NCBI GenBank assembly: GCA_044226845.1 | Contig: JBGAGG010000004.1 | Span: 254,732 to 278,731, forward strand | Direction: 5' to 3' | From: Ignavibacteria bacterium | GTDB lineage: Bacteria; Bacteroidota; Ignavibacteria; Tepidaquicellales; Tepidaquicellaceae | DNA: 24,000 nt | Shown here: positions 1 through 24,000 of the stretch, one piece after another | How the letters are laid out: each line of letters starts with the position of its first letter | How positions within the stretch are numbered: the first letter of the stretch is position 1 | Notes under the pieces: generated by a model | Told to the model about the DNA's origin: nothing | The model's database searches: none | What the model saw: only the letters and a program-made list of their open reading frames with translations | Made by a program: the position numbers and the translations under genes

Positions 1-533
1 ACAACATCCTCCAGATTAGAGCCGTCAATATTACATCTCATAATTTTTTTCATACCAACACCGTTATCTGCAAAATACAATTTTCCTCCGTAAAGATCAT
101 ATGCAACATAACCGGGTGATACAAGACCTGTCGAAACAATATCTGTTATTCCCGTCCCTGTAAGCGTAGACCTTTGGATTTTTTTCGTAGAGTTATCTGC
201 CCAGAACATTCTGTTGTTATTGCCGTCTATTGCAATTCCTCTTGGTCCTGCAATGCCGTCGGCAGAAGAAAGTATAGGTGTAACAACCAAAGAACCAAGA
301 TCGATTTTTTTAATTGTTGATGCTGCAAAATCCGTCCAGTATAATTCATTAGCATCCATGTCGGTTGCAAGAGCATAACCTGATGCTATACCGGTAAGAA
401 TATCGGTTGTAATCCCTGAACCGTCTATATTATGCTCTTGTAGTTTTCCGGAAGAGCCGTCTGTCCAGTATATTTTTTGCGCAAATGTTTCCGAGAAAAT
501 AAAAAGTAAAAGTACTATAAAATATTTTTTCAT
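1..533 (-). CDS. Secreted YWTD (LDL-receptor class B) repeat beta-propeller protein; N-terminal part only, the gene continues past the left edge
   Basis: Absent from the ORF track because there is no stop codon in the window. ATG is at 533-531 on the minus strand. My translation: MKKYFIVLLLFIFSETFAQKIYWTDGSSGKL...ELYWTDFAASTIKKIDL...RMFWADNSTKKIQRSTL...KLYFADNGVGMKKIMRCNIDGSNLEDV. This is a Sec-type signal peptide followed by four repeats of about 43 aa with a YWTD, FWAD or YFAD core. Confidence 0.75.
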   Translation of the reverse strand, partial: MKKYFIVLLLFIFSETFAQKIYWTDGSSGKLQEHNIDGSGITTDILTGIASGYALATDMDANELYWTDFAASTIKKIDLGSLVVTPILSSADGIAGPRGIAIDGNNNRMFWADNSTKKIQRSTLTGTGITDIVSTGLVSPGYVAYDLYGGKLYFADNGVGMKKIMRCNIDGSNLEDV

Positions 534-580
534 GACACAAAATTTTCTTTTAAAAAAGATCATTAAAATTTTATTGCAAA

Positions 581-1309
581 TTAGTTTTGTAAAGGGAAAA
601 TCCCAAACATAGCAATAGAGAAGTTAATCGCCAGGCAAGGCTGTATATTAGAATGCGGCTGGTTTCCCCCTGACATCCCCATTGAGGATGTATTAAGAAT
701 TCCGTTCGATGATGATGCATATGAATCTATACCATCAGCATTTTGTGAAACATAATTATTAGAAGGACTTAAAAAAGAACCTGATGTAGTGCTTGCATTT
801 ATTGAATGATTATGCGCCGGTATCTGATTTGTTGTTAATGTAACTGCTTCAGTTCCTCCTGACTGCCCCATGAAATAAGAACTTAAACCTGGACCCTGCC
901 CCTGATGAACCGGCACTCTGCTTCTTAAATCCGGAAGAGCAAAATTTGTTTCTCCATTTCCGCCGAATGTAGTGCCAATAAGCTGGAATAAAGCCTCGTT
1001 ATCGAGAATTGGTATTATCTGACCGTTACATAATAGCCAACCTGAAGGAGCATAATTAAAACTTGCCATCATTATATTTCCTATAAATGGCTGAGAACCG
1101 CCGCTTGGAATATAATCTTTAATTATTTCGCCGTTACGCTTCACATAAATAAAGCCTGTTTTAGATTTAACATCTGCAAATAGGTTTCCCGGATTAGCAG
1201 CTAATCCTAATGCAAAGATTGAACCGATTGATTTCATCATAAAATTTCTTCTGCCGGAATCCTTTTGAAAATTTTTTTCAGTTTTATTATTCTTTTTGAA
1301 GAAGTTCAT
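581..1309 (-). CDS. Phage tail collar domain (MdpB/COG4675-like) protein with a Tat-like leader; paralog 3 of 3
   Basis: 242-aa ORF. Collar-domain pattern: PFIGNIMMASFNYAPSGWLLCNGQ...LFQLIGTTFGGNGETNFALPDLRSRVPVHQGQGPGLS...IPAHNHS...GGNQPHSNIQPCLAINFSIAMFGIFP. The N-terminus has GRRNFMMKS followed by the hydrophobic stretch IGSIFALGLAA. Confidence 0.8.
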   Translation of the reverse strand: MNFFKKNNKTEKNFQKDSGRRNFMMKSIGSIFALGLAANPGNLFADVKSKTGFIYVKRNGEIIKDYIPSGGSQPFIGNIMMASFNYAPSGWLLCNGQIIPILDNEALFQLIGTTFGGNGETNFALPDLRSRVPVHQGQGPGLSSYFMGQSGGTEAVTLTTNQIPAHNHSINASTTSGSFLSPSNNYVSQNADGIDSYASSSNGILNTSSMGMSGGNQPHSNIQPCLAINFSIAMFGIFPLQN

Positions 1310-1332
1310 AGTTTTAAAATTTAATTTTTATT

Positions 1333-2058
1333 TTAACTTTGTGAAGGAAATATTCCCTGCAGAGCAATACAATAATTTAAAGTAAGATAAGGCTGTATAT
1401 TTGTATGAGCCTGATTTCCTCCTGTATTTGTTACAGTTGAGGGATTTAAAGTAGTATTACTTGAACCTGCATATGATTTCACACCCTCGCCATATGCTGC
1501 AAAATAATTATTAGCGGGGTCAGATTGTGGACCCACACTTGAACTTCCGCTTAAACTATGATTATGTGCAGGAAGCTGAGATGTTAAAAGTGTTACAGTT
1601 TCAGTTCCGGTTACCTCTCCAATTGTATAATTGGAAAGTCCGGCTCCTTGTCCGTAACAAAGCGGTGCACGCCCCCGCAAATCAGGCAGAGCAAAATTTT
1701 GAACACCATTACCACCGTAAAAAGTGCCAAGAAGCGCAAACAACCCATTATTTTGTGCAATAGATAAAATCTGCCCATTGCACTGCGCCCAATTCCTTGG
1801 AGCAAAGCTAAATGGAAAAATTCCTATCTCACCTAAATATGGAGAATCTCCTGCAGAAGGCTTATAGTTATTAATAACTTCTCCATTTTGCTTTATATAT
1901 AAAAACCCGGTTTTTGACTTTATAGCAAATAATTCTTCAGCTTTGCTGAGGACTGCAACTCCAAAAAGTGCTGCCATTGATTTCATGATAAAATTTCTTC
2001 TATCCTTTGTTTTACTTTTTAAAGGATCCAGTATATATTTATTATTCAAAAGACTCAT
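1333..2058 (-). CDS. Phage tail collar domain (MdpB/COG4675-like) protein with a Tat-like leader; paralog 2 of 3
   Basis: 241-aa ORF. Contains PYLGEIGIFPFSFAPRNWAQCNGQ...FALPDLRGRAPL...LPAHNHS...GGNQAHTNIQPYLTLNYCIALQGIFP. The leader is DRRNFIMKSMAALFGVAVLS. Confidence 0.8.
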   Translation of the reverse strand: MSLLNNKYILDPLKSKTKDRRNFIMKSMAALFGVAVLSKAEELFAIKSKTGFLYIKQNGEVINNYKPSAGDSPYLGEIGIFPFSFAPRNWAQCNGQILSIAQNNGLFALLGTFYGGNGVQNFALPDLRGRAPLCYGQGAGLSNYTIGEVTGTETVTLLTSQLPAHNHSLSGSSSVGPQSDPANNYFAAYGEGVKSYAGSSNTTLNPSTVTNTGGNQAHTNIQPYLTLNYCIALQGIFPSQS

Positions 2059-2092
2059 ATTATTTTTTTAAAATTATAAATGATTTACTTTT

Positions 2093-2821
2093 TTAAGGAC
2101 GGGAAGGAAATAATCCCTGTGTTGCAATGCAAAAGTTTATAGAAAGTACAGGCTGAATATTATTATGTGCATTACCGGAGCCTGTATCACCAACAGCAGA
2201 GCTGTTTAATAATAAATTGGGGGTATCTGCGTATGCTCCTATACCCTCTGCATTTTGCGCCGGATAAGAATTTGAAGGATTCGGCGTAGTTCCTATACCC
2301 GAGTTAATACCAATAGAATGCGTATGAGAAGGAATTTCTGAGCTCTGCAAAATTATGCTTTCATCCCCGGTCGTCTCTCCGATAATATAATTTGAAAGAC
2401 CTGACCCCTGTCCCATATGAACAGGAATTCTTCCACGAAAATCCGGAAGCGCAAATGTTGTAGTGCCGTTTCCACCATAATAATTGCTAAGAAGAGAGAA
2501 CAATGCCGTATTTCCGTTAATGTTAAGTATCTGCCCATTGCATTTAGCCCAGCCTATTGGTGCAAAGCTGAAACCAAAAATATTTATCTGACCTATATAA
2601 GGCTCGGAGTCCCCCATAGGCTGATAATCATTAATCACTTCACCATTTTGCTTTACATATATATATCCGGTTTTTGATTCCATAGAAAATAAATCTTCGG
2701 CATTTGAAAGAACTGCAGCACCGAATAAAACGGCAAGAGAATTCCGTATAAAGCTTCGCCTTGCTTCATTCTCTTTTTTGTAGAGAGGATTTAGAAGAAT
2801 TTTTTTCTTAAAAAGATTCAT
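2093..2821 (-). CDS. Phage tail collar domain (MdpB/COG4675-like) protein with a Tat-like leader; paralog 1 of 3 (first gene of the cluster)
   Basis: 242-aa ORF. Contains PYIGQINIFGFSFAPIGWAKCNGQ...FALPDFRGRIPVHMGQGSGLS...IPSHTHS...NAHNNIQPVLSINFCIATQGLFP. The leader is ARRSFIRNSLAVLFGAAVLS. Confidence 0.8.
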   Translation of the reverse strand: MNLFKKKILLNPLYKKENEARRSFIRNSLAVLFGAAVLSNAEDLFSMESKTGYIYVKQNGEVINDYQPMGDSEPYIGQINIFGFSFAPIGWAKCNGQILNINGNTALFSLLSNYYGGNGTTTFALPDFRGRIPVHMGQGSGLSNYIIGETTGDESIILQSSEIPSHTHSIGINSGIGTTPNPSNSYPAQNAEGIGAYADTPNLLLNSSAVGDTGSGNAHNNIQPVLSINFCIATQGLFPSRP

Positions 2822-3225
2822 CGGGTAATTTTTAAATTTGGTAAAATATTAACGATAAGAAAATTTGGATATTCTTAGGGAGTTATTTAGCTAACATGCT
2901 AAATTTTCTTTCGTGTTACTGTTGTTAATTTGGGATAAACGGAGTAACGAAAGCTATAGGGGGAAAAATATGTATGTGCTGATGAGAATTTATAAAAAGT
3001 TTTTGAAATAAAAAACACGATATTTAATATTAATAATTTTTATTTTTAAATTTTTAATTTTTAATTTTGCAGAAAGGTTAAAAAATATTTTAAAAGTAAG
3101 ATGTAATTATAAAAGCTTTAATATACTTACAAAGTAAAATCGCAGAAATTATATTTTTAAATGAGTGATAATGTTAATTTTTTTTTGTTAAATTTGTAAA
3201 ACCGTAGAAAGTAAAAATTTCAATC

Positions 3226-3918
3226 ATGAAAAAAATAGTTATCTCCCTGATAGTTATGTTCATTTCCCTTGGAAATATAAAGGCGCAAGGTCTTTATACT
3301 TTCGCAGATAAAACAACTACTATAGGAATAAGCGGCGGAGGTTATACTTTAAATAACAGCAGCAACTACGGACCCACCGGTGAAATTGTTTTATGTATCA
3401 ATGGTGCTTTCGATATAGGCGGAAGATTTGCTTACCGTCAGTTTTTCCCTGACCAGAATCCGGGACAAACAGGTTTCATGTCGGATAATAAATACTCTGC
3501 ATTTATAAACTGGTATATGGTAAAGTGCAACCTATCAAAAATTAAAATTATTTTTGCTATCGGAGCAGAGGGCTCCTATAATAAAGATAATTTAGTTACA
3601 AACGTAGAGGGCTTGAATGTTTATACTGCAAATGTAAACGGAACTTTCGGAATGAGATTTGACTTCGCAAAGAAGAAAATGTTCCTGCTGCCTAATATTG
3701 TTCTTGGTACAGAATTTTTCAGAAGATATACTACCGATGGTGTAAATGAAAGACAAGCTGCTTTCAATCAGACTATTTACGGAATTTCAAGAATAGGATT
3801 TGACTGGGGAATAACAATCGGACAGTCTTCATCTATTGTTGCTTCATTCAAAAGAAAAGACGAAGGAAGATTCGGTCTGGGATTTTCAGGTGATTTAAGA
3901 GTTGTGATGGGATTTTAA
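3226..3918 (+). CDS. Outer-membrane beta-barrel protein (small porin/OmpA-barrel-like), function unknown
   Basis: 230-aa ORF. Signal peptide MKKIVISLIVMFISLGNIKAQ, alternating Gly/aromatic-rich strands, and a C-terminal ...LRVVMGF with terminal Phe, as is typical of OMP barrels. Confidence 0.55.
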   Translation: MKKIVISLIVMFISLGNIKAQGLYTFADKTTTIGISGGGYTLNNSSNYGPTGEIVLCINGAFDIGGRFAYRQFFPDQNPGQTGFMSDNKYSAFINWYMVKCNLSKIKIIFAIGAEGSYNKDNLVTNVEGLNVYTANVNGTFGMRFDFAKKKMFLLPNIVLGTEFFRRYTTDGVNERQAAFNQTIYGISRIGFDWGITIGQSSSIVASFKRKDEGRFGLGFSGDLRVVMGF

Positions 3919-3947
3919 AACACGCAAATAAATTTTATATGTAACAC

Positions 3948-3980
3948 AAAAGGGAGCTTATGGTTCCCTTTTTGTTTTAT
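3948..3980. terminator. Bidirectional rho-independent terminator between convergent genes
   Basis: The arm aaaaggga(gc) at 3948-3957 pairs with (gg)tccctttt at 3962-3972. It is followed by tttgtttt on the plus strand, and by ttttgtgtt on the minus strand. Confidence 0.6.
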
Positions 3981-3991
3981 AAAAATTGTTA

Positions 3992-4531
3992 CTAAACTGC
4001 CTGCATTTTTCTTATAAGTCTTATCTGTCCTCTGTGATTTATCTCATCTTCAAAAACGTGATACCAGTCGAAGTAATTATTTCCTTCTCCTCCAAATACC
4101 GGCGAAAATACTTTTGGCTTTAACAGCCAATCATCATCATATTTAGAGAATTCTTCAAGTGTTATATTTCGCTCTCTAGCTAATTCATCGAGATAATATT
4201 CTAATGGATTTCCTTTTATTTTTTCTCTTCCTAAATCCCCTAAATCCAGAGCAGGTTTAATCGGTTCTATTTCTTCTTCAGTCATTTCCCTGCCCTCAAA
4301 AGTATAAACCTGATACCACTTATCAACTGCGGCAATGTGCGCAAGCAGTGCGCCTATTGAATTTGATGTTTCACTGAACTGATAATCAAGCTGCTCGGTA
4401 GATAATCCTTTAACACTTTGAAGAGTTGTAACTCGCGCATAATTCATCATAATAATAAGATGACTCATAATTGGAGTAAAGCCGTCTAATGGTTGTATGA
4501 TGTAAGGATTTTCAATTATAACTTCTTTCAT
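3992..4531 (-). CDS. DinB-family (DinB_2-like four-helix-bundle metalloprotein) protein
   Basis: 179-aa ORF. Contains IGALLAHIAAVDKWY and a C-terminal FEDEINHRGQIRLIRK; the spaced His residues are typical of the DinB superfamily. Confidence 0.65.
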   Translation of the reverse strand: MKEVIIENPYIIQPLDGFTPIMSHLIIMMNYARVTTLQSVKGLSTEQLDYQFSETSNSIGALLAHIAAVDKWYQVYTFEGREMTEEEIEPIKPALDLGDLGREKIKGNPLEYYLDELARERNITLEEFSKYDDDWLLKPKVFSPVFGGEGNNYFDWYHVFEDEINHRGQIRLIRKMQAV

Positions 4532-4580
4532 AGGGAAAATTTCAAGAAATATAAATTAAATTAGATTTGTTTAACAGGTG

Positions 4581-4620
4581 AAAACAAAAAACCCGAAATC
4601 GTTTTCACAATTTCGGGTTT
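4581..4620 (-). terminator. Rho-independent terminator downstream of the sigma factor gene
   Basis: cccgaaat (4592-4599) pairs with atttcggg (4610-4617). On the minus strand the hairpin is followed by ttttttgtttt. Confidence 0.7.
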
Positions 4621-4644
4621 TCAATTTCGTATGAATAATTATTT

Positions 4645-5502
4645 TTACTGTCCTAAGTAAGCTTTAAGACCTTTGCTTCTTGAAGCCTGTCTTAATCTTC
4701 TTATCGCTTTTTCTTTTATCTGTCTTACTCTTTCTCTGGTGAGTTTGTATTTATCACCGATTTCTTCAAGTGTAAGCGGATTTTCTTTTTCAAGTCCGTA
4801 GTATAATTTCACAACTTCTTTTTCTCTCTGTGAAAGCGTATCTAAAGCTCTTTCAATTTCAATTCTTAAAGAGTCCTTCAGCAATTCAGTATCAGGCTGC
4901 TTTTCTTTCTTATCAGGCATTATATCGATAAGCTTTGTATCTTCGCCGTGAATAGATGGAGCATCCATTGAAACGTGACCGCCTGAGTTCTTCAGAGTTT
5001 CCTGTACTTCGTAAACTGACATATCGAGCTGCTCTGCAATTTCAAGAACGTTTGGCGCTCTTTCATTTGCCTGTTCAAGCTCGCTGATTGTTTTTGCAAT
5101 CTTGCTCTTCTGCTGAACGATGTTAAGCGGCAATCTTACAACTCGTGACTGTTCTGCCAGTGCCTGTAAAATTGACTGTCTTATCCACCATACTGCATAG
5201 GAGATAAATTTAAATCCTCTTGTTTCATCGAATTTCTTAGCTGCCTTAATAAGTCCGAGGTTACCTTCATTGATTAAATCATTCAATGATAAGCCCTGAT
5301 TCTGGTATTGTTTCGCTACTGATACTACGAACCTTAGATTCGCCTTTACAAGAAGATCGAGCGCTTTCTTATCACCTTTTTTTATTCTTTTTGCGCAGTC
5401 AATTTCCTGATCTACGGTTAAAGGTGTTGTTTTGCTGATTTCTTTTAAATAAATATCAGTGGATTGGTTTTCCCTGCTTGTATATTGTTTGCCTAATTTC
5501 AT
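4645..5502 (-). CDS. rpoD: RNA polymerase sigma-70 family factor; short primary-type sigma (Bacteroidota-style sigma A lacking region 1.1)
   Basis: 285-aa ORF. Region 2: [57 protein letters not shown]. Region 4.2: [29 protein letters not shown]. Confidence 0.85.
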
Positions 5503-5531
5503 TTAAATTAAATTGGCTTTTAAAATTACTC

Positions 5532-5966
5532 TTACTGAAAATTACTATTGCTAAAAATTAATTGTGGTGTATTATACTGCTGTATTATATGTGGTCGTAC
5601 AATTTTTATTCCATATTTCTCTGCATATTCACTCTTCATATTTGTAAACGAAACAATCGGAAGTTTAGTTTCGATTAGAATCGCCGTTACACATGCTTCT
5701 CTGTAGTTTACATTATCTTTCAGAAGCTTCCCGATAGTGTGAGAGTACTTATAAGGTATTCCCAGAACTCCCGAACCGAAGAAAGACTGCTTTGCATTTT
5801 CTTCCTGTTCTTTTGTTTCGCACTTTGCAAAAACTTCCGAAGCATTAATGACTGAAGTATAGCAGTCAAATAAGCTTAAACATTTTAAAAGAACTGAATC
5901 TTCATTACCTTGAAGATGTTTCAGATAAACATCGGTATCAAGAAAAACTTCGAATTCACTTTTCAT
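5532..5966 (-). CDS. Hypothetical protein, PIN-like fold suspected (degenerate acidic residues)
   Basis: 144-aa ORF. The N-terminal strand VFLDTDVYLKHL and the later INASEVF resemble PIN/VapC motifs. The C-terminal region LPIVSFTNMKSEY lacks the usual T-x-D acidic residues. Its ATG overlaps the stop of the upstream ORF (ATGA at 5963-5966). Confidence 0.4.
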   Translation of the reverse strand: MKSEFEVFLDTDVYLKHLQGNEDSVLLKCLSLFDCYTSVINASEVFAKCETKEQEENAKQSFFGSGVLGIPYKYSHTIGKLLKDNVNYREACVTAILIETKLPIVSFTNMKSEYAEKYGIKIVRPHIIQQYNTPQLIFSNSNFQ

Positions 5967-6280
5967 TCTACTTCCTGATCTTTTTTAAAAGCGCCGAAAG
6001 AATTTAGCAATAAAAAAGTAGAATTTTCATCCAGATTTAATTTCTTTGATAAAAATTCTACTTGTGAACTCTTGTTATCAGCAATTTCTAATTTGCTTTG
6101 AGAATTATTTTGTTTCTTCACAGAAAGAACGATCAGCTCAACATCTTCATCATCACCTTTGTTATCATCATTTGAATCTTTTTGTATCTCATCATAACAT
6201 CCGGCTAATTCTTCTTTATTAAAAAGAAGTTCACCTTTGCTGTTCAGCTTTGCTCTGACTCTATTAAGCTTCTGTGCCAA
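5963..6280 (-). CDS. Hypothetical acidic, low-complexity protein; possible partner of the PIN-like protein
   Basis: 105-aa ORF with no internal Met. The only plausible start is TTG at 6280-6278, inside the last 17 nt of rplW. It has a basic N-terminus, an acidic centre (DSNDDNKGDDEDVE), and is coupled by ATGA to the next gene. Coding status is uncertain. Confidence 0.35.
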   Translation of the reverse strand: MAQKLNRVRAKLNSKGELLFNKEELAGCYDEIQKDSNDDNKGDDEDVELIVLSVKKQNNSQSKLEIADNKSSQVEFLSKKLNLDENSTFLLLNSFGAFKKDQEVE

Positions 6281-6560
6281 AGAAGTCTATTTTATCTTCT
6301 TTATGCAGAGTAACGAATGCTTTTTTCTTATCAGAACGGAATCCTTCAAATCTTCCTTTTTTAGTGAACTGAGATTTAGCTTTACCCTTCGCAACAGAAG
6401 TAGTAACGCCTGTAACTCTCACTTTGAATCTTTTTTCAACAGCATTTGCGATTTCGATTTTATTCGAATCTTTGGAAACTTCAAATACATATTTGTTAAG
6501 ATTCTCAGAAAGTGAAGTATTTTTTTCTGTGATTAACGGTTTTATTAAAATTGATTTCAT
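6264..6560 (-). CDS. rplW: 50S ribosomal protein L23
   Basis: 98-aa ORF, MKSILIKPLITEKNT...YVFEVSKDSNKIEIANAVEKRFKV...KKAFVTL. It sits in the canonical position after rplD. Confidence 0.93.
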   Translation of the reverse strand: MKSILIKPLITEKNTSLSENLNKYVFEVSKDSNKIEIANAVEKRFKVRVTGVTTSVAKGKAKSQFTKKGRFEGFRSDKKKAFVTLHKEDKIDFFGTEA

Positions 6561-6589
6561 ATCTTAAACTTAAAATGTGTTCCTAAATT

Positions 6590-7216
6590 TTATGACAAAC
6601 TTTTGCACAAAGAATCTACTGCTGATTTTTGCATAACAATCATTTTGTTGTCAAGCAATTCATACGTTGCAGCTAAGTCAGAAATAACAATATTGCACTT
6701 AGGCATATTTCTTCCTGATTTATAAACGTTATCATTTTTTCCGCCGAGAAGTATCAATGTCTTTGTAGTATCGAGCTTCAGAGCTTTGAGAATATTGTTC
6801 AGTTGTGATGTTTTCGGTGCGTCAAAAGAAAAATCCTCAACAATCATTATCTGATTTTCTTTTGCCTTCATGCTAAGCGCGCTTTTTCTTGCAAGTCTTG
6901 CTGCCTTCTTTGGAAGGGAAAGCTTGTAGGTATGCGGTTTAGGGCCGTGGATGTTACCGCCGCCCGGCATCAAAGGAGAACGGTTTGTTCCTCTTCTTGC
7001 GCCGCCTGTACCTTTTTGTCTGAACGGTTTTTTACCGCCGCCGCGTACTTCTGCTCTTTGCTTTGTCTTTGCAGTTCCTTGTCTCTGGTTAGAGAGATAA
7101 GTTCTTACTGCCATATAAATCAAATGCTGATTTGGCTCGACTTCAAAAATGTCTGAAGGTAATGTTACTTTCTCGCTTGATTGAGAACCGTCGAGTTTAT
7201 ATACGTTAAGTTCCAT
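6590..7216 (-). CDS. rplD: 50S ribosomal protein L4
   Basis: 208-aa ORF containing RGGGKKPFRQKGTGGARRGTNRSPLMPGGGNIHGPKP. Confidence 0.95.
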   Translation of the reverse strand: MELNVYKLDGSQSSEKVTLPSDIFEVEPNQHLIYMAVRTYLSNQRQGTAKTKQRAEVRGGGKKPFRQKGTGGARRGTNRSPLMPGGGNIHGPKPHTYKLSLPKKAARLARKSALSMKAKENQIMIVEDFSFDAPKTSQLNNILKALKLDTTKTLILLGGKNDNVYKSGRNMPKCNIVISDLAATYELLDNKMIVMQKSAVDSLCKSLS

Positions 7217-7250
7217 AATTTTTATAAATGATTGCTATTGCGTGATAAAA

Positions 7251-7868
7251 TTATTTGTAGATTTCAACAAATCCGGATTTTGTACCGGGAACAGCTCCTT
7301 TAACTAAGATAAGATTAGAGTCTGCAAAAATTTTAATAACTTTTAAATTTCTTACAGTAATCCTGTCTCCGCCTGTTCTTCCTGCCATTCTTTGTCCTTT
7401 AAAAACTCTTGAAGGATAAGATGATGCGCCGATGGAACCCGGGGCTCTTTGTCTATCTGACTGACCGTGTGTTCTTTGACCGCCTGAGAAGCCGTGTCTT
7501 TTCATAACACCCTGAAAACCTTTACCTTTTGAAGTGCCTGTTACTTTTACAGTATCGCCTTCGTTGAATATATTAACTTTGACCTGTTCACCTGCTTTTA
7601 CATCTGCAAGCGAGAAGTCTCTGATTTCTTTTGTAAATCTTAATGCAGGAATGTTTAATTTCTTGAACTTTCCTTGCATAGGTTTATTAACAGTCTTTTC
7701 TCTTCTTTCACCAAAACCCAACTGTACTGATTCGTAGCCGTCTGTTTCTTTTGTTTTTATCTGTGTAACGTAACAAGGACCAGCTTCGATGACTGTAACC
7801 GGAACAGCATTACCATTTTCCTGGTAATAAGTAGTCATTCCGATTTTTTTTCCTAAAATTCCTATCAT
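7251..7868 (-). CDS. rplC: 50S ribosomal protein L3
   Basis: 205-aa ORF containing MIGILGKKIGMT...GTSKGKGFQGVMKRHGFSGG...THG. Confidence 0.95.
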   Translation of the reverse strand: MIGILGKKIGMTTYYQENGNAVPVTVIEAGPCYVTQIKTKETDGYESVQLGFGERREKTVNKPMQGKFKKLNIPALRFTKEIRDFSLADVKAGEQVKVNIFNEGDTVKVTGTSKGKGFQGVMKRHGFSGGQRTHGQSDRQRAPGSIGASSYPSRVFKGQRMAGRTGGDRITVRNLKVIKIFADSNLILVKGAVPGTKSGFVEIYK

Positions 7869-7958
7869 TGGTATTATATTTAATACTTGGTAGTATCCTT
7901 AATTTGAAAATAATTGGCAGAGCGCTTTTTTAACTAATAAAAGCAAAAATAAAAAAGC

Positions 7959-8267
7959 TTATACTTTGATCTCGATATCTACACCGCCGGGAGGATCAAG
8001 TTTTGTAAGAGCGTCGATTGTTTTATTTGAAGAATTCAAAATATCAATCAGTCTCTTATGCGAGCGTGTTTCAAATTGCTCTCTTGATTTTTTATCCACG
8101 TGTGGTGAACGGTTGACAGTATAAGTGTTTTTCTTGGTTGGAAGTGGAATTGGTCCGCTTACAACTGCGCCTGTTGATTTAATCGTTTTGATTATTCTTT
8201 CTGTCCATTTATCTAATAAATTATGATCGTAAGATCTTAACTTTATTCTGATTTTTTGAGCTGCCAA
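7959..8267 (-). CDS. rpsJ: 30S ribosomal protein S10 (TTG start)
   Basis: 102-aa ORF containing [19 protein letters not shown]...GPIPLPT...[17 protein letters not shown]. Confidence 0.95.
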
Positions 8268-8289
8268 TTTAATTGATTTAAATTTTACA

Positions 8290-8320
8290 AAATAAAACCG
8301 CAGACTTAAAGTCTGCGGCT
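8290..8320 (-). terminator. Hairpin plus U-run between tuf and rpsJ (tuf terminator and/or S10-operon leader attenuator)
   Basis: ccgcagact (8298-8306), loop taa, agtctgcgg (8310-8318). On the minus strand the hairpin is followed by ttttattttg. Confidence 0.65.
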
Positions 8321-8345
8321 GATTTTATCTGATTACTGTGTAATT

Positions 8346-9578
8346 TTATTCGAGAATTTTTGTAACAACACCAGCACCTACTGTACGTCCGCCTTCTCTG
8401 ATAGCGAACTTCAATCCGTCTTCCATAGCGATTGGTGAAATTAACTCAATTGTTAATTTATCCATGTTATCGCCGGGCATAACCATCTGTACATTTTCAG
8501 GTAAGTGAACTACACCTGTTACGTCAGTTGTTCTGAAATAGAACTGAGGTCTGTAGTTTGTTGAGAAAGGAGTGTGTCTTCCACCTTCTTCTTTCGACAA
8601 TACGTAAACCTGAGCTTCGAATTTTTTATGAGGAGTAATAGATCCTGTTTTAGCAAGAACCATTCCTCTTTCGATTTCATTCTTATCTACACCTCTTAAT
8701 AAAAGTCCGCAATTGAAACCTGCTGTAGCAACGTCCAATTCTTTATTGAACATTTCTGCGCCTGTTACAACTGTTTTTTTCTTTGCACCAAGACCGATAA
8801 GTTCAACTTCTTCACCAACTTTTACTTTACCTCTTTCAATTCTACCTGTTGCTACTGTACCTCTACCTGTGATAGAGAATACGTCTTCAACCGGCATCAA
8901 GAATTCTTTATCAACGTCTCTTTGCGGCTCGGGAATGTAGCTGTCAACAGCGTCCATTAAATCGAAGATAGGTTTGTATCTTTCGTCATCTAATGGTGCA
9001 TCTGATACACCGGCTTCCATAGCTTTTAAAGCGGAACCTCTGATGATTGGAACATCGTCACCAGGATATCCGTTTGCTGTCATGATGTCTCTTAATTCTG
9101 ATTCAACAACTTCTAATAATAATTCAGCGTCTTCTTCTGTTTTTTCTTGTTCTCTGATTATATCAACTTTATTTAAGAATACAACAAGTGCAGGTACACC
9201 TACTTGTCTTGCAAGTAAGATATGCTCTCTTGTTTGCGGCATAGCACCGTCAGTTGCAGCAACTACTAATATAGCGCCGTCCATCTGAGCAGCACCTGTG
9301 ATCATGTTCTTAATATAGTCAGCGTGACCCGGACAGTCTACGTGTGCATAGTGTCTTTTTTCTGTTTGATATTCTACGTGAGCTGTTGCAATCGTAATCC
9401 CTCTTGCTTTTTCTTCCGGAGCTTTATCAATTTCGTCAAATTTCTTAATTTTGCCGCCGAATTTCTTCGAAAGCGTCATTGTTATTGCAGCGGTCAATGT
9501 GGTCTTACCGTGGTCAACGTGACCGATTGTACCTATATTGACGTGCGGCTTGGATATATCAAATTTCTCTTTAGCCAT
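8346..9578 (-). CDS. tuf: Translation elongation factor Tu (410 aa, with two short lineage-specific insertions)
   Basis: Contains [18 protein letters not shown] and NKVD motifs, and is near-collinear with E. coli EF-Tu from memory. A Shine-Dalgarno-like aaaggag sits about 10 nt upstream of the ATG. Confidence 0.97.
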
Positions 9579-9716
9579 TTTATAATTTCTCCTTTAATGA
9601 GATTTTTTGTTTTAATAAATAATTTTATGTGTCCAATAGGAATACTTTCATATTCCGGAAGATTCTTTTTTTATTCTGGTAAAAGTGTTTACACACTCTC
9701 CCGGTCTTAAAAAACG

Positions 9717-9790
9717 TGGGTCAGGGAGGAATTGAACCTCCCACCTCGTGCTTATAAGGCACGCGCTCTAACCATCTGAGCTACTGACCC
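9717..9790 (-). tRNA. tRNA-Ile, anticodon UAU (no encoded CCA)
   Basis: Minus-strand sequence: GGGTCAG TA GCTC AGATGGTTA GAGC G CGTGC CTTATAA GCACG AGGTG GGAGG TTCAATT CCTCC CTGACCC A. The cloverleaf is perfect, and the 7-nt anticodon loop C-U-UAU-A-A gives anticodon UAU. The body resembles bacterial tRNA-Ile. Confidence 0.85.
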
Positions 9791-9999
9791 AGACCGGGAA
9801 TTTCATATCCGGAAAACTTTTTTCTGATATGAAATTTTATAGAACGTTTTATCGTGTCTAATTGACGAGTTCTATTCTGATTTTACTCAGAACTGACCCT
9901 GAAACTTATTTTAAAGAACTATCTTGATTTCAGATTTCCGATTTCAGAATTCTGATTTTTTATCAAATTTGAATTCTGTACTCAGCATTCTGAATTCTA

Positions 10000-12093
10000 T
10001 CAGGCTACTGCTTCTTTGCCTTTAACTTTTTCAATTATCTGTTCAGATACTGATTTTGGAGCTTCATCATAATGTGCAAACTGCATTGAGTAAATCGCGC
10101 GGCCTTGTGTCATACTTCTTAATGTTGTCGCATAACCGAACATTTCAGAAAGCGGCACTGTAGCTTTGATAACCTGTGCATCATTTCTTTGTGACATACC
10201 TTCAATCTTACCTCTTCTTGAGCTTAAGTCACCCATTACGTCACCCATGTAATCATCCGGAGTTACAACTTCAACATCCATGATTGGTTCAAGTAAAACA
10301 GGTTTTGCTTTTCTTGCGCCTTCTTTGAATGCCATGGAACCGGCAATCTTGAACGCCATTTCCGATGAGTCAACATCGTGGAATGAACCGTCAAATAATC
10401 TGATCTTGATATCCTCAACAGGGTAACCTGCAAGAACACCGTTCTTCATTGCTTCAATAATACCTTCAGATACCGGCTTGATAAATTCTTTCGGAATTGT
10501 ACCGCCAACGATTGCGTTTTCGAATACATATCCTTTACCTTTTTCATTTGGCTCGATGTCAATCCATACGTGACCGAACTGACCTTTACCGCCTGATTGT
10601 CTGACGAATTTACCTTCCTGTGTAACTTTCTTCTTAATTGTTTCTTTGTAAGCAACCTGTGGTTTACCTACATTAGCTTCAACTTTGAATTCTCTTTTTA
10701 ATCTGTCAACAATAATTTCCAAGTGTAACTCACCCATACCTGCGATAATTGTCTGACCTGTTTCTTCGTTAGAAGATACTCTGAATGTCGGATCTTCATC
10801 AGAAAGCTTTCCTAATGATTCACCAAGTTTATCCTGGTCAGCCTTTGTTTTCGGCTCGATAGCAATAGAGATAACAGGCTCAGGAAATGTGATTTTTTCA
10901 AGTATGATTGGATCTGATTCATCTGATAATGTATCACCTGTTTTTGTATATTTCAAACCTACTGCTGCTGCAATATCACCTGCATATACTTCTTTTATAT
11001 CTTCTCTGCTGTTTGCATGCATCTGAAGAATTCTTGAAAGTCTTTCTTTTTTGCCTGCGTTTGAATTATATAAGTAGCTTCCTGCTTCTGCTTTACCTGA
11101 GTAAACTCTGAAGAAGGTTAACTTACCTACATAAGGGTCAGTCATAATTTTGAAAGCCAATGCTGAGAATTTTTCATCATCGCTTACTTTTCTTGTAACA
11201 TGGTCATCTGTATATAAATGATGTCCTTCGATATCACCGACATCTAACGGTGAAGGAAGAAGTTCAACAACTTTATCTAATAAATTTTGTACACCTTTGT
11301 TTTTGAATGAAGAACCGCAGATAACAGGAACGATCTTAATATCGATTGTAGCTGTTCTCAAAGCTGCTAAAATTTCAGCTTCTGTTATAGGCTCCTGATT
11401 TAAATATTTTTCAATAAGCTTATCATCTACATCTGCAACTGCTTCTAATAATGCCGCTCTTGCTTCTTCTGCGCCTGCTCTTAAAGCATCAGGAATTTCA
11501 GTATCTTTAAAAGTAAGACCCATTGTTTCCATATCGAAAACTCTGGCTTTCATTGTAATCAAATCAATAATACCGTTGAACATATCACCTTCTCCCATAG
11601 GAAGAGTGATAGGCACAGCGTTAGCTTTTAATCTGTCTTTCATCATAGCGATAGCGTTGGCAAAGTTAGCACCTGTTCTATCCATCTTATTAACGAATGC
11701 AATTCTTGGGACTTTATACTTATCCATTTGTCTCCAAACGGTTTCTGACTGCGGTTCTACACCGCCTACAGAACAGAATAAAGCAACAGCGCCGTCAAGA
11801 ACTCTTAACGAACGCTCTACCTCGGCTGTGAAATCCACGTGGCCGGGTGTATCTATTATATTAATTCTGTGATTATTCCATGAACATGTAGTGGCAGCTG
11901 AGGTAATTGTAATACCTCTTTCTTTTTCCTGTTCCATCCAGTCCATCGTTGCAGCACCTTCGTGCACTTCACCAATTCTGTGAGAACGACCTGTATAATA
12001 AAGTATTCTTTCAGTTGTTGTTGTTTTACCGGCGTCAATGTGAGCACTGATTCCGATATTTCTTGTCTTTTCTAATGAGACTTGTCTTGGCAT
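10000..12093 (-). CDS. fusA: Translation elongation factor G
   Basis: 697-aa ORF containing [32 protein letters not shown] and NKMDR. Confidence 0.97.
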
Positions 12094-12212
12094 TTTTGCA
12101 GTTACTGTTTTTAAATTTTAACGAATATTACAACACTTATATCTTCATTACATCTTCTTATAAGTAAAAGTGAAATCCTGATATTGTTTTATAACAAGGG
12201 AGAATATCTTAC

Positions 12213-12680
12213 TTACCACTTGAAGTGGGCGAAAGCTTTATTAGCTTCAGCCATTTTATGAACATCTTCTTTCTTCTTTACTGAACTACCTTCACCTACT
12301 GATGCTGCCATTAATTCATTGGCAAGTTTAAGAGGCATTGATTTTTCGTTTCTTCCTCTTGTGTAGGTTAAAAGCCATTTAATAGCAAGAGCAACTCTTC
12401 TGTCAGGTCTTACTTCTGTGGGGACCTGGTAGTTAGCGCCGCCGACTCTTCTTGAACGTACTTCAATAGAAGGCTGAGTGTTATTGATAGCTTTTCTGAA
12501 AACATCTACAGGCTCGCCTTTTGTTTTTTCCGCAATAATATCAAATGCTTTGTACATAATTTTCTGAGCAACTTGTTTCTTGCCGTCTTCCATCAATGCG
12601 TTGATGAATCTTCCGATTAAAATATCGTTGTATTTTAAATCCGGGATTCTGAGTCTTTTCTCAGCTCTTTTTCTTCTCAT
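12213..12680 (-). CDS. rpsG: 30S ribosomal protein S7
   Basis: 155-aa ORF containing MRRKRAEKR...GKK..A..I...A...VEVRSRRVGGANYQVP...FAHFKW-type sequence. Confidence 0.95.
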   Translation of the reverse strand: MRRKRAEKRLRIPDLKYNDILIGRFINALMEDGKKQVAQKIMYKAFDIIAEKTKGEPVDVFRKAINNTQPSIEVRSRRVGGANYQVPTEVRPDRRVALAIKWLLTYTRGRNEKSMPLKLANELMAASVGEGSSVKKKEDVHKMAEANKAFAHFKW

Positions 12681-12732
12681 TATTTATTGAGTATATTAAA
12701 AATTTAAGTTTAAATTATTTAGCGCCTATAAA

Positions 12733-13116
12733 TTATTTAGCACCTTCTTTGGCTTTTTTAGCGCCGTATTTAGAGCGTGCTTTTTTTCTATTGGCTACAC
12801 CTGCTGTATCTAACGCGCCTCTGATAATATGATATCTTACGCCCGGAAGATCTTTTACTCTGCCGCCTCTGATGAGAACGATTGAGTGTTCCTGCAGGTT
12901 ATGACCTTCACCCGGAATATAAGCCGTTACTTCAATTCCGTTTGTAAGTCTTACTCTCGCTACTTTTCTAAGTGCGGAGTTTGGTTTCTTTGGTGTAGAG
13001 GTATATACTCTTGTACATACACCGCGTTTTTGAGGACAAGAATCCATCGCCGGAGCTTTTGATTTCACCGTGATTTTGTTTCTTCCTTTACGTATTAATT
13101 GATTAATTGTAGGCAC
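12733..13116 (-). CDS. rpsL: 30S ribosomal protein S12 (GTG start)
   Basis: 127-aa ORF containing [11 protein letters not shown]...[34 protein letters not shown]...[10 protein letters not shown]. Confidence 0.96.
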
Positions 13117-13608
13117 TTTATGCTAAAAACCTTTCTTACAAAATTTTCAAAAATTGGGAAAACTCTAAGATACATAGAATAGAGACTATAGTCAATAAAC
13201 TAAAGAATGCACTTGTTTGAGCAATTATATATGGAGCGGTCCAGGCCGGACATCCTGATAATTTCACTTTCCAGACAATAAAGCGGACTAGGCCGGTTCA
13301 TTACCCACGTACTACGGAAAGCTTATTTCACTGTAATCAACAAATATAACAATTCTGTAATTCAAATGAAAGACAGTTGTTTTGCTCGTTGGTCTGTCAG
13401 TTGTTCGTTGCTCGTTCTCTTAGCTATTTTACCTGCCTATGGGCAAGTAAGTAATGATTATTTAATATATAAACTAATTTAACATATTGACATTATGCTC
13501 TATAGTTTATAAATTAGAAATAAAATGTATCTTTCTAATCCTTATTTACTTACCCTCAATTTATTTGTTCTTTTGATTCACGCTTTTTAAAAATTAAATT
13601 AAACCCCA

Positions 13609-15324
13609 ATGGCAAAAAAACCACTCGGACAATGGAACTCTTTAGTTCAATTAGTCCAATCTAGAACCACAGATGAACACTCGTATGCTTTTAAAGATGT
13701 TGATACCGTTCAGAATGCAATTCATGCGTCTTTACTTTATCATTCAGATTATACTGGTGATTTGAAATGGAGAGTATTATTTTTTAGGGCAGATACCAGA
13801 ACTACACCTTTTGTACTATCAAGAATTTGGAATCCAAATTTTGAAGATCCGCATATAGTCGGTAATGTTGCAAGAATCACGCAACAAGATATTCCATTTT
13901 GGGGTAATCCCTCATTATTTCCTGAACCATATCTGTTTTGCTCAGGACATACTTTTTTAGGAAATGGCAAGTTATTAGTAGTTGGGGGACATCTTTTGCC
14001 AAATTCTAACAGTGAGCCTTTTGCTAGAGGTACAAAATTTTCATTCATATACGATACAAGCCGTGGCTGGAAAGTTGCAACAGCAGGAGACCCTAATCCT
14101 CTAGATCCCGGTCAGCTTATGGAGGATGGTAGGTGGTATCCAACTGTAACTTTATTACCTGACGGCAAAGTTTTAGCAATGTCTGGATACAAATCAGAAT
14201 TTGGTATAATTCCTGAAACAAACAGCAGTCTAAGATTAGAGATTAATGACGTACCTGAAATATACGATCCGGAAACAAGACTTTGGACGTCCTTAGGAAG
14301 CGGCTCTAGAATGCCTGATGATTTTACTGAAGTATTAATAGATGAAAATGAACCTCAATATCCGGGCATTACTTATCCGCATTGCCATGTTATTCCTTTT
14401 GGAGAATTAGCAGGTCAAGTACTCTATACCTCTCCTCAAAAGCAGGCTTGGGTATTTAATCCTTATCCTGAAGGATTTAGTGAATTTTGGAATACCTTTG
14501 GGGATGTAAGAGAGGGCGAAATAAATGAGGGTGGTTGTACAATATTGATGCATCTGCGATATAACAGCGAAGATGCGGTTATCGTAACACTGGGAGGAGG
14601 TCACCATGAGGCTACAGATGAAGCTTATTCAATTAATTTGAACGATTCTTCACCTGAATGGAATACTCTTGACGTAATGAGTTCACCAAGGTCTCATGCT
14701 AACGCTGTCTTACTTCCGGACGGTACCTTGTTGGTTATTGGAGGAAACAAATCAGGAACGCATTTCGAGCCGGTATATCATGCTGAAATTTATAACCCAA
14801 ATCCTGGAGCAGGTGAGGATACCTGGACAGTTCTGCCTGAAATGCTATCCCCAAGAAATTATCATTCCACAGCAATTTTACTTCCTGATGGAAGAGTTTG
14901 GGTTGGTGGAGGTGATTTTAAGTTTGATGAAAGCCAACAATTTGAACATAACATGAATAACATGGAAATTTTTAGCCCGGGATATTTATTCGATGGAGAT
15001 AGACCAATAATTAGTTCTTGTCCTTCAAGTATATCATACACTGGTTTCTATACCTTAATAACAGACAAACCAATTGATAATGTAGTTCTGATAAAGACAG
15101 GTTCAACTACCCATGCATTTGATATGAGTCAGAGGGCAATGTTTTTAGAGATAGAACTTATATCAGAAGGTGAAGATATATATGAATATAAATTCTATCC
15201 TCCTGGTGATACAAATATCATGCAGCAAGGTATTTATATGTTATTCGCTAACAGACCAAAAGATGCGAGCAATTCTGGATTATCCTATATACCGTCAGTT
15301 GCTTCTTTTGTTTTGCTTAATTAA
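13609..15324 (+). CDS. Radical copper oxidase (galactose oxidase / glyoxal oxidase-like): kelch propeller plus C-terminal DUF1929-type domain; no signal peptide
   Basis: 571-aa ORF. All galactose-oxidase active-site positions can be aligned by eye:
- LFCSGHTFLGNGKLLVVGG, with C111 as the thioether Cys.
- GRWYPTVTLLPDGKV, the cross-linked Tyr.
- RNYHSTAILLPDGRVWVGGG, the axial Tyr and a His ligand.
- GSTTHAFDMSQR, the second His ligand.
- GIYMLFAN...IPSVASFV, the C-terminal domain.
An in-frame TAA at 13600-13602 prevents any N-terminal extension. Confidence 0.8.
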   Translation: MAKKPLGQWNSLVQLVQSRTTDEHSYAFKDVDTVQNAIHASLLYHSDYTGDLKWRVLFFRADTRTTPFVLSRIWNPNFEDPHIVGNVARITQQDIPFWGNPSLFPEPYLFCSGHTFLGNGKLLVVGGHLLPNSNSEPFARGTKFSFIYDTSRGWKVATAGDPNPLDPGQLMEDGRWYPTVTLLPDGKVLAMSGYKSEFGIIPETNSSLRLEINDVPEIYDPETRLWTSLGSGSRMPDDFTEVLIDENEPQYPGITYPHCHVIPFGELAGQVLYTSPQKQAWVFNPYPEGFSEFWNTFGDVREGEINEGGCTILMHLRYNSEDAVIVTLGGGHHEATDEAYSINLNDSSPEWNTLDVMSSPRSHANAVLLPDGTLLVIGGNKSGTHFEPVYHAEIYNPNPGAGEDTWTVLPEMLSPRNYHSTAILLPDGRVWVGGGDFKFDESQQFEHNMNNMEIFSPGYLFDGDRPIISSCPSSISYTGFYTLITDKPIDNVVLIKTGSTTHAFDMSQRAMFLEIELISEGEDIYEYKFYPPGDTNIMQQGIYMLFANRPKDASNSGLSYIPSVASFVLLN

Positions 15325-15395
15325 GTTTAAATAGAAACTTTTTAATAACGCCTCACATTATAATGTTACAATGTAAGGTTAATATTTCTATAAAT

Positions 15396-16640
15396 ATGAA
15401 AAAATTTATTGTGATTTTTTTATTGATGTTTTGTTCTAATCTATTTTCCCAATGGATAAATCAAAAATACCCCGCAGGTTCGCAGTACATTTATTTTAGC
15501 TCTTACTTTTTTAATGGCAGCACAGGTTTCATCGTAGGTTCCGGTCTCTCCATATTAAAAACCACTAATGGGGGGAGTAATTGGGATTTAAGATTTTTAA
15601 ATGGATATGACTTCAGAGGGATTGATTTCATAAGTAACTCCACAGGGATTGCTGCGGGATTTTATACAACTGGTCTATATAGTAGAACAACAGATGGGGG
15701 AGCAAACTGGACTAAATATTATAATCCCGGAGGAAATTTTCTTTACAAAATAAAGTATGCATCAGGAGATACTTTATACGGTTGCGGTTACACTGGATAT
15801 ATAATGAAATCTACAAACGGCGGCTTAGAATTCTTTCAACAAATTTCAAATACTACGGAAATACTATCTGCAATGCATGTTGTTAACAACAATATTGTTT
15901 ACGCAGGCGGAGCAAACGGTAAACTTGTTAAAACCACAAATGGAGGAACAAATTGGTTTTCACTACAATCAAATATGGATTATGATATTATTGATATGCA
16001 GTTTTTAAATGCCAATATGGGATATTTTGCGGCATATGGCAGCAGTGGAGGTATATTTAGAACGGTTAATGGCGGCTTAAATTGGACGCGTCTTCCTATT
16101 ACACCCGGAATACAAATGACGGCAGTATATTATGTAAACTCGAGCGTTGGTTATGCAGTTGGTGTTTTTCAGGCCGGTAAATTCTCATATCACAAAGCAA
16201 TTAAAACTACTGACGGCGGACTTGACTGGCAGGAACTGCCTACCGGAAATTTTTTATGGATGCGTTCCGTTTATTTCGTGAATGAATATACAGGTTGGAT
16301 AACAGGTGACGGAAATCAGATTTTAAAAACAACATCCGGGGGTTTAACTTTCATAAATGAAAATGGTGAAACAATTTCTGATTTTAATTTAGAGCAAAAC
16401 TACCCAAACCCTTTTAATCCATCTACAATTATCAATTATCAGTTAACAATTAACAGCTTCGTAATTTTAAATGTTTATGATGTGAACGGAAAATTACTAA
16501 AAGAACTTGTAAATGAAAAACAAAGTGCGGGAAACTATTCAGTCGATTTTGACGGAAGCGGACTGCCCTCCGGCACATACATTTACCGCCTGCAAGCAGG
16601 CGATTTTTCAGAGACAAAAAAAATGGTGCTGCTGAAGTAG
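15396..16640 (+). CDS. BNR/Asp-box repeat beta-propeller (Ycf48-like) with a T9SS C-terminal sorting domain
   Basis: The ORF is open from 15363, but the Met at 15396 begins the signal peptide MKKFIVIFLLMFCSNLFSQ. There are seven Asp-box-like repeats (TTNGGSNW, TTDGGANW, STNGGLEF, TTNGGTNW, TVNGGLNW, TTDGGLDW, TTSGGLTF). The C-terminus LEQNYPNPFNPSTIINYQL...GTYIYRLQAGDFSETKKMVLLK is a Por_Secre_tail type A domain. Confidence 0.8.
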   Translation: MKKFIVIFLLMFCSNLFSQWINQKYPAGSQYIYFSSYFFNGSTGFIVGSGLSILKTTNGGSNWDLRFLNGYDFRGIDFISNSTGIAAGFYTTGLYSRTTDGGANWTKYYNPGGNFLYKIKYASGDTLYGCGYTGYIMKSTNGGLEFFQQISNTTEILSAMHVVNNNIVYAGGANGKLVKTTNGGTNWFSLQSNMDYDIIDMQFLNANMGYFAAYGSSGGIFRTVNGGLNWTRLPITPGIQMTAVYYVNSSVGYAVGVFQAGKFSYHKAIKTTDGGLDWQELPTGNFLWMRSVYFVNEYTGWITGDGNQILKTTSGGLTFINENGETISDFNLEQNYPNPFNPSTIINYQLTINSFVILNVYDVNGKLLKELVNEKQSAGNYSVDFDGSGLPSGTYIYRLQAGDFSETKKMVLLK

Positions 16641-16759
16641 TTGATAGTTGTCAGTTTTGCGGTTATTTGTCAAGTAAAAATTCCTCCCTATACCTACTAA
16701 TAGGGAAGAATAAATTGCCCGCAAGTTTTATTATTATTATTTTGTAGAAGTACAATCCG

Positions 16760-16796
16760 GACCTGACAGGTTTTTAATCCTGTCAGGTCTTTTGCA
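16760..16796 (+). terminator. Rho-independent terminator
   Basis: gacctgacagg (16760-16770), loop tttttaat, cctgtcaggtc (16779-16789), followed by ttttgcatttt. Confidence 0.7.
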
Positions 16797-16998
16797 TTTT
16801 AGAAAAAATATCCCGCTAAAGACGGGACTGCGCTACGCTCAGAATGTTACAATAATGCTACTTTGAAATGAACTCCCCCTCCTTACTAAGGAGGGGGCTT
16901 GGGGTGGTTATCAAAGCAGAAAAAAATGTGACAATAATATGACTATAATCGATAGCCCTCATTTTATGCAGGATGACAATCAGAGATTATTTTGCAGA

Positions 16999-17082
16999 AA
17001 TCCGTCAAAAATCCGTCAAGATTAAGTAATTTTTATGAAGTGAAAATGAAAAGTGTGATTTTAAGTCAAAAATAAAGAATGC
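16999..17082 (+). repeat. Copy 1 of an approximately 84-bp direct repeat (R family)
   Basis: aatccgtcaaaaatccgtcaag...gaaaagtgtgattttaagtcaaaaataaagaatgc is about 80% identical by eye to 17284-17366. Confidence 0.8.
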
Positions 17083-17185
17083 TGAACGAAGTGAAGTCCC
17101 GCTTTAGCGGGGTTACTTTTTTGCGACTCTCTACAATTAATGAGATGCTGAGAGGCAAAATAGCGAAAACACAAGAGAATTAAAG

Positions 17186-17240
17186 AATCCGTCAAAAATT
17201 CGTCAAAAAGAAGAATTTGAAAATGTTACTTTTTTGTAAC
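17186..17240 (+). repeat. Shortened copy 2 of the R-family repeat
   Basis: aatccgtcaaaaattcgtcaaaaagaagaatttgaaaatgttacttttttgtaac shares the 21-nt head and the AATG-YKAC tail, but lacks the central segment of about 45 bp. Confidence 0.7.
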
Positions 17241-17283
17241 ACAAAATCTGAGATTAAAAATCTGAAATCTGAAATTAGAAGAG

Positions 17284-17380
17284 AATCCGTCAAAAATTCG
17301 TCAATATGAAGAATTTTTTTCAGGAGAAATTGAAAAGTATGATTTTAAGCCAAAAATAAAGAATGCGACTTTTTTGCGAC
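17284..17380 (+). repeat. Copy 3 of the R-family repeat, including its terminal bipartite motif
   Basis: aatccgtcaaaaattcgtcaatatgaagaattttttt...gaaaagtatgattttaagccaaaaataaagaatgcgacttttttgcgac. Confidence 0.8.
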
Positions 17381-17503
17381 TTTTGCACAGGCTCCCCTCA
17401 GGAAGGAGAGGGGTTAGGGGTGAGGTTTAAATTGATACCGCCCCCTCAGTCCACCTCCTTAAAAAGGAGGAGGAAGCTTGGGAAATAAAATGTGACAATA
17501 ATG

Positions 17504-17929
17504 TTACTTTAACATCAAAGATGATATCATCTTATAATCATTCTCCGGAATTTCAAAAAATCCGGTACGAAATATAAATCCCCATGATTTCTTGTTCTTA
17601 ATAAATTCTAGTTTTTCTATAAGCGGACGAATCTCGACTTCCTTTGATTTCTTGAATTCAATATTTCGCCGAAACGGCTCAAAATCGGCTGACATTTGTA
17701 CTTTTTCTATGTTTTCATCGCAAATTTCACCGATTGCGACGAATTTCTGATAAGGCGCTTTATCGTTCATTCCCTGTTTTGATGCGTAAAATAAAACCCG
17801 GTCGCCTTTGCTGATGCGTTTCAGCGGAGCTTCTTTGCCGTGATTAGCCTGCATAAATGAACCATCGACGCCTTTCATTATGTGGTCTTTGCAGGCAACA
17901 ACAACCCAATATTTTGAGTTCTTTGACAT
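17504..17929 (-). CDS. EVE / PUA-like domain protein
   Basis: 141-aa ORF. SKYWVVVACKDHIMKGVDGSFMQANHGKEAPLKRISKGDRVLFYAS...FVAIGEI...RPLIEKLEFIKNKKSWGFIFRTGFFEI matches my recollection of bacterial EVE-domain proteins of about 145 aa. Confidence 0.55.
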   Translation of the reverse strand: MSKNSKYWVVVACKDHIMKGVDGSFMQANHGKEAPLKRISKGDRVLFYASKQGMNDKAPYQKFVAIGEICDENIEKVQMSADFEPFRRNIEFKKSKEVEIRPLIEKLEFIKNKKSWGFIFRTGFFEIPENDYKMISSLMLK

Positions 17930-17934
17930 ATTTA

Positions 17935-19620
17935 TTAATACTCCAGATTGAACCTCAGATAAGCGAAAGATAAATCTGAAAATGTATCCTTGGTAAGATT
18001 GCTTACACCTGAATAATTATATCCCAGATGAAAATTGAAGCCTATGATTGGCTCATATTTAAAATCCATTGCAAACACACTGGTATTAACACGTTCGCCG
18101 TCTAAGAAATACATATCATCAGGGTCAATGCCGTATCTGTATCTCTGGAAAACATCGCCTCCTACGTTCTTTAAAAGATTACCGTTTGCATCATAGATGT
18201 TATTTCCTTCACGGATTTTTTTAAACAACAGATTCAGCTGCATTCTATCGGAAAAATTATAGATGGCATTTAATCTAAGCTCATCTGCATTGGGTCCTAT
18301 AGAATGTCCGAGTATTTCTGTGTAAGAGGTGTATGTATTTTTTGCAATTTGATGAGTGTATACAAACGGACGGATTTTTGTGTATTCAAAAATAAATGAC
18401 AGGTTTTCTATTCCGGCAGGCTCATATAAATATGTTCCGAGCTGGTAACCTATCTTATTCGAAAATCTGTTAAGATTGGCAAGATTACCTATGAAATCTT
18501 CATCCATAAGAAAGTTTGCCTGGAACTGAACGTTCTTTAAAAAGTGCGACTGGAAATCAAAAAATATAAGTCCGTTATCTCTATCCTGTAAAGATTGTTC
18601 CACGAATTTATAGAAAATTAAAGGATTGAGATAAGCGATTTCAAGAGGGCGTGAGTAAACGACAATATCTCCCATACCGACATCAAATAATCCGGGGAAG
18701 GAAAGCTTAAGCATATTTGCAGCCCAGAACTTTGAATAATTTGAATCAATATCTCTGTGATACTCCCCCACTGTAGAAGCAGTTATAGAAGTAAAATTAA
18801 TTATGCCGTATTTAAAATTGAACTTGATAAAATCCATATCAGGACCGTTACCCGAAAGCGCTAACCGTTCACCGTAGCCAAAGCCGAACTTAAGCTGCTC
18901 GCGTCCGATTTGTGCAGAGATATCCATGCCTTCCATAGGGGAAGTTTTGTATCGCAAATATCCTGTGTTGTATTCGTAGCTTTGGATGTTTTCACTATTC
19001 TCTAAAAATTTATATGTGTTTTTCAATCGCGGGTCTATGCGTGTTGCAAGTGTGGGAGATTTTGACAATGCACCTTTCTGAAATGATAAGTTATAACCGA
19101 GGTGGCTGAAAACCGTGCCCTGAAATCTGAATCCGCCGTCAAATATAAATGTGGATGAATCACTGTACGGCTTGAACTCTTTGCCGCCTATTAAGTTGCC
19201 AAAGAAATCAATGTAAAGACTGTTTTCATCTTTCTCATATAAATAAACGTACTTTTTTTTATCGGAGAAAATTTCTCCGAAACGTTTTGAAAATTTTCTA
19301 TCGCCGTCAAAAAATCTTGTTGTATTATCATAGCTTCTTTCTTCAGGAAGGAATTCTATTTTATATTTTTGCAATAATTTTTTATCAACTGATGAAAGTT
19401 CATAAGATTTCTCATCTATCTGATATAAAAAATTTGATACATCTCCCCGGGATAAATTCGGATTATCATCGTTAATTGGTCCGATAACCTGTTTGACGGA
19501 CATTGCTTTTAGATAGTCATAAACAGGATTTGACAGAGGAATGTTATCTTCCTGCGAGTAGCCCATATTGCAGGCAAAAAATAATATAGCTATAGTGAAA
19601 ACAGTAAGAAGTTTGTTCAA
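17935..19620 (-). CDS. Outer-membrane beta-barrel protein, capsule-assembly Wzi-like
   Basis: 561-aa ORF. Signal peptide MNKLLTVFTIAILFFA. The N-terminal helical segment PLSNPVYDYLKAMSVKQVIG...LSRGDVSNFLYQI resembles the Wzi N-domain pattern. It is rich in aromatic/Gly beta-strands, and the C-terminus ...LRFNLEY ends in an aromatic residue. Confidence 0.5.
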   Translation of the reverse strand: MNKLLTVFTIAILFFACNMGYSQEDNIPLSNPVYDYLKAMSVKQVIGPINDDNPNLSRGDVSNFLYQIDEKSYELSSVDKKLLQKYKIEFLPEERSYDNTTRFFDGDRKFSKRFGEIFSDKKKYVYLYEKDENSLYIDFFGNLIGGKEFKPYSDSSTFIFDGGFRFQGTVFSHLGYNLSFQKGALSKSPTLATRIDPRLKNTYKFLENSENIQSYEYNTGYLRYKTSPMEGMDISAQIGREQLKFGFGYGERLALSGNGPDMDFIKFNFKYGIINFTSITASTVGEYHRDIDSNYSKFWAANMLKLSFPGLFDVGMGDIVVYSRPLEIAYLNPLIFYKFVEQSLQDRDNGLIFFDFQSHFLKNVQFQANFLMDEDFIGNLANLNRFSNKIGYQLGTYLYEPAGIENLSFIFEYTKIRPFVYTHQIAKNTYTSYTEILGHSIGPNADELRLNAIYNFSDRMQLNLLFKKIREGNNIYDANGNLLKNVGGDVFQRYRYGIDPDDMYFLDGERVNTSVFAMDFKYEPIIGFNFHLGYNYSGVSNLTKDTFSDLSFAYLRFNLEY

Positions 19621-19654
19621 ATTGGATTTTTAGTTTTGCTTTATTATAGTAAGT

Positions 19655-20686
19655 TTGAATCACATTTTTAATGCACATTATTTGGCAGAATTGTTTGAAC
19701 CATTATACATAAAATTATATAAATCAGGTGAACTTTCCAGAAGAGCAGAAGTGCTGAAGCAAATGCTTGCGGATTGTAACATCTGTCCAAAAGATTGTAA
19801 AGTGAACAGGCTTGAAAACAAAATCGCTGCCTGCTACTCAGGATTTAATCCCGTAGTCTCAGCGCATTGTGTACACTACGGTGAAGAGCCTGTGCTTGTA
19901 GGAATGAAAGAACACGGCAATGAAAACGGAGTCGGAAATATTTTCTTCGGCAACTGTAATCTAAGATGCGTCTATTGCCAGAATTACGAAATATCTCAGA
20001 ACCATAAGCTCGAAATAAAGAACGAAATCAGCATTGAACGTCTCGCCGAAATGATGCTTGAGCTTCAGAGTAAAAATGTAAACGCAATCGGCTTTGTATC
20101 CCCTACTCATTTTGTTCCGCAGATTGTGCTGGCGCTAGAGCTTGCAATTCCTATGGGGTTAAATCTCCCATTGGTATATAACACAAACTGTTATGATTCA
20201 GTTGAAGTAATAAAATTGCTTGATGGAATTATTGATGTGTATCTGCCCGATTTGAAATACGCAGATAACGAATACGGGTATAAATACTCAAAGATAAAAA
20301 ATTATGTTGAGCACTCACACGCGGCTATAATCGAAATGCACAGGCAGATAGGAAGCGAAGTTGTAATAGAAAATAATTTAATGAAGCGCGGACTTATAAT
20401 AAGACATCTTATTCTTCCCAATGATTTAGCAGGAAGCTACGATACTTTGAAGTTTATATCGGAGCTTGATAACAATATTCATCTATCAATAATGTCGCAG
20501 TATTATCCGACTCATAAAGCATTAACGATAGATTTGCTTTCAAGGAATATTCGCGAGCGTGAGTACGATAAAGTTTTAGACTGGATGGACGAGCTGAATT
20601 TACAGAACGGCTACTTACAGGAATTTGAAAGCGAAAATTATTACAGACCGAATTTTGCTGATAGAGTAGAGCCGTTTAAGAGGTAG
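19655..20686 (+). CDS. Radical SAM protein, PflX-like (COG1313, pyruvate formate-lyase activase-related)
   Basis: 343-aa ORF. The CxxxCxxC cluster is GNCNLRCVYCQNY. An upstream Cys-rich segment CNICPKDCKVNR...AACYSG and YGEEPVLVG are typical of PflX. The start is uncertain: TTG at 19655 or TTG at 19682. Confidence 0.75.
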   Translation: MNHIFNAHYLAELFEPLYIKLYKSGELSRRAEVLKQMLADCNICPKDCKVNRLENKIAACYSGFNPVVSAHCVHYGEEPVLVGMKEHGNENGVGNIFFGNCNLRCVYCQNYEISQNHKLEIKNEISIERLAEMMLELQSKNVNAIGFVSPTHFVPQIVLALELAIPMGLNLPLVYNTNCYDSVEVIKLLDGIIDVYLPDLKYADNEYGYKYSKIKNYVEHSHAAIIEMHRQIGSEVVIENNLMKRGLIIRHLILPNDLAGSYDTLKFISELDNNIHLSIMSQYYPTHKALTIDLLSRNIREREYDKVLDWMDELNLQNGYLQEFESENYYRPNFADRVEPFKR

Positions 20687-21284
20687 AGATTACAATAGAT
20701 GCGTTCGTCAGCTTACCAACTTCATCTTTAAATTTCTCTATCTTAGAAACGATAACAGAACACTCAAGCTTTACTTTATCATCGGATGTATTGGATAAAA
20801 TTATTATTTGCTCTTTCTCAAGGAAGTTCATCACTGCTCCTATGTATTTGTAATCAAACTCGATTTTAAAATCTTCTGTAATTTGTTTTGTAACGATTTC
20901 AGCATTTTGAACTGCAAGCTCCGATGCTTCAAAAATTGCGCGGCGAAGTCCGCCGACGCCTAGCTTCACTCCACCGAAGTAACGGGTTACGACTATGAGG
21001 ATATTAGTCAGTTCGAATTTATCTATGACTTCCATAATTGGTTTACCTGCAGAGCCCGACGGCTCTCCGTCATCGGAGTAACGGAAGTTATTTGCATCCA
21101 ATCCTAATCTGTAAGCAAAAGGATGATGCGCAGCATTGTAATATTTTTTCTTAGATGATATTAATGTCTGATTTATTTCTTCAGGATTTGTTACAGGATA
21201 GATCTGTGATATGAATTTTGATTTGGAAACTTTTAGCTCAGCTTCAGAAGGAATGAGAATAGTTTTATAGGAATCAATTTGCAA
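20676..21284 (-). CDS. yigZ: IMPACT family protein YigZ (UPF0029); TTG start
   Basis: 202-aa ORF containing HHPFAYRLG...RYSDDGEPSGSAGKPIMEVI...ILIVVTRYFGGVKLGVGGLRRA. Confidence 0.8.
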   Translation of the reverse strand: MQIDSYKTILIPSEAELKVSKSKFISQIYPVTNPEEINQTLISSKKKYYNAAHHPFAYRLGLDANNFRYSDDGEPSGSAGKPIMEVIDKFELTNILIVVTRYFGGVKLGVGGLRRAIFEASELAVQNAEIVTKQITEDFKIEFDYKYIGAVMNFLEKEQIIILSNTSDDKVKLECSVIVSKIEKFKDEVGKLTNASIVISTS

Positions 21285-21377
21285 TTAACAATTAGTAATT
21301 AACAATTAACAGAAATATTTTAAAGTTAGAATAAACGAATAATTAACAACGGACAACCGATAACTAACAACTGACAA

Positions 21378-22031
21378 CTATTTCCATGCATCTTCACCTA
21401 CAAGAGGGACAAATTTAAACTCGCTGTATTTCTTAATAGAGTATTCAGGCTTGCCGTCTTTGCCCTCTGATTTTTTTATTACAACCATCTGCTGCAATTT
21501 TTTATCACCTACAGGTATTACCATTATTCCATCGTTCTTTAACTGAAGTGTCAATTGTTTTGGAATTTTCGGGCTGCCTGCAGTTACAATAATTCTATCG
21601 TATGGAGCAAATTGCTGCCAGCCTGTTGAACCGTCATCTAACTTCATTGTAATGTGATATGGTAAAGACTCGAATCTCTTTGCAGTGTTTTCAAACAGGT
21701 CATGTACTCTTTCAATTGAATAAACTTTAGCGCCCATTTCACAAAGCATTGCTGCCTGATAACCGGAACCTGTTCCTATTTCAAGGACTTTATCACCCGG
21801 TCTTACATCGAGAAGCTCCGTCATGTAAGCAACTGTATAAGGCTGGGAAATTGTCTGTCCGCCGCTTATGGGCAGCGCAGTATTATCATAGGCATACCGT
21901 TTCATTTCAGATGATACAAAAAGTTCACGTTTGACTTTACCGATAGCTTCCAGTACTTTTTTATCTTTAATGCCATGCTTCTTAAGCTGCTCTACTAAGT
22001 CTTTTCTTCTCTGTGTGTGTAAGTCTGTCAA
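21378..22031 (-). CDS. pcm: Protein-L-isoaspartate O-methyltransferase (TTG start, overlaps the cdaA stop as TTGA)
   Basis: 217-aa ORF containing GQTISQPYTVAYMTELLDVRPGDKVLEIGTGSGYQAAML...RIIVTAG. Confidence 0.9.
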   Translation of the reverse strand: MTDLHTQRRKDLVEQLKKHGIKDKKVLEAIGKVKRELFVSSEMKRYAYDNTALPISGGQTISQPYTVAYMTELLDVRPGDKVLEIGTGSGYQAAMLCEMGAKVYSIERVHDLFENTAKRFESLPYHITMKLDDGSTGWQQFAPYDRIIVTAGSPKIPKQLTLQLKNDGIMVIPVGDKKLQQMVVIKKSEGKDGKPEYSIKKYSEFKFVPLVGEDAWK

Positions 22032-22876
22032 TTCTCTGCTTCTTCCTTCTTCTTTGGTGTTATGGATTTTTCCGCATCGTCAAAAATTGTCTTAACAGAT
22101 TTTGCCACACTGGTCTTTGCAATAGTTTTATTCAGTTCCTCTATCAATTCATTTCTGTCCTTTATCTTCTTTATTTTGCCGTCTTCTGCAATGGAAATAA
22201 CCTGTCTCTCCTCTGAAAGTATAAGACAAATTGCATCGGATTCCTCAGTTATTCCCACTCCTGCTCTGTGCCTTGTTCCGTAATTTCTCACACCAAGCTT
22301 TGATACATCTGCCAAAGGCAATGTGCATCTTGCCGCCTCAATTTTATTGTTGTTAATTATAACTGCTCCGTCGTGAAGCGGAGATTTAGGATTGAACAAT
22401 GATATAAGCAGTTCTTTATTGATTTTTGCGTCAAGCTTCTCGCCTGTTTCAACAACGTTCTGCAAGCCCGTTGTACGCGTGATTACAATCAGCGCCCCCC
22501 ATCCTTTTTCTTTCATTTCCATCATTGCGTCAACTATTTCAGCTATGTATTCGCTTGTATTTGCCCGCGTGAAAATCCTTGTAAACCGGGTTTTACCTAT
22601 GATAAGCAGCAGCCTTCTTATTTCCGGCTGGAATAAAATAATGAATGCAATTACCCATATTTCAGTGACACGACCAAGTAACCAGCCCAGAGCTTGAAAA
22701 TCCAATGCCTGAGCAAGAATTGAAATACCGACTATGAAAACCAGCGCTATAAAAATCTGCGCAGCAATAGTACCTTTCATCACATTGAACAAACGGTAAA
22801 AAATATAGGAGACAATTATAATGTCTATTATATCTATGAGCTTTACCGTAACGAATCCAATGCTGAATAATTCCAT
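22028..22876 (-). CDS. cdaA: Diadenylate cyclase (membrane-anchored c-di-AMP synthase, CdaA/DacA type)
   Basis: 282-aa ORF. Three N-terminal TM helices precede a DAC domain: GALIVITR...PLHDGAVIINNNKIEAARCTLPL...YGTRHRAGVGITEESDAICLILSEERQVISIAEDGKI. Confidence 0.88.
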   Translation of the reverse strand: MELFSIGFVTVKLIDIIDIIIVSYIFYRLFNVMKGTIAAQIFIALVFIVGISILAQALDFQALGWLLGRVTEIWVIAFIILFQPEIRRLLLIIGKTRFTRIFTRANTSEYIAEIVDAMMEMKEKGWGALIVITRTTGLQNVVETGEKLDAKINKELLISLFNPKSPLHDGAVIINNNKIEAARCTLPLADVSKLGVRNYGTRHRAGVGITEESDAICLILSEERQVISIAEDGKIKKIKDRNELIEELNKTIAKTSVAKSVKTIFDDAEKSITPKKKEEAEN

Positions 22877-23036
22877 ATGAGCAAGTTACTCAATTAAATA
22901 TTTTTTTTCAGTGTAAAGAATTGTTTTGCAGTAATTCTTCTTTCAAATAACAAATGCTCTACAATTACGTATTAAAACTAAATCAAGCACTTCTTTTTAA
23001 ATTGATTAATTTTTCTGAGAGTGTATTTTGTAATAG

Positions 23037-24000
23037 ATGGAAAACAATACAGACAACTCTGAACAAGAACTGAACAGGCTTGCATTAGAAGAAGAATACA
23101 GAAGAAGATTTTCCGGGTATGAAGCACCGAAAAAAAAGAATAACTACTTATTCCATATAGGTCTTTTTCTTCTTACATTTATAACAACTACTCTAGGCGG
23201 AGTTTACTGGGGAGGCAACGACCCATATAATATTTCAAATTTCGCGCTTGGACTTACTTATTCCTGTTTAATATTATTTATAATTTCTGCTCATGAATTC
23301 GGGCATTACTTCGCTGCTAAAATTCACAAAGTTGATGTTACACTTCCCTACTATATCCCGTTTCCTTTTTTATTTTTAAACCCGTTCGGAACAATGGGTG
23401 CCGTTATAAGAATGCGCTCAGCTGCTTCAACACGCAAAGCACTGTTTGATATAGGCGTAGCAGGACCTATTGCCGGCTGGATAGCATCTGTTATAATCTT
23501 AATAATAGGATTTACAACTCTGCCTTCAATAGAATTTTTATTCAAAATCCATCCGGACTACGCAATGAACGGCGTACTTGTTCAGGGAGAAACTTTCGGA
23601 TACAGTATTTTATTTAAAAGTTTTGAATGGTTATTTGCTTCGCCTTCCGGTTTTATGCCGCCGATGAATGAAGTATATCACTACCCTTTTTTATGCGCCG
23701 GTTGGTTCGGACTATTAATAACTGCTCTCAATATGATGCCGGCAGGTCAGCTTGACGGCGGACATATTTCATACACAATGTTCGGTAGTAAAAGTTCTTC
23801 TATAATCGGACACGTTGTTGTTGGGATATTATTTATTATGGGAGTGATCGGCCTTTTACCTTTGATAGATATTAACGTGGATTTCGGCTCCGTCAACTGG
23901 CTTGTATGGGCTTTGCTTATCACATTTGTAATAAAAATTCCTCATCCTCCGACAGTGAATCACGATCCGGAACCGTTAAGTAAAACAAGAATGGCAATCG
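23037..24000 (+). CDS. M50 family (site-2 protease-like) membrane metalloprotease; N-terminal part, continues past the right edge
   Basis: Absent from the ORF track because there is no stop codon in the window. ATG is at 23037. My translation: MENNTDNSEQELNRLALEEEYRRRFSGY...LFIISAHEFGHYFAAKIHKVDVTLPYYIPFP...LNMMPAGQLDGGHISYTMFG. It has the HExxH and NxxPxxxLDGGH motifs and multiple TM segments. Confidence 0.85.
   Translation, partial: MENNTDNSEQELNRLALEEEYRRRFSGYEAPKKKNNYLFHIGLFLLTFITTTLGGVYWGGNDPYNISNFALGLTYSCLILFIISAHEFGHYFAAKIHKVDVTLPYYIPFPFLFLNPFGTMGAVIRMRSAASTRKALFDIGVAGPIAGWIASVIILIIGFTTLPSIEFLFKIHPDYAMNGVLVQGETFGYSILFKSFEWLFASPSGFMPPMNEVYHYPFLCAGWFGLLITALNMMPAGQLDGGHISYTMFGSKSSSIIGHVVVGILFIMGVIGLLPLIDINVDFGSVNWLVWALLITFVIKIPHPPTVNHDPEPLSKTRMAI

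Follow-up and report, generated by a model that had tools for sequence, protein, structure and literature searches.

Proteins of the RhiB/MdpB family, represented by RhiB of the Rhizobium leguminosarum rhiABC(D) operon and MrpB of Microcystis (COG4675, MdpB), are small stand-alone PF07484 collar proteins. They are very common in bacteria, and no member has a known biochemical function. Typical members are about 170 aa long, lack a leader, start with M-[ED]-PF[IL]GEI, share a C-terminal HxH ... NxQPY ... GIFP arrangement and are products of short multi-gene operons in cellular, non-phage genomes. Members are under quorum sensing or light regulation, and RhiA, encoded in the rhiABC operon, serves as a cytoplasmic marker. 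Collar domains of the same fold class that carry the FxLPDxRG motif form the tips of T4 gp12 (1OCY, 1H6W/5LYE and 5IV5) and of the cyanophage A-1(L) fibre (8KEC); these tips are homotrimeric C-terminal domains of long virion-attached fibres (379-527 aa) without signal peptides. In virophage DSLV2, assembly of three consecutive small PF07484 proteins into a 1:1:1 heterotrimeric fibre, which binds Synechococcus LPS, was demonstrated by means of co-expression, native PAGE and electron microscopy (PMC12724248). These DSLV2 proteins are viral structural components with neither export signals nor a propeller partner.

Two export systems are also relevant for comparison. In the Tat "hitchhiker" substrates HybOC and DmsAB of Escherichia coli, which like the other known examples are redox enzymes, cytoplasmic folding, cofactor loading and oligomerisation precede export. 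Cargo of the type 9 secretion system (T9SS) of type A has a Sec signal at its N-terminus and a PF18962 domain at its C-terminus. We know of no T9SS cargo described as genetically coupled to a Tat-exported partner, and searching the literature for tail collar in combination with T9SS or Tat returned nothing.

The window, a 24,000-nucleotide stretch from an uncultured Ignavibacteria bacterium, carries four minus-strand genes in tandem, three collar paralogs followed by a YWTD propeller gene. The explanation that we favour, with a probability of about 0.55 for the reading as a whole, is that they form a four-gene operon, an envelope-targeted variant of the MdpB/RhiB (COG4675) triplet, in which a folded, metal-bound, Tat-exported collar trimer and a T9SS surface propeller would make up a binding module and not a prophage remnant. 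Such an envelope-targeted form of the three-gene RhiB/MdpB family is undescribed before.

Gene organisation and collar domains

The ORF coordinates of the collar paralogs (paralog 1, 2093-2821, 242 aa; paralog 2, 1333-2058, 241 aa; paralog 3, 581-1309, 242 aa; all on the minus strand) reproduced the layout proposed in the initial annotation, the genes being 34 and 23 nt apart. The propeller gene starts with an ATG at position 533, 47 nt downstream of the last collar gene on the same strand, and leaves the window at position 1, so that its 5' part (1-533, 177 codons) is covered. No convincing terminator was found between the four genes. Upstream of the operon lies an AT-rich intergenic region of 404 nt (2822-3225), shared with a divergent gene and without a match to any Rfam family; its best sigma-70-like promoter match, at 3177-3148 (minus strand; TTAACA-18-TATAAT, 11/12), comes from a consensus scan alone, which may not fit Ignavibacteria promoters. 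Flanking genes encode DinB/MST, sigma-70, the S10-L3-L4-L23 ribosomal proteins, EF-Tu and EF-G. The flanks had been described as DinB and ribosomal genes free of phage genes, which held for the whole 24 kb window, together with an outer membrane protein; the latter assignment is tentative, as the product of the gene concerned (3226-3918) has a signal peptide and ends in Phe but gave no Pfam match.

All three collar proteins matched the full 57-position PF07484 model (positions 1-57) with scores of 86.6-90.6 bits, as compared to a gathering score of 24 bits (E from 6e-26 to 1e-24; 1.1e-24, 2.1e-25 and 6e-26 for paralogs 1, 2 and 3, respectively), and two of them displayed an additional weak match to Gp10_C. 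This agreed with the full tail-collar/MdpB core initially recognised by eye, as did pairwise identities of 54, 48 and about 49% with the estimate that the paralogs are roughly half identical. Among 8000 candidates scored against paralog 2, 7940 were homologues with E<=1e-5, thousands of them named "microcystin-dependent protein"; with proteins of that name E values went down to 1e-117, at 45-61% identity over a core of about 170 residues. The window proteins align end to end with the family and contain the collar motif (FALPDFR at 2435-2455 in paralog 1, FALPDLR at 1675-1695 and 923-943 in paralogs 2 and 3), the C-terminal HxH, GGxQxHxNxQPY and GIFP. They differ from the typical leaderless architecture of about 170 aa by some 70 additional N-terminal residues, which comprise an RR leader of 45 residues and, on the mature protein, a strongly conserved hairpin segment of 20-25 residues. 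The extra segment SKTG[FY][IL]Y[IV]K.NGE[IV]I, already noted at first inspection, was present in all three paralogs at residues 48/49 to 62/63 (2633-2677, 1873-1917 and 1121-1165 for paralogs 1, 2 and 3; ending in NGEVI, NGEVI and NGEII, respectively) and is one of the two blocks of the collar protein with the highest conservation; the stretch after the HxH motif is its most variable portion.

The AF2 model of the mature part of paralog 2 (pLDDT 75) matched 8KEC, 5IV5, 1OCY and 1PDI in Foldseek with probabilities of 0.97-1.00; as modelled, the collar paralogs share the fold class of phage tail-fibre receptor-binding tips. The HxH motif pointed out in the initial annotation is indeed kept in each paralog (SHTHS, 2318-2326; AHNHS, 1558-1566; AHNHS, 806-814) and was invariant in 28/28 and 67/67 aligned homologues. 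It aligns with the HxH (LPSHQHG) of the A-1(L) tail fibre in 8KEC. Alignment to T4 gp12 spans only residues 338-412 and does not reach the HxH of that protein (His445/447), to which the initial annotation had likened the motif; equivalence of the two His pairs is thus putative. In Thomassen et al. (2003), gp12 is described as a knitted, metal-binding trimer. Judging from motif conservation, the collar HxH may likewise bind a metal, placed on the three-fold axis as in the His6 sites of gp12/gp37 type.

A phage-type domain raises the question of whether the genes are leftovers of a decayed prophage or tailocin, that is, tail-fibre genes without a cellular role, and PHROGs tail families do match the collar proteins (up to E 5e-25). 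We consider this origin highly improbable. Other phage genes are absent from the 24 kb, several diverged genomes keep the locus next to their ribosomal protein operon, and the proteins carry signal peptides, which viral homologues lack. All genes are under purifying selection, as indicated for the three collar genes by dN/dS values of 0.09-0.23. In addition, no close viral relative was found in IMG/VR and PADLOC gave no matches. The earlier judgement that this is not a prophage remnant thus stands.

Leader peptides of the collar proteins

Each collar protein begins with a leader (paralog 1, residues 1-46, 2684-2821; paralog 2, residues 1-45, 1924-2058; paralog 3, residues 1-45, 1175-1309) that contains a twin-arginine motif: RRSFIRNS in paralog 1 (RR at residues 21-22, 2756-2761), RRNFIMKS in paralog 2 (20-21, 1996-2001) and RRNFMMKS in paralog 3 (20-21, 1247-1252), with the common pattern RRxF[IM]xK. 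A long n-region of about 20 residues precedes the arginines; after them come 12-19 uncharged residues, an h-region that in paralog 2 amounts to only 12, and an LF[AS] site at residue 45-46. The published Tat consensus is S/T-R-R-x-F-L-K, with which RR-x-F-[LIM]-x-K agrees. Across 28 homologues R21 and F23 were invariant and R20 was kept in at least 90%, and RRxF was found in 27/28 leader-type homologues from several lineages with varying flanking residues, which bore out the claim of RR leaders. The leaders thus combine a Tat-like motif with a signal peptidase site and a long, weakly hydrophobic sequence, being clearly longer than the Sec signals elsewhere in the window (45-46 vs. 19-21 residues) and less hydrophobic (best 12-residue Kyte-Doolittle mean of 1.9-2.2 vs. 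2.3-3.1). The machinery itself is widespread in the group, 11 TatA and 11 TatC genes being reported for 11 genomes of Chlorobia/Ignavibacteria (PMC3827258).

If these were ordinary Sec signals or N-terminal membrane anchors with a chance RR, the proteins would be exported unfolded. In line with this, the Pfam TAT_signal and NCBIfam models did not match the collar leaders, although the same models also missed textbook-like leaders of relatives; some relatives (P0070, P0073 and P0076) have clearly Sec-like leaders, and one collar (L179) has RKRF in place of RRxF. A motif that fits the Tat consensus and is nearly invariant among diverged homologues, the length of the n-region and the lower hydrophobicity of the h-region make the Sec or anchor explanation quite unlikely, and an intertwined metal-centred trimer would suit Tat as a substrate. 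We therefore prefer Tat-type export, in which the collar trimer would fold and load its metal in the cytoplasm and would be carried as a folded assembly across the inner membrane; the dependence on Tat is predicted from the leader sequences.

Leaders of any kind had been called unusual for collar proteins, and they were indeed rare in the genome scan (4/84 clusters). In one cluster (L015) one of the three collars is leaderless and the other two carry RRHFLGR, as would be expected if an assembled complex were co-exported. The same combination of leaderless and leader-bearing subunits characterises Tat hitchhikers, whereas in the window triplet a leader is predicted for every subunit.

In a diderm bacterium Tat delivers to the periplasm only. 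The collar proteins have no T9SS domain, so that a route to the surface is suggested only by the sorting domain of their partner. The description of the collars as a "secreted" fibre accordingly needs correction: the Tat-like leader on its own leads to the periplasm, and a surface step would depend on the propeller.

The propeller partner and its genetic linkage

The fourth gene had been recognised as a YWTD propeller with a signal peptide, and both features were recovered: a 19-residue Sec-type signal (MKKYFIVLLLFIFSETFA, 477-533, minus strand) and, in the window fragment, a match to Ldl_recept_b (YWTD, PF00058; E 1.2e-14). Full-length orthologues matched PF00058 with E values from 1e-19 to 6e-24 and 2-4 repeats. 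In two near-identical strains (L177 and L178; 26 differences in 2900 nt between L177 and the window) the full gene encodes 467 aa comprising the propeller, an Ig-like domain and a T9SS C-terminal sorting domain (Por_Secre_tail, PF18962), the position of which falls outside the window. The sorting domain was found on the propeller in all orthologues as well as in the near-identical strains (E 4e-11 in orthologue L001). With an N-terminal Sec signal and a C-terminal Por_Secre_tail, the propeller has the make-up of T9SS type A cargo; the sorting domain would deliver it to the cell surface and probably anchor it there.

Among the 84 collar clusters of the genome scan, a T9SS-tagged protein, usually a YWTD propeller, was encoded directly downstream in 4/4 leader-bearing clusters vs. 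0/80 leaderless ones (chance by hand calculation, 1/C(84,4), around 5e-7). Linkage to a T9SS partner is thus exclusive to leader-bearing collars; the generic triplets surveyed adjoin DUF6916, a GNAT acetyltransferase and a giant cadherin-like protein instead. The pairing of leader-bearing collar and propeller recurred in unrelated contexts (L006, L007, L093, L095, L179 and L180) and across lineages, among them Ignavibacteria and one MAG each of Bacteroidota and Eisenbacteria, with gaps ranging from a 4-nt overlap (L006) to 358 nt (L180). A search from the propeller side retrieved two homologues (43-44% identity), both behind a leader-bearing collar gene. Of the suggestion that RR-leader triplets and a YWTD gene co-occur, the association between leader and T9SS-tagged partner was confirmed, but the triplet was not constant, since single collars and a pair were also found.

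Collars and propeller might still be mere neighbours, the collars acting alone in the periplasm or inner membrane, where an uncleaved leader would serve as anchor, and the propeller being unrelated T9SS cargo. Their interaction is deduced from gene linkage, two of the three triplets of one locus (t1 and t2 of L091) lack an own propeller gene, and Ignavibacteria genomes abound in T9SS cargo; a further such gene lies at 15363-16640 in the window, and several flank the locus in L005, L007 and L178. An adjacency kept across unrelated contexts and lineages, restricted to leader-bearing collars and recovered from either partner speaks against chance proximity, which we regard as unlikely.

We favour instead a joint function, in which the collar trimer of the envelope would act with the co-transcribed, Sec-exported six-bladed propeller as a glycan-, LPS- or cell-binding module for adhesion or recognition, a phage fibre tip turned to the cell's own use. 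Physical contact between collars and propeller, and a ligand of this kind, are predicted. With dN values of 0.2-0.3 for the collar genes and 0.06 for the propeller gene, the collars evolve at roughly four times the rate of their partner, as expected if they were the recognition surface.

More speculatively, and with rather low probability, the collar trimer could dock on the propeller in the periplasm and ride the T9SS translocon by means of the propeller's sorting domain (piggy-back). By such a route the cell surface would come to display a heterotrimeric lectin, phage-fibre-like and centred on a metal, for adhesion or for cell-cell or prey recognition. Tat and T9SS would be connected for the first time, and the 30-year-old RhiB/MdpB family would gain its first clue to localisation and function.

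Copy number and composition of the proposed trimer

Three maintained, diverged copies had been taken as a special sign, a view that the survey contradicted: tandem triplets are the norm of the MdpB/RhiB family (61/84 clusters, across many phyla), nearly all of them leaderless, and the three adjacent same-strand paralogs of the window follow this norm. Cluster sizes of 3, 6 and 9 were far more common than 2 or 4, both in bacterial genomes and in viral contigs. In generic triplets, position-specific orthology was held across phyla. Position orthogroups p1, p2 and p3 had bootstrap values of 0.74-0.88, and position-1 orthologues of paralog 1 were found in L001, L003, L005 and L091. The window paralogs grouped together and with leader-type singletons, not with the generic A/B/C position types (12 window-like sequences monophyletic in an NJ tree, bootstrap only 0.36). 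On this grouping the triplet of the Ignavibacteria seems to stem from a lineage-specific triplication, apparently independent of that in DSLV2.

Collar copies per leader/propeller module numbered 1, 2, 3 or 9. Unrelated contexts with a single leader-bearing collar and the same propeller partner numbered at least six (L006, L007, L039, L093, L095/L180 and L179), and a pair was found in another (L008), so that homotrimers must function in relatives and the module does not require a heterotrimer. Homologues that occur singly had been named in the initial annotation as a finding that would refute it; its proposal of an obligate heterotrimer therefore fails in its obligate part, while the heterotrimer as such has a precedent in virophage DSLV2 (PMC12724248).

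The window triplet could by the same token yield three separate homotrimers, each Tat-exported, as alternative fibre tips differing in ligand specificity. The single and paired modules, the variability of the region after HxH, which would fit diversified binding surfaces, and the small number of paralog-specific conserved positions are all in keeping with this possibility, which we hold to be a serious one but less probable than a mixed trimer. It accounts poorly for the strong preference for multiples of three, for the conserved position-specific orthology, for the locus in which three leader-type triplets follow one another (L091), entire triplets being duplicated as units, and for the L015 cluster, where a leaderless subunit is paired with two leader-bearing ones; the analogous virophage triplet, moreover, is a proven heterotrimer. 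In the Ignavibacteria lineage the trimer is thus probably heteromeric, most likely an A-B-C assembly of the three paralogs, a composition deduced from copy number and orthology. Only nine paralog-specific conserved positions were counted, which is little support for a fixed A-B-C interface.

Collar genes and their candidate partner in the window

Three collar genes lie in tandem on the minus strand, paralog 1 at 2093-2821 (242 aa), paralog 2 at 1333-2058 (241 aa) and paralog 3 at 581-1309 (242 aa), with spacers of 34 and 23 nt in the ORF list. A fourth gene on the same strand starts with an ATG at 533, 47 nt past paralog 3, and continues beyond the window start; the layout and the downstream YWTD gene described in the initial annotation were thus confirmed. 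The Pfam Collar domain (PF07484), whose presence had been proposed, was matched over the entire model in all three paralogs (E 6e-26 to 1e-24), and weak Gp10_C matches appeared at residues 145-227 in two of the three. Pairwise identity ranged from 47 to 54% (54 and 48% with respect to paralog 1). The twin-arginine leader, the extra segment and the histidine pair previously noticed were found in every copy: an RR motif at residues 20-22 (RRSFIRNS, RRNFIMKS and RRNFMMKS) is followed, in this order, by an uncharged stretch, an LF[AS] site (residue 45-46), the SKTG..NGE[VI]I segment and HxH.

At its N-terminus the fourth gene product has a short Sec-type signal, and it matches the YWTD repeat (Ldl_recept_b; E 1.2e-14). 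In near-identical strains (26 of 2900 nt differ between locus L177 and the window) the full gene encodes 467 aa, comprising the Sec signal, the YWTD propeller, an Ig-like domain and the C-terminal sorting domain Por_Secre_tail (PF18962; T9SS tag), and the propeller orthologues presented an identical architecture.

Homologues of paralog 2 are named, where a name is given, 'microcystin-dependent protein' or 'phage tail protein', and a prophage remnant is a very unlikely rival explanation for the locus. As first observed, phage genes were absent from the remainder of the 24,000-nt window, which is occupied by DinB/MST, sigma-70, ribosomal and elongation-factor genes. MAGs labelled Ignavibacteria contain identical EF-Tu and sigma-factor sequences. 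PADLOC found no defence systems, and no Rfam elements were detected in the 404-nt region upstream of the operon.

Triplets in the collar family and leaders linked to a T9SS-tagged partner

The window genes genuinely belong to PF07484 and to the MdpB/RhiB family (COG4675), from whose defining architecture they differ by a predicted export signal, an extra N-terminal segment and their candidate partner. COG4675 includes MrpB of Microcystis and RhiB, which is encoded in the rhiABC(D) operon of Rhizobium leguminosarum under quorum-sensing control; RhiA, of the same operon as RhiB, serves as a cytoplasmic marker. Collar proteins of the MdpB/RhiB type abound in bacteria of soil and water and have been seen in soil metaproteomes, and the rhiABC operon is linked to symbiosis. 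Among 8000 candidates scored, 7940 were homologous to paralog 2 with E<=1e-5. The typical homologue has around 170 aa and aligned only to the C-terminal 70% of paralog 2; about 30 of the best 120 matches were 220-245 aa long and covered it fully.

A motif survey ([TN]F[AG]LPD[LF]RGR) that took a single genome for each species yielded 80 loci, spread over Proteobacteria, Acidobacteriota, Chloroflexota, Verrucomicrobiota, Bacteroidota, Actinomycetota, Myxococcota, Bacillota and others, in which all ORFs were scored with a collar-core HMM. The 84 clusters obtained consisted of 61 triplets, 20 singletons, 2 pairs and 1 quadruplet, so that the three diverged copies noticed initially are not peculiar to the window, tandem triplets being prevalent in the surveyed family. 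Nearly all cluster members were leaderless, with the N-terminus M-[ED]-PF[IL]GEI. The nearest neighbour in another genome occupied the same position for 47/61, 50/61 and 54/61 of the generic-triplet members, which indicated that this leaderless triplet is an old A-B-C operon. Clusters on IMG/VR contigs were mostly single (46 of one gene, for the most part ends of long fibre proteins; 5 of three, 2 of two, 1 of six and 1 of nine). In two of these contigs, classed as viral, nine (L097:1-5456) and six (L102:5036-8235) leaderless collar genes stand in tandem, both multiples of three. In virophage DSLV2, three consecutive PF07484 proteins co-purify as a 1:1:1 heterotrimeric fibre and bind Synechococcus LPS (J Virol 2025; PMC12724248), a precedent for the heterotrimer suggested earlier for the window. 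Taken together with the dominance of triplets and of their multiples six and nine, that result allows 'bacterial heterotrimeric fibre tips' to be put forward as a general hypothesis that is open to testing.

Generic leaderless triplets (L012-L087; e.g. L043:7726-13527, L020:7951-8511, L042:9524-10015) had recurrent neighbours within 4 kb: at 42 loci a giant signal-peptide protein (around 1900 aa; domains Cadherin, Big_9 and Beta_helix), at 37 a GNAT acetyltransferase and at 27 DUF6916. A literature search found no mention of DUF6916; the ensemble looks like a widespread conserved operon.

RR leaders occurred in 4 of the 84 survey clusters: L008 (Ignavibacteria, two collar copies), L011 (Hymenobacter wooponensis, one), L015 (an Eisenbacteria MAG, three) and L039 (a Bacteroidota MAG, one). 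A T9SS-tagged protein was encoded directly downstream in all four, being a YWTD propeller in three, vs. none of the 80 leaderless clusters; the chance of such a split is 1/C(84,4), about 5e-7 by hand calculation. In the cultured strain H. wooponensis JCM 19491 (L011:9817-11967), the single RR-leader collar, with the N-terminus QRRGLLKRLGALLGG..., precedes a T9SS-tagged protein of 475 aa with no Pfam match, whose N-terminal part is repeat-rich, beta-helix-like and non-YWTD.

The pair of leader-bearing collar and propeller was also found in the unrelated contexts L006, L007, L093 and L095. The reciprocal test, from the propeller side, comprised a protein search and three context look-ups, a metagenome scan with close sequences having yielded 3 loci. 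Propeller homologues P0147 (44% identity) and P0151 (43%) each lay directly behind a leader-bearing collar gene (leaders RKRFLTK in L179 and SRRGFLQK in L180); a 33%-identity homologue had no leader-bearing collar gene directly in front. The recurrence in unrelated contexts and the propeller-side search together indicated a conserved module of leader-bearing collar(s) plus T9SS-tagged propeller; that collars and propeller are mere neighbours is an unlikely rival reading. So far it has appeared only in lineages labelled Ignavibacteria, Bacteroidota and Eisenbacteria, which belong to the FCB group, several contexts being unlabelled metagenome contigs. For a widespread family, this variant suggests a site of action at the cell envelope or surface, given its predicted export signal and the T9SS tag next to it, with the surface-directed YWTD propeller as candidate partner for the collar proteins. 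A literature search on tail-collar proteins in connection with Tat or T9SS found no papers.

Origin, predicted export signal and proposed assembly

The number of collars per module varied from one (L006, L007, L039, L093, L095/L180, L179) or two (L008) to three (in the window clade, comprising the window with L177 and L178, L001, L003, L005 and a 6237-nt contig carrying P0004, P0025 and P0049 with propeller P0146, and also in L015) and nine (L091, as three successive triplets). In the last (L091:1438-12192; GCA_016307145.1, same as L089/L090) a FecR-domain protein comes after triplet 2 and a T9SS-domain propeller after triplet 3, and some copies look degenerate, the second of triplet 1 being without the SKTG segment and the third having SRKRF instead of RR.

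The window collar genes fell outside the generic A-B-C orthogroups. An NJ tree was built from 111 core domains. The window-like sequences, 12 in all from three positions in each of 4 genomes, formed one clade in the best tree (bootstrap 0.36), with bootstrap values of 0.74-0.88 for each of the three position groups. The leader and the SKTG segment are common to all three paralogs. The most economical history would be the triplication of one leader-bearing ancestor within this Ignavibacteria lineage, independent of the generic A-B-C triplet. The three collar genes of the Eisenbacteria MAG (L015:4039-7062) resemble three different generic triplet types; gene 1 is leaderless (MSTQPFVGEV), genes 2 and 3 carry RRHFLGR, and a YWTD propeller with T9SS domain follows. 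These mixed leaders are the pattern expected if a pre-assembled complex is exported with only part of its subunits bearing a leader, and L015 is a possible Tat 'hitchhiker' complex.

Across 28 longer homologues aligned, R21, F23 and both histidines of HxH were invariant and R20 nearly so. Only the closest relatives, which are Ignavibacteria-like, have the SKTG..NGE segment; leader-bearing proteins at a greater distance (P0064, P0079, P0083, P0097, P0101 and P0115) kept RRxFLxK with a different linker. Export through Sec is an unlikely rival to a Tat route, and P0070, P0073 and P0076 do have Sec-like leaders. The paralog leaders have an n-region of around 20 residues and a total length of 45-46 residues, and in hydrophobicity their h-regions rank below the Sec signals of the propeller and of the genes at 3226-3918 and 15363-16640. 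Neither the Pfam TAT_signal nor the NCBIfam Tat models matched the whole proteins or the isolated leaders, a result that is uninformative because canonical-looking relatives were missed too. On balance, the collar paralogs are predicted to carry a Tat-type export signal: the conserved consensus-like motif, the leader length, the lower h-region hydrophobicity, the hitchhiker-like arrangement of L015 and the occurrence of tatA and tatC in relatives (11/11 Chlorobia/Ignavibacteria genomes surveyed; PMC3827258) argue for it, and the generic Tat HMMs without match and the short h-region of paralog 2 count against it.

The AF2 monomer of full-length paralog 2 (28-sequence alignment) reached a pLDDT of 49 and was unusable beyond the collar domain; for the mature protein, with 67 sequences, values were 75 overall and >90 in the collar. 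Foldseek matched the mature model in the PDB to the cyanophage A-1(L) tail fibre (8KEC) and T4 gp12 (5IV5, 1OCY, 1PDI) with probability 0.97-1.00, and weakly to T4 gp37 (2XGF). When PDB sequences were searched with a profile, the collar aligned with gp12 residues 338-412 (E 3.5e-5), and residues 97-181, including HxH, with 8KEC (LPSHQHG; E 7e-9). T4 gp12 is described in Thomassen et al. (2003) as a knitted, metal-binding trimer; as HxH is invariant, the window collars may bind an axial metal as well.

Everything past gene architecture and linkage we infer. The three collar proteins would fold and trimerise round a metal ion in the cytoplasm, Tat would export the trimer already folded, and trimer and T9SS-delivered propeller would then form an envelope or surface binding module, a phage fibre tip in cellular use. 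For the window lineage an A-B-C heterotrimer is the most likely form, with a probability of about 0.55; the rival form is separate homotrimers, and the nine positions conserved within each paralog group yet different between groups are too few to argue either way about a fixed interface in a heterotrimer. All three paralogs are under purifying selection (dN/dS 0.09-0.23, rough values because dS is saturated), the propeller being much more conserved than the collars (dN 0.06 vs. 0.18-0.37; propeller dN/dS 0.04). The most conserved collar blocks were FALPDLRGR (entropy 0.31 bits) and SKTG..NGE (0.47 bits), and the stretch past HxH was among the most variable parts. The faster evolution of the collars would fit a 'variable recognition tip on a constant scaffold'. 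Co-secretion of the collar trimer through T9SS, bound to the propeller and linking periplasm to surface, is a possibility; if collars do exit with the propeller, Tat and T9SS would cooperate, possibly a new secretion principle.

Other genes in the window and clade

Downstream of the operon, the Ignavibacteria clade has small LRR proteins (around 141-143 aa) interleaved with two paralogs of around 485 aa with no Pfam match (L177:13020-17314; L003:12993-18115; L005:15049-20699). Kept in this clade, these genes were excluded from the module because they are absent from distant contexts; the divergent signal-peptide gene at 3226-3918 (230 aa) was likewise rejected, not being conserved beyond the clade.

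Two successive genes lie at 13609-16640 (+). The first encodes a galactose-oxidase/Kelch-like protein of 571 aa that lacks an obvious signal peptide; the other (15363-16640, +), for a BNR/Sortilin-like propeller with Sec signal and Por_Secre_tail, is the second T9SS cargo gene in the window. A tRNA-Ile with anticodon TAT (UAU) lies at 9716-9790 (-), between the EF-G and EF-Tu genes; such a tRNA is an uncommon bacterial means of AUA reading. Directly past rplW (L23), two small genes with no Pfam match (105 and 144 aa; 5532-6280, -) and then rpoD come next, so that the S10 ribosomal operon appears cut after L23, an arrangement conserved in L001, L003, L005 and L177.

What the first reader, a model, noticed from the sequence alone, without database searches (positions are those of the whole stretch)
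16641..17507. ORF-free island of about 860 bp between convergent genes, carrying six copies of a bipartite 19-nt motif and several hairpin families
Two convergent genes would normally be separated by about 50-150 bp. Here the gap is 863 bp with no ORF of 60 aa or more in any frame.

The island is organised as follows.
- After an ordinary terminator (16760-16796) there are six units.
- Each unit ends in AATG-YKAC-W6-RYKAC, that is, two GNNAC-like pentamers 11 bp apart (one helical turn).
- The spacer is strictly either AATAAT (3 copies) or TTTTTT (3 copies).
- The motif copies are at 16843, 16925, 17109, 17222, 17362 and 17489.
- The last copy overlaps the stop codon of the EVE-domain gene.

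The unit bodies differ.
- A cccgc/gcggg hairpin element occurs in both orientations (16811-16842 and 17082-17112).
- C/T-G/A palindromes are followed by cttgggg/ttagggg (16875-16908, 17391-17427, 17441-17483).
- An R repeat of about 84 bp begins with the tandem aatccgtcaaaaatYcgtcaa (16999, 17186, 17284).

Inference: the helical-turn spacing suggests a tandem-binding protein site such as a recombinase, transposase or partition-like protein. Alternatively, the island is a nest of miniature mobile elements that share terminal sequences, or a cluster of small RNA genes.
Basis: partly seen in the sequence, partly recalled or inferred. Interest (0 to 1): 0.65.

Follow-up and report, generated by a model that had tools for sequence, protein, structure and literature searches.

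The report
Mosaic repeat array between convergent genes
The 863-bp gene-free gap is real and is a patchwork of short repeats that recur in many intergenic regions of related Ignavibacteria genomes; such arrays are known from other bacteria, but this family appears undescribed and its function is unproven.

Summary
The gap 16641-17503 has no ORF above 44 aa. The six GNNAC-W6-RNNAC sites lie where stated, against 0.69 matches expected in the whole window. An independent MAG contig carries an identical island.

The organism is an Ignavibacteria bacterium. Every component of the island is a dispersed repeat found in other intergenic regions of at least five related species:
- the 19-nt motif (types M and M2);
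- the AATCCGTCAAAAATYCGTCAA head (R);
- three GC-rich hairpin families;
- a heptad run.

M, M2 and R are tandem 11-bp direct repeats. They do not fold as single strands. Their cores resemble ArcA, OmpR and Pho boxes, which suggests protein-binding sites on duplex DNA.

Arrays are always co-oriented and turn over fast. The orthologous island in a sister genome has different modules and lacks the EVE gene. Tandem duplications and precise insertions of a ~31-33-nt double hairpin at the AATG edge, without target duplication, account for the differences.

No Rfam family matched. No transposase, CRISPR or integron features were found.

Best reading: a mosaic intergenic repeat array comparable to Neisseria NIMEs or E. 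coli BIMEs, lying in a plasticity zone beside a swapped secreted-protein gene. Function is unproven. Moderate interest; a new variant of a known kind.

The parts
16680..16711 (.). Hairpin H4 (ATTCCTCCCTAT...ATAGGGAAGAAT) in the 3' UTR of the T9SS gene
   Evidence: Folds at -6.2 kcal/mol, z -3.2. Its core CTCCCTATACCTACTAATAGGGAAGAAT is identical in the orthologous L009 region; the first bases differ by one (ATTCCTCC vs ATTTCTCC).
16759..16796 (+). Hairpin H3 plus a T-run. It is the terminator-like end of the T9SS gene and a member of a dispersed hairpin family.
   Evidence: 12-bp stem, z -7.2. 34 nt are 100% identical in L010. Copies lie next to M in L022, L088 and L155.
16810..16842 (+). H1 double-hairpin element (TCCCGCTAAAGACGGGA + CTGCGCTACGCTCAG), forward, abutting AATG of the first M copy
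   Evidence: 11 independent copies were aligned. 87% of cells pair and helix 2 shows compensatory changes. Presence/absence polymorphism between L023 and L027.
16843..16861 (+). M copy 1, AATGTTACAATAATGCTAC
   Evidence: The same motif is near-invariant in about 25 sites of related MAG loci.
16874..16908 (.). H2 hairpin CCCCCTCCTTACTAAGGAGGGGG plus CTTGGGGTGG
   Evidence: z -3.6. The family occurs in L022, L012, L004, L009 and L159, in either orientation relative to M.
16925..16949 (+). M copy 2, AATGTGACAATAATATGAC, followed directly by TATAAT
   Evidence: (11-nt period, 2.3 copies).
16986..17082 (+). ATTATTTTGCAGA word, then R-long copy 1. The R head AATCCGTCAAAAATCCGTCAA is at 16999-17019.
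   Evidence: The exact R head occurs on 20 loci of three Ignavibacteria MAGs. The 35-nt word 16987-17021 is identical in L005.
17078..17127 (+). M2 copy 1, split by a reversed H1 element: AATG ^ [17082-17112] ^ TTACTTTTTTGCGAC. Hairpin plus T6 forms a terminator-like site.
   Evidence: L009 has the uninterrupted AATGCGACTTTTTTGCGAC at the orthologous place. L117 shows the same configuration. Terminator scan hit at 17095-17114.
17184..17283 (+). A ~98-nt unit: R head 2 (17186-17206), palindromic M2 copy 2 (17222-17240), and a heptad run (AATCTGA)n at 17244-17280
   Evidence: 92% identical to L009 6363-6462, where the unit is tandemly doubled.
17284..17380 (+). R-long copy 2 (R head 17284-17304) ending in M2 copy 3, AATGCGACTTTTTTGCGAC (17362-17380)
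   Evidence: 87% identical to 16999-17082. 11-nt period confirmed by TRF.
17391..17427 (.). H2-type hairpin CTCCCCTCAGGAAGGAGAGGGG plus TTAGGGGTGAGG
17441..17483 (.). H2-type element in reversed orientation (CCCCCTCAGTCCACCTCCTTAAAAAGGAGGAGGAAGCTTGGG)
   Evidence: Inverted repeat I1 with 16874-16907. The same element sits in the opposite orientation next to M in L022.
17489..17507 (+). M copy 3, AATGTGACAATAATGTTAC, containing the EVE stop codon (17504-17506)
   Evidence: In L160, L163, L162 and L009 an M-type box in this orientation follows the Wzi stop (within 35 nt in L009, L160 and L163; first box about 320 nt downstream in L162). In L158 a degenerate box follows the EVE stop.

Best explanation
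The island is an intergenic mosaic repeat array belonging to a repeat system specific to one Ignavibacteria lineage.

Three motif types are short tandem direct repeats with an 11-bp period. They are M (AATGTKACAAT|AATGYKAC), M2 (AATGYKACTTT|TTTGYRAC) and R (AATCCGTCAAA|AATCCGTCAA). They most likely act as duplex-DNA sites for a protein that binds head-to-tail on one face of the helix. This step is inferred; the binder is unknown.

Between these boxes lie segments drawn from a small set of dispersed families: the R body, a heptad run, and the GC-rich hairpins H1, H2 and H3.

Arrays are polar, meaning every box in an array points the same way. They change in three ways:
- tandem duplication of 98-206-nt units (shown);
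- replacement of segments (shown);
- precise insertion or excision of small hairpin elements at the AAT(G) edge of a box, without target duplication (shown).

When a hairpin lands next to the T6 spacer it creates a terminator-like site.

At this locus the array fills the convergent gap of a plasticity zone between the Wzi-like gene and rpsL. An array has sat downstream of the Wzi-like gene since before these species diverged, while the neighbouring T9SS cargo genes and the EVE gene have been swapped, moved or lost.

Its local effect is probably structural: transcription stops or insulation between the convergent genes, and homology patches for recombination. It is probably not a coding region or a known RNA. 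This last step is also inferred.
For: Dispersal:
- The exact R head occurs on 11, 6 and 3 contigs of three Ignavibacteria MAGs.
- M and M2 recur near-invariant in those loci, with unconserved flanks.
- They also recur in about 35 Ignavibacteria-like metagenome contigs.
- All copies are intergenic.

Architecture:
- TRF finds 11-nt periods at M, R and M2.
- The boxes do not fold, while the hairpins do.
- 42 of 42 clusters have a single orientation.
- R and M alternate at 18-62 nt.

Turnover:
- The orthologous island in L009 has other modules. It lacks the H1+M and H2+M units and the EVE gene, although fusA-rpsL there is 94% identical in DNA.
- L160, L163 and L162 carry arrays at the same place made of M only, M2 only, or TATTTT/AAAAAT-spacer boxes.
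- L158, L159 and L161 have 150-190-bp gaps there.

Mechanisms seen directly:
- H1 is present or absent at ...CACATT^TTAC..., at different M copies in L023 and L027.
- H1 lies inside M2 in the window but not in L009.
- A 105-nt tandem duplication separates L008 from L028. L022 has a 206-nt duplication.
- H1 helix 2 shows compensatory changes.

Other points:
- Resemblance to known boxes. The ArcA site is ATGTTAAAAA-1-ATGTTAAAAA at 11 bp centre to centre (PMC4173790). The OmpR motif is GTTACATTTTGTTACAT (PMC5438342).
- The flanking T9SS gene is a mosaic: the N-terminal part is 25-30% identical to its positional orthologue and the C-terminal sorting domain about 85%.
- Rfam finds nothing.
Against: - No binding protein, transposase or recombinase was identified. 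None appears among the 25 commonest Pfam families (of 127 matched) in 124 neighbouring ORFs.
- No IS608-type Y1 transposase appears in 918 kb of fetched loci.
- Identical 19-21-mers at many sites could reflect recent spread rather than selection on a binding site.
- In 24 of 32 arrays the gene on the 3' side is co-directional (p = 0.007). Non-neighbour genes show no such bias (48 vs 40). This points to a role in gene regulation that a purely structural or selfish reading does not predict. This island, lying between convergent genes, belongs to the minority class.
- Genome-wide copy numbers could not be measured.
- No expression data were available.
Confidence: 0.6

Rival explanations
1. The boxes are operator or promoter modules for OmpR/PhoB-family response regulators. 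They would be 'mobile promoters' duplicated upstream of many genes. This island would then be an orphan or decoy cluster, or would drive unannotated transcripts.
For: - The 11-bp direct repeats have ATGTTA and CCGTCA cores like ArcA, OmpR and Pho boxes.
- The gene on the 3' side is co-directional in 24 of 32 arrays (p = 0.007). Non-neighbour genes show no bias.
- M-type boxes are followed by TATAAA, TATAAT or TATTTA hexamers 14-31 nt upstream of ATG in L070, L089 and L139. In the window TATAAT abuts M at 16944.
- The identical 20-mer lies 7 nt upstream of TTGACA-17-TATAAT in an unrelated contig of 55% GC, L054.
Against: - Distances from the last box to the gene start range from 14 to over 600 nt, with no fixed geometry.
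- Box positions are not conserved upstream of orthologous genes. At the GNAT locus, L018 and L023 differ.
- Other intergenic regions of the window have none.
- This island and four orthologous arrays point at the 3' end of a convergent gene.
- Identical 19-21-mers are atypical of a regulon.
- No response-regulator family is among the 25 commonest Pfam families (of 127 matched) of the 124 neighbouring ORFs.
Confidence: 0.2
2. The island is a cluster of small RNA genes or structured 3'-UTR elements. Each unit would be transcribed and would end at a hairpin.
For: - Six terminator-like sites against 0.8 expected.
- A possible unit runs from TATAAT at 16944 to the hairpin plus T6 at 17095-17124.
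- H1 shows some compensatory changes.
Against: - No Rfam match even at E <= 10.
- M, M2 and R are unstructured.
- Hairpins occur in both orientations relative to the boxes.
- The candidate unit is not conserved in L009.
- Covariation is modest: 7 of 500 shuffles reach it, on 11 related copies.
Confidence: 0.08
3. The island is a nest of classical MITEs or decayed transposon ends, with the 19-mer as the transposase-binding terminal repeat.
For: - The modules are dispersed, short, intergenic and in many copies.
- From my own memory, untested here: the M core GACAATAATGT resembles TnsB-type binding repeats.
Against: - No terminal inverted repeats, and all copies in an array are direct.
- No target duplication at the one clear empty site.
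- The flanks of M are not conserved.
- No transposase in the neighbourhoods.
Confidence: 0.07
4. The island is an assembly artefact, either a collapsed or a chimeric repeat region.
For: Two Logan contigs break at 16994, the edge of a dispersed 35-nt word.
Against: - An independent MAG contig spans the whole island with 100% identity.
- The Logan contigs agree over 16994-17507.
- Orthologous arrays exist in four other assemblies.
Confidence: 0.01

Closest known systems
Neisserial intergenic mosaic elements (NIMEs: dRS3 repeats flanking RS segments; PMC1797815)
   Same: - A ~20-bp repeat recurs between 50-150-bp segments drawn from many repeat families.
- The elements form long intergenic arrays that differ in number and length between close relatives.
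- The arrays contain opportunistic insertions of other small repeats.
- Here the array sits beside a secreted-protein gene that has been exchanged between relatives.
   Different: - dRS3 is an inverted repeat (ATTCCC-N8-GGGAAT); M, M2 and R are direct 11-bp repeats.
- Arrays here are strictly polar.
- No phage or recombinase that targets the boxes is known.
- The link to T9SS cargo genes is not significant across loci.
E. coli REP/BIME elements (own knowledge)
   Same: - GC-rich extragenic hairpins in both orientations are combined with specific AT-richer linker motifs, some of which bind proteins.
- They are common at the 3' ends of genes and between convergent genes.
- They are mosaic and variable.
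   Different: - No GTAG-type 5' tetranucleotide.
- No RAYT gene seen.
- The conserved, oriented parts are the AT-rich boxes rather than the hairpins.
ArcA-P, OmpR and PhoB binding sites (PMC4173790, PMC5438342)
   Same: - Two or more direct repeats at 10-11 bp centre to centre.
- M is ATGTKACAAT-A-ATGTTAC, against ArcA ATGTTAAAAA-1-ATGTTAAAAA.
- R is CCGTCAAAAATCCGTCAA, against the Pho box CTGTCATAAAACTGTCAC (Pho box quoted from my own knowledge).
   Different: - The sequences are far more uniform and more numerous per locus than a usual regulon.
- No fixed distance to promoters.
- Here they lie between convergent genes.
- Binding has not been tested.
Pneumococcal BOX elements and Deinococcus small noncoding repeats (own knowledge)
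   Same: Modular dispersed repeats built from a few sub-units in variable number.
   Different: - Different sequences.
- BOX has a fixed A-B(n)-C order and folds as a whole; these arrays do not.

Membership tests
NIME-like intergenic mosaic array | A ~20-bp repeat recurs between 50-150-bp segments from repeat families | tested here: met
   Six boxes lie 82-184 nt apart. The intervening segments are R, H1, H2 or heptad family members.
NIME-like intergenic mosaic array | The boundary repeat is a 20-bp inverted repeat (dRS3) | tested here: not met
   The boxes are direct 11-bp repeats and do not fold.
NIME-like intergenic mosaic array | Arrays differ in repeat number and length between related genomes | tested here: met
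   The window compared with L009, L160, L163 and L162 at the same locus.
NIME-like intergenic mosaic array | Association with divergent surface or secreted protein genes | tested here: inconclusive
   At this locus, yes: the T9SS gene is 35% identical to its positional orthologue, against 97-99% for neighbouring genes. Across loci, 16 of 188 ORFs carry the sorting domain and immediate neighbours are not clearly enriched.
REP/BIME | 20-40-nt GC-rich imperfect palindromes, multicopy and extragenic | tested here: met
   H1-H4 fold with z of -1.2 to -7. Copies occur in many loci.
REP/BIME | Conserved 5' tetranucleotide (GTAG type) and a cognate RAYT gene | tested here: not met
   The 5' flanks of H1 are CATT, AATG, ATTT and GTTA. 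No Y1 transposase in 918 kb of loci. Whole genomes could not be searched.
MITE | Terminal inverted repeats and target-site duplication | tested here: not met
   All boxes are direct. The empty site CACATT^TTAC in L023 compared with the filled site in L027 shows no duplication.
CRISPR array | 23-50-nt repeats with unique spacers of uniform length, and cas genes | tested here: not met
   The repeats are 19-21 nt. The 'spacers' are 60-165 nt and are themselves repeated. No cas gene among the window genes scanned.
Integron attC / CALIN | R''/L''...L'/R' imperfect palindrome with a GTTRRRY core | tested here: not met
   Read directly from the sequence: GTTACAA fails GTTRRRY, and the boxes are not palindromic.
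OmpR/PhoB-type response-regulator site | Direct repeats at 10-11 bp centre to centre, with a conserved 5-6-bp core | tested here: met
   TRF period of 11. Core ATGTKA / CCGTCA. Reference sites.
OmpR/PhoB-type response-regulator site | Bound by a response regulator and positioned relative to a promoter | not testable with these tools
   Only indirect evidence: 24 of 32 arrays are co-directional with the gene on their 3' side, and distances are variable.
Any Rfam RNA family | A covariance-model match | tested here: not met
   Nothing at gathering score. Best E-value 0.6, far below gathering score.

The most novel reading that the evidence does not exclude
The 11-bp direct-repeat boxes may be the sites of a lineage-specific DNA-binding protein, either a winged-helix regulator or a recombinase. 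That protein would nucleate polar arrays held at fixed chromosomal positions over long evolutionary times. For example, an array lies downstream of the Wzi-like gene in genomes whose Wzi proteins are 69-97% identical, while its content is homogenised within each genome. On this reading the arrays are a previously undescribed chromosomal system, serving either as directional insulators or regulators of the neighbouring gene, or as a recombination platform for exchanging adjacent T9SS cargo genes.
Probability: 0.15. Interest if true: 0.7.

Novelty: new variant of a known kind. Interest (0 to 1): 0.45.

Why it matters
Mosaic intergenic repeat arrays have been studied mainly in a few pathogens and model bacteria, where they affect mRNA ends, protein binding and recombination next to surface-protein genes. 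I found no description of such a system in Ignavibacteria; four full-text searches (two of them naming Ignavibacteria) returned none.

This family has an unusual grammar. The boxes are oriented direct repeats that look like response-regulator sites. Small hairpins insert beside them without duplication. Arrays stay at one locus while their content turns over.

If a binding protein exists, the family offers a tractable case of how regulatory-looking sites spread through a genome. On the practical side, these repeats break short-read assemblies and generate spurious small ORFs in MAG annotation.

Tried and rejected
- **Rfam** at gathering and at E <= 10: nothing relevant. No tRNA or tmRNA in the island.
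- **Sigma-54 promoters downstream of arrays:** one plausible site in about 250 kb, with no association.
- **Sigma-70 geometry for M or R as -35/-10 elements:** checked by eye and not consistent, with spacers of 10, 20 or 23 nt. The window's own rpsL promoter looks like an ordinary TTGACT-17-TATCTT.
- **Conserved mini-ORF in R-long:** the frame is not kept in L009.
- **Orientation tied to replication or general gene direction:** non-neighbour genes split 48 same to 40 opposite.
- **Enrichment next to T9SS cargo genes:** not significant.
- **Viral contigs:** 7 hits to M, all in unrelated contexts.
- **Metagenome hits:** many lie in unrelated organisms. One gut locus was sampled about 45 times, one coding region about 8 times, and there are several high-GC contigs. 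These were set aside as chance or as unrelated regulator boxes.
- **Fixed R-to-M syntax:** R and M alternate at similar distances in both directions.
- **Literature:** four full-text searches, two of them naming Ignavibacteria, found no description of these repeats.
Full report
**Observation**

The window is a chromosomal segment carrying rpsL-rpsG-fusA, a tRNA and tuf. Its GC content is about 36%.

The gene at 15363-16640 (+) encodes a BNR/sortilin-like protein with a T9SS C-terminal sorting domain. The gene at 17504-17929 (-) encodes an EVE-domain protein. Between them lie 863 bp whose longest ORFs are 44 and 41 aa.

GNNAC-W6-RNNAC gives 9 strand-matches in the window against 0.69 expected, and none of 100 shuffles reaches 9. 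The R repeat, the hairpins and their coordinates are as described, apart from five small corrections listed under the observation check.

The region is not an assembly artefact. A MAG contig from GCA_964595375.1 is identical across the island, and two Logan contigs agree over 16994-17507. Those two contigs stop at 16994. That is the edge of a 35-nt word found identically elsewhere (L005), which is the behaviour expected of a dispersed repeat in a de Bruijn graph.

**What the pieces are**

A scan of one genome per species with the R head AATCCGTCAAAAATYCGTCAA returned 27 loci. Twenty of them lie on 11, 6 and 3 contigs of three Ignavibacteria MAGs.

It appears as aAAATGTKACAATAATGYKAC (M) and gAATGYKACTTTTTTGYRAC (M2). 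The flanks are unconserved, so it is an autonomous site of about 21 nt and not the end of a longer element.

The other parts of the island recur there too:
- the H1 double hairpin, directly 5' of AATG;
- the CCCCCTCCTT...AAGGAGGGGG hairpin H2, in either orientation;
- the GACCTGACAGG...CCTGTCAGGTC hairpin H3;
- the heptad run.

About 35 of these look like Ignavibacteria and carry the same companions. The rest are unrelated organisms. All copies in the related loci are intergenic.

**Nature of the boxes**

Tandem Repeats Finder reports an 11-nt period at M, M2 and R:
- M reads AATGTGACAAT|AATGTTAC;
- R reads AATCCGTCAAA|AATCCGTCAA.

As single strands they have no structure (z about 0), whereas the hairpin families fold with z of -1.2 to -7. 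Variation among copies is confined to the two middle bases of each pentamer, G-Y-K-A-C.

This is the architecture of sites bound head-to-tail by winged-helix response regulators. The minimal ArcA site is ATGTTAAAAA-1-ATGTTAAAAA at 11 bp centre to centre (PMC4173790). The OmpR ChIP motif is GTTACATTTTGTTACAT (PMC5438342). R also resembles the Pho box, which I quote from my own knowledge. I treat these as resemblances, not as membership; binding is untested.

**Arrays and their dynamics**

Within any one intergenic region all boxes point the same way; 42 of 42 clusters have a single orientation. R and M alternate at 18-62 nt.

L009 (JBHEKU010000238.1) is the orthologous locus of a sister genome. 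Its fusA-rpsL DNA is 94% identical and its Wzi-like protein 96-97% identical. Its island contains R-long plus M2, and two tandem 97-nt units of R head, M2 and heptads. It lacks the H1+M and H2+M units, the two H2 elements near 17400 and the EVE gene.

More distant relatives found through the Wzi-like protein show the following:

| Locus | Wzi identity | State downstream of the Wzi-like gene |
|---|---|---|
| L160 | about 81% | three M copies, no genes before rpsL |
| L163 | 81% | five M2 copies |
| L162 | 69% | boxes with TATTTT and AAAAAT spacers; synteny otherwise broken |
| L158, L159, L161 | 72-83% | gaps of 150-190 bp, with at most one degenerate box |

The position downstream of the Wzi-like gene is therefore old, the content is fluid, and the box type is homogenised within each genome.

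**Mechanisms visible in the comparisons**

1. Tandem duplication. A 105-nt unit carrying M is doubled in L008 relative to L028. L022 has a 206-nt duplication. The window and L009 have a 97-98-nt unit.

2. Insertion or excision of H1.
   - L027 has CTGTGCAAAGCACAGTCCCGTCTTTAGCGGGA between ...GTCACATT and TTAC..., where L023 reads GTCACATTTTAC. L023 in turn has an H1 at another M copy that is empty in L027. There is no target duplication.
   - In the window, H1 in reverse orientation splits M2 as AATG^...^TTACTTTTTTGCGAC. L009 has the intact box, and L117 shows the same configuration.
   - H1 is also found inside an R tandem and inside heptads (L012).
   - Eleven copies keep two helices, 87% of cells paired, with compensatory changes in helix 2. 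Support is modest: 7 of 500 shuffles reach the observed covariation.
   - When H1 lands before the T6 spacer it makes a terminator-like site at 17095-17124.

No transposase or recombinase family is among the 25 commonest Pfam families (of 127 matched) in 124 neighbouring ORFs.

**Context**

The interval between the Wzi-like gene and rpsL is a plasticity zone. The EVE gene lies next to Wzi in the window and in L158, elsewhere in L159, and is absent from L009, L160 and L163.

The T9SS cargo genes there share only 31-61% identity, while Wzi shares 72-97% in the same loci and fusA 99% (window vs L009). The window's T9SS gene is a mosaic of its positional orthologue in L009: 25-30% identity over the first ~400 aa, about 85% over the sorting domain, and 81% DNA identity in the 3' UTR. 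This parallels what is described for NIME arrays next to variable surface-protein genes (PMC1797815). Across all loci, however, T9SS genes are not clearly enriched next to arrays.

**A result that cuts the other way**

The gene on the 3' side of an array is co-directional in 24 of 32 cases (binomial p = 0.007). Genes further away are not biased, at 48 same to 40 opposite.

Some M-type boxes are followed by a -10-like hexamer 14-31 nt upstream of a start codon. In the window TATAAT abuts M at 16944.

This keeps a regulatory reading alive, in which the boxes are operator or promoter modules that have been copied around. Several points count against it as the main explanation:
- distances to gene starts are variable;
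- positions upstream of orthologous genes are not conserved;
- the copies are uniform in sequence;
- other intergenic regions of the window have none;
- this array and its four orthologues face the 3' end of a convergent gene.

**Verdict**

The island is a mosaic intergenic repeat array of an Ignavibacteria-specific repeat system. Its closest analogues in organisation are NIMEs and BIMEs, but its boundary boxes are oriented direct repeats that look like response-regulator sites.

- The descriptive part is well supported.
- Duplication and hairpin insertion are shown directly.
- A protein binder, and any role as terminator, insulator, regulator or recombination substrate, are inferred.
- I found no published description of these repeats.
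- I rate it a new variant of a known kind, of moderate interest.

Noticed in passing
window 15363-16765 vs L009 4332-5946: The T9SS cargo gene is a mosaic of its positional orthologue. The N-terminal ~400 aa are 25-30% identical. The last ~85 aa (the sorting domain) are about 85% identical, and the 3' UTR is 81% identical in DNA. Neighbouring genes are 97-99% identical. The left breakpoint is near window 13415, and in L009 an H2-type hairpin element sits at that breakpoint.
   Followed up: partly
L158, L159, L160, L161, L163 (interval between the Wzi-like gene and rpsL): Gene content in this interval differs in every relative. It holds no genes, EVE plus one T9SS gene, T9SS plus Kelch plus EVE in another order, or two other T9SS genes. 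The EVE gene changes position or is lost.
   Followed up: partly
window 9927-9960: A run of heptads (gatttcagatttccgatttcagaattctgatttt) lies between fusA and the tRNA. It resembles the heptad run at 17244-17280 of the island.
   Followed up: no
window 13380-13415, 16641-16665, 21285-21330; L009 about 4085-4120 and 5806-5850: Low-complexity words of the type GTTGTCAGTTGTTCGTTG recur right next to gene ends. They look like another dispersed intergenic motif.
   Followed up: no
L039, L040, L054, L055, L091, L127, L133, L152 (metagenome contigs, 51-65% GC): The exact 20-mer AAATGTKACAATAATGYKAC also occurs in unrelated high-GC contigs, where an AT-rich 20-mer should be very rare by chance. In L054 it lies 7 nt upstream of a TTGACA-17-TATAAT promoter-like site. 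These may be regulator boxes of other phyla.
   Followed up: no
L159 13529-14798: A 1.27-kb gap between EVE and rpsL is packed with GC-rich hairpin repeats (the H2 family and others, some nested) but has no M or R boxes. The hairpin families can therefore form clusters on their own.
   Followed up: no
L012 3640-3760 and L004 6280-6340: Hairpin elements are nested inside other hairpin elements. A CCCGCTAAAGCGGG unit sits in the loop region of an H2-type element.
   Followed up: no
L162 11600-12100: A further 11-bp direct-repeat variant, AAAATCCGACCTTTTTCCGACTTTT (read on the reverse strand), alternates with M-type boxes in a more distant relative.
   Followed up: no
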